64,000 bases of DNA from Sphyrna mokarran (taxonomy: Eukaryota): the NCBI GenBank assembly GCA_024679065.1, contig JAGIQG010000010.1:58094001-58158000 (forward strand), in the 5' to 3' direction. Position numbers and translations under genes: made by a program. Shown here one piece after another: positions 1 to 64,000 of this stretch. Numbering within the stretch: the stretch's first letter is position 1; the number at the start of each line of letters is the position of its first letter. The notes under the pieces were generated by a model that was not told the DNA's origin, made no database searches, and worked only from the letters and a program-made list of their open reading frames with translations.

Positions 1-35
1 GTTAATGTAAGCCTATTTGTGACATAAATAAATTC
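1..35 (+). mobile_element. 3' tail of V-SINE (Rex-like tail variant), cut by window edge
   Basis: gttaatgtaagcctatttgtgaca..taaataaa matches the tail at 36892-36926. Confidence 0.75.
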
Positions 36-144
36 TGTGTTAGCACTTGGTATTTTCACCATTCTGACAAGGCATATAGATCAACTAATGCCAATGTGCT
101 CGTGAAAATGATCATACTTTTCAAGGCATGCAATAAGCATTTTA

Positions 145-462
145 GGGCGGCAAGGTGGCATAGTGGTTAGCACTGCTGCCTTACAGTGCCAGGGACCCAG
201 ATTCAATTCTGGCCTCGGGTGACTGTGGAGTTGCCCATTCTCCCCATGTCAGTGTGGATTTCCACCAGGTATTCCGGTTTTCTCCCACAGTCCAAAGATG
301 TATGGGTTAGGTTGACTGCCCCTAACCCATGCTAAATTGCCCCTTAGTGTCAGAGAGATTAACAGGATGGATGAGTGGGTTATGGGGATAGGGCTTGGTG
401 GGATTGTTTTCAGTGCAGGCTGAATAGCCTCCTTCTGCACTATAGAGATTCTGTGATTTTAT
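145..462 (+). mobile_element. HE1-like tRNA-derived V-SINE with CR1-type tail
   Basis: tRNA-like head (ggtggcatagtggttagcactgctgcc; degenerate B-box gattcaattc), V-domain (ccggttttctcccacagtccaaagatg), tail gcctccttctgcactatagagattctgtgatt. Confidence 0.9.
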
Positions 463-1155
463 GTAAAATATTCTTGTTCTTGATTCAGTTGAAGAACTTC
501 CTCTGCTGAGAAATGGATCCCTTGCTGTGTAATTTGCCTCATTTATAATTGACCATTTTGGCAACACTGGAACTGTTAAACTAGTGCAAAATTGGTACAT
601 GAATAATCCATACCATTTCATTCATTAATGTCAGGAAAGCTATGCCCAAACCAGCAATAGTAAAAATGTTTTGCTGGATATAAGAAATGCTGACTTGGCA
701 TGTCACATTAGATGAAGAATGAAGTCAGTTGATTGTATGTACCTTATGGAATTTCTCCTGCTGTTTAAAAAATTTCAGGGAAAATTTCCTGATTTTTTTT
801 GGACAATAAGATTAAGTATGAGAACAAGACTGAGATAAGGTGCAATGTCTTTTCCTGTTAGCTTGGATCTTGTATGTCTGAATGCGGGAACCATGAATTG
901 GATTTAATTTGAAGAGGATTTTGGAGTTGCAAGAAGATCAATTCAGGCTCACCCTATCTTAAGTTTAAGAATGGAGTAAAATGTTTCAAAAACCTGGGAA
1001 ATATTGGTGTCATGACAGTTGGTCTATGGTTGAGACAAATTCAATCGCCATATAAATTGGAAGTCCTGTTGAAAAGGTGCTCGCAGAAACGTATCGAACT
1101 ACAAGGCAAAAATGAAGCTCAATTGAAGAGGGGTGAAGCTCAATTGAAAGCTCAA

Positions 1156-2010
1156 GTGAAGAGGGGTGTTATAGTTTGCAGAGAGACTTGGACAAGTTGC
1201 AGAGCTGGGCCGAGAGGTGGCAAATGGGGTTTAATGCGGAAAAGTGTGAGGTAATTCACTTTGGCAGGAATAACAAATGTGTAGAGTATAGGACTAATGG
1301 TAGAACTCTTAATAGTGTTGATGAACAGAGGGATCTTGGTGTATATGTGCATAGATCCCTGAAAGTTGGCAATCAAGTCGATAAGGTTGTGAAGAAGGCA
1401 TACGGAGTCTTAGCTTTTATTGGTAGGGGGATTGAATTTCGGAGCCGCAACGTCATTTTGCAACTGTACAAAACTCTAGTGCGGCCGCACTTGGAGTATT
1501 GTGTGCAGTTCTGGTCCCCACATTATAAGAAAGATGTGGAAGCATTGGAGAGGGTACAGAGGAGGTTTACCAGGATGTTGCCTGGTATGTAGGGCAGGTC
1601 TTATGAAGAGAGGCTGAGGGATTTGAGGTTGTTTTCGTTAGAAAGAAGGCGGCTAAGAGGAGACCTTATTGAAACATATAAGATGATTAGAGGTTTAGAT
1701 AGGGTGGACAGTGATAGCCTTTTCCTAGGATGGAGAAAGCTAGCACGAGGGGACATAGCTTTAAATTAAGGGGTGGTAGTTATAGGACGGATGTCAGAGT
1801 AGGTTCTTTACCCAGAGGGTGGTAAGGGTATGGAATGCCCTGCCTGCTGCAGTTGTAGATGCGCCAAGTTTGGCAGCGTTTAAGAGGTTAGTGGATAAGT
1901 TTATGGATGAAGAGGGAATGGTTTAGGTTAGAGGGTCATTGCTTTTTCTTAATTGGTCGGCGCAACATCGAAGGCTGAAGGGCCTGTTCTGCGCTGTAAT
2001 GTTCTATGTT
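1156..2010 (+). mobile_element. CR1/HER1 LINE, 5'-truncated, relatively young (ORF2 C-terminus + 3' UTR)
   Basis: ORF 1176-1592 LQRDLDKLQSWAERWQMGFNAEKCEVIHFG...LVRPHLEYCVQFWSPHYKKD; frame continues past one TAG as GRSYEERLRDLRLFSLERRRLRGDLIETYK; tail gggcctgttctgcgctgtaatgttctatgtt. Confidence 0.95.
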
Positions 2011-2844
2011 CAATGCGTGAAAAGTGAAATATGGGTAATCAAATGTCGGAAGACAGATTTAAAACAGAATGTGTTGACCTATGCTTAAAATGCTTCATAC
2101 CAAAAGCTCACACCAAAGTCATTTGCAAATAATTGCTCTTTGTGATGCATTGAAAGAGGACAAAATTGACCATGGTGGTGTAGGAGCTGCTCCAGTGAAT
2201 CTCCCAACATTCACTTTACATATGGAAATGTTACCATGACAAGTGTCTTGATGACATGATGAAAAGCATGTTTCAAGCAGCAGCATTTAAATTAAATTTG
2301 GCATCAGTCAGAATGTTGATCTATATTGTGCCACACCTGATAGAGCTGGGATCGCCAACCAGATTGGTGACAGCTTCCTATGGGTCCATGGGAAGTCTTC
2401 ATGGTATTTATCAAAAACCTTCTTCCCAGAACAAAACCTTCTTAAAAAATCCCTTTCTCTGAGCGAGACTGATTAATGTTAATTGTATATTAATTGTGTT
2501 TAATTGTGGGAATCAGTTGCAGATTCAATTGAATCCCTATAAATAGACACAGTCTCAAACGATAGTTGTTGAGGGGATGTGGGGTGGTGAGGGTGAGGAG
2601 GGTGGGGAAGACAGGGGAGGGTGGGCAGATGTGCATAAAAGATATGTGTATGCTTGCATTGTGTCATTTTAAACTGTAAGTATGCAATGATTGGCTACAG
2701 TTTTGTCCTTTATCAATTATTTGCTGAAATATAATTGTCAGTTTATTATTAAGATTAAGATCCCAAGACTGATAATATCATTTTCTACCTGCCTCCAAAA
2801 AAAGAGAATATAATTTGGTGAACTGCTTGTGAGGCATGGGCTGA

Positions 2845-3065
2845 TGTAATGTTGCCACCACTACTGATTTTAGAAGTGAGAAGACCCCCGCATCCTCACC
2901 CAACCTCTCGCTTCACCCAGATACACAAATGGAAATTGGCAGTGGGTGTTTTGCCGGCAGACTATGCAGCACACTTTCTCCTGCTGCCATGTTTAAATCT
3001 GGTAAGAGGCAGAATGAATCACAAGAGATTGATGCCCATTTTGTGGCTGAGTGGGCAGAGGTGGA
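2845..3065. mobile_element. Degenerate MITE-like element
   Basis: GC-richer island resembling other short non-autonomous elements in the window; ends not resolved. Confidence 0.35.
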
Positions 3066-3252
3066 ATTAGAGCGTGTTGATCATTGTTCAGCTGACTTTC
3101 ACTTTTTCCTCTTTATTTTGCTCATCTGGCATTTACAGTCCCAGGTACAGCAGGGAATGGCTGAATAAACTAACTGTCCTGAATCCTAGCCCCAGAGGCA
3201 TTTGGGCAAGCTGTGGGTGATCTTGAAAGTTCACTTTTTTTAATATTGAGAA

Positions 3253-3392
3253 TTTCTATAGTGCAGAAGGAGGCCATTTGGCCCATTGAGCCTACATCAA
3301 CAATAACCCCATGTATTTAACCTGCTCATTCCCCTGATACTACAGAGCAATTTAGCATAGCTAGTCAACATAAATTGCTCACCTTTGGACTG
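3253..3392 (-). mobile_element. HE1-like SINE 3' fragment
   Basis: tagtgcagaaggaggccatttggcccattgag...gcaatttagcatag...ctttggact is the reverse complement of the SINE 3' half. Confidence 0.8.
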
Positions 3393-3494
3393 GTATCTAT
3401 CATATTTGACAATCTATCTGATTTTCCATTGTGGGATTTTGCTATGCACTGTTTTGTTTCCACACGAGAGGAGCCATTCTTTTACAAAAATAGT

Positions 3495-4225
3495 TGTGTA
3501 ACAGGAGGTTTGCGGAATTTTTTAACTTGGAAGAAAGGCCTCAGAAGCAGAAGGGTTGAGAAGCCTTTGTTCATGGAATTGGGAGCATGTGGCCGATGTT
3601 CAGTCTGAGACCTGTGCCTCAAAGTCTTTAACTGAAATTTATTATGCTTAGATTGAAAAATCTATTAGCTGTTGCCTTTGGAGGAATTCAAGCAGCGTGT
3701 CCTGGGAAAGAAAATTACTGTGAAAAGCGATCATAATCTGCTTGGAGGCATTTCGGAAAGAAATCTAATTAGGGCACTCAAGGCTCCAGTAAATGATGAT
3801 CTGTCTTCAAAAATGCCTATTTGATGTTGGGTACAAGACAGGTGGGATGTTTCTTGCTGAGCAGACTGTCTCTACCTTAACACAAGAAAAGTTGATCACC
3901 AAAAAGTCGTTAACTGACATATATTTGGAAAAAGAGTAAAAGCACCGTTATGCTGCAGTAATTCTTCCTGTCAAAGGCCGGGGTGACTAAGATGTAGCAG
4001 ATTAGGCACTAGATAAAGAATGACAATTAGCAAAGAATTCATTGATATTCAGGATGAGTTAAGTCTTTTTTTATATATATGTCACAGTTGTTTTCAATGA
4101 TTTGGAGGAATCATTTATTACTGAGCGATATAATGGTCTCTCGAGACTTAAAGCACAATTTTAACTCTGATTTCTTGCGAGTGTGGATAGAGCTTTAAAA
4201 ATAGTGGTCTGGTGCTATCCACTAT
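3495..4225 (+). mobile_element. Possible solo LTR
   Basis: Starts tgtaac; composition and 3' end resemble 53626-55263; no TSD or terminal CA confirmed. Confidence 0.3.
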
Positions 4226-4904
4226 GTAAGGGATTTTAGAAATATTTCAATAATACAGACAAGTGGAGTTTTTGAGGTTGAAGGTTAGACTTGAATGACA
4301 AAGCAAGCTCAAGGAACTGAATGGCCGTTTCCTGTTTCTGTTTCTTAAATTTTTATGCAGTTGAAGTTTTTGCATCTGTCACCTTGTAAATCCACTGATT
4401 TGGGCTCTAGGGAGAAGGGGAAATTCTCCCAGGTTGCCTCCAATGGATTTGATGGAAGGCAAGGGCAGTGAATCACGCAGAAGCCAAGAAGTCAGAAACT
4501 CAAAGATGTAAAATTACGTCCCAATTCTCCCGTTGGCAAGTTAATTGTGGGTCAATCATCGTGCTGGTGGGTGGTGCAAATGCCATTTACATTTATCGAT
4601 GCCAATTGGGGGCACCCTCTCATAGATGGATACACTCCCTTTACCTGCTCCTTCAGGTAGTATTCCAAATGCATGGCAGATCACTATTTTATTTTAAAAG
4701 GAATAACATGAGTTGACATACTCAATTATGTCACCAGCTTGCTAAGGTATAGAATTAGCTGTCAACGTAATGCAATCTGTTCAAAATTGCAATCACTCTT
4801 AGAATGGATCAGAAATCCTAAAGTATCTTATGAAGCTCAACTGGACCCCAATAGCTTTTCTGTTTTGGCATTAGGATGACGATAAGGTGTTTCATTCCAA
4901 GTAT

Positions 4905-5400
4905 GATTGTATTGACACACTAGCAAGATTTTATCAAAACAAACTTTATTTAATCCTCTAATTTAATTATAAACAAATGAATTAATTTAACTTTTACCAG
5001 TTGAAATATTTAAATAGGATAAGGTACATTTCTTAACTGCTAACCTATCTCCATTGATTCCAATTCAAACAATATTCCTCTTGTAGACATTAACTCCTCT
5101 TCAAAATCAGTTAGCAATACACAGCTTTATTTGCTGGTATTAGCACTGCCAGCCCCAGAACCTTTGGAACGCTTCTAGAGAGAGAGAGTCAGAGGAAGAG
5201 AGATCTATTTCTTCTCGCAGATCCCAAACAGCAGCATCTAGAGAGAAAGAGAGACTTCTTGCTTCTTTCAATATTCAAGAATGTTGAATATACTACTGAA
5301 TATTCAGCAGTAACTGTCTGCTCTTCACTTTAAGCTAATCAAAACCATACTCTGAAACCCCAGGGGAAAAACCAAACAACAAAAATATATTCACTGCAAG
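4905..5400 (-). mobile_element. Possible solo LTR fragment
   Basis: tgt start, minus-strand AATAAA (tttatt) and internal GA repeats; no TSD confirmed. Confidence 0.3.
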
Positions 5401-5429
5401 GCCCAAAAATCAGTTTTTTGCCAGCATGA

Positions 5430-5650
5430 ATTACTCATGGGATCTCAGGATCTTCTGCTGGTGTCCACCGTGGTGTACCAGGAAATCCACTGGTCACCAA
5501 CATTAAACTGATTTGTATCTTAACAGGGTGCAGATGAAGGCCTGACCAGAATCTTCCCAATCCCCACGATCGGGTCTCTGCAACACCAGCAGGGAATATG
5601 CGTGCTGACCCAGAACACATCTGGAACAGTAGCATGCAGAAATCAGACAT
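5430..5650. mobile_element. MITE-like fragment
   Basis: Resembles the element class at 48660-49235 and 57555-58275. Confidence 0.4.
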
Positions 5651-7074
5651 ACCTAGGACTGCCTTCAGAGTTCTGCATGGAGACCACCAAGGGACCCTTG
5701 ATGATGGAACAAAGGAGCAGTGGAAGGGGGCAGGAGGGAGGCACGGGATCAGTATCTATCAGATGGTTCTTCTAGATTTAGTGAAATCAAAGGGGTCCAC
5801 CTTCTTTCTTCAACAGTGGGTGGTGATGTTGGGTGTTGTTTGAATATAGTACCCAGATATGCCAGGATGTGTGCAATCAAGCCTTTTCTGCCACTGAATA
5901 TAGCACTTGACCCTCAGTGAATAATGAATGAAGTCGGACTGGAAGATACAGTTTCCCTGGTCCTCTGCAGTAGGAAACTCTTCCTTTCCATTCCAGATGT
6001 GAGAATTCCTCGCAATAGCTGGATTTTCTCGTCCTCCCTGCCAGTGGAATATGGGATGTTTCGGTCTTGTTGAAGGTGGCCCTCCTCAACAGGTTCCCTG
6101 AAAGCAGGCTAGATGAGACATGGAAAATACTGTAGCACTACCTCCATCTCCAGAAAACACTCTGCTGCAGGGGGTGGCTGGATGGATGCTGGTGCAGGTA
6201 AATCCAGTTCATGGCATTGTTTTATGGAAAGACCTAAGAATCTGATTGCACATTCTGAACAGAAATAATGATGGCCGGGCATAAAGCAATAAAACAAACC
6301 ACAGCAGAGCACGCCCAAAAAGGAAATCCTGAACAGAAATCAAGAAATAGTGAAACCATTCCAGCAGTATCAACTAGTGATGGAAAGAAGCTCCCAGTAA
6401 TAGTACCGTTAAGAGGCTTGATATTATAACAAGGAGTGAATTGTGAATGGACGAAGAGTTTGGATTACTAATGCTGGAATTGATTGACTTTACAGTTTCT
6501 CTGGACTTTATAATTGTTGTTGATGAAGTCTTGTTTATCCAAAGGCTTATTTTCCTTTGAGGAAAGAGCTGTATTGATATTGCTATCATTTTATATTCAT
6601 AGTCAAACGCAGGAAGTTCCCTGACTGATCTCCCCGACCTGAAAGTGTTGTATGGTTGACAGCTACATGTAGTGACTTGAAGGGGCTGAATATTAAGCAG
6701 CTCTGAGTCTTTTCTTGTTGTTGCTGACTGACCTTAACAACAAATACTACACTATTGGAGAGACAGACATGTTGTAAGAACAGGGCTCCATGATGTTCAA
6801 TTTTCATTTTACACATGTCAGCAAAACAAACGGTAAAATCATCACCCAGAAAAGCAAATACAAAGTAATTCAGCACTGGATAATGCAAACTCGTTTGCAA
6901 AGTGAGGAGCTAGTTGAAGATAAGTATCTTGCCTTATAATTCACAAAAATTAATATCGAGAATTTGGCATCTTAGATGAAAAACAGAACAAGTAATAAAT
7001 AATAAGTCAACTCGTGAATGCACAATGATGTGGAAATATATTTTTTGTCAGTATGTCATCATTTCAGTTAACAT

Positions 7075-7500
7075 GTGGGGCAATTTTCCCATCCTGCTGC
7101 TTTTTTAGTGCAGTAGGCCAGGAGACCCTAGCAAGGCCTGTTTCGTGGGCTTCTCGCTGGGCAGCCACGCCTCCGCACATCTCCCAGTGCTGGATTTCTG
7201 GCACAGAACTGAATAAATTCCTTAATTGCTCATTTCCATGTCCTCTAAATGTAATTAGCAGGCACGGGATTGAAGTCTGTAGACCCGCTAGCCTCCACGA
7301 TCCCTCCTCTCTCTCTCCCCCCATCCACTTCCCCCCACCAGTAGTATTTCACTCCAGCAGGGATTACTATAGCTCCCCACTTGCAGACAGCTGGCAACCT
7401 GACCCCAATGAAGTAAAGGGGGACAATTGAAGTCCCCCAGAGGGATGGGGGTGCCTCCTGGGCATTTGTTGTGCCGGTCTGGGCTCCCTACGCTAGAGAG
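7075..7500. mobile_element. Harbinger-type MITE fragment
   Basis: Begins ggggcaattttccc, similar to the terminal motif GGSYRGAWTTTTCC shared by MITEs in this window. Confidence 0.45.
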
Positions 7501-7521
7501 GTGTATTGACATTGTATTATT

Positions 7522-7875
7522 AATGGGGACGCGTTGGCTTAGTGGTACTATCACTGGACTATTAATCCAGAAACTCAGCTAATGTTTTGAGGATTGGGGT
7601 TCGAATCCCGCCACAGTAGATGGTGGAATTTGAATTCAATTAAGTAAAAAAAATCTGGAATTAAGAATCTACTGATGACCAATAGACCATTGTTGATCGT
7701 CAGAAAAACCCATCTGGTTACTCATATCCTTTAGGAAAGGAAATCTACTGTCCTTACCTGGTCTGGCCTACATGTGACTCTAGTGCCACAGCAATGTGGT
7801 TGACTCTCAACTAGAGATGGGCAACAGTTGCTGGCCAGCCAACAACACCCATGTCCCACGCATAAATTAAAAAAG
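7522..7875 (+). mobile_element. tRNA-derived SINE (non-HE1 family) with LINE-derived tail
   Basis: A-box tggcttagtgg, B-box ggttcgaatccc, body aaacccatctggtt...ccttacctggtctggcctacatgtgactc, tail gctggccagccaacaacacccatgtcccacgcataaattaaaaaa. Confidence 0.85.
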
Positions 7876-7879
7876 ATCA

Positions 7880-8090
7880 CATTGCTGAAAGGGTACTTAG
7901 TTTTTGAATATGAGAGGTAATACTCCCTCTCTGGCCTTTTTCTCTTCTTTTCTCTGTAATCTCCTCCAGCTCTACAATCTTCTGAGATAGCCACCTTCTT
8001 CTACTTCTCGTCTGTTGATCATCTCCAATTTTAATTGTCCCACCATTAGTGGTCACACCCTCATTTTAACTAGGACCTAGGCTCTGGCAT
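7880..8090 (+). mobile_element. L2-like LINE 3' relic
   Basis: tctctgtaatctcctccagctctacaa...ccaccattagtggtcac...ctaggctctgg resembles the L2 ORF2 end. Confidence 0.5.
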
Positions 8091-8104
8091 TATACTTGCA
8101 TTAG

Positions 8105-8800
8105 CCATGTCATGTCAATCATTGGTCTTCCAGTTCTGAAGCCACACTGGTGTTTGGGATAGATGGGTTCAGCAGGATCTGCAGACTGTCAAAGGCAATA
8201 CAAGCAAACACATTTGCAGGGAAATACCTTAAAAGTGTTGCAATAATTGCAATCACCCTACAATCACTAAGATCTCCCTTATTCTTGTACAGGGTTACAA
8301 TCTTTGCATCGCACACATTCTGAGGGAGTGCCCTCTCCCTGCAGCAGAGACAGGAAAGATGTGCAGTTATTGCAGGAATATTAGATGAGTTCAGGCAATA
8401 TAGCACCAGCATGAGCAGCTTTGCCCAAGGCAAATGGCTCAGTAGATTTGCTAAGTCCCAGTACTAGATTTGATACTCAGTTTGGCCATGACAGATGGTG
8501 TCCAGAGCTTCCTCAGTGACAGTGCTCTCTTACAACTCAGAAATGCTTTTTATCCATCTCTCCAACTGTTTATTGCAGTTGGTGATGAGTTCCTCAACTT
8601 TGTTTTCAGTAGAAGTGTTCATTTTGCTGAAAGACCTGTTGCCTTTGGGCGACATTACAATGTTGAGCTCAATTTCTTACCATTGCAGCAGCAATGATTA
8701 TACACAGTTATTAAAGAGTTTTGTGGGTCAGTTGGACAAAGTACAAAATGTATCAGATTTCACGTGTTCTTAATTGAATCTATTGAGATTGCTCTGGATA
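8105..8800 (-). mobile_element. RTE-clade LINE relic (RT N-terminal region)
   Basis: ORF 8119-8433 LPQNVCDAKIVTLYKNKGDLSDC resembles RTE motif PQD.RDA.I.TLYKNKGDRSDC; degenerate PESQCGFR-like segment follows. Confidence 0.85.
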
Positions 8801-10129
8801 ACTGCAAAACCCTTTAGGTAAGACTGAGAAAAAAACGGCTGTTAAAATGGATCAGCTGTCCCATTTATCAATTCAAATGTTGCCTCAAGTTTCCTCAAAT
8901 AATTAATATTGAGAGTAATTGATACCCTGCAGTGATCAAAAGGCAGTATCTCATTGAATGGATCAGATAATGTCATAAATCATAACACTGTTTGTGTGTA
9001 TGATAGCTACCTCATGAACCAGTTATGAGATTATCAAAATCACGCCATGTATCTGCTATTTTTATAATATACATTTTGCAGTGAGCTGGGATAATCTTAT
9101 TTTGTTTTCAATGTGTTTCTTTCTGATAGTGGGTATAATGGAAGGCCTCAACTGACAAGACATTTCATGTAATGCATATAGAATACATATGGCAAAATTA
9201 GTAATAAATGTAAACACTGCAAGCTTATCTTATGATCATCTGCATTTAGTTTCCAGCCAGTGAGAAATCATGCAGTACACTATAAAAAGAATGTAAAAAA
9301 CATATTAATCCTTTTTGAATGAAATACCTGTACAAATTTTGAGATTTGAACACAATTATAACATTCTTGCATTTCCAAAGCCTACCTTTAAGATACGTTG
9401 TTACACACGCGCCTATCTTTTGATCATGTATCATACCCAGTTATCGTGGAAGTCCCAGCTGTTTCCATTTACACAGTAAGACAATTAATTAAGGTGAGGC
9501 TGATCAGATTAAACTGCTCGTGAGGAGTGTCAGGTTGCAACTGGGGCTTTTAGGGCTTGTAGTTGCTTGGGAGGCTTACAGGCCAGATCTCAGGGGACTA
9601 ACTGTCAAGCATTCGAGATGCAGCAGCTGGCCAGAATAAAGTTAAAGCTAACAATTGTGTGCTGACTAGCCAAGCAAGTAAGCACTAACACCATCACCAC
9701 CTCTCCTGCCACCCCCCCAGCTACTTCCACCCCCAACTACGCTCCCTCTCTTACTGTTTTGTAGAACGCTGTTCCCAAAGGCTCATTCGTTGCTTGATGG
9801 ACCACTTAGCTTATAATTCCATTAAAAAAAGTAATTCTGGTGAATTAAGATTAGATGGAACCTTTATAATTTAAATTCTTTGAACCGCACTATAATATTT
9901 CTATGTTAAATGTTTTTAAACAGTAATTTGTGATGTTTTTCTAAACGAAGATTAAATCATGTCTGATGCTTTGCTTGATGTGCAGAACTCTGGTGAGTAT
10001 CCACAGAATAAAGCTGAAAGTTGCTTTGAATATTGTCATATTTCATTGAGTGACTTTTGATTGGCTCAGTTATAGGAGTAGTAATGACATATGGCTGCTT
10101 TGTGTTTGTCCTCAGATCTCGGAAGGCAG

Positions 10130-11025
10130 AAAGACATGCTGTCGTAGGATGGTGAAAAAAGCATGTGAGACACTTGCCTTTATCAATCTTGGCATAGGTT
10201 ACAAAAGCAAGGAAGTCATGTTGGAGTTGTATTGAACTTTGGTGAGGGCAAGCTAGAGTATGTATGCAATTCTGATCACCACACATAGAGGAAAGTGATT
10301 GCACTGGAGGGGGTGTAGAGGACATTCACCAGATTGCTGCCTTGGATGGAACATTTAAGTTATAAGGAGAGGTTGGGTAGGCTTGGTTGTTTTCATTGGA
10401 GCAGAAAAGTCTGAGAGAGCGATCTATATGAGGTGTTCAAGATTATAGTGGATGAGGAGCAGCTATTCTCTTGAGTTGAAGGGCCAGTTACAAGGGAACG
10501 TACATTCAAGGTAGAGGCAGGAAGTCGAGGAGAATGTAAGGAAAATCTTTATTATGCAGAGTGTGGTGATGATCTGGAATGTGCTGCCTGGGAGCTTGGT
10601 AAAGGTGGGTTGCCGCATATTTAAAACGTATCTGGATGAGCACCTGACACATCATAACATTCAAGGCAAAGAAGAAAACACTGGAAAATCTCAGCAGGTC
10701 TGATGGCATCTATGGGGAGAGAATAGAGTCAATGTTTCTAATCTAGATGACCCATTGTCAGAGCTCTGACAAAGGGTCATCTAGATTCGAAATGGTAGTG
10801 CTATTCTCTCTCCACAGATGCTATCAAACCTATTGAGATTTTCCAGCATTTTCTATTTTCGTTTCAGATTCCAGCATCTGCAGTAATTTGCTTTTATTAT
10901 AACATTCAAGGCTATGGACCAAGTGCTGGTAAATGGGATTAAGTGGGAGGTCAGGTATTTCTCACATATTGGTATGGACTTGATGGGTGGAAGGATCTTT
11001 TCTGCGCTGTATGTTCTATGATTCA
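10130..11025 (+). mobile_element. CR1 LINE 3' fragment, interrupted by a palindromic insertion
   Basis: VKKACETLAFINLGIGYKSKEVMLELY; tail ggaaggatcttttctgcgctgtatgttctatgatt. Confidence 0.9.
10668..10898. mobile_element. Palindromic Penelope-like (PLE) terminal-repeat insertion with 14-bp TSD
   Basis: Direct repeat ataacattcaaggc at 10654-10667 and 10899-10912; ~95-bp inverted arms centred on gagctc (10761-10766); decayed CTGANGA...GAAA core. Confidence 0.8.
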
Positions 11026-11648
11026 GTCTCCCCTCTTTTTTCCCTCACCCTTACTTTAATTGCGTGGGAGGATGGATCAATGTCTCTGTACAGTGATAGA
11101 GATCATCTTCAGTTACTTATGAAAACAACAAAGGTTGCTGACAGGAATTGGACCCCATTCATTGCCAAACCTAGTACTTGGAGGGATCAGAATTAAGTGT
11201 ATTAATTCATCAAAACTCTACACTGAATAGGGGACTTAGATATTGATGTCTCAGTACGGCAAACTCAAATGTTAATGACCAATGCAAGTCTGTCAATGCT
11301 GTTTCAACATTCTCGTATATGAAAATAAAGGTCACAAGAAAGGAGCAATTTGTTTTTAAGTGAAATTTGTGTTTTCAACATGAATTGACCCGTTGGATTA
11401 CATGGTCTGTGACTAAAGAAGCACATATTTATCCAGTGTTGAGAGCTCCGATCTCAGGTAGTAATGCCTATTTGACTATAGACAGTAACAATTTTGGAAA
11501 GTTGGGTCAGCTGGGAACATGTTTAATTTATCCATTGGAAGAGGGTTCACCTATTAGATACATGCCTGGGAGTTTCATAGGAGTCCTCTTTTGGGATGAC
11601 TATACCTCACTCATCCCCACACCAACACTTGCACAATGATTATAAAGG

Positions 11649-11791
11649 ACTGTTTGTGCTTTTGCCTTCTGGAGTTAAAGCAGGAGATCAGCAAATTTTC
11701 CCCACATTTTCTCGTAGACTGTCAATGAGAAAATGTGGGGAAAATTTGCTGATCTCCTGCTTTAACTCCAGAAAGCAAAAGCACAAACAGT
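11649..11791. repeat. 143-bp near-perfect palindrome
   Basis: 65-bp arms 11649-11713 and 11727-11791 with one mismatch; the 13-nt centre is itself partly self-complementary. Confidence 0.95.
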
Positions 11792-11869
11792 TTGAATAGT
11801 TTTTCTGGCCAGGATTGTTGATTCTGGGTCAGCCACTGGTTCCTTTCCAGGTTCCAATCCTACACAGCA

Positions 11870-12600
11870 TGTTTCAGGCATGCCCATTGTCTTGCCTTTA
11901 ATAACTGCTTGTATCCCTTTTCAAAAAAATAATCTGATTTTCATTAATGATGTTATAGTCTCTGCCTAGTAATCCTCCAGTGTGAGAGAAATTTTAGTAA
12001 ATTATTCTTGAAATCTCCCTGGGAATTGAGAGACTATACCCCTTGATATTAATCTGCTGACAAGTAAAAGCAATCTTTCACTGTTCTGTCTCTTCAAATC
12101 CGTAAGTTTTGCTTCCCTCTAAACATTCCCTCATTAACCTTCTTTGTTCAGGAGAGAAAAATGGCCAATGTTTCACAATATTATTCACAATAAAACCTTA
12201 TCATTTGAATGAACTTTTGCTGCAGTCATCCCACATTCAGAAGTCTGTCTTCTGATGAACTTCCTTGATCATTATACAATACTCTTATGTGTCCTAGCCA
12301 CTGACTTAAACAAATTCAATATCAATTCCTCGCTCTTCCATTCAGTGTCATGATATATGGAACCAAAGATCTCATTTGTCTTTCAGTGTCCTTTTCTCAA
12401 ACAAGCTTCTTAAAGATCTATATATCACTTGTTTTCATTACTCTGTTAAATGTGTACTTCTTCTGTTTTTATTTCCACAAGCTTTTCACCTCACTGCACC
12501 AACCATCCAGCTGCCCTGCTACTTTTTTACCTTTCTCCGTCGTTGATACAGTTTGTCTTGCCCCTAATTTGCCATCATCAACCAATTTAAATAAACATCA
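11870..12600 (-). mobile_element. Old CR1-like LINE relic
   Basis: Degenerate minus-strand CR1 3' motifs (cctcattaaccttctttgttcaggagagaa; atttgccatcatcaaccaatttaa). Confidence 0.5.
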
Positions 12601-13339
12601 AGAAACTTAACAAGCACATAAACACCAAGTACCTTTCTCCTGGCTGAAGAAGTCTGGGGCCGGGACTTTCATTGAGCGGCCTGCAGCTGTCTCTTTAAAG
12701 ATTGCTAGTTAGGCTATTCAACACCTGGTACAACTAAAGAAAGGCCAGTTGGGAAAGAAATCATTGTAAGTCCTGTTTATTTGTATGGGCTATCAGGTTC
12801 CAACAATGTCTAAAGGCTCTGATTTATAGCCTGTTTTAAATGGATGCCCTGGACAAGTGAGAGTTGCTCCAGCCAATGTGGAATTTATGTAATTCCAGCA
12901 CAGTTGATGCACAGCATATTACACTATGAAATTCAGAGATCTAATGTCAATTTTAAGCTCAGAAAATAAATAGCCAAGTGTTGAATTTTTTGCCCCAAAA
13001 TTTCTCTTCCAAAAATTTACTTACCATAGACACAATAGTGAAACTTTCGGCAAGAAGAGAAGTATCCTGTTATGATACTTGTAATGTTACATTTTAAGCT
13101 CATACTCCACAATACTTTTGCCTTTTGTTCATTAGCTTTCATTTGCAACTTATTTTTCCTATAAACTGAAGATGCCAGCATTATATATCCTGTGTGAGCA
13201 TAACAGGGTAATTGTGCCCAGAAGGGGCTCAAAATGTTGCTGATTGTGTTGCAATTCAGTTTCCTGTAAAAAAAAATCATTTTCAAAATGTAAATGTAAA
13301 ATTTTCCATAAACCAGCTTGATCGGCTAGCACGATGGAA

Positions 13340-14370
13340 CACAATGGCCACAAACTCCTGGCTTGACCATGCCTGGCGCAGACTGCAACAATCCTGGGAA
13401 ATTGTGTGCGAGTCTAAAAACGGGTTTTGTGCTTGCTGCCAAATTGTTTGCAATCATTCTGGTCCCTTTCTGCTGGTGCAAACAGGTTCTCACCCAGAAA
13501 AAGCATCAGGCTGGTCAAAATATTTAAAGTAGTATTTAAATATGCTTAGCTCCTATTACACCAGATTCCGTCACTTCTTGGGATCGTCCAACCCTTGGAT
13601 GCAGCAAGAAGCCAGCGAGAATCACTGGTCTCCATTAGCGGATGGTCACATCAGGGGACCAGAGGCCATTGAAACCCCTAGGTGCTGTGGAACATGTCTG
13701 ATCAATGCCCATCTGGTAGTGGCAACCTGACAGTGCCAACCTAGCAGATTGGCAGTGTCAGTTGAGTGCTGTCAGGTGGACACTGCCAGTGTGTCAGGGG
13801 CAGTACCGAGGGGATGGGGCTTGTGAGGGTGGGGCTTGTGAGGATAGGGCTTGTGAGGGTGGGGCTTGAGTGGGGGTCATGAGGGGTGGGGCTTAACAGG
13901 TGGGCCATGAAGAGGAGGTTGTGAAGTGGGGGCATGTCAAGGATTATGAAGGGGGTTCCATTGGGAGGCCCCCAATGCCCCGATGCAGGCAATCCATGTC
14001 AGCAGGGGGTGGGGAAACTTGCCAAATGGTGGTGGGAAGAGTGCCGATATTCATGGGGGGAGGGCGAGTATCTCCATGTGCTCTCTTTCAAAATGGTGCC
14101 TGATCACTTTTTAGCTGTGTTCACCAGCGTGATTAGGCTCTGCCCCTCGCTGAACCAGCACACAATTCACCACTCTCCCAAAATATGACTAAGCGTGAGA
14201 TGATGTGTAGTCTGGTCAGCGCCAGACAGACTGGCATAGATTGCTCTGCTTTTCTCACACTTATGCCACTTACACTGGAATTTTCTGACCATTCACACTG
14301 ATGGGATTCTTCTGGCCCCATTGCAGTGAACGAAGATTTGGTTGAGCACCAAATTTTCCAATCTTGTCTG
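13340..14370. mobile_element. Large non-autonomous DNA element (Harbinger-type MITE) with internal G-rich repeat
   Basis: GC-rich island; internal ggggcttgtgagggt repeats; MITE-like termini. Confidence 0.45.
13815..13897 (+). repeat. 15-bp G-rich tandem repeat (ggggcttgtgagggt)
   Basis: About 4-5 imperfect copies read directly. Confidence 0.85.
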
Positions 14371-15289
14371 CAACAACAGCAAGGCATGAACGGACAGAAA
14401 ATTGCATTATTTCGAAAAATTCCACCCAATTATTTTTGTATTCGTTGATATGTTTAAGAATGGTAACAAATTAAAACTTTCTTGAATACTGCTGAAAATA
14501 TTTCTTTTACAAGAAGTAAACATTTTAATTGGAGTGCCCAATCCTTATTTAAAATCTTGAGGAAAAGCAGTGTTGAACCACTGGCTATTTATGTTGGTGT
14601 ATGCTAATCATTTCAGTAAACTGCATATTGATAGGAAAATAATTTGCATACATGTCTATTTTTGGCTATGCATTTTAGACATTAAATAAAATTTGAAAAG
14701 ACATCCCTTAGCAATCTCACAATGTTGACTGAGGGGTATGACTAAATTGTGCTGATATTACTAGTGCAAACAAGCAGAAACTTTGCCCCATGATAGATTG
14801 ACAGACTACAGTTTGACAATTAATTTCTAATTGCAGTATATTAGTCTCTAGAAATGCATAAGATGTGTATTCACATTTTGTCTTCCAAAAGACTGAAAAT
14901 AACAGGTGAGACCAATATATATAAGCCAAACCCATTTGGTCAGGTTTATGTATAAATGAAATAACATATAGGAAGCATAAATTTGAGTGAAAGTGTAGTT
15001 ATCAGGAGTTGAAAAATGCATAAATATAAAATATTTCCAGCCATTTCCAATAGCTTATGTATAACAATTTCTGTAGTGAATTATATCAGAGTTCCTCTAA
15101 TAAGTATGCACACAGCCAAGGCAAGAACTCAAGAGGCAGGCAATTAAAGTGTACAATCTGCTTAAGGTTTAGGTGGACAAGGTGTGAAGTGGCCATCTAA
15201 TAATGCCCAGTATTTGAGAGCTGACGGAAATTGAAACCGTCACCTCATCTGGGCGATAGGAACAGAATCAGCAGCAGAGTGACCTCTAG

Positions 15290-17945
15290 CTTTGCACTTT
15301 CCTGGATGTGATTAATTTGGGAACAAGGTACCAATAATGGGAATGATAATCGGAGCATGGCAGGAAAGAACAGAGTTTATAAACCTCAGAGTCAGGCAGC
15401 AGAAAAAGTCAGAAGTGCCAAAGGACAGAAGTAAAGGCTCTGTATCGAAATGCACCATCGCATTTGTGATAAGATGAAGGAATTGGCAGCCCAAATAGAA
15501 GTAGATACATAGACTCTAAAACCTTGACTCCAAAAATGTCAAAGGCTGGGATCTGAATATTTCAAGACACATGACATTTTAGGAGCACAGGAAGGCCTGT
15601 TAAATAAGGATGTCATTAGTACATTAGAGATGGATGACATTGGCTCTAAAGATCTGAATGTAGAATCTGTTTGGGTAGAGATAGAAATGATTTCGCATCT
15701 TATTTTTTACTTGGGAGTGTTATAGGACTCCTAACAATAGGGGTCCTATAAATCATGTGAAACAGTGTGGAAAGACAGAAAGATAATTAGGGTTTAAGAG
15801 AATAGTATGATGATAATCATGGATTTTTAAATTTATATGGAGACAAATGTGGGTAAATCAGATTGGCAAAGGTACCCTAGAAAATGAGTTTATAGTCGTA
15901 TTTTTGGGACAGCATGTGCTGTAGCCAGCTAAATCTAGTGATATGCAACAAGACAGGGTTAATTAATGATCTAACAGTAAAGGCACCCCCAGGCACCAGT
16001 GATCATAATATGATTGGATTTTGCATTCAGTTTGAGAAAGAGAAGAGTGCAATAAGAGCAACTACAAGAGTTGAAGACATAGTTGGCTAAAGTGAACTAG
16101 AAAGTTAGGTTAAGGATAGGCCAGTAGAGATGCGGTAGCAGACAATTAAGGAGGTATTTTAGGATGTGCAGTAAAGATATATTCCAGTGAGAAAGAAGAC
16201 AGTCGGGGAAGAGCACACCATCTGTGGCTAAATAAAGAACTTAAAGATAGCATTGAAAGAAAAAGCAAAAATCAGCAGCAGGTTAGAAGATTGGCAGAAT
16301 TTTAAAAATAGCAGAAATGACTGAAAGAATAATTGGGGGGGGGCAAATGAGAGAAAACTAGCTGGAAATATCAAAGCAGACAGTAGGAGTTTCTGCAGGT
16401 ATGTAAAAAAGAAAAGTGAGTAAAGTGAGTGCTGGTCTTCCTAGAAATCATAGTGATTCAAGAATTGAAAGGGAGGGATGAACTTCAAACAGTTATGATC
16501 ACCAGGGAAAAAATACTGAACTAAAAGCTGGCAAGTCCTTCGTCCTGATGGACTTCATCGTGGAGTCTTAAAGAAGTGACAGCTGAAATTGTAGAAGCAC
16601 TGGTTTTCATTTTCCAATTTTTCTTGAATTCTTAGAAAATAGTTAATCTAACTTCCCTATTCAAGAAAAGAGGGAATCAGAAAACAGGGAACTGCAGGCC
16701 AGTTAGCTGAACATCAATCACAAGGAGGTTATAGCTGGACATTTAGAAAATCTCAGTGCAATCAGGCAGAGTCAACATGGTTTTGTGAAAGTGAAATCAT
16801 GTTTGACTAATTTATTAGAGTTCTTTGAGGGAATAACATGCAATGTTGATGAAGGAAAACCTCTGGATTTAATGTTCTTGAATTTCTAAAGTTTTCTGCC
16901 AAGATGCTACATCTTTCATTATTACACAATCTTTGAACTCATTGGTTAGCAAAGAGTAGGAATAAATGGTCATTTATTCCTCCGGTTGGCAAGAGGTAAT
17001 GAGTGGAGTGTCACAAGGGTCAGTGCTGGAGCCTCAACAATGTACAATCTATATCGATGAATTGGATGAAGGGACCAAATATATAGTTGCTAAATTTGCT
17101 GATGTCGCAAAGAAAGATAGGAAAGTAAGTTGTGAAGAGGACACAAGAAACTGCAAAGGGCAACGGATAGGTTAATTGAGAAGAGAAAAATTTGGCAAAT
17201 GGAATATAATACGTGAAAATCTGTGAAGGAAAACTTTGGCATGAAGAATAGAAATAGGATATGGTTGGGACATGAATCACAAAAAGTTGGTATGAGGTAC
17301 AGCAAGGTACTGTTAATGAAATGTTGCCATTTATTGCAAGGGAAATGGAATATAAAAGTTGTTTTGCTACAGTTGTACAGGCAACTGATGTGAGCACATC
17401 TGGAATACTGTGTACAGTTTTGATCTCCTTATTTAAGAAAGAACATAATTGCACTAGAGACCATTCAGAGAAGGTTCTTCTGACTGATTCTCGGGATGAA
17501 GATGCTGTCTCCTGAGGACAGGTTGGACAGGTTGGGCCTGTATTCATGAAAAGTTAAAAGAATGAGAGATGACTTTATTGAAACACATAAGATTTTGAGG
17601 GGACTTGACAGAGTGGATACTGAGGGAATGTTTTTCCTTGACAGAGAGATCAAAACTAGGGGTCATAGTTTAAAAATAAAAGGTTTCCCTCTCTGAGATA
17701 GTTGAGGAGAGATTTGTTTCTCTGAGAATTGAGTCTGTAGACCTCTCTTCCCAAAAGTAGAGGCAGGATCATTGATTATTTTTGAGGCAACAGTAAATAG
17801 ATCCTTGACTAACAAGGGAATCAAAGGGTGCCGAGAAAGGCAGAATATTACATTGTGGCCACAATCAGATCAGCTAAGTATGTAAAGCATACATAGTGGT
17901 GGAGCAGGTTCAAGAAGTCAAACACCCTGCTCCTGTTCCTTATTT
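15290..17945 (+). mobile_element. Long degenerate CR1 LINE (endonuclease through RT and 3' end)
   Basis: SDHNMI-like (agtgatcataatatgattgg), PGPDG-like (cctgatggacttcatc), SQHGF (agtcaacatggttttgtg), SGVSQGSVLEPQ and KFADV motifs; many stops and frameshifts. Confidence 0.92.
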
Positions 17946-17984
17946 GTATGCTCATATTTTCATACATATGTTTGTCAAAACATA

Positions 17985-18405
17985 TTGGCTGGAACTTTAT
18001 CACCCCACCTGCCATGGGAATGGAGCGGGTGAGGGGTGGACCATGGAGAGAGAGGGTGGGATTTTATGGTATAAATTTCATGCTGAATTTACATTTGTAG
18101 TAAAATAAACTCAATGACAATTACACTACCCTTCAAGGCAGCATGATACCAACAATACTAAGCCATGGTGCAGTGCCTTGATAACTGCAATGTCCAATAA
18201 AGCAGCCCCATGACAACTTTACTAATGTATAATTTCGTACGAGCAAGGCTGTAAAATTCTACCCATTGGATAGGATCTTACCAGCCATTCATGTCACACT
18301 CCTGCTGCAACGAAGTTGGTGAATTTGGCATCCAGTCAAATCTCCATGCATTGCAATGAGATGGGAAAATCTTTCCAGTGTGAATGGCCGTAACATTCTG
18401 GCCAC
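17985..18405. mobile_element. Two adjacent Harbinger-type MITEs; the first carries a templated insertion
   Basis: Termini ggctggaactttat...gtaaaattctaccc and ggataggatcttac...gtaacattctggcc. Confidence 0.6.
18064..18233 (-). repeat. 170-bp inverted copy of 20873-21042
   Basis: Manual alignment: 165/170 identical, no indels. Confidence 0.95.
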
Positions 18406-20074
18406 TGCTTTATCATCTCATTTGAGGTGTTAACACATTCTTATTTTACTTAAACCTCAAATAAAAAATTAAAGCACCATAAAAGCAATGTTATTCACTT
18501 TTAATAAAATTCCGTTGGATTGCGTGCTAAACCATTGGAGTCCAACAACACTTTTATCCAGAGGATTAAAAAGAATGAACTTAAGTCTCACAGTTTGTAA
18601 GATTGTGCTCCCTTTCTCTCAGAAAAGTGGAAAACAGCTAGTTTAATCCTCCGCATGCTGCTGGTTTTCAATAGACGTCCTCCAGGTGTCAGAATTTGCA
18701 TTTCAGCTGTACAGTTGGACAAATGATTCAACTTATTATAAAAACTCTCAAAGTGCACACTTGCAAAGCGAAAGCAACATTTAAGAAAGAAAAAATTTTT
18801 GCTAAACCATAAGTGTAGATTTTTGAAACGAGGGTTCACTGACCCCAACAGGTTCCTAAAGGGATCCGATGTCATCAGAGATTTTATTATTGAGAATCCT
18901 GACAATATTTTCATAAAAGTTTGGAAACCACTGAGTGAAGCGATGTGTGAGGAGGAAGGAAAATGATACAGCATATATTGAAGAATGGCATGAGGAATAA
19001 AAATGTCCTTTTAGCTTTTTACTTCAATCGTGGGCCAGTACTCAAACTGTTTTCAGACATTATTGCAACATTGCTTCTAACTACAGAATCTCTTAGTTAT
19101 TTCTCAGGCATGTACCACAAGTTGGAGGGGAAGAAAGGAACACCTTTATTCACTACTTGAATAATAAATTACTGACTATGATTCATTATTGACCAGCAAA
19201 ATATAAAGAAAAATGACTTCAAATGCTGTTGTATGACATAAAATAATCCTTAAGCCAAGTGAAGAAAAATGCACCACACAGGACCAATACTGTAGTTCAC
19301 ACTGCAGATGTGCAGTGTTTATATTCTATAAAAAATGTGCAATTCCTCTTGGTTTTTTGAAATAACGTTCAATATCAGTAATATGGAGACTGAAAGCAGT
19401 ATACAATGAAATATTGCATTTGTAAGTTTAAACATAAAGGCATAACTCAAAGTCTCAAGCTAACATCTCAGCAAACACCTTCCAGCTTCTGTAAACATTA
19501 TTCAGCCAACAGAATTATCTGCGATGAAATTCCGATGATACAAACACCAGAGGGTATTTGTGGGCTCCCAAATTCCCCAGCAAATGAAAGGTTATGTTCC
19601 CATATCTACTAATAAATGTAGCTCACCAACGAACCAAAGCTGCACCAGGTGCAGGTCGCCCTGCAGCCAGAACATAACCTTCCCAAGCAAACAGGTCAAA
19701 CTTCAGACCTGTTCCCAGGAGGAAGCATAGGATACAGAACCTGTGCCAATTACCTTTTTTTATCTGCCCCAGAGCAACATTTGTTAAAGTATTGCCCTCT
19801 GTTTAAAATTAAAGCAAGGTCAAGATAGTCAAGCATTGTACAGGGCCTTCCAATTGCAGGCAAGTTCCCCTCTTTTTAAAATGTAAGAGCAATATTATAG
19901 TCTGTTCAGGTCACAAACACAGACTGCAACAGAGTTTACAGGACAGCTAAATACAACTAACTTGGAAATTCACTGCGATGTGTGAAGCAATTCTATAATT
20001 AGTGTAATTTTGATTGTGCGGGTATTGGTTAGTGTAGTACTTGTGGAACTAATCTGTGGCTTAAATTAGTTGCA

Positions 20075-20800
20075 ATGGCACTGCACTATATCAATGTGCA
20101 CTATGTCTGTGTATGGTCATTATGGTGCTGCACTATATCTGTGTGCACTATATCTGTGTGTGGTCATTGTGGTGCTGCACGAGATCTGTGTGAATTTGTT
20201 ATGGTGCTGCACTATATCAGTGTGCACTATGTCTGTGTGTGGTCATTATGGTGCTGCACTATATCTGTGTGTGATCATTGTGGTGCTGCACTATATCTGT
20301 GTATATTTGTTATGGTGCTGTACTATATCAGTGTGCACTATGTCTGTGTGTGGTCATTATGGCATTATGGTGCTGCACTATATCTGTGTATAGTTGTTAT
20401 GGTGCTGTACTAGAATGTGTGTGGTCATTATGGTTCTGCATTATATATGAGTGCAGTTATGGCGCTGCAGTATATTTGTGAATGGTTGTTACCGTTGCTG
20501 CACAATATCAGTGTGCATTATATATGTGTGTGATCATTATGGTGCTGCACTACATTTGTGTGTAGTTTCTATTGTGCTGCACTATTTCTGTGTGTGATCA
20601 TTATGGTGTTGCACTTTATTTGTGTGTAGCTGTTATGGTGCTGCATTATATCAGAATGCAATATATCTGTGTGTGGTCATTATGGTGCTGCATTATATCT
20701 GTGTGTAATTGCTACGGTGCTGCATTATATCTGTGTGTAATTGCTACGGTGCTGCATTATATCTGTGTGTAGTTGCTATGGTGCTTGCACTGTAGCTTTG
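20075..20800 (+). repeat. Minisatellite, ~32-bp unit (tgtggtcattatggtgctgcactatatctgtg) with ~16-bp subunit
   Basis: About 20 imperfect units read directly; decays to about 20940. Confidence 0.95.
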
Positions 20801-20872
20801 TTATTTTCATGACACTGCACTTTAAGATAATGTTGTTACTATGACATTGCACTGCAGTTGCCATGGACTTGC

Positions 20873-21042
20873 ATTATACATTAGTAAAGTTGTCATGGGG
20901 CTGCTTTATTGGACATTGCAGTTGTCAAGGCACTGCACCATGGCTTAGTATTGTTGGCATCGTGCTGCCTTGAAGGGTAGTGTAATTGTCATCAAGTTTA
21001 TTTTACTACAAATGTAAATTCAGCATGAAATTTATACCATAA
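20873..21042 (+). repeat. Likely donor of the 170-bp inverted duplication
   Basis: Reverse complement of 18064-18233; continuous with the decayed end of the minisatellite. Confidence 0.9.
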
Positions 21043-21094
21043 CAAGCTGCCAACTTAGATCATGTTATAAAGATCTGTTTTATTTATTTACAAT

Positions 21095-21560
21095 AGCTTG
21101 CATTTCATATAGCATTTTTAACAACAAAAAAGACATAATTCAAATGGATGCTAAATCAGGAACCAAGAGAAATTGAGGAACGACCAAATGAAACTGATGG
21201 CTTTTGTGGAAACTGGGTAGCTTAAAGAATGAATTCCAAAGAGTAGGACTGAGACATGTGACAGCCCTGTGAACTGTGACATGTCTCATAGAGGGATAAA
21301 GTGAAGCAAATCAGAGGAAAGCAGATAATGTGAAGCAAAGCAGAGGAATAAAGGCCTGGAGCAGATTGCAGGAAGATGAGGCAAGGAGAGATTCAGATAA
21401 GGATTTTGAATTAAATGCTTTGCATTTAATTCTGTTCGGGTCAGTCAGTCAGGACTGGGATAAAGGTTGAAAGAGCCCTACAGTGGAACAAAATTTGAGT
21501 TTTGGAAATTATGAAGGATGAAAGATGGGATGCCAGAAAGAAGTTGTAAGTGTTAAATAA
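21095..21560 (-). mobile_element. L2-like LINE 3' relic
   Basis: cttgcatttcatatagcattttt terminus; gaattccaaagagtaggac and ggattttgaatt motifs. Confidence 0.5.
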
Positions 21561-21776
21561 ATATTTCCTCACAGTTCAGGTTTGAATGCATTGTTGAACA
21601 GATGCCATTTTTAACTTCTATTCTATTATTGCGCAGAGTGATAACCCATCTCCTTCCTTGCTCCAAAAACAAGTTCAAATTCAAATCAAATCCAATTTCA
21701 TAACTCTTTACAAAGGAGACACCCTAGATCCAAGCTGACAAGAACAGGCATGACACCTAACCTCATGAATGATGAT

Positions 21777-21892
21777 ATGGAGATGCCGGCATTAGACTGG
21801 GGTAAGCACAGTAAGAAGTCTCACAACGGAAGAAAGAGCAGCACTCCAAAAGCTTGTTGGACTTTAACCTGAAAGACTTCTTACTGTGCTTA
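21777..21892. mobile_element. Penelope-like terminal-repeat remnant with inverted arms
   Basis: atggagatgccggcattagactggggtaagcacagtaagaagtctcacaac resembles 59230-59279; perfect 19-bp inverted repeat 21803-21821 / 21874-21892. Confidence 0.7.
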
Positions 21893-22769
21893 TGAGTGAT
21901 CCCATGCTTAATCTTAGCCAAAAGGCCAATGAGCAATTGACAGACATCAATTGCATTACAACAGTTACAGTTATATACTAAGAACTTATACAACCCGGCT
22001 TTCCCACATTCCGAAGCGGATCAGGCTTGGCCTGCTTAGTCTGACTGTTCTCAAGAATTGTCATAATTTTGTAGCATTCTGTGCCCTTCCTTTCCCTTTG
22101 GCATTTCACACATTACTTGCATAATAAGCCATTCACCTTGAGGTGGCATGTTGCTGTCTCAGCATGTTCTGACCCTGTAATTATTTTATCAGTAGCAAAT
22201 GATGAATGTGTTAAGTCAACATGACCATGTCAAGTTCATTGTTATCGTAGTTCATCAGACAGTTATTGTCCTCCTAAGTTAGTTAGTTTAGTCCCCAGTC
22301 TTACATACATATGAGCTTGAATCAAGTTGACTTGAATTAAATTGTCTTGGTGAAGGATCTGGATCTAATCATCTTCAGTATTGAACAGAAATCCAAAATT
22401 GCTGTAATGTGGTTTAGGCTGAGAGTTTTGATGTGAGAAGTGTGAGTAGTAGACTATGTGGCCATGGAGCAGAATGTGAGAGTTTGTGGCAAGGCTCAAA
22501 ACAATGGCACTGGCAACCTTGGTGTTGGGCTGGAAGGAGTTGTAAATTACACAGGAATGTTGTCAAACAAGCAGATTGTCAACATAGGCTTTGTCAAAGG
22601 GTCAAGAGACGTGATGGTGAGGTAAAGTTGGGTGCATGCGGAAGCTGCTGGAAGAATGGATGGAAAAAGTGAAGCTGATAAATTACTGGGCCACTCCAGA
22701 GGTAATGCTACAAGGCATGGAAAAATCAGCTGCTTCTGGATGCAAATGGAGAGGAATGACACCAAAGAC

Positions 22770-22880
22770 CATGGACAGAATTTTCCTGTCCTGGCTGCCA
22801 TGGGAATCATAACAGGTGGGACAGGGCCATGCAAAGCCCAGTTAACTTTGGACGAGATTTTCCAATTTTGGGGTAAGTGC
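22770..22880 (+). mobile_element. Short MITE
   Basis: ggacagaattttcc start; gccatgggaat motif shared with the MITE at 17985. Confidence 0.5.
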
Positions 22881-24327
22881 AGCTAGAATCTGAAGACCAG
22901 AGGATGTATAGTGGAGGATATCATTGTTATTTGTCCTAAACACTGCAATAGGATCCTAACTACAGCAGCTTCTTTCACTTCCTGGATGCCTGGCATATAT
23001 GTTTTAGAAAGTTACCAACCTTCATTGGATATTTTTCAACCCTTTTTGTTAGGACTTCCACTATGGTTCTCTTGACCATAAAAGTATAGCATAAGAAGGG
23101 CAAAGAGAAATATCATAATTCAGAACTTCTCATTTTCCCTTCTATCCAGATATTTATCCAATGTCCCTCCTCAATAGAGGAATCTGATGTTTATTCCGTT
23201 TCCTTTTTAACAAATGTTTACACGGAGCCAGCATTCACAGCACTAGGTGGCAGTCTGTTCCAGAAGTTAACAATTTGGCTATTGAAGTTCCTCATTATGT
23301 AATGTGTAGCTTATGGTTTCCCTAGTTTATTTGGTAGTTCCTTTTGCTGGTCTTAGACAAAGAAGTTATAACACATTCAATGTCGGCATTCCTTTCATGA
23401 TTCTTTTTGAGACATTAGCATGCTGGTGCTTCCACCACCCATTTGTCTTTTTTTCCAACTAGAACAGTATTGAGATGCCCTTTTGACGCAGTCTTCACAG
23501 TTCGGTGATCTGAGACCTGGAAGTATCGTTGTTGGTCTTTCTGATCCCCTTAAACCTCGAGAGTAAACACTACCTGCGGCAATCACATTGACAACATCTC
23601 CCAACGTAACACTTGGCAGCACAAACACACAGGGGCCGGACGTCCCATTGGGAAGCCTCTGAAAATGCCTTAGAATTTCAGCAGCTTAGCAGTATGCAAA
23701 ACCCTTTGGCCTCTGTGGGATTTCAATCTTGTTTTGCTTCAATTTAAATGCGTGTCTTATTAAAATGTGTAAAACATGAAGAGAGCAGGCTAAGCATTCT
23801 GAATCGAGACTTCACTAAATATGTAATTTTTGGTAAGCAACTGAACCTTGCCGTTTATCTTCATTTCATAATCTGTGATTCTTCCTGATTCCAAGTTAAA
23901 TCATTACTGCTGCCATGTTGTCGAAAATATGTTCTGAACAGAACTAAGTGGAACTGCTTCGCTCCAACTGTTTGCAATATTTCTTATCACCTGCCTTCCA
24001 CTCTGAATAATCTTTCCAACCACGTTTTATTCCTTAAGGTTCAGTAAAGTATCACTGCACGTTTATGGGAGAAGTCAGTCTTATCGACCCCAATTTGCTG
24101 CTGGTGGGAAAAATGTGATGCACTCACCTCCTTGCACCTATAGCATGATAACCAGGTCTGATCACATCTGAGTGAATAGTCTGCAGAAAATGCTTTGTCC
24201 AGGATTCAGGACTGTGGCATCTTTGACTGGAAATCAAACTCTGGAAAGCATCACCTCCCAGGGTTACAACTTACCATTAAAAGGGAAGTTCTGGCTAGAC
24301 AGAAAAGAGGTGTAGTTGATCTTGATC

Positions 24328-25185
24328 TTTATTTGATTTGATTTATTATTGTCACATGTATGAGTATACAGTGAAAAGTATTGTTTCTTGTGCGCTATAC
24401 AGGTAAAGCATACCGTGTACAGAGAAGGAAAGGAGAGAGTGCAGAATGTAGCATTACAGCCATAGTTAGGGTGTAGAGCAAGATCAACATAATATGAGTT
24501 AAGTCCATTCAAAACTCTGATGGCAGCAGGGAAGAAGCTATTCTTGAGTTGCTTGGTACGCGTCCTCAGACTTTTGTATCTTTTTCCCAATGGAAGAAGG
24601 TGGAAGAGAAAATGCATGGGGTCTTTAATTATGCTGGCTGTTTTGCTGAGGCAATGGAAAATGTAGACAGAGTCAGTGGGAGACTGGTTTGCATGATGGG
24701 CTGGGCATCATTCATGACTTTTTGTATTTTGTCATCTTAGACAGAGCAGGAGCTATACCAAGCTGTGATATAACCAGAAGGAATATTTTCTACGGTGCAT
24801 CTGAAATGTTGATGAGAGTCAACATTGGACATACCAAATGGACATGCCAAATTTCCTTAGCCTCATGAGAAAGTAGAGGCTTGGTGTGCTTTCTTAACTA
24901 CAGTGTCCGCACGGAGGCAGTAGGACAGGCTCTTAGAGATCTGGACACCTAAAAACCTGAAGCTCTCGACCATTTCTACTTCATCACGTTGATGTAGACA
25001 AGGCATGTTCTCCACTATGCTTCCTGAAGTCGATGACCATCTCCACCCTTTTGTTGATATTGAGGGAGAGATTATTGTCGTCCCACCAGTTCACCAGATT
25101 CTCTATCTCTTTCCCGTACTTTGTCTCACTATTGTTTGAGAGCCAACCCATTGCGCTGGTGTCAACAGCAAACTTGAAAATCGAC
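24328..25185 (-). mobile_element. Rex1/Babar-clade LINE, 5'-truncated
   Basis: ORF 24264-24617 HFLFHLLPLGKRYKSLRTRTKQLKNSFFPAAIRVLN; FADDT-like codons near 25170; (caaat)n tail. Confidence 0.88.
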
Positions 25186-25539
25186 TATTAATCATATATT
25201 TTCAATTTAAAATTGATCACAATGGTATGATGGAAATGTTCATCTGTTTGATTCAGCAACATTTCCTACTGTTGTGCAGGAGATGCATTGAAGGAAAGGA
25301 AAAGACCAAATGATGAGAAGAAGCTAACAGAATTATTTAAGTTTCACAGGTTCCTTGCTGAAAATAATCAAAGGAGGTTTACTGGTAGAAGAGGGAGATA
25401 CAGGTCAATGCATATGCCTTATGCTTCCTCTGGGCTGCACCATTTCAAACAATTCTCCCAACTCACTTTCTGACCCTGTGTACCCCAATCTGTCCATTTT
25501 AAGTTCTCAACCCCTGAAAATTAACAGAGTGCAAACTTT

Positions 25540-25765
25540 TTTTCTGATAGGTCATACAGTTAATGTGGTTAGAATGTGGAACTCACTAACAGATGGAGTA
25601 ATTTAGGTGACTGGTGTCATTTTACTTATGGGGAAGCTAAGTAAGAACATGAGGAAGGAAGGAATTGAAGGAGATGTTAATCATATACAAAGAAGTAAAT
25701 TAGAGTAGCAGGAGATTCATGTGGAGCATAAACACCTTTGTAGGGCTGTTTCTGTGCTGCAATAT
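25540..25765 (+). mobile_element. CR1 3' end relic
   Basis: VVRMWNSL motif; tail gggctgtttctgtgctgcaata. Confidence 0.7.
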
Positions 25766-25839
25766 TATGAAATGCTCTGAGTTGAGCATCTGATACATCG
25801 GTATTGTCTGCAGCATCTAGTACCCGAGGGGAAACCCAC

Positions 25840-26150
25840 CACCCAGTTAAAGATATGAATCCTATTTAGCCAATGCCTCCTTCCCACAGCTTGATATGGT
25901 GTTGCCCCCCGAGGATGTGTCACATGCCCCAGGTTCCTAGTAAGCATCTGATAGGAGATAAGCTTAATGCAGTGGTAATCTCACACTTCTGTAGGAGTCC
26001 TTTCTCTGGCTGTTGTCAGCAAGTCATTATGCAGCAGATATCACAACCTGTCTTGTAAAATATAGCCATTGAAAATGATTGCTGCCTTATATGTCCAGAT
26101 TGATATCTATCAGTGTAGTTCCCAGGCTAGAGATGTCATTGGGTGTCATT
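25840..26150 (-). mobile_element. Possible PIF/Harbinger transposase N-terminal relic
   Basis: Broken minus-strand translation TRQVV..NDL..TARERT..ITTALS loosely resembles the HARBI1-type N-terminus. Confidence 0.35.
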
Positions 26151-26229
26151 GTAAACATACTTGGTGGTCTCTCATCAACTCTTTGTCTTGATCTGAAGCA
26201 GCCAGCACGTTCAAAATCCAAAATAGAAT

Positions 26230-27985
26230 TCCTATGCATGAGGGCAAAAAGAGTGGAATTTGCAGGGACATGGTCCATAATCTTCCTATCCTTCTTAGAT
26301 ATAGGACTGCATTACATCCAGAGGACTTGAGAATTGCAAATATTACAATCTTGTTTAAAAAAGGATGTAAGGATAAATCCAACAATTACAGGCTAGTCAG
26401 GTTAACCTCAGAGGCAGGAAAACATAACAAAATTGATAGTCACTTGGGCAAATGTGGATGAATCAAAAAAGCCAGTATGGATTTGTTTAAAATAAATCAC
26501 AGAATCCCCATGGTGTAGAATGAGACCATTTGGCCCATTGAGTCCGCATCGACTCTTTGACAGAGCATCTCAACCAGGCCTATCCCTGTAACCCCACATA
26601 TTCATCCCACTAGTCCCTAATCTACACAGTTTGGCACACTGAGGGGCAATTTAGCATAGTCAATCCACCAATCTGCACATCTTTGAATGTTTTACCTATC
26701 ATTTTTACTTAAAAATCATTTTTACCTAACTTGTTTGTTTTTTGATGAGGTAAAAGGGAGGATTGGTAATGTGGTCTATAACAGTGTTTATTAAAGTGTC
26801 ATATAATAGTGTTGTCACCAAAGTTAAGGCCCATCGAATAAAATAAAGGTACCATAGGTACACAGTTGGTTGAGTGACTGGAAATGGTTAGTAGTGAATG
26901 GTTGTTTTTTTGGACTGGAAGAGGAGCATAATAAAGATTTCCATGAGTAGATACTCGGTCTACTGCTTTCCTTGATAAAAAATGAGCTATATTTGGATGT
27001 AGCAGGCATAATTTAAAAATTTGGAGTTTTTAAATTGTCATCAAGTATCAAATAAAAATGCAGGTAATCCTTTTAAAACACACGCTGTCCAGCTGCTCAC
27101 AACAATGATTTCATATAAGGAGTCAAGACACAAAACTTCAAAGTGCTGTGAACTATGGAAAAAATAGTGCTAAAGTTGAAGAGGATATGGACAAGCTCAT
27201 AGAATGAACAGATACATGGCAGATGAAAGTTAATGCAATGAAGTGTAGTAGGAAAACATGCCAATGAGCAATATAAATTCAAGGATACAATTCTAAAGGG
27301 GATGCAGGAGCAGAAGGACCTTGCAGATGTATGTGCACAAATCATGGAAGATGGCAGGGCAGCTTGAGAAGATATTAGAAAGAATCCTAGGCTTTATAAA
27401 TGGAGGCATGGTGTTCAAAAATAAGAAGTTTATGATGAAACTTTTATAAAAGCCTCAACTGGAGCATTGTATCCAATTTGGGCAAAGCAGCTTAGAAGGA
27501 TGTGAAAACTTTAATGAGCGTAATGAAAGATCAATGGGAGTGATTTTCGGAATGAGGAACTTCAGTTACATGAATAGAATAGAGAAGTTTCATTGTTTCT
27601 CTTAGAGAAGAAAGGTTTTGTTAGAGATGTTCAAAATTATAAGGGGTTTAGACAGAGCAGATCAGGAGAAACTATTCCCGATGATCGAAGAATCAAGAAT
27701 CCAAGGACACCTATTTAAGGTGAAGAGCAAAAGAAGTCATGGTTTCATAAGCATGGTTCCAATGGCATTTGGTTCAGATTTGGAATGCATTGCCTGAGAG
27801 TGTGGCAAAGGTAGCTTCAATCATGGCTTTCAAAAGGGAATTAGATAAGTACCTCATGAGAAAAAAATTGCAGAGCTACAGGAAAAGGACAGTGAGACTA
27901 GCTGAGTTTCTCTTGTAACAAGTTAGCACGTGCAGTACAGGCCAATTGACCTCCTGTGTAGCAATCATTCTATGATTCCATGATT
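26230..27985 (+). mobile_element. Degenerate CR1 LINE (RT to 3' end) with nested SINE
   Basis: PEDLRIANITILFKKGCKDKSNNYRLVRLTS; later W...WQM and LEHCIQF motifs; tail cctcctgtgtagcaatcattctatgatt. Confidence 0.9.
26499..26686 (-). mobile_element. 5'-truncated HE1-like SINE nested in CR1
   Basis: cagaatccccatggtgtagaatgagaccatttggccc...ggggcaatttagcatag...ctgcacatctttg. Confidence 0.85.
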
Positions 27986-28362
27986 AACATTTTGCATGGT
28001 GCTCTTTAAGTGCAGCAGCTAACAATAATGAAAGGAATGGGAATAGGGTTAAAACAAAAGGCTGAGTTGCCAGCAAAGTAATTAAAATGTGGTGCAAATT
28101 AGATTTTGAAAAGTGCTAGAAAACCTGGGCCAGGATCTTCCACAAAGTGATGATTATTGAGAGATTCTCACTCCATTCAGACTTTTCAAAACCCAAACTG
28201 TGCTCCATTTGTATAGCCAGATTTCCTGAGCCCAGCTTTTTTAGAAATGCAGAACATACAGTCACATAAAGATCTCCATTGCAGCGAGGTAGTGTTGGGG
28301 CAAAGACGAGACACATTTCCTTTTTATGGTACTAGCTGCCATATGTTAAGATCAAGGATCTG

Positions 28363-28570
28363 AGCCAGAATTCTCCAGCTAGTCATGCCAGTGGAATTCA
28401 CTGGTCCCGCTGGCAGCATACTTCCACCCGTTGGTTACCTGCCAGCGTGGAGTGACATCAACAGGAATTCCCATTGATAGCAGCGGGACCAGAGAATCCT
28501 GCTATTAACAGACAATGCACCAGCTCCTGTTGGTGGGAAACTCACGCTGGGAGGCCAGAGAATCTCACCT
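28363..28570. mobile_element. Harbinger-type MITE
   Basis: Imperfect TIRs gccagaattctcc ... agagaatctcacc; internal inverted ctggtcccgctg / cagcgggaccag. Confidence 0.65.
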
Positions 28571-29647
28571 GTAGTATGAATATTAGTGGATGATTGGATG
28601 AAAGCGAGTGAGTGAGCAGATGAATGAATGAATGGGTAGGATGGCAGGTGGATGAGGTGGTGGGGATTGGTGGGGTGGCAGGGGGTTGGGTGGTAGTAAT
28701 CAGGTTGGGTCAGAGAACTTAGTTAAGTTGGTGGGGATGGGTGTAGCCAGGTAGGGAGGGTTAGTCAGGGGGTTGGCTGGGGTGTCAGGGGAATTCACAG
28801 GGTGGTTCAGTGTACGTAATTAGAGGGTTCTAACATTACCAAGGTGTGAGATTAGGATTTTCCTGCCTACTATTTTCTCAGTAACTATCCAGATAAATTC
28901 GACAGAACTATCCAAAGTCTCCGACTCTAACTCAAAGTCAATGAGCTTTGTAGAGGGACTCACCATGCAGGGGAATTGCCCATCAATAGATCAAACTTCA
29001 TCTGTAATTCCCACCAAGGTAAGCACATTGAGACTTTTGCTGGATCCTGGCGTACAGCTTGGATAATACTTCTGATCTCCAACAATCCAGATACCAAAAT
29101 TCAGACCATGTTTTCCCACATTAACCACTAACTTTCTTTTAAGAGATGTGCAACTGCAGGCCAGGCCTCAGGATGCCCATGCATCCATTTCAAATAGGCA
29201 GACAGGTGAATGTGTGTGTCCCGCACATGGTAAAGAATTCTAGCAGTGGGCTGTATTTCACTAATTTCTCAATGCAGATGAGGACCGTGAATGGCAGCAT
29301 TGGGGAAATTTCTCTGGAGTCGCAATTGTGCTTCTGAAGCTGACTGATAATGCAGTGGTAGCAGGCTTCATTTCTCACTCTCTCAGACCCTTCATTGCCT
29401 GCACAGGCCTGCACTACCATGCTTCCTTTAGAAACATATTCAATTGTATTAGTTATTCATGCAATGTGTGACCAAATGTTAAATTGCTGGTTCACAACCT
29501 TGATTCATCATCAGGTAAGTTTGTGATCTCTGGCAGATGAATTATAGCGCAACAGTGGCAAAGACTTGGGAGCAGGTGAACCTGGCTAGTAAATGGTACA
29601 TAAATTACATTTTAATCTAAATAAAGATTATAACTTCTGTGGTTCGA

Positions 29648-29991
29648 ATCTGACAATGCAGAAGGAGACCATTCAGCCCATCATGTTTACACCAACTTTC
29701 TGAAAGAGAATCTTATCCAGACCCAACCGTGCCATTCCCACAGCCACACATTTACCCTGCTAATCTCCCTAGCCTACGCATCTTTGTACACTAAGGGGCA
29801 ATTCAGCATGACCAATCCACCTAACCCATACATCTTTGGACTGTGACAGGAATCCAGAGCTTCCAGAGAAAACTCATGCAAGCATGGGGAGAACATGCAA
29901 ACTCCACACAGACAGTCATCCAAGGTTGGAATTGACTTGGGTCTCTGTCACTGTGAGACAATGGTGATAATACTGTGCCACCATGCTGCCC
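29648..29991 (-). mobile_element. Full-length HE1-like SINE
   Basis: Reverse complement of head, V-domain and CR1-type tail; ends ctgtgccaccatgctgccc. Confidence 0.9.
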
Positions 29992-30673
29992 AGAGTGGGG
30001 AAACTTTATAATCTATGTGCTCATATTTCCTGATGTCCTTGAGTTGACTCCAACTTGGAGTTCAGTATTTTTGTCTTGGGAAATGAATATTCACAGGAGA
30101 AAAGTAATGATTAGGGCACTGATCACCAATGAGACGGCTTTAGAAATAAGTGTACACAGTTCTGTTTGGATGTTTGGTTAAATTAAGTGCTGAAATATGA
30201 ATTGTCCTCTGTATGGTTGAAAATAATTATGAAGTTTTCCCATGAAGAATTACAGGGACACATGTAATTGAGTTATTGGTTACAATGAGCACCTACACAG
30301 TAGTATATCTATTTAGAATTGAGGCAACATTTTCCATGTTCTAAATGTTCAGACACAAAAATATAATCAAACCGAGAAAATTCAATGGCATTTCAAAGAA
30401 CAAAGAACATTTGTGACATTTTAATTTTTATTAAGACAGATGTAAGCAATATGAATGTGGGCAATGTGCAAAAATGTTCTTGTTGGCAGCATCGGGAAAT
30501 ATGATAACAAACCAATAAAAATATAAATTTCTAACAAAATTTTAACTTTCATTATTTTGAGTTTTGAAACAACATATATCCTCTATTGTTGGTCATTAAT
30601 ACTATAGTTATCCTTGTAACACAAACCATTATGTATCGTTATTTATATCATTTCTCCTCGATTTTTTTTAAGT

Positions 30674-30714
30674 CCCTAACTTTTGTTTATGTTGCTTTTT
30701 TGTTTTGATTTCAG
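30674..30714 (+). promoter_or_regulatory. Branch point, polypyrimidine tract and 3' splice site
   Basis: ccctaac (branch A about 30679), T-rich tract, tttcag|G. Confidence 0.8.
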
Positions 30715-30924
30715 GTCCTCCCTTGCCTTGTTCTTCTGCTTCATCAACCCCAGTAGAGCAGTACCTCTCCCATCCCCCTCCTTCTGAAGTCAATGAGAGC
30801 CAGCGGAGGTTGCTCAGCAATAACATGACCCAGCCAAACCGAGACTCTGACTCTGATGAGGAGTTTGTTCCCAACTCTTTCTTGGTTAAAACTGGTTCTG
30901 GAAACCTGTATGTTCCCACAAGTG
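30715..30924 (+). CDS. TENM4: Teneurin-4 intracellular-domain exon (210 bp, phase 1-1)
   Basis: [65 protein letters not shown] closely matches, from memory, mouse Ten-m4 [62 protein letters not shown]; acceptor tttcag and donor G|gtgagt. Confidence 0.93.
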
Positions 30925-31439
30925 GTGAGTTAGTCGATTTATATTGTTTCCTTATTATAGTGATTGCCTTTCTACTTTCATCTCCCTGTGCTGTGACGAT
31001 TAGCAAAACTTTACACCAAATACAGCATTATTAATAACCACAGATCAGTTTTGTCTAACGCTAAGTAACTGGTTACTTGCATGATGTTTTATGATTAACC
31101 AGCCATTGTCTGAAAATTAAAGAGTAAATAAGTTACTTAAATTAGATTTGTCCTTTTCCTTGATTCTAGTTATTGTCCATGTTCTTAAATTAGCTTAATT
31201 CCAGTTGTGATTCATTTTACAACTTGTAATATTGCCTATGCACGTTCATGGTTTCAGAAGATTGGTCCATTGAATTACCAAACAATTCATGTTCCAAACG
31301 TGGCTAATTGACTCAGAAAATCATTCTGCCCACAATACTTACAGTTACAATTAGTTTGATATTTTTAAAGAAAAATGAATAGAAGTGATAAAACTAACGA
31401 TAATTTCTGACTTGCACCTAAAAGAATGATTTGCTATGC

Positions 31440-32100
31440 TGTCTACTTTTCATGTAAAGGAGGGCCTCAGAGTATTTTAGAAAAGGTAGTTGGAGGGAGG
31501 TAGCGTTGTTCAAGCAGGAAGTAAGGAATCAAAGGGGGTTACTGAAAGCACCTTTGAAGAGATGGCCTTTAGGAGGATTTTGAAGGGAACAAGACAAAGG
31601 GCGCTAAGAAAAACATTGGATTCCTATAAAGGAAAAGCAGTAACCTAGAATCTGAAGAAAGCATGGTGAAATATTACCTAAAAGGGGGAAAAAAAAACTA
31701 GGAAGATTTTAAGGATGAGGATCATGAAAGTAATTTATTGGGCATAGCAAACTAGTGTTGCTGAATGAAGAATAGGTGTGTTAGATTTGTGTAGGAGGGC
31801 TAGAGTCCTGGGATAGTTGATATCTGTGAAGGGTGGAGCTGGGCTGCTGTTCAGTGTATGAAATATCTAGTAAAGTCTTGGATGATAAAAATTCATGAAT
31901 AAATTATTCAGCAGTGAAGGAGTGATTTTCGACGAGTTAAAGAAGGCAGTCAGTGACTTATTTAATCTGAGATTAAAAAGCTGAACACAATTGAACTGGG
32001 TACCAAGGTTGCACACCAAGCAGTTCAGATTGAATCAACAGCCAGAAACATGTGCATTGATGCTGGCCAGAAGAAAACAGGATGCCAGGGAGTAAACAAT
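31440..32100 (-). mobile_element. Old L2-like LINE relic
   Basis: Purine-rich; ctttaggaggattttgaagg, aaagtcttggatgataaaa and accaaggttgcacac motifs typical of reversed L2. Confidence 0.5.
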
Positions 32101-32209
32101 ATCAGGATTTAATGTTAGATTGGCTTTGAATAGCCACTAATGCACCCTGGAGTGTTGCCTGTCTGCACCTAGGAAGATCCTGATAATCACATTTGAGTTC
32201 ATCTATTTT

Positions 32210-32372
32210 TGTGATGGGGGATAAATATTGCCTGTTGGCTCAACCCTGGGGGAAAATTCTCCTGCTCTTTGCTCATGTCTCTTCCCAATGACAGTGCGTC
32301 CAGAGTGCAGCCTTCCCTCTCTCCTGCATTGAAGTGTCAGTCTGGATTATGTACTGAAGTCTCTGGAGTGGC
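32210..32372 (-). mobile_element. Deu-domain SINE fragment (SacSINE1/AmnSINE1-like)
   Basis: gggataaatattg...ctcctgctctt...gtgcagccttccctc...gcattgaagtgtcag is the reverse of the Deu core. Confidence 0.7.
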
Positions 32373-32999
32373 TGCACTTGCAGTAAATAATGTCGACATT
32401 GTCTGTGAGTAGTACCATTTTAGATTACATTACTCAGCCAGAATGACTGGTAGCAATGGTTGCTATGACAAAGAGAAAGCAAAGAAAAAGAAAATCTGGA
32501 TATGAATAGAAAGATTTTCTTGCAAGATAATACAGTAAAATTCCAGCCTGTACTAGTCTTCAAAATGAATTACTGTAAATGGTCCCAACATTCCGATCCG
32601 TGCAGAGGGATTCCAACCATCCAGGGGGATTGCTCTCCAATGTTCATAAGTGCTGAAAGGATAAATTTGGCAAGGATCGTCTCTTCTTCACCCAATTCTA
32701 GTTAAATAGTGCACCAGTGCTCACAAGTGAAACATGGCCCTTTTGTCAAGTTACTGGGGAGCAACTGACATCCATTAAATGGTTGACCATGGAAGGCAAA
32801 ACCTTCACTTGAGGAGCCAAGAAATTTGGAAACAAAATAAAAGCCTTTTGCAACAGTTTTGATATTTGTGCTGAAGGAGAGGGGACATCCCAAGATGCTT
32901 CACTGATCAGTCATTCGAAAATAATTGGATGTCAAAACAAAGAAGGAGACATTAGAGAGATATCCAACAATTTGACCCAAGCACCCTGATACACTTTTC

Positions 33000-33660
33000 T
33001 CTTGGATCTTGCACATCGTCAATCCCACCCCACACCCTCAGCCACATTCACTTTCAAACCAACAAACACCTGCATATTCAATCTCCTATATTCTCTAACT
33101 CCACCCAACAACCTTGTCCTCTCCATACCATCGACTCCGTCCTCACCTTGCCAAACCCACAACTACATCTTTCCAATACCTTCACGTCTGCAACCTTGAC
33201 CCTGCATGCCTCCACTACCCCTTTGCCCTCCTCTTGCCTTCCACTCGTCGCCCTCCCTACGCACTCTGCCCTGTCCACATCCTTCTCCCTCCCCACATCC
33301 TCCACTCTCGCCACACCCTCCACCCCTCCCCATGCCCTCTACCCTCCCCATGCCCTCTGTCTTCAACACTCTCCGTTGCAGCACAGTTCCCACCCTACCT
33401 CTGCCCTCTCAGGCCTCCCCCATCTCCCTAGCCACTCTCATCCTGCACACTCCCTTGACTCCCACACATCCTCGTCCTTGATAATTATCCCCTCCTTATA
33501 GTGTCACCTTTCCATTCCGTCACCCTCCACATCCTTCTACTCCCACCATACTCTTGATTCCTTCCACAGTTTTGGTGCTCTCACCTGTTCCCTCCTCATG
33601 CTTACCCTCCAGATGCTCACCACATCCTCATCTTCTCATGTCTATCATGACATTCGCACA
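33000..33660 (+). repeat. C/T-rich low-complexity tract
   Basis: Strongly G-poor + strand; short repeats such as ccctccccatgccctct x2. Confidence 0.85.
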
Positions 33661-36638
33661 ATAACCCGAAACTCTACCACTGCACAATGTGAGTAGCCAT
33701 TCTGATGTCTTTGATGATGTAGCTCAGTGGCATTTCCAATCTCGCTCTATTGAAAATGTCTGAGATTGTTTATTGCTTCCTCAATTGTTTTTATTGTTGC
33801 TGGCTCATAGATTTTAGATTCTTTTTCCTCAGCAAGATAATAATATATTTTTAACTCTTCATATTGACTAACTCATTATAAATTATGGCCCTTTAAATAA
33901 GCTACTTGGAACAAATATTTTGAATGATCAGTACCCCACTGTTAAATAAATATGAAAAGTTTAACTGAACATAGCACAAAAACAAAATATCAATATAAAA
34001 ATCTTAAATCCATTACTGGAGAGGCAGCACCATTGATTTTGTTGAAAGACCATTTCGTTATGTTGTAGAATGTCTGGGCGACACATCGACTAGACACGGG
34101 TTGAGTGATAATGTGGCTTAATTCATTGTTTTATTGATTTTGTGCTATGTTCAAGTTTCTTTTTTATCTTACAATTTTCTAATTTAGCAGATTATTTTGT
34201 TCTTGTTTAGTAAACAGTGTTGAACCTCCAAATTATTTTTGAGTTGTGTTATTTAAAGGAATAGTCACCAGGATAGACCCTTTTTAAGTAATGGGATCTG
34301 AATAAGACATTATTAGCAATTTGCTCTTCATCTGACCATTGTTAAAATACAAATAAGGTTCAAGCCGATACCATTAACAGCGTAAGTTGGGACAGACATG
34401 ACCCCTAATCGTGTGAGGAAGGATATAAATCATAACATCCGGCTACTCTGCTCCAGATTACCCTTCAGGAAGGTGACCCTGACATTAATGTCAATATCTG
34501 CATGTAAACATCTTCCCCCCAAAAAGTTAGAAGATATGGACAAAAAATTCCAGGGCCACCATTTTCAATGAAAGATAATTTACAAAACATTTTCCTTCTC
34601 TTTTGCAAACATGGTGTAAATTGATCTGCTATCCATCATTTCATCACTGCCTCACGAGGAAAGAAAAGCAAATACAGAAATTTTCTCTTTAAAAAAAAGG
34701 ATAAACGTTTGATCGAGACCTTTTCCTTGTGAAGTCATTTTCCATTCAAAAAAAGATCAACCAGAACATTAGAAACTAGAAATAGAATTCTGTTCAGTTT
34801 TGCGGAGGAAGTTCATCACACTCGAACTAAAGGGCTAAAGAAGTACAGAGGGGGCTGTTTAGATTTGACTCATAGCACTAGCAGCTTGTATTTATGTAAT
34901 TCTTTAACAAGATGAAACGTTCTGAGTTGCTTCATAGGGGCAGTATGTGAGGCTGATATTGAATCTGATTTCATTCTGTCTCTCACGACACGAGTGGGTA
35001 TGAAGGCTGGCAGATCCCACATGCACAATGGCATGAGAAACAAGGTTGGTCTCGACCTGATTCCCACACTGACTGACATCATGAGTGCCATTGCACACAC
35101 AGCAGGTTGAACCACATTGAGAATTCCAGAGAGTCGGCTGAGCTTTGGAAGCTTACACAAACTAAATCAACACAATGGGAGGCTTCCCAAGAGATCTTTC
35201 AGCTTTAAAGTAACGATAATTCTGCATCCGCTCAATTGGAAGATTCTTCAAAAATTCCTGAATCTGCACCAGGGAGTGGGGAGTGGAATGTCCATGCATG
35301 CAGAGACAGAACCACAGAGCTTGTAACCAAGTCCTTTCAACCTGACTTCACTCTGTTTTCCAAGAAGTTGCTACTGAACATGGGTGCAGCCTCTTCACAC
35401 CTTCACAAGCACAGCTGTATCAACAGCCTTGAGTGCCATAAGGGTTCTCATGCAAGAAGAACCACAGCCTCAACAGTCAGCATCTACAGACCAGGGAATA
35501 CCAAGAGCGATAACTACAGTGCAACAGGCTGTGTAGTGTTAGTGCAGGAGACTAGTGCAGGAAGCTAGTAACCAATTTCTGGAACCCTGTTTAATGATGA
35601 CCTGGCCCTTAGGTCCACCCAATGTCCTGTCCTGCCAGTTGCACTGAAGCCTCAGATTCCTTTCAGGTCCTTGCTCTTGCCTGGTGTGGAATGTCCCCCA
35701 TCAACTGCTCCATGATGTAACAGATGCTTTCTTTATGAGGTTAGTTAACTCCATCAGTCTCATAATGGACGCAGCCTCAAAAAAGCAAAGGGTTACTGCA
35801 TTTGCTTCCATGGCCTGATTCTCCCTGGATACAAAGCTTGTGGAAAGCATTGAGGGAGATTTGAAAATAAGAATAAGAATTTTAAAATAAATGGTAGCTC
35901 CAAAGAAAAGTCCTTGGTGGAAGATGGGGCATAAATTCAGTTGTAACATTTTAGCAAATTGGATGTGGACTTGAAAAACAAAGATTTGGGTGATTAAAAA
36001 AAAAGCCAGGGAAAGCGACTGATCGGATAGCTTCTTGAAAGAAGTAGCAGAGGCATGATGGCATGAATGGCCTTCCACTGCTGAGAGATTCTAAACATCT
36101 TATTCCAACAGAACACAATTACCACCATCCCAAAGCCCAGTAGACAACTTGATGCAACTTCTGGCAACAGTGTCAGGCTCCCCGCAGAAATACCACCTGA
36201 TATGTATTTTGCAAGGCTATACTGCAAAGCTGTATTTGTATCTCACAATCGTATATTCAAATGGTAGTTGATCCAAGAAAGAATAAGGGATCTGAAACAA
36301 TGGCTGGAATTTCCTAGCGTGACGCCTCACTGCTGCTGCAAGTGAGGATGTGGAATTTGACACTTAGTCAAATCTTTATTTGCTGCATTTGGACTCGAAA
36401 ATCTCGTAATTTTGCCCATACTATGATTCCCTTTAAAAGCTTCAGAGCTGTCTGGGCCTCCTACAATAGGATGACTCAATTCTGCTTCAAAACCCCAAGG
36501 GTCCACAGACTGGGCAGAACAGTATCAATGTGACATGGGAACTCAGATCTAATATTTCAATAAATCTGGAATTTGAAGGGTCACTGAAAAGCCCAATGAG
36601 TAACATAATAACTTGCAATCTGTAAGCTTTGAAAGGCA

Positions 36639-36930
36639 TGGGCAGCACGGTGACATGATGGTGAGCATTGCTGCCTCACATTGCCAGGGATCCAGATTCA
36701 ATCCCCGGCTTGGGTTACTGTCTATGCGGAGTCTGCATGTTCTACCCATGTCTGTGTGGGTTTCTTCTGGGTGCTCTGGTTTCCTCACACATTCCAAAAG
36801 ATGTGTTGGCCATGCTAAATTCTCCCTCAGTATACCTGAACAGCTGCCAGAGTGTGGTGACTAGGGGATTTTCACAGTAACTTCATTGCAGTGTTAATGT
36901 AAGCCTACTTGTGACACTAATAAATAAATT
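36639..36930 (+). mobile_element. V-SINE with alternative (Rex-like) tail
   Basis: HE1-like head and V-domain, then ctaggggattttcacagtaacttcattgcagtgttaatgtaagcctacttgtgacactaataaa. Confidence 0.9.
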
Positions 36931-38939
36931 TTTAAAAAAACTTTATGCTCATTTCCTCAGTACATCAAGTGTCAAAAAACAAGAAAATGGTTTCTGACTG
37001 TGCTCACCTTCCTTATCCACATCAGAAGCAAATGAAAATAAGAGTTTTCTAGCATAAAGCATTTTCTCTTAAATAGCATTTTAGCTTCAATACAACAGAA
37101 GGACTACTAATGGAGATTTTCTCTTGCAGACTGAAATCCCTTGTGTTGAATACCAGGACGACATTGCTGTGAAATCTCTATCCCTTAATAAAAACGAATA
37201 TCCTCCTGCAAAGTTACTAAAGGAATGATAGCCAAACAAAGCAGGTCCTTTAATCATAATTTCCTGTCCATAAGGTTCTGCAGGACATTCGATGAAAAGA
37301 GTCTTTTATTAGCAACCATTGCTGAATGTCCATAACCTCCAATTTTCAGGATCAATGGGGCAAATAGTTTACAATGGAGGTCAAAGCACCAAAAGCATGA
37401 AAATAAACTCTTCATTTTCTAGTTTCTTCTGCTATTACAAAAATATATTTGCATAACAAATGCAGATGTTCAAATTTATTCATAACCCAGCAAATGGGCC
37501 ATTTAATTTAGTATTCAGCCTATTGTCCAGGGATTTCCAAGCGATGGTTCTTAATTCACTTAAAGCATGTTATCTCTCTTTACCTCATGTTAAAGTGTTT
37601 TTTTGTGAGGGGGAAAATCAATTACACAAGATGCACAGCTGCTCAATGAAACTTTTGGGAAGTGATTCTGGATTCCTTCAGGCTTTTCCCTGACAGGCTC
37701 TGATCACAACATTTCAACATATTCAGTAATTACCAGCTTGATGCTGAACTTGGTTGATTGTTGCTTCCACCTTCCCTCTGCTTAGAGACTTGATTCTGTG
37801 ACAAAAGAACGAGGCTTTTGGGAGAGATCTCAAAGTAAAGCTGTAGCACTGAGTTTATGAATTGCTGATTTATCAACTGTAATGACATTAGTCAGCTAAT
37901 CAAATGGATAATTAGCACATGTTTCAAGATAGCTTATTTTCTATGATTTAAACAAATCGGAAAGCATCGCCCCCCACTCTCATTCTATTGCCCGTTCATA
38001 TCATTATGTATTTGGAAAAGGCGAGATTGTCCATTTATACAGTGTTATCTGCCATTGAAAGTCTGTCACATTTTTTAAAATGCTGATTCTCTTCGAGGGA
38101 ATTCTGAAGTGTGTGTAGTGTATCATCTGGATGTTATACGTCACAATGTTGACTTTAAACTCTTACATGTCCATGCTTAAACTAGAGCATGTATTTTGAT
38201 TTTTAATTCTAAATCTTGATGTAGTAAATTCTATTCCATAATTCAAGTTACCTGGAAGTATCTAGGATAAAGTGATTGCAGGTTATTAAGAGTTTGAATA
38301 GTGGAATAAGATAGGAGAAACTAAAAATATTGGAGATGGGAATTCTTGGAGTTGCTGTGTCAGGATCTGCCAGGGAATATATGAGGTTAGAAAGAGGTTA
38401 CCATTTATCAATTCTGCCATTTGCAATCTCTGCCATTCCAGGCACTTCATTTATGTGCAGAATTTCTGGGCCCTGCAATATTCAGGAATGGAGACAGACT
38501 GGACCCGAAAATGTCCCTGCGTCAGTTTCCCAACCCTGTTCTTGGTGTTGGCCTCTTGGTCCAGCAACATTACCCACCCCCACAAAGCGAGTTCATTAAG
38601 AGCCTTGGTAAGCTGACCAAGATTTTCCAGTCAGCCTCCAGTTTCCAGACACAACAGATAGCAGTAGCCAGGGAGCCAGTGCTGTAGGGTATCTTCCAGA
38701 TTTGCCCAGTCTTCCTTGGTGCAGGAAAAGCCAAAAACTGACCAAAAATGGGATTTCACCAAGTATATTACCAATTTTATCTTGAACCCCCTTAATTTTC
38801 TTTGTAATTGACTATCATTTGGATCTCAAGTCCCTGGTTGAATAACTAAGCATTCTTTTCTGCCCAAATTGCATTAGCAAAGGAAAATTGCAGCTTCAGT
38901 TTCAGAGAGTTTTCTTTTTATTATCTGTTAGAAGAAGAA

Positions 38940-39495
38940 AGAATAATTTTGCATTTATACAATGTCTACCTAGAACTCAAGATATCTCAATCTGACTTAA
39001 AACCAATGGTGTACTTTTTCTGAAATGCTGAGGTTGCTCCCCACAAACAGCAATGATATCACGACCTATTAATCTTATATATGTGATCTGATTTGATTTA
39101 TTTGGAATACAGTGAAAAATATTGTTTCTTGCATGCTAGACTTGCAAAATATACTGTTCATATCAGGATCAGGATATTGAATTCAATGATCAGCCATGAT
39201 CAGAATGAATGATGGGGCAGGCTCAAATGGCCGAATGACCCAATCCTGCTTCTAGTTTCTATATTTACTTGGGGAAAGAGAAAGAGGCTGCAGAATTTAG
39301 CATTGCAGTTACAGGTAGGAATGTTGAGGGATAATTATTATCATGACATTGAGGAGAACTTCTCTGCTATTCTTCAAATAGTATCCTGTACCTTTTATGA
39401 TCACCTGAGATGGGCCTTGGTTTAATAATTTCTCTGAAGGACAGCACCTCTGACAATGCAGCACTTCCTCAGCACCACATTGAAGTGTCAGCAAT
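38940..39495 (-). mobile_element. Deu-domain SINE split by Rex-tail and CR1-tail fragments
   Basis: Deu core at 39318-39492; SINE 3' part at 38940-39070; Rex-like tail 39085-39160; CR1 tail 39180-39265 (+). Confidence 0.65.
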
Positions 39496-40194
39496 GTGTC
39501 CTTATGATAGGCAGGTTTCCTTCCTTTGGAGTGAAGTCAGTGACTGCAATCTATAATTTATTAAACACCAAGATCTAGCTTCTTAAAAAAAAATCATCCA
39601 CTCTCAGCTCTTTACTGTTCATATTATACAAGTGTTTGAACTGTTTAGGCGATGTTTAAACACTAACCAATTTATGTGAAGCAGAATTATTTTCTTTTAA
39701 CAATCTCGTTCTGATTACAATTTTGTTTATAACAAAGAACTACTAGGATTCTTTGCTCACATCTATGAATGTTTTAGGTTTGAGCTTAAAAGCTGATATA
39801 AAAACACAGGTTTCTTATCTGATACTTGTGTGGGAACTGGGGAGTTCCTCAAATTTAATTCTAATTCCCTCATTCTCTGAAAACATATTATGCATATTAT
39901 GCACATTTTCCTCCAATAAATGCAATGAAGTATTGGCCTATATTTTGTTTAGTCTCTAAAGCTCTTTTTGCTGTTGTCTATAAATTAAGGGTTTTTTTTT
40001 CCTTTTTCTGCACATTTCTTTTGAAAATTCCTCTCCTTTCTAAATGGCCATGGAACATTAGGCTTTCCATTCCTATGCCAGGTTCTACAGTCATATCAAG
40101 ATTTGTACTCTGCCCGAACAACAAATCTAAGGAGAATGTAGCATTGGCTTTATTGAATTATTTGCTTCATTCTTTGAGCTTATTGAGCTAGAAA

Positions 40195-41900
40195 TTTATC
40201 TGCCCCAATTTGAGAGCGCAGGGACCATGCTCCATGGCATGTCTCTGCCCATGCTTCTCAAAGTGGGATAAGTTGCAAAATTGGGCCACTCACTTCTTTT
40301 TTCATACCTCCAGTGTTAGTCTCCTCACCATTGCAAATCTGACATACAACCGGCAGATGGGGACAGCAACACTGCTTCCCAATCACATGGCATAGGCAGA
40401 TTACTTTTCCTTAAAGGCATGTTACCTCTTAAAGACAAGTTGGGTGGAAAGAAACTTGGCAAAATGGATAATCCTGAAAAATGAACACCAAGATGATGCA
40501 GGCTGACTGCTGTAACACAGGAGACATCAATGCTACAGATGGACAGAAGGAGAGAAGAAATGGTTCGCTGGGGAGCCCTCAAGGACAGTTCTCAGAATGG
40601 AGCTGGAGTAATGGCCTCGAGTCTGGAGTCTGCATTGAAGAGGTTAACAGCAGTATTACAATCGTGACTTCATGGGGATGGGCAATGCCAGTGAATGCAT
40701 TCTCACATGACACCTCCAACCCACCACAGCATCAACCTCTCACACTGCTCAATTCATGACACCCTCCTCACAACCAGCAGTAATCCCTGGCACTCAGGCC
40801 TCAACAACTAACATCCAGGCACTCCTCACGCTCACACACTTACCAGGCTTAAACCCAACTCTTGTTGCCACCATGTGCTTCCGGCTATTCAGTTATGGCA
40901 GGTACACATCATGCAAACATAAAATTACACAACCACTGACATTCTGCTCCCTCACATGCAGCACAACACTGAGGGAAGTAGATAACATAAAGCTGACAGG
41001 AGACAAGGACTCGTGTATCTCCTGAACCCTACAAAGAAGATGGTTCTCAGAATCAAGGACCTGACAGTGACAGGATCCACCGCACCCCCGTCAGTCCCTC
41101 GGAAAATGCTGCAGATAGTGACATTCCTGCTTTATGTCCTTTGCCAACTCCCATTGTATCCTCAACCTGATATCTGGCATATTATGGGCAAGCTGCAAAA
41201 GATGTAAACAATGGACTTCTTGCTTCCCATCCCATCCCTTCCCTCACACCAAGTCCTTCCTCCTCGGTTATGCTGCTTTCAGACACCCAGGAACTGCTGC
41301 CTGCCCAGTCATAACATCCCAAGCAAGTGGAGCGAGAGAGAGTGTGATAGGAAGCACTGATGAAGAGGCCCCATCACAAGTTTTGACACTGACAGCATTC
41401 AGCTCTGAATTGACACTGCACATATCTTGAAGGTTAATACAGAGTTGAGATGAGCTATCCGAGTACATGTAGGCTGCAGTCCAGCTGGGATAAAGAGTGG
41501 ATCATTTGCCAGCTCCAGAGAGGGTAATGTCAGAGATGACTCAGAAGAGGAGCTTACTGGGCAGCATTCAAGAGTACAGTGCGTGGGCATGCGCTATGAG
41601 ATACCAGTTGATTTGATTGGCCTGTCAGATAGCCCCCGTCATTGTGAAGGAGCATATGAGAGTACACTCCTTTGTGTCAGAGAGTTTGAGAAAGCTTTTG
41701 CCCTTCTGTGGCTATTGTCCATTCCCTGTCATTCTGCAGACCTACAGACAATGTCACTGATGTCTTCATACCTGTAGTAACCTTTATTTGAACAGGTCAT
41801 CAACGCCTTTGCCTTCCAGGTTAGATTTGCTCAATGACACACAGTTTGGGTTCTACCAGAATCACTCAGCAACGTTGTTTCAAACATGGATAAAAGACAG
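40195..41900 (+). mobile_element. PIF/Harbinger relic (Myb/SANT-like ORF, pseudogenised)
   Basis: Broken translations IEEVNSS..., LNPTKKMVLRI and TDEEAPSQVLTLTAFSSE resemble Harbinger DNA-binding ORF segments; related to 43530-43770. Confidence 0.55.
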
Positions 41901-42029
41901 GGTGAGATGAGAGTGACTTCCCCTGACGTCAACGTCACGAACATGGCACTATTTTCGGCCAAATGCATCAACACACCTCCGAAAAGACTCGAGAGTACAT
42001 TCAGACACTTTGCAATGGAAAAAGAAATC

Positions 42030-42655
42030 AATAGATTTTACTTTCATAAGATGTTCAATGTCTTTCACAGGATTATAAAGTAAAATATGACCCTGGTCCA
42101 CATAAAGTGATATTAAGGCAGACAACTAAAAGTTTAGTCAAAAAGCAGGTTTTAAGAAGTGTCTAAAGGAAGAAAGTCGTGGGGGATGGGCAGGAAGCTA
42201 AGGGAGAGGAATTCCAGAGCCTGGCTTTAGGTGATTGAAGGCATACTACCAGTCGTAGTGGAATTAAATTTGGGAATTCTTAACGTGCTCAAGTTAGAGG
42301 CACGCAGATATCTGAGGGCATTGAGGCTGATGCAGATTACAGAGATATGGAAAGATTTGAAACAAGGATTAGAATTTTCAGAACTATATGTTGCTTAACT
42401 GGGCAAGTGAATGAGCCTTGCTGTGAGTTAAGAGATAGCATACAGGATCTTATGCTTACAGAGGGTCGAACTGAATGTCTTCTGGATATATATGTATGTG
42501 AAAACTGATGCTGTTTTCAAATGATTTACCAAGGGGAAAAATGTAGATGATAAATAAGAGAGGCCAAGGATTGGACCTTGGGGAACGCCAGCGGTAACAG
42601 TGTGAGAGCAAAAAAGAACCAGTGGAGGTGATTATCTTGCTATTATTCGGTAGAT
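42030..42655 (-). mobile_element. L2-like LINE relic
   Basis: gggagaggaattccagagc; ggccaaggattggaccttggggaacgcc reads GVPQGPILG on the minus strand. Confidence 0.75.
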
Positions 42656-42925
42656 GTTATGTTGTGGCTCTAATGGAGTCATCAAGAGATTTCAGTCTTT
42701 GTTAGGAGGTATTTATTGGTAAAGAGAAACTTAGGTTTGCAGCTGTAGGCTACCCTGGAGCAGAGCTCCAGTCCTTACATTAGACAGCTGCTGGAAGATG
42801 CTCTTTGAGAGAGAACTTCACCTTTCAGGGTGATCACTTACTCTTAATTCCCCATTAATTCCTCAAATCAGATTATTGTCTTCTATTGTGCTGCCTTAAA
42901 GAAACAGATGCCATATACACACCAG
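42655..42925 (-). mobile_element. Possible short solo LTR inserted in L2
   Basis: tgt...aca bounded block interrupting the L2; minus-strand AATAAA; TSD ambiguous. Confidence 0.3.
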
Positions 42926-43529
42926 ATAAGAAGGGAGTTAGGTTGTGTGCAGTTCCATATTGCTAGATAACTGTGGAAAGGCATTGGAAGGGGATGGTGT
43001 TGTCAGCGACACTGATGGCTGAAGATAGATCAAGAAAGAAAGCAAATGGTGCACAATTTGCAGTTTGTAAATCAGCAGTGATTGTGGGATCAGGGATGCA
43101 GACTGTGAGAGAAAGGATTAGATAAAAGATTTCCATCATCTCAAATGGTTTCAGCCCTTTACATGCCATTACCTCAGTCATGGCTATTGAACTGAAGGTA
43201 ACCACCATTTCCTCCTTCAAGATGCAGCTGTATCCGGCCAGTTCAGTTTAGGGGGTGCTGCCTCTGGTTATGTAGCATGTGTCCTGCAGAAGAGGGAAAA
43301 GTCTGCCGATGAGTACGATGAAATGTATTTGGTGATATGTCTGTGTTTGTTGAATAGCTTCAATCTGTAAGATATGGGTGTGAGACTTGCAACATTGCTA
43401 ACTGTTTACAGATGAGGTGAAGCTATGAATGCTTGGCATGAATCATGACAGAGATTATTGTCAGGTGAATGGTTTAAGTGTGGTGCATTGAGCAGTGTGC
43501 AAGCCTCTTGGTGCTGTATTGGAAAATGA

Positions 43530-43770
43530 CTTTGGAGACATATTCACTGATCTTGTTAAGTCATTGAACTGTTTGTGACACGGCTTCTTGGTCCTCAGGG
43601 CTAGATTCATGGCATTGACTACCATGGCTATCCAGAACCACTGCATTGGCAAAGATTATCTGGAGGACCTCCAGTCCTGTCAATAGCTGGCATCTCTCCT
43701 TTTCTCCACCTCCTAAAGTAAAGTCCCCAATGCAATGCAGGAAAATCTGGAGCCCATTCTCTGCCATTTG
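43530..43770 (-). mobile_element. PIF/Harbinger Myb/SANT-like DNA-binding domain relic
   Basis: One frame reads SRFSCIALGTLL*EVEKRRDASY*...MQWFWIAMVVNAMNLALRTKKPCHKQFNDLTR, matching RFS...L..EV..RR...W..IA..VNA....RT..QC.K.FNDL. Confidence 0.8.
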
Positions 43771-46267
43771 CCTATCTCTTCCAGGTCAGAATCAGATGCA
43801 GAATGACTTCCAGCACTTGCAACAGTCAGAAGGCGCATCTCCTTTAAGAAGTTCTGGCTGACTTTTATTTGTATAAGCTACCTTTAAGTTGTGCCAGCCA
43901 TTCACAATGTTAGACGCTTGCTCAGGTGTGCAGTCACACAATGCATTTAGTGCCGTTGTAAGCTGCAGTCATTTAACCGTGCAGGGACAATACATTTTGT
44001 GTGCTGCCAGCACTGGAAGCAACAGCACAAAGTAATACTGCAGCACCATCTCCATCACCGTTTTCAAGCCTTGCCAAGTTTGTACTGTTTATTTTTCCTC
44101 TGTGAAGCACCTTAGGATATTTTTCCATCTAATGGTACAATGGAAACAGAGAGACTAATGAGCTACTTGTTCATCATTATGACTACCAGGTTTTTTTTTA
44201 GTTGAGGTTGGGGAGATATGGATTGCACTGGGACAAGATTTCAAAGCCATGCTGTTGATTACTGCAGTGTGATGAGTACCATTCATTGTGAGGGGGGAGA
44301 TATTCAATGGAAAACTGAAAATAAAATGATTGAGACGAGACTGCTTAATTATGTTTCCTCATGGCAAACAGTTCAAAACAGTTTATGAAGCAGAATCATG
44401 CTTTACAGAGAAACGGATTTAGTCTGTATTCCTTGCATATTCTGACACATTAGATATTTGAAGAAAAGTAGCACATGATGAAACATTGTATTTGTATAAC
44501 TGTTATTTTTAATGTAGAATTGAGAATATTTTAGTCGCAGTTTAATCTGTGTTCCGTCAAATAACTAAGCCACAAAGATTTGCAGTACACAAGAAAGCCA
44601 CCTGGTCCATTATCTTTGTACTGGCTGTTTGCTCGATCAATCAAAAACACATCCCAGTATTCTGCTGTCACCCCATAGCCCTTTATCTTGCTCTGCTTCA
44701 GTTATTTTTCTGCTTTTCCTCTAAAGTATGCAATGGTCTCAATCTTAACCATTCCCTGTAGCAAAGCAGCCCATCCTCCTGTAATCCTCTGTCTTAAGAA
44801 ATTCCTCCTAACCTTTCTCTGTATTCTCAGTTATCATTTTAAACAGGAATATTTGGAGATTATTAAGTAGTTTCAAAGCAGCTGGCCTGTCATTGCAAAA
44901 TATAATCTTTTTAGGAACGAATGAATTAAATGTTATCTTAAGTTGTCTGTACATCTTATTGTTTAGTAAAGCAGATTAATGATTCGCGTCAAGTCTCATT
45001 TCAACATGTTCACTTGGTCTGGCTTCAGACAGACTGAAGACACATGAGTATCCAGCGCAGTCAGTACAGAATGCTGTTATTCCGCCCTTCCTTACACTGC
45101 CTTATAATTAAATATAGAACATTGTGAATTAACTACCATAAAAATAAGATGCTTCAACCCCTTAAGGGAACAACTGACACTGCTAAACCCAAGCAGGTAT
45201 CTAAGGCAGACCTGAGTTTGTAACAACTTTTAATATGTTCACTCTCTTGTAGATATAAAACTAAGATATGAACATGGCTTAGAAATGCTGTAATAAACAA
45301 AGTCGTGTTTGCTGCATAAATTCACATTTTCAAATGCTTATTATTTCTCTCAGTCATTACGTACCTGGAATAGAATCCTACCAAAAGCTTTTTTTGTCAC
45401 TTAACTGATTAAAAAAAAGATACATAGCTCATTAACAACAGAATTGAAGGTTAAATGTATAAGTAGAGACTTGGATAATCAAATATTCTGAGGAGCACAA
45501 TCCATTGGAGACCTTGGGGACGTCATCTGTGGAGTGTAACCATTCATGGTTGAGTAACGTAGATTATAATGTTTGGTTGATATCTTGGAATTTATGCTTG
45601 ATTACATTTGGAGGTCAAAGAGAAATGTCATAGCTTTTTTCCTTAGAAATGTTACCCGTCATAATTTACTTCCCTTGAGAGATCAAAGCAAACACAGTCT
45701 GTCCATAAATGTCTAAATTATACATAGTCTGCTTGAAAGAGCTGCTTTATTGGGCTAAACAGCATCTTCTCGTCCTCTCCTTTTGTTCATTCTTATCAGT
45801 AAAAATGTTAGTATCTATATTTTTTAACTCTCCAGTAATCAATCGTGTTGGGAGAGGAGGAGGAGGAAAATAGGTTGTACTTGGTGACAACATTAATTAC
45901 GGAATAGCCAGAGAAAATTGAGGCATTGACTTGGAATCCAAATAGAAAAATGAGAATTAAAATGTATTCTTTTCATATGTGAGATTTAAGAAGAGAATGT
46001 CATTACATCTTGGTAAATCATTTTAAGGGCTATGGCTTTCATTGAAGATGGACATTCTTTATTTGAATCAATTTATGTACTTGACAATATGGACATTATA
46101 CTTCCAATTCATCAGTTGTAGTGGTGGGAAGCACCTTATATATCAATCAGGATACATTGATAAGAAATTTGGTTCTTTGATGTCACCATTGCCGAGACCC
46201 TAAAGTCCGAACATGATGTGCACAGCGTTAATGTGGGCACGCTGTATGTGCACTGAAGCTCTCGACA

Positions 46268-46987
46268 CTAGCAGGTTGTGGCAGCAAACAGCTGTTCTGA
46301 CTGATTTGATGCACATCTTTGAGACTCGGACCATGCAGATTCATTCAACGCCTGTGCAAATAACTCAGAACTGAACTTGCACAAAGATCTCTGCTCCATC
46401 ACTACTCTACTTTCATTATTTAAATGAACAAGCACCCAGCTGGCTGATTCTTCTGATTTAATTCTGCAATTTGTGGAAGTACTGTTGAATATTTCTCTAT
46501 TTGCTAAGATGTTATGGTGGTTTACAACATCAGACAGTGCATTTTCCAAGCAAGGAGAAAGAGGGTTTGATGACCTGTCCGCACAAAGGCTGCAACAGGT
46601 ATGGGGTTCTATTTGCATTGCCTCTGTGTTTGCAACATGACAGACAAATACAAAGGAGGCTTCAGGAAGGAGAAGTTGCACACAGGAGGGGGAGATGGGC
46701 TTTCCACAGAAGACCTTACTCACCAAGCTTTTTAAGAGCACTGCCTTAGTGCCAGGTTTGTGAGTGCCTTTGCTCATTCTCCTGCTCCTATACAATGCTC
46801 TCCATGTGGCTGCTGATTTGCAATGGGAGAGAGTGAGAGTGACCTTGCAGGATGACACCCAGCTTCGAGGATCTGGTTTTGGACTGGAACTCATCAGGAT
46901 GGATGACAGCGGTCTGCCCTGGCTGACTGAGAGGCAAAAGCAAGTGTACTGGCAGAATGATATTGAAAGGAGCAGAAATAGATTCAT
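46268..46987 (-). other. Unassigned 239-codon ORF, antisense to TENM4
   Basis: Longest ORF in the window, in sequence not recognised as a repeat; no recognisable domain. Confidence 0.25.
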
Positions 46988-48490
46988 AGAAGTGTAGAAT
47001 GATTATAGCACACAGAAGAAGGCCATTCATGCTGTCATGTCTGTGGTGGTCCTTTACAAGTGCAATTCACTGAGTGCTAATTCTTGCCTTCTTCCCATAG
47101 CTATGCAAATATTTTCTTTTCAGGTAATGAATCGTTCACTTTTAAAAGTCTCAATTGATCCTGACTCCACCATACCCTGAGACTGTGCATACTATCCATA
47201 CTCTACTGAAAGCCTTTTTCTTCCTGTTGCCATTGCTTCTTTGACTAATTATTTTAAATCTGTCTTTTCCCATTCTCGATCCTTTCAGGAATTGAAATAG
47301 TTTTCTCTATCTACCCTGTCCAGTTTTTCAATACCTCTATCAAGTCTCCTCTCAACTTTCGCTTCTCCAAGAAGTCCCAACTTCTCTGATCTTTCTATGT
47401 AACTAAAGTTCCGCATTTCTGGGACCATTCTCAAGAATCTTTTCTGTACCCACTCTAATGCCTTTAAATCCTTCTGAAAGTGTGTGCCCAAAACTGGATG
47501 CAATATTCTAACTGAGACTGAACCAGTGCCTTATACAGGTTTAACATGACTTCCTTACCTTACTGATAAAGCCCAGGATGCTTAATGCTTTATTAACCAC
47601 ATTCTCAACCTGTCCTGCCACTTTGAATGATTTATGCATGCATGCACCCACGTCCCTCTGTTCCTGCAGTCCTTTTAGAATTATACCCTTTATTTCACAT
47701 TGTCTCACTGTTCTTCCTGCAAAAGTGTATAATTTCATATTCCTCTGCATTAAATTTCATCTGCCAATTGTTCCCATTCCATCAATCCACATTCTTTTGA
47801 AGTTCTGCAGTACCCTCCTCGTACCTCTCAATACTTCCAAATTTTGTATTATCCACACGTTTTGAAACTGTTCCCTATACACCAATGTCTAACTCATAAA
47901 TAACACAGATCCCTGGAGCAGTACTCTATAAAACTTCCTTCATGGTTTGAAAAGCATTGAAAAACAACCATTCACTGCTAGTCTTTACTTCCTGTCTCTC
48001 AGCTAATTTTGTGAAAATTTACTTTTGTCTTTTTATCCCACGAGCTCTAGCTTTGCTCAGAGGTCTGTGTGACATTGTATCAAATGCCTCTTGGAGGTCC
48101 CACGTACACTATGTCAATTCTTATCAACTCTCTATTACCTGATCAAAAATCGTAAGGAAGTTAGTTAAATACATTTTATCCTTAATAAATCCATGTTGGC
48201 TTTCCTTAATTAACCTACATTTGTCCACTTCACTATTCATTTTAAGCTGAGCTATCGTTTCTAAAAGCCTTCCTACCACTGAAGTCAGGCTGACCTGGCA
48301 TGTAGTTGCTAAGCTTATTTTACACTCTTTTTGTGTAACATTTGTAATTCTATAGGATTTGGATGTCCCTTAGACATCCTCTGTATCTAAGGAAGATTGG
48401 AAACTTCTGGCCAGTGCCACCTCAATTTCTACACTTCCTTCAGTGTCTTGAAGCATCTCAGCAGATTTGGGTACCTTATCAACTTTAATT
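46985..48490 (-). mobile_element. CR1 LINE fragment (RT to 3' end)
   Basis: HFQKDLKALEWVQKRFLRMVPEMRNFSYIERSEKLGL; EQRDVGACMHKSFKVAGQV; tail catagaa...cacagaagaaggccattc. Confidence 0.92.
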
Positions 48491-48659
48491 CAAACCTTCC
48501 TCTCTAATTCCAATATCAATTCTCTTCTTGCACCTAGTGGTGCACTAAGGCAGACTTTGCCTATTTCCAGAGCTAGTTTTTCCTGGAACTTGTCTTGTGA
48601 CCTGTTCCAGAAAAAGGTCAGTAGCTTGAGCTTGAGGGATGTCATTCAGTGTCAAACAT

Positions 48660-49235
48660 AGCTGGTCAGGAGTCTCTCCTGCCTTTACCAAAATGGAGTG
48701 CTGCAGCAATTTCAAAGCCTGTCAGGCGATCTGGAGTATGGAGGTTAAAGTGACCTGGCCACTTCAGAATTTTCACAGCTGGCCAGCAGGAATGTAAATA
48801 TTGATCACAGGGCTGCCTGAAATCACCTTGCTAGACGTGATCTTCAGATCTGCCAGTGAGAATGATGAGGTTACTACCCTTGCCCCCAGGACCCCCGAGG
48901 GAACCTTCCTCTAAAGCCTGGCAGCAGCAGAGGGAAAAATGACTGCTGGACTGATCTCCTCAATCCCCCTTGGAGCCCAAGGCACCAGCCAGGATGTTAG
49001 TGTCAGTATGCCATGGGCACTGCCTTGTAGGCATTGCCAAGGCATATGTCCTGAAGGGGGAACTGAGCAGGTAGCATGATGAGGAAGGAACCTTGAATGG
49101 ATTGTCTGAGGGGGAAGGGGAAGCTGAAAGGTATTTGGAGGTGGGGGGGTGGTGGAATTGGCAACTCGAGCAGGAAACACTCCTGTTTTCTCTCCGGTGT
49201 AGGCACTTAACCTCAAAACAGGAGAATTGAGCTCA
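48660..49235. mobile_element. Harbinger-type non-autonomous element
   Basis: End ggaaacactcctgttttctctcc...ggcacttaa...caggagaatt resembles the reverse of the start of 57555-58275. Confidence 0.55.
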
Positions 49236-49245
49236 CAATTAATCA

Positions 49246-49552
49246 TGGCATAGAATCCTACAGTGCAGAAGGAGGCTCTTTGGCTCATCGAGTCTGCACC
49301 GACCACAACCCCACTCATGCCCTGTCCCCAAAATCCTCATGCATTTACCTTAGCGAGTCCGTCTCACACTGAGGAACAATTTGGCTTGGCCAGTTCACCT
49401 AACCTGTACATCTTTGGATTGTGGGAGGAAACCCACACAGACACATGGAGAATGTGCAAACTCCACACAGACAATGATCCAAGCTGGGAATCAAACCTCG
49501 GCCCTTTGCACTATGAGGCAGCACTGCTAACCATTGTGTCTTCATATCACCC
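49246..49552 (-). mobile_element. HE1-like SINE with CR1-type tail
   Basis: catagaatcctacagtgcagaaggagg...gtgcaaactccacacagac...ggcagcactgctaacca. Confidence 0.9.
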
Positions 49553-50390
49553 TTGTTAATATTTTGAGTCCTTACATTCTTGATCTGAATAAGTAGAATC
49601 TATCTTTGGTGGTTAAGATTGAATAAAGACATTGGAGACACAATAAAACTGTTTGGAGTTTGTCCAGCAGTAGAAAAGAAGCTACTTTTGCAGCCACGGA
49701 AATAGCCAGCTAATTTGGTGAAGCTTGCTGGATTTGAAGGGAAACAGATATTCATCGTGACGGCTAGCCGTTTGAAATGGGTTAATGGGTTTCCAGTGAG
49801 ACAAACAACAACCAGCAAAACTCCAAATATCTTGTAGAATTTGTTTGCTGCTGATGAGTTTCTGGAAGAAATTGTGTCTGAGAGCAGATTTCGGTTTTGT
49901 TCAGAGGTTTTTGAAAAATTCTAATGAAAATTCTAATGAAAATGAACATATAAAATACATTTGAGTTCCGCCATATTATCCTGCTTTAAACTGAGTGGCA
50001 GAGCACACAGAACAAATTGTTAAATGTGCTCTTGTTAAAGGAATGCTTGATACAAATTGAAGAAATGTGAATTGTCAATGAATCATGAAGTGGCAACTTT
50101 TCTTTGTTCCTTTATTTCTTCACAATACTGGAGGCAGAACATCAGCTGAATTATTGTTTAGAAGAAAGTCTAAAGAAATGAGGTTTTCATTGTGAAAGCC
50201 AGATTTAGCACCATCAGTAGAAAAGCACCCAGCCGAGGCAGTGTTAGCCATAATGGAGGAGATTGAGAAAAAGGCTGAAGTTGAATCAAGAGGTTTGGGT
50301 AAAAGATCAGCATCATAAGTGGTTGATGTTGGGAAGAGTTGTGAAAATATGTATTTTCTTTGTACATACTTAGTGTTTAGACAAGATCTT

Positions 50391-50650
50391 TGGGTGGTAT
50401 GGTAGCACTACTGCTTGACAGCGCCAGAGACCTGGGTTCAATTCCCAGTTTGGGCTACTGTCTGTGTGGAGTTTACACATTCTCCCATGTCTGCTGGGTT
50501 TTCTCCGGGTGCTCCGATTTCCTCCCACATTCTGATAAACATACTGATTCGGTGCACTGACCCGAAGGGATACCAGACTGTGGTGACGAAGGAATTTCAC
50601 AGTAATTTCATTGCAAGCCTTATTGTGTCTAATAAATAAACTTTTAACTT
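50391..50650 (+). mobile_element. V-SINE with Rex-like tail
   Basis: Head ggtagcactactgc, B-box gggttcaattccc; tail atttcacagtaatttcattgcaagccttattgtgtctaataaataaact. Confidence 0.85.
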
Positions 50651-50694
50651 TAATCTTTGGTAATGGAAAGGATGAGTTGGCATATAGAGATAAT

Positions 50695-50925
50695 AGCCGT
50701 AGTTTTCCAGGCCTTCCCATTGATAGAATATTCTGGGCCTGCTGAAGGTGCTTCCTCCCCACCCCCACTATTCTGGATTCCCTGATGTCACAACCAGTGA
50801 GCATTTGGTCATTGACTTCAGTGGGTTCAGAAGATCTACTGGCAGCCGATGGCCAGCTGCCTCCACTGACTGAAAATCCACGTCAGGGGCTGGGAATCTG
50901 GCCCATGTTTTACTTTCAGAGGTTC
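50695..50925. mobile_element. Harbinger-type MITE
   Basis: gccgtagttttccagg...ctgggaatctggccc; similar to 28363-28570. Confidence 0.55.
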
Positions 50926-51599
50926 AGAAAGAAGAAGGGAGTTAAGAGGAATCAATTTAGTCTGAATGAATGGGGTAGTTTGAAATCCAAGTAGAGTATG
51001 AATAGTTGCTCCAACACGTATTGTGTCTGAAGTCAGTTCAGATCTGAGCCAGAGTCAGACAGACATGCCTGATGAAGTGGAAAATTTAATTGAAGGTCAA
51101 GAGAAGAATCTGTCGTTTTAGGAAAAAAACTTCTCCTCAAAGCCAGGCCAAGGAAGATCAATGCCTTTCTCCAACTCTTGAAAGTTTGGGTCAAGAAATG
51201 GGGTATCTCAACAATAGAAAACCAATTGGATTTGTAAATAAGTGAAAATCAAAGAAATATATGTTGCATTGAATTTGAACACTGTAACTTTTTCATTGAA
51301 GAGGAATGAGTGTGAAGAGTGGCTCATTTATGTATATACGCATATGAAGCAGAACCAGTTCAGTTTGCTACTTAAACTCTATTTAAAAAGCAATCTCTTT
51401 TTGACCTGCAGGGTATCATTGTCGGTATTCACTCAGTCAAATCTAGAGGTTGTCAGCTCTTTAAAAATACAAGAGTTGGAATATTTGATACTTACTTGCA
51501 AAATAAAGTATTTGCGGGCCAACGGGGAAGAACTGGGGAGTGAAACTAAATAGACAGTTCTTTCAAAGAGCCAGCACAAATAAAATTATTTGACATGGT

Positions 51600-51760
51600 A
51601 GGCAGGATTTTGTGGTGGAGATAGGACCAGGCAATGGTGGACTATCAAAAGGTTTTCCCATGGTTCATACCCTCTCCCACTGGGGAACCCATGATGAGGG
51701 TTGTCAGCGGAGAAAACGGAACATCCTGCTGGCAGGAAAGGCCAGAAAATTTTCGTCAGT
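51600..51760 (-). mobile_element. MITE, same family as 52891-53035
   Basis: Reverse complement shares aaattttctgg, ttccccagtgg.agagggtatgaac and atctccac with 52891-53035. Confidence 0.7.
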
Positions 51761-52890
51761 GTGAGTGCTGGGGAGAGGGTGATGGGGAGGCAGATTTCAA
51801 CAATTTCCAGAATTGAGACAGCATATCGATGGAAGAATATCAAGGAGAAACTCAAACACTGTTCCACCCCTGATAGCTGCTTGCAAGCATTTTCCACGTT
51901 CGCCAGCAATTCAGGATCAGCACCCTAATAGATTATTGCAGCTTCTCCTTTCAAGCACCAGAATTTTGAAGTCAATTGTAATGTTCCAAGCTCAGAATGA
52001 CTAAATGAATATAGACTGAGAATGAAACCGCAGGCATTCTTGAGCTACAGGATCCACTATTACACGGCATACTGTATGTATCCACTGGAGTCCAAAAAAA
52101 TTCTATAATCTTTCCGAAAATCTCAGAAAAATGCACATATTGATGTGTTTCTTTATGCTGCATGGCAATGTCCTCATCACACCCCAGGGGTTATCATTTG
52201 CTGAAATCAACTGCATAGCAATGCTTATGGAACTGAATTTATGTTGCTGTCTTTTCTTTCCATCCTCTCCTGACAAAATATATATTGCGTAGTGAACGGG
52301 TAGAGATGGAAGGAATTTTTCTCAGGTCAAAATTAATTTCATATGAGGAACTGCAAAATGATCAGAAATATGGATATCTTAATTTTTGAGACAGATTACT
52401 GAACAAGCATTCCAATCTTGAGTATGAATTAAACTCGAGCCCTCAAGCGCACAAATTATGTAGACAACACACTGTGATATCTGCCTTGTTTAGTGAACTA
52501 AAACACCAGTCAAACACAAGGTCCCATTAAAATTGTCTTTGTAAATACACTGCAGATCCTAATTTCAAAATGTGCTTCCAATTAAGGTGAGTGCAATCAC
52601 GTGAGTGAACTCAGGCAACGCTTATTTTAATCACTTTAAATGGTTACCTTAGTGTTATCCCTTTTCAAAATTTTCTGTTGTGACAAAGAAATTAGATGTT
52701 TTATCTAATGTTTTCAGATGTTTTCAGAATGATGTATTGGAGAAAGCACTGAAACAGTCAGTGGTCAGTTCAATTTCAGATTTAATGGAACATAGTGTGT
52801 ATTATTTCTGCACTATAGCCACCGAAATGCTGTCCCAATTCTGACAATTGTTGAAGCCTGCCTCCCACCAACCCCTCCTCAGCACTCACA

Positions 52891-53035
52891 TTGGCTGAAA
52901 TTTTCTGGTCATTCCAGCCAGCGGGATCTTCCGGTCCCTCTACAGGCAATGGCAATGGATTCCCCAGTGGCAGAGGGTATGAACAACAAAAAAGCCCTTT
53001 GACAGGACCATCTCCACTGCCAAAAAACTTGCCTT
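52891..53035 (+). mobile_element. MITE, same family as 51600-51760
   Basis: Shares aaattttctgg, ttccccagtgg.agagggtatgaac and atctccac with the reverse complement of 51600-51760. Confidence 0.7.
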
Positions 53036-53054
53036 TCAGTGGTACCTATAATGA

Positions 53055-53200
53055 AGTTGGTGTCATCTGGAGTCTATAATACTGAGTTATCTAGAATCTA
53101 TATGCTAGGCTGATATCGACTAAAGTCAATTACATTAGGCTGATATCATCTAGAATATATAAAGCCAGGTTGGTGTCATCTAGAGTCTGTAACATTGGGG
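53055..53200 (+). repeat. Degenerate ~30-bp tandem repeat
   Basis: Recurring (g)gytgrtrtcatctagartctat units. Confidence 0.6.
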
Positions 53201-53625
53201 AGGTGTTGACTCATCTGTGATGTTCAATCAAACCTTGAATTGCAGATCCAATTGCAAACCTACGTATGAAGGAACTGTTGGGGGAGTAGGTGAAGACACT
53301 GGCTTAGCAATATGCTCACTTGTCCTGTAGGGACCTGGCTCTGTTCCTTCAAATGTTAAGATTGCTTCATGACAGAGACTTCACCCTGTGAATCTGTCCA
53401 GGGTTAATATTTTTCCTACACAGTGGTGTCCAATTTACAGGATTTGAGATTGGTTTTTACAATATCTTTGCATCTAAGTTTAGGATGCCCTGTGGTGTGG
53501 GTACCCAAGCCCAACAGTCAATAGACATCAATCTTTCTTATACAGGAATGTTCCCCCATCTGAACCACATGATTACCCCAGCAAAACTGATTAGGCTTGT
53601 TCGTGAAACCAGGTATGTAGCACGT

Positions 53626-55263
53626 TGTAAAACATTCAGTGTTCGAGATTTTATTCTGCTACTTGACGTTGTGGATAGATGTTAAGTATGTGATGAATAC
53701 CTAGTTCATGTTAATAATTTAGAAGTAATGTTTAGTTTTTGGAAGATTAAAGTTTAATCGTCAAAAATAGGATAATTGCAACTAAAACAACTTGGAATCT
53801 ATTGCACTTAAAAGTTTTGGGCCACTTTGACTTTAGAGGTTAGTGGCTAGCTTGCTTAGCTGGAGACATGAAATTGACATTGCTTGCAAAGAAGGACAGT
53901 TCAGAGAAATGTGTTATTTAAAGAGCTGGAGTTAAATTTGTTTGAAAGCATTAATTGAAACCTGCAAAGCTATATTGTCATGGAGATAGGTAAAGCTCAA
54001 AAAAGTTCTCTAGTTTTGAATTTATCTGTATTATTTTTTTCTGGGAGAGTTGATTGGTTGCAATTTGGACTTAATCTGGTGTGCAACTCAGAGAAACCTG
54101 GGAACTGCGAGCAGGCTCCATGTCATTAAAGTTAAGTTTAAATCTATTTATTAATGTCATGAATAAGGCTGACATTAACACTGCAATTAATTTACTATAA
54201 AGTTCCCCTAGTCGCCACATCTGGCACCTGCTAGGGTCAATGCACCTATTCCGCACATCTTTGGACTGTGGGAGGAAACTGTAGCATCTGAAGGAAATCT
54301 ACAGAGACACAGGGAGAATGTGCAAACTCCACACAAATAATGACCCAAGCTGGGAATCGATTTTAGGTCCCTGGTGCTATGGGGCAGTAGTGCTAACCAC
54401 TGTGCCACCCTATTAGGACTCAGTAGAAGTCACAGGCTGCTGAGATGCTGGCAAAAAGTCACTGGTTTGTGCTGAAGAGGGTTAGGGCGCAGAAGAAGCC
54501 CTGGAGGAATTTGTAGCTTAGTACAGCTCGGAGCCTGGAATTTGGAGAAACCCGGGACGGTAACTGCTTAGTGAAACTAGTGGTCTGTGAAAGAACTGGA
54601 ATTGTACCAATAATTAGAGGCAAGAGTGCAGCTTTATGAATCCATGCAATGCAGTCTCAAGAGGAAGAAATTAACTATTGGGAAGTGAGCAGTCAATGAG
54701 GTAGCCTGAGTCAGTGTGGGTTTTGAGGGAATTTGGATCCTCAAGCTTTGAAAATGAAGAGTGAAAATCCTTCATAAAGGAGATAATGTTTTAATGAGAT
54801 TTTGTGACTCGTGGTTGATAGTGACATCTTTAGGTGGGTTGCTGAGAAACCCGTGGAATCGACCTTGCACGCATCTGCCATTTAATGTGAACATTTATAT
54901 GAATGTGTGTTCAACTACAATTTGTCTATAATTAATGGGTAGGGTTTTACAACCCTGCCCAATGCCCAGATTGCCCAATCTCACTATAAATCGATTAACT
55001 TTTAGCTGACCTGATACATCTCCTGCAGCAAACCCAAATCACAATAGTGTCGGAAAACTCTGGCCCTTAGTTACCAGCCCATATATATTTGAATGTTATG
55101 GGTACCAGATAAATAGTGTGAATTGTTTTACTTTACTGACTTTGTAAAGTTTCTTCTGTTTATTTAAAACTGTAGAATCTTGTGGCTTTATTCCCTTAGT
55201 CGATGATTTCGAGTTTGTTATACCTTCAGCAAGAAGTTACTGGTGCCAAACTGGATGATAACA
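53626..55263 (+). mobile_element. Probable solo LTR with nested SINE and MITE
   Basis: tgtaa...ataaca termini; 3' end aagttactggt...ggatgataaca; no TSD found. Confidence 0.4.
54130..54410 (-). mobile_element. V-SINE with Rex-like tail
   Basis: tttattaatgtcatgaataaggctgacattaacactgcaat...ccctagtcgccaca...gtgctaaccactgtgccacc. Confidence 0.88.
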
Positions 55264-55289
55264 AGTAGCAACAGTGGAATGCATCTAAT

Positions 55290-55560
55290 TGCTTTATATG
55301 AAGTCTGTAGTTTGTCCATGGCTGTTAGCCATTGAGATGAGATGTGAGAAATGCTGCCTGGTTGACTTTAATCTTTGTTTAGAGACAAATTCCATGCTTC
55401 CAGAGCCAGTGAATGAGTCTGCCAAATGCTGAGTTTGCTTTTTTAGCCTGGCAATGGGTAATTTCATCATCCAACTTGGTGTTGTTAGAGAGCATATCCC
55501 AAGGAGGCAGACTGTCTGATCTGAGCTAAGAGGTGTATCGTTGATTTTGTACAATGCAAT
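55290..55560 (-). mobile_element. RTE-clade LINE relic (C-terminal to RT)
   Basis: Frameshifted INDTPL...YLG...EI..R..KA..AFGRL...TKIKV pattern. Confidence 0.6.
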
Positions 55561-57554
55561 GAATTTATGAAAATATAAATATTCTCAACTTACTTCAGTC
55601 CAGTCTGCAAACTGATTTTGCTGTTGCCCTTGTCTCCAATGTTTACCAAATTAATTCTGAAGGCTTTCTACCTTAAAAATGAAAGGATAGCTGTTGGAGA
55701 TTTTGTTTCAGTAGTCATGTTACAGTCAATTTCACCAGGGCCTTGTGTTTCTCTTATTTATTTGAGGGGTCTCTCTTGTACCCCATTTGATTTGGCAGTC
55801 ACTGAAAGAAAAGGAAGTAAGGCATAGTGTTATTATGCCCTGTCTATTTTCCTCTAATTCCCAGAATTCCATCTTATGTCCTGTCCCAACTCTTCACATG
55901 CAATTATGCCCCTGTGTTGCAGACATTGAATAACATTGCTTTTCTTGTTGTCACTTACTGATATCCACCTACTGCAAATTCTCGTCATAGTCTGGAATTT
56001 AGCCACATTTTTCTTCTTTGCAGGCTAATGTCAAGAATATAGTCCAAAGTTCCATTGGAAATATTCCTAGTTATTGTCACAGAGTCATACGCTGGAATTC
56101 TATTGCCATGCTTTCGGAGCAGGTGAGAGACAGGCAATGAAATGTCTGTTGACCTTGGGCAGGAATTTCCAATCTTGCTCAAGGGAGACTGTAAAATCCT
56201 GCCCACTGAGTCACACAGCACAGAAAGAGGCTTCAGATAATTTTGTTATTTAGCTTCAGATATCAGCATATCCAACTCAGTGGACTACTGGGCTGAATTC
56301 ATGTGTCAGTCTCTAGTGAAATAAAGTGAGGAACTTAAGCACTCATTTCTCATACACCCTCAATCCCTCATGCTTTAAATTGCTCATGTGCACTTTTTAA
56401 ATGTGCAAATACTGTCCAGTAATATCAGATTGGGCCCAATCTGTCAATTTAACCTGACATCTGAGTGGTAACTTCCCTGCTGGTTTAAAAACATGGCCAA
56501 AAGATGCCAAAACAAACATTTCATGTTTTTAAGGTTCATAAAAAAACCCTTCTTATCCCTCTGCCCTAATTTTCCTCACCCAAGCCACCATACTCACTCT
56601 GTATTAACAAATCTGGTTCCCAATTTGATTTGAAATGGGAAAAAGGCGTTGAAATCTTAAAAACTTCTCTTGCACTTGTCTTCCCCATTCTTAACTGTAC
56701 ATTTGAACTCTAATAGGTGGATGAATCTGACATCTAATAACCTTTGATTGAAAAAGGAGAGTCCAGTTTTAAATACTCACAAGGAAGATGGTGGATAATT
56801 ATTTATGTTCTAGGTTCCTGTAACAAATTTTCAAGAGAGTATGACATGCACATTTGGAGAGTGGCTACATCCTGCATTTTTACTCTGGAAATGCATGCCA
56901 AAATCCATTGTCATCTGATAGTGTTGGTTGTGGCCAAATCCCAGTTGCATCCCTGTGTCTGTGTCAGTTTCTAGGCTTCTTATTGTGGAGTAATTGTATA
57001 CAAATATTGACTTCAACTGAGGTCTGCAGCAGTTAATTTGAACTGAGAACTGAAAATGTAGCCAAAAATGTACTGAATGCCTAAACCAAATGGCAAAGCA
57101 TTGTTGCACCCCCAAGGTCACATCTGTAACCTGAGGGGGAATCTTATCAGCCAAATACTGCAGTCAATATTTGATGTTTGATTACATCCTCCGAGCAAGC
57201 AGAATGTTTGGAGAAAAAGGTAGAAATCCCTTTCACTGTTTTCCTAAGGCTTTAGTGGCTAATCATTTGTATTCTATTGCTGTGGACATCAATTACTGAA
57301 GACAGTTAATCACTAATCTCAAATCAATGGCAATTGTGAAGATGACTCTTTTGGTTGAAGAGTATAACAATCCAACATGTCTACTTGTTGTTGATGTGTG
57401 TAACCTCAGTATGAACTCTAGCATCGGTATTTTACAATAGGTCAATTAAGCAAAACAGTTGGCTAAGTTTATGTATGAAAAATAAATTGATATATTTTCT
57501 GAAATATTAATCTTTTCTACATCCTCCCTTCAAATCCACACCTCGAGAAAAAGC

Positions 57555-58275
57555 CTGACTGGGATTCTCCCATCAGGGGATTAAGTCCCGTGGCAGGAGA
57601 CGGAACAAGAGTGTTTCCCGTTGTGGAGGCCAGCAAGAGAACATGCCAAATCTTCTGGTTCTGACTTCATCAATATGGAAATGGATGTTTTACACCATAT
57701 TCCATGGTGGGGCAGGTCTGAAGACATATAGTTCACAGTCATATCTAGGCGCAATATTGAAAAGGTACCCAAAATTATTGAAGAAAGAAGATGGACTTCA
57801 TCAAAACAAAGATAGATTTTCAGGAACATTCTAAGGCTAGAAGATGGAATTCTTCAATGGCACTGAATCTGGAAGATCCAACTATAAATGCTTCCTCCAC
57901 CTCCTGCTGCATTGCTTTGGGATCCCGAGTTGTCATCAGTCCCATTCCAAACTTTGGAAGCAGTCCCAGGTATGATTCAAGTGAGTCCTGACATCTGCAT
58001 GCCATATTGTTCAAACGTGGTTCATGTCGGCATGTTTCCCTGTTGCCACTGTGGAGAATTGGGCTTGGGTGATCAGTCCTTCATCTGCATCCCATTAGCT
58101 GTATGCAAATGAAATACACAGCAGCCCCAGTGGGTTTCCCAAGCTGCCTTGGAAGACACTAATAGAAGATCCAAGTGGAAAATCACAACAGCGCAAAACT
58201 GATTTTTGAGGTCAAACTCTCTCCGGACTCCCATCATTGAATCTACTAGTGAGGACTTGAGAGAATCCCATCGCT
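57555..58275. mobile_element. Harbinger-type non-autonomous element
   Basis: Inverted termini tgggattctc ... gagaatccca. Confidence 0.6.
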
Positions 58276-59117
58276 GGGATTATAAATCTAAACATTATTT
58301 ACTACCTAACTGCTGTGCACTGGAATATCAAGATAACGTTTTAGAAGTATTTGCACATTTTCTTGAGATAAAAGTTTGATAAAAGTGTTATAAAGATATG
58401 AATAACCATTTTATTTATACTGTTTTGCATTTTTATAATTTCCTGGAGGGAGGAATGCAGTTGAATTTTGGAAGGGAACTTCATCTGATATCTTGCTCCA
58501 CAATTAGTGTATTGTTTGTGCATCAACATTTTACACCAACATTACAAATTCCGCTGACCATTTCACTGCACTTGTTCTGAGCAGAATTTTATTGTCCTCC
58601 AAATCAGTTTAGCCTTTGATGCGTTGCATGATGCACATGGAAACTCGTGTGTTGGCACCATGAAAATTTACAAGGCAGCCTCTTCCAAATGATGCTTTGG
58701 AAGCAAACCTCTTTTGCCCATTCACGGTTTTCAGTATTGATGTGTGACAAGGCATGAGATCAGCTAATTTCCACATTAGTCAGAATTTCTGCAACAAAAT
58801 TGCCATGTAACACAGGACAATTATAGAAGGATTGGGGCACAACTGGAAACAAGAGCAACTTTTAAAGCACACTATTGAGTGTAGAAAGCAGCAGCTCAGT
58901 ATTGAAATATCCAATCCCTTCATTTCTTAGTTCACAAAAATGCTGCACTTAATCCAACTCTCCACTCCTCCAACCATTTTAGTTTATACTGCCAGTCTTC
59001 ATCCTGACACCTCTAAGTTTCAGGATTGTACTGTTGTATTCTTCAAACTAATTAAACTCTCATCCATCTACTGCTGCTTCCTCTAATTAAAATCTCTCCT
59101 TACCTACTGCTTATCTT

Positions 59118-59365
59118 ATAAACTAAAAAGAAACTGAAGGTGCTGAAAATCTCAAACCCAGGAAATGTTCGCGAAGTAGCAGATTAGGCAGCAGCTGTAG
59201 AGAGAATCACTGACTTGTCTTTCCAGGATATGGAGATGTTGGCGTTGGACTGAGGTAAAAATAAAGAAATCTCACAACATCAGCTTAAAGTCCAACAGGT
59301 TTATTTGTAGCACAGGCCACAAGCTTTCGGAACCGGCTGTCCCTTCATCAGAGATGGGAGTTCTG
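59118..59365 (-). mobile_element. Penelope-like terminal-repeat remnants (two abutting families)
   Basis: 59118-59215 resembles the 10668 element; 59229-59365 resembles 21777; hammerhead core on the minus strand. Confidence 0.7.
59317..59355 (-). ncRNA. Minimal type-I hammerhead ribozyme-like motif
   Basis: Minus strand CUGAUGA-A-GGGAC-agccg-GUUCC-GAAA-GCUU; stem I imperfect. Confidence 0.5.
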
Positions 59366-59832
59366 GAAATACTTCTTTTTGTCTCGCCAGGTACAGATCT
59401 TTCTTCAAAACTGAAGGACATGCTAGAAGAACTGTACCCACTTCCTTTCATTGTTATTTATATAATTCCTTATTATTACAATCCATTTTCACAGTTGTCA
59501 CTTGTGTCATCCATTAACTATCTCATATCAAATTGAGTCCATTAGAGAAGCTCTCTCCATATCCTGAGCATTGCTTCTAACATTTATGGCAAATTCCCTG
59601 TAAGAAATAGAAATTTAAACCCACATTGTCAGACAAAGCAAACAGCTAGTCCTTAATGTTGTTGTTTATCCAATTGTTTTATTAATCTGTTTTCTTACCC
59701 CTTTCATATGTCTGCTGTAATTATTAAGTTCCCACAGGCATTTCCTACAGCATGTCTGCCTAACTGCTGGAACAGATTGCTTTTTTTGTGTTACTTTCTG
59801 TAAATGTAAATTATTCCATTCCACTAGCATTT

Positions 59833-60340
59833 TGGGCAGCATGGTGGCACAATGGTTGGCACTGCTGCCTCAAAGCACCAGGGACCTGGATTTGATTCCA
59901 GGCTTGGGTCCTGTCTGTGTGGAGTTTGCACGCGTTCTCCTTGTGTCTGCGTGTGTCCCCTCCAGATGCTCCAGTTTCCTCCCACAATCCAAAAGATGTG
60001 CTGGTTAGGTGAATTGGCTATGCTACATTCTCCCTCAGTGTATCTGAACAGGCATCGGAATCTCAAAGGGCTGAGTGATTTACTCCTGTTCCTAGTCTGC
60101 ATATTTATAAAACTGGCACAAAAAAAACATGCAATTTTAAATGCAATTTGCAGTTAATGCAAATTGAGTTTACATAATCTTTTGCATCAGTTTTTAAAAC
60201 GTCATATGACACGCTGGCCCCATCCACAATACTGGCCAGGCCCTCGGGGTCAATTAATTACCATTGGGGGATTTTCACAGTAACTTCATTGCAGTGTTCA
60301 CGTAAGCCTATTTGTGACACTATAGATAAACTTTAAACTT
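59833..60340 (+). mobile_element. V-SINE with Rex-like tail, interrupted by a 211-bp insertion
   Basis: Head and V-domain 59833-60061; tail resumes ggggattttcacagtaac near 60267. Confidence 0.9.
60062..60272 (-). repeat. 211-bp inverted copy of 60840-61051
   Basis: Manual alignment: about 5 substitutions plus one homopolymer indel. Confidence 0.95.
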
Positions 60341-60839
60341 CGCCCTTTCCATAATTTAATTCCACCGTGAAGAGAAAAAAGTCCACTTCTTGCTTTTGAT
60401 ATGATTTCAACTGTTGTCTTTTTTTGATTTTTTAATCACATGCAGGCCACCTCTTACTCAGGATCAAATGTAACCCATGTGAGGAACAAATTCAAACAAT
60501 ATGTGGGAAAGAGTTTCAGCTTTGAGCACAATTGGCAAATCTGGCAAAAATTGTGCCTGAAGTTGTGCAAGGTTTAAAAAATGTAATCCTATCGCTCGAG
60601 TTTCTGCTGATATCCATTTTATTGTCAAATGCCAAATCTGCCGGAGCAATGTTGTTGGGCAGTGTTTTAAAGCAGATTTTTAAAATATATCATCAATTTA
60701 CCATATATTGAAGAGTGGTAACTTGAAGTTTAATTGAAACGGCCAAAAATAGATCTATCACTAAAATAAACATTTTAATCAGTCTCAATCCAGCATCTCT
60801 GATTAACCCAATTAAAAATTACTTGCAAGATATGTATGT

Positions 60840-61051
60840 ATCCCCCAATGGTAATTAATTGACCCTGAGGGCCTGGCCAGTATTGTGGATGGGGCCAGCA
60901 TCTCATATGACATTTTAAAAACTGATGCAAAAGATTATGTAAACTCAATTTGCATTAACTGCAAATTGCATTTAAAATTGCATGTTTTTTTTTGTGCCAG
61001 TTTTATGAATATGCAGACTAGGAACAGGAGTAAATCACTCAGCCCTTTGAG
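60840..61051 (+). repeat. Donor of the 211-bp inverted duplication
   Basis: Spans unique DNA plus the 3' tip of the CR1 that continues past 61051. Confidence 0.9.
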
Positions 61052-62260
61052 TTGCTCCAGCATTGAGTAAGATCAGGGTTGCTCTTATTGTAACCTCAAT
61101 TCCACATTTCCAATGCCTGATAATCTTCCATCCCCTTACATATAAATAACCTATCTAGTTCTGCCTTAAAAATATTTAAAAACTGTGCTTGCACTGCCTT
61201 AAAAATATTCAAAGATTCTGCTTCCACTGTCTTTTGAGGACTAGAATTCCAAAGACTCACAGCCGTCTGGGAGAAAAAAATTCCCCTCAAACCTGTCCCT
61301 TGTGTTTAAACCTCCTAGATCCCACTACGTTACAGAGCTCTGCAATTTTTCAACATTGTCTTTCTTCAGGGTGGCATGGTGGCACAGTGGTTAGCACTGC
61401 TACCTCACACCAACAGGGACCCAGGTTCAATTCCAGTCGCAGGTCACTGCTGCAGAGAGTTTGCACTTTCTCCCCTTGCCTGTGTGGGTTTCCTCAGGGT
61501 GCTTCGGTTTCCTTCCACACTCCAAAGATGTGTGGGTTAGATTGATTGGCCATGTTAAATTGACCCTAGTGATAGGGTAAATGTGTGGAGTTATGGGAAT
61601 AGAGCCTGGGTGGGATTGTAATTAGTACAGACCCAATGGGCCTCCTTCTGTATTGTAGGGATTCTATGATTGAGTTAATATGCTTTCTTAAATTTTCTTG
61701 CCACATTTTCCCACATTATATTCCATTTATCAGATCTTTGCCCGCTCACTTAACCTATCTATATCCATTTGTAGCCTTTTTGTGTACTCTTCGCATCTGA
61801 TTTTCCTTCCTATCTTTGTGTTATCAGCATATTTAGCAAACGTACCTTCGGTCCTTTTATCCAAGTCATTTATTTAAATTGCAATAAGTTGAATCCTCAT
61901 CTCTGATGACTGTGGCACACCACTAACTACCTTTATGCCTATTCTCTGTTTCTTGTTAGCTAGCTAATCCTCTTTCCATAGCAATATTTTATTTCCTACA
62001 TCATGAGCTTTTACTTTCCACAATAATAATGTGGCACCTCTGGTGGAAATCTGAATAAAATAATACATCCAAAGGTTTTCCTTTTTTCACATGTGACTTC
62101 TTTGGAGAACTCCATTAAATTGATTAAGCATGATTTTCCTTTCACGAAACCTTTTGACTTTGATTACACCGAATTATTTTTGAGTGCCCTATTTTTATGG
62201 CTTTTATAAAGCTACTAAATGTTCCCTTGTGAAAGGATTTTAAGCAAAGCAAAGCAGGAG
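61016..62260 (-). mobile_element. CR1 LINE relic split by a SINE
   Basis: ctaggaacaggagt...cagccctttgag tail; tttgtgttatcagcatatttagc reads AKYADNTK on the minus strand. Confidence 0.85.
61368..61670 (+). mobile_element. HE1-like SINE with CR1-type tail
   Basis: ggtggcacagtggttagcactgct...ggttcaattcc...gcctccttctgtattgtagggattctatgatt. Confidence 0.92.
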
Positions 62261-64000
62261 TAGTTTTCTGCCTCCTTCTCCCTCTCTTTTATGCCAATTT
62301 GGTTGAATTTTACTGGCAAAATCAGTGCCATGGAATGCCAGGCCCAGTTCATACAGATGCAAACCATGTTGTCTTGAACTAATCCTAAATAAGTGAAATT
62401 ACCCTCAAAAGTTCAGTAGCTGAATCCACCAATGAAATAAAAAGAAAGAACATTTGCTCTGACATCTGGATGCTCTGAACCCCTGGGATCATAAGCTGCT
62501 GGGAACTCGTATACCTGCATCTTGAGACTGAAGTGTCTTCTGGCATAAGCATCTGATCAGGTAGCAAACAAATCAATTAAAAAGGTCATTACAGCTTACA
62601 GTTGGCATAAATAGTACAAGGTTTTACCTTCATTAACAACATTATTAAATTTATAGGGAACTTTTGTATATTGTAGAAACTGTTGCTGTACAACTGAAAA
62701 CAAATGGATGCATGTTTATTCTATTCGAAAGTCAGAAGGTTAATTATGATGAAATTCTTCCAATGCATTTTGAGCATCAAGCTGAAAAGACAATATGAAA
62801 CTGAGTTTTGGCACCATTTTTGATTGTCAAACTTGTAGTTATTTTTTAAATGACTGAAATTATAAACATTTCTAAAAATGAATCATAAAAAGGAATATGT
62901 GATTGACATATCACCAGGTTTAATTTTCAGTTTAATATTTTCTTTCATACTAAATGTAAACCCATCAACTTAAAAAAAACAAGGAAAGGTACCCAACTGC
63001 CCCAGTAAAATTGATAGCTTAAAGAAACACAATATGCAGGGTCATTGTTTATCCTGTGATGGTCACAAATGTGTTAGCCAGTTGCCACTATCTCAGTCAA
63101 TATTGTGGACTAACTTAGTAATCAGTTAAGGACCACAAAACATTATAGGCATCTTTCTCTGTTAGTGACAGACAATTAGTCAGGGTAAGAGGGATTTTTG
63201 GAGGTTTCTTTCTGGTGCCATGTATTGAACTGAACTCAGCTAATACAAAGACTCGCGAAAGACAGTATGCGGTTAAAGATCTTCTTCATTGACCAATGCG
63301 CATTGAGAAAGAGAGAGAGAGAGAGACAGCCAGAAGTATCCACCTTTGCTCTGATGTTAGAGTACATGTGTAAAACAGATACACCTATTTGAAGGTTCAT
63401 TTCTCCCACCCAATCTGTCAGCCAAACTGAGTGATCCAATTACATTAATACACATTATTTACCTTGGCCAACAGCATTTTACCTTCTAGCAGAATTGGGA
63501 ATTTATTGGTCAACCGAAGATGGAATTTCTTCCCCCCCATTGCCCAGCAACCTTACCTATGCAAATCCAGTAGGTTCAAAAATCGCCCTCGTCACCTGCA
63601 AACTGTGGCAACAGAGAAGGAATCGTTACCCTCTGGTCTGCTATTAGTAGAAGATGACTACTTCTACTCATGGCAACTTGAAGCTAAATAGCTCCATTAG
63701 TTTTAAATCGTTGGTAGCTTGCAGCTGTATGGTCTTCTACTGATAATAGAGAATATGTTCTATATCTTATTGTTTCCAAAGAATGTGGCTTGTCTAGTTC
63801 AGCTTATTTCCTATTATGTTTTAGGGCAGGTTGCATCTTAACCAAAACTTACAAGATATTTGAAAATACATTTTAAATCTTCAATATGTTGTACCTATTA
63901 ATTATCAGATAATTTCGACCAGTTTGCTTACTCCAATGTCTTACCTTGGTGTCCTTATTTGTAAAATGAACAAAGGACAAACAAAAGTAAACGTTCAACA

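What the first reader, a model, noticed from the sequence alone, without database searches (positions are those of the whole stretch)
60062..61051. 211-bp inverted copy of DNA 570 bp downstream pasted into a SINE, with direction evident
Seen: 60062-60272 is the reverse complement of 60840-61051 (~97%). It splits a SINE, replaces about 10 bp (compare intact gagtgtggtgactagggga at 36850-36868), and rejoins through a 6-nt microhomology ggggat shared by donor and SINE tail. The copy includes a unique-DNA/CR1-tail junction whose CR1 continues only at the donor, fixing donor and recipient. It also creates a ~210-bp stem in the pre-mRNA.
Basis: seen in the sequence. Interest (0 to 1): 0.7.

Follow-up and report, generated by a model that had tools for sequence, protein, structure and literature searches.

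The report
Inverted DNA-repair patch in shark SINE
A 211-base stretch of an intron was copied backwards into an old jumping-gene remnant 570 bases away, most likely as the ordinary scar of a repaired chromosome break, a known mutation type that this shark-like genome seems to carry in large numbers.

Summary
Observation confirmed. 60062-60272 is the reverse complement of 60840-61051 (5 substitutions, 1 gap) and has no other full-length copy in G000. It splits an old SINE, removes about 10 bp, and shares a 6-nt microhomology (GGGGAT) at the right junction; the left junction has none. Direction holds: the SINE is broken at the acceptor, while a CR1-type 3' end runs on only at the donor. The pair lies in a teneurin intron. 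It fits the 'repair-mediated duplications' of Pace et al. 2009 (PMC2671141) in every feature I could test; a genome-wide reciprocal donor search and the orthologous empty site remain open. It is not rare: a second event sits in this window, and 1.86 Mb of G000 hold 50 local two-copy pairs (median 157 bp). The scan found such scars before, in this genome and in other cartilaginous fish. Public contigs bridged neither the filled nor the empty site, so read proof is missing. RNA editing was untestable. The one open point is density: 2 clear unselected repeat-splitting events in about 0.32 testable Mb (about 6/Mb, wide interval) versus 0.62/Mb published for human. Ordinary event, low interest.

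The parts
59834..60061 (+). 5' part of an old high-copy SINE, the acceptor (HE1/V-SINE type; name recalled and taken from earlier scan notes, not tested against a library)
   Evidence: 70-81% to other window copies; start marked by loose ends at 59833-59839 in four runs
60062..60272 (-). Inserted inverted copy of 60840-61051 (205 new bases plus the 6-nt microhomology)
   Evidence: only two full-length copies in G000
60267..60272 (+). GGGGAT microhomology shared by the SINE and the donor end; inferred priming site
60273..60340 (+). SINE 3' tail resuming after the insert; about 10 bp of SINE lost at the site
   Evidence: 90% to 36864-36935; 16 bases between flanks in 35 of 62 intact-copy matches
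60840..61051 (+). Donor segment
   Evidence: runs unbroken into both its flanks in contig X1-7 and into the spacer in three other runs
60874..60991 (.). Old low-copy repeat remnant inside the donor
   Evidence: four matches elsewhere at 75-79%
61017..61330 (-). 3' end of a high-copy LINE (CR1 type; label recalled from the decayed ORF2 C-terminal reading). Its first ~35 bp were copied; it continues only at the donor
   Evidence: 2752 candidates, paralogs run across 61051; 5 of 15 sample hits span the donor end, one being the locus itself; minus-strand translation; L007
30711..30923 (+). Teneurin (Ten_N) exon. The next Ten_N exon is at G000:C2:58166530, so the finding lies in a ~41.6-kb intron of a + strand gene
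18064..18233 (-). Second event of the same kind: 170-bp inverted copy of 20873-21042 inside a short repeat element, with about 6 nt (TTATGG) shared at its left junction

Best explanation
This is a single local inverted duplication that splits an old SINE in a teneurin intron, likely made in the germline by microhomology-primed repair of a DNA break and likely neutral. Shown: donor and acceptor, direction, ~10-bp loss, 6-nt microhomology at the donor-side junction, none at the far junction. Inferred steps: (1) a break in the SINE; (2) the bottom-strand 3' end of the right-hand fragment, ending ATCCCC, paired with GGGGAT 570 nt away; (3) about 205 nt were copied; (4) the new end was joined to the left fragment without visible homology. 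For step 2 I favour fold-back on the same resected strand (about 55%) over invasion of the sister or homologous chromatid as in SDSA (about 35%); one scar cannot separate them. The divergence (2.4% between arms, 5.5-7% to other sharks' contigs) suggests it arose after the split from those relatives.
For: Matches the published RD profile (at least 50 bp, inside a TE, donor under 5 kb away, mean 162 bp and max 619 bp, microhomology 2-9 nt, deletion 1-15 nt; PMC2671141). Single donor. Empty-site structure from paralogs. GGGGAT occurs at 2.2e-4 per position locally; my arithmetic puts a 6-nt or longer match at either junction near 0.5%. Other organisms' contigs carry the donor letter at 60200 and 60210 (3 of 3 runs), 60106 (2 of 2 covering) and 60212 (2 of 3), so the insert is the derived copy. 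The geometry (inverted copy, primer repeat wholly on one side of the break) is that of snap-back synthesis (PMC2943611, figure legend passage). Across 11 sampled pairs of at least 90% identity the differences are 47 transitions, 18 transversions and 4 gap columns, a germline-like spectrum.
Against: No contig bridges either junction. In run X1 (0-1 differences to the window in unique DNA) only the donor letters appear over 60065-60259, and the donor contig is unbranched. The acceptor's own SINE body is missing there too, so this is inconclusive, but it is not confirmation. The orthologous empty site was not seen: relatives' contigs stop inside the SINE. The changes that can be polarised all sit on the insert, 3 of 5 fall within 13 nt, and 3 of 5 are CpG in the insert against TpG/CpA in the donor, which a simple neutral clock does not predict; the age may be wrong. 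Snap-back repeats in the cited fly work were scored within 20 bp of the junction, far closer than 570 bp.
Confidence: 0.85

Rival explanations
1. Replication template switch without a break (FoSTeS/MMBIR-type templated insertion): a stalled nascent strand primed on GGGGAT, copied the nearby strand, and returned 10 bp further on.
For: Same product: an inverted, nearby, microhomology-flanked insertion; such events exist as human germline variants (PMC8421209, passages). Clustered changes on the insert would fit mutagenic synthesis.
Against: The return junction shows no microhomology. The cited search defined templates within 100 bp; here it is 567 bp. Largely not separable from the best explanation by sequence alone.
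Confidence: 0.2
2. Assembly or chimeric-read artefact: the inverted copy does not exist in the animal.
For: No public contig shows the insert letters or either junction.
Against: The arms differ by 4 transitions, 1 transversion and 1 gap, not by an indel-rich error pattern. There is a clean 10-bp loss with microhomology. No N gap lies near (nearest about 66 kb away). Sibling events span 68-99.5% identity.
Confidence: 0.04
3. Mobile element or LINE-mediated transduction: the 211 bp moved as an element or through an RNA.
For: The segment holds ~35 bp of a LINE end and an old repeat remnant.
Against: Only two full-length copies; no target-site duplication but a deletion, no poly(A) or repeat tail; the segment straddles a repeat boundary; the donor is 567 bp away.
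Confidence: 0.02
4. A selected RNA structure: the stem regulates teneurin splicing or editing.
For: A stable 211-bp stem is predicted in the sense pre-mRNA.
Against: It lies about 11.5 kb from the next Ten_N exon. There are no compensatory changes: every difference is on one arm. No Rfam match. Similar pairs are scattered through all eight sampled blocks.
Confidence: 0.03

Closest known systems
Repair-mediated duplications (RDs), Pace, Sen, Batzer and Feschotte 2009, PMC2671141 (main text read, parts 1-6 of 8; supplements not opened)
   Same: TE split by a 50+ bp insert with one donor under 5 kb away; size (211 against mean 162, max 619); microhomology (6 against 2-9 nt); deletion (10 against 1-15 nt); no poly(A); direction read from the broken TE.
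   Different: No shark was surveyed ('shark' 0 occurrences). Orientation was not tallied there. The ~35 bp of LINE inside the insert might have tripped their single-copy filter. Density in my sample may be higher.
MMBIR-type templated insertions (MMB-TI), Osia et al. 2021, PMC8421209 (passages read)
   Same: Inverted nearby template, microhomology of 2-12 bp, present as germline variants.
   Different: Their search was limited to templates within 100 bp and inserts up to read length; here 567 bp away, 211 bp long, microhomology at one junction only.
Snap-back SD-MMEJ (polymerase theta linked), Yu and McVey 2010, PMC2943611 (passages read)
   Same: Primer repeat wholly on one side of the break, inverted product, apparently blunt second join possible.
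   Different: Scored there within about 20 bp of the junction and for short inserts; this event is far larger.
'Doublets', Thomas et al. 2004 (not held; known only through its description in PMC2671141)
   Same: Short paired local duplications.
   Different: Described there as mostly under 100 bp and near-identical.

Membership tests
Repair-mediated duplication (Pace 2009) | Insert of at least 50 bp interrupting a TE whose two halves are contiguous in the consensus (within 30 bp) | tested here: met
   211 bp; 15-16 bases between flanks in 46 of 62 intact-copy matches
Repair-mediated duplication (Pace 2009) | One donor elsewhere in the genome | tested here: met
   2 of 7 matches are full length, the rest cover under half. 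The tool skips very common words, and the paper's reciprocal whole-genome BLAST was not run
Repair-mediated duplication (Pace 2009) | Donor 50 bp to 5 kb away on the same chromosome | tested here: met
   567 bp
Repair-mediated duplication (Pace 2009) | Junction hallmarks (microhomology, deletion or filler), no poly(A/T) tail | tested here: met
   6-nt microhomology plus ~10-bp deletion, no tail, no target-site duplication
Repair-mediated duplication (Pace 2009) | Empty orthologous site in an outgroup, or PCR validation | tested here: inconclusive
   contigs of four runs stop inside the SINE
MMB-TI / snap-back SD-MMEJ | Inverted template on one side of the junction, primed by microhomology | tested here: met
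MMB-TI / snap-back SD-MMEJ | Template within 100 bp (MMB-TI search) or about 20 bp (SD-MMEJ scoring) | tested here: not met
   567 bp; thresholds
MMB-TI / snap-back SD-MMEJ | Dependence on a given polymerase or pathway | not testable with these tools
   a fixed scar holds no genetic information on the enzyme
Retrotransposed or transduced insertion | Target-site duplication and 3' tail | tested here: not met

The most novel reading that the evidence does not exclude
This scar is one of tens of thousands: the shark genome carries repair-mediated local duplications at roughly ten times the density published for human (0.62 per Mb of TE) and thirty times zebrafish (0.19), so that break-repair copying is a major mutation type in a lineage with very slow point mutation. 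Basis: 2 clear unselected repeat-splitting events in about 0.32 testable Mb (about 6 per Mb; 95% Poisson range about 0.8-23), 1 weaker and 2 more with part-repeat inserts, and 49 other local two-copy pairs in 1.86 Mb. The pipelines are not matched and the numbers are small.
Probability: 0.3. Interest if true: 0.45.

Novelty: new member of a known kind. Interest (0 to 1): 0.14.

Why it matters
The single event matters little: it is a clean teaching example of a repair scar with donor, acceptor and priming site readable. It would matter more as a marker. If a matched genome-wide count confirmed a much higher density than in mammals and zebrafish, the ratio of break-repair scars to point substitutions could be measured in a lineage with one of the lowest vertebrate mutation rates (7e-10 per base per generation in epaulette shark; PMC10587355, abstract only). 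That bears on claims about genome stability in sharks. The inverted events also seed long intronic RNA stems whose editing could be tested.

Tried and rejected
Read confirmation: contigs of X1, X2, X3, X7 at 85% and X1, X7 at 96% bridged neither the filled nor the empty site. The many 'skip' joints come from paralogous SINE copies and are not evidence. Contig depth (X1 donor contig 16.4 against neighbours 12.9 and 13.8; 67 of 182 donor 31-mers are shared with the insert) is too noisy to use. RNA: no RNA holder listed, so editing and expression were not tested. Rfam: 0 matches at E up to 1 over 59500-62000. Protein-coding role: of 129 stop-to-stop frames of 75 aa or more I scanned 25 against Pfam, none of them over the arms; 1 of 25 gave a match above cut-off, Ten_N. 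An imperfect match at the left junction (SINE majority TGCC(A/G)GAG against donor TGCTGGAG) needs a 2-nt offset and was dropped as unparsimonious. The fold-back geometry is not general: the second event has its microhomology on the junction away from its donor. Orientation bias of 32 inverted to 18 direct is not significant (p 0.065), and inverted pairs may include element termini. Against reading all 50 pairs as RDs: about 21% of random positions are testable for a split repeat (208 of 1000), yet only 4 of 50 pairs passed, the finding included; older events may fail the test, or many pairs are something else. Thomas et al. 2004 is not held. Literature searches for a shark survey of such duplications (word count in PMC2671141) listed none; listings only, subscription journals not covered, and the supplements of PMC2671141 were not opened.

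Full report
1. Observation. Self-comparison of the window gives one inverted pair here: 60062-60272 against 60840-61051, 97.17% over 212 columns, 567 nt apart. The six differences are five substitutions (60106, 60200, 60210, 60212, 60246) and one A fewer in an A run. In the own genome G000 (2.77 Gb; window = C2:58094001-58158000) only these two places match over the full length. Four other places match 63-104 bp of the middle at 75-79% and one matches 35 bp of the end. So the segment is two-copy, but not wholly 'unique DNA'.

2. Acceptor and donor. The left arm sits inside a high-copy SINE (59834 to about 60340). In 1.86 Mb of G000, 62 matches join its two flanks in intact copies; 35 have 16 bases between them and 11 have 15. 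The last six of those bases are GGGGAT by per-position majority over 38 copies, and the donor ends in the same six. The event therefore lost about 10 bp and has a 6-nt microhomology on the right and none on the left. At the donor, a high-copy repeat begins near 61017 and runs on past 61051 in its paralogs; on the minus strand it reads like a decayed LINE ORF2 end (the CR1 label is recalled). The insert holds only its first ~35 bp. Ten_N exons at C2:58124711 and C2:58166530 on the + strand place the pair in a ~41.6-kb teneurin intron. The shark assignment rests on the recalled SINE type and on earlier scan notes, not on a call that names the organism.

3. Other runs. One run holds 80% of the words, 19 others 6-11%. 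Contigs of X2, X3 and X7 cover both SINE flanks and the donor at 5.5-7% divergence in the spacer (21 of 338, 36 of 514, 30 of 543) and carry the donor letter at 60200 and 60210 (3 of 3), 60106 (2 of 2) and 60212 (2 of 3). All contigs stop inside the SINE. In X1 only donor letters are seen and the donor contig is unbranched, but the acceptor's own SINE body is absent as well. This neither confirms nor refutes the insert. Artefact is unlikely on other grounds: the mutation spectrum is substitution-rich and the junctions are tidy.

4. How common. I sampled eight blocks: 464 kb around and including the window and seven arbitrary 200-kb blocks. After dropping tandem arrays and pairs more than 35% covered by dispersed repeats, 64 same-block pairs of 50 bp or more remained: 50 within 5 kb (41 within 2 kb) and 14 beyond. 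The 50 have median length 157 bp, median distance 834 bp, 32 inverted and 18 direct; 8 are 95% identical or more; 33 lie in the seven arbitrary blocks. Four of the 50 split a repeat with intact paralogs: this one, two clear others and one weak. A looser filter gave two more with part-repeat inserts, one with microhomology at its right junction. A second event lies in this window at 18064-18233, two-copy in the genome, inside a short repeat, with about 6 nt shared at one junction. Testable repeat DNA is 169 of 1000 random positions with three or more paralogs, about 0.32 Mb. Two clear unselected events give about 6 per Mb, 95% range about 0.8-23. The published figures are 0.62 (human) and 0.19 (zebrafish) per Mb of TE. 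The pipelines differ, so this is a lead only.

5. Mechanism. The microhomology lies at the junction facing the donor, and the copy is inverted. The simplest path (inferred): a break in the SINE; the right fragment's bottom-strand 3' end (ATCCCC) pairs with GGGGAT on the same strand 570 nt inward; about 205 nt are copied; the new end joins the left fragment with loss of about 10 bp. Invasion of a sister or homologous chromatid (SDSA, as Pace et al. propose) or a replication template switch gives the same product. The concentration of changes on the insert could reflect error-prone synthesis or a different allele as template; five changes cannot decide this.

6. Known classes. Pace et al. 2009 (PMC2671141; parts 1-6 of 8 read) found 824 such events in human by the same logic of interrupted TEs: donor under 5 kb, mean 162 bp, microhomology 2-9 nt, deletion 1-15 nt. 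This event meets each feature tested; the orthologous empty site is untested. It works like MMB-TI and snap-back SD-MMEJ (passages) but exceeds their distance limits. Earlier notes of this scan report similar scars in this genome and in other cartilaginous fish; I found the paper first and did not check those loci.

7. Function. The stem folds in silico, but there is no compensatory change, no Rfam match and no nearby known exon, and two further 97-99% inverted pairs lie within the same gene's introns. Neutral is the best reading.

8. Verdict. Real in the assembly, correctly described, a new member of a known class. Interest 0.14. The genome-wide density is the only part worth a follow-up.

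Noticed in passing
window 18064-18233 and 20873-21042: Second 170-bp, 97% inverted local copy, two-copy in G000, inserted in a short repeat element with about 6 nt (TTATGG) shared at the left junction.
   Followed up: partly
window 11649-11791: A 143-bp near-perfect palindrome (95% to its own reverse complement), with no other copy in the 1.86-Mb sample.
   Followed up: no
G000:C2:57933412-57934802 (L031-L032): Compound event: one segment present three times within 1.4 kb, and two of the copies share a flank in inverted orientation.
   Followed up: partly
G000:C2:58255321-58256367 (L017): A 212-bp direct local copy, 99.5% identical, 624 bp apart; very young, a candidate polymorphism.
   Followed up: no
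G000:C2:58050185-58050853 (L043): A 129-bp inverted pair, 99.2% identical, 411 bp apart, in another intron of the same teneurin gene.
   Followed up: no
window 60200-60246: 3 of the 5 substitutions between the arms are CpG in the insert against TpG/CpA in the donor, while other organisms mostly carry the donor letter; unexplained.
   Followed up: partly
window 61161-61226: A 33-bp tandem duplication inside the LINE end next to the donor.
   Followed up: no
window 20052-20785: A degenerate tandem array directly beside the donor of the second event.
   Followed up: no
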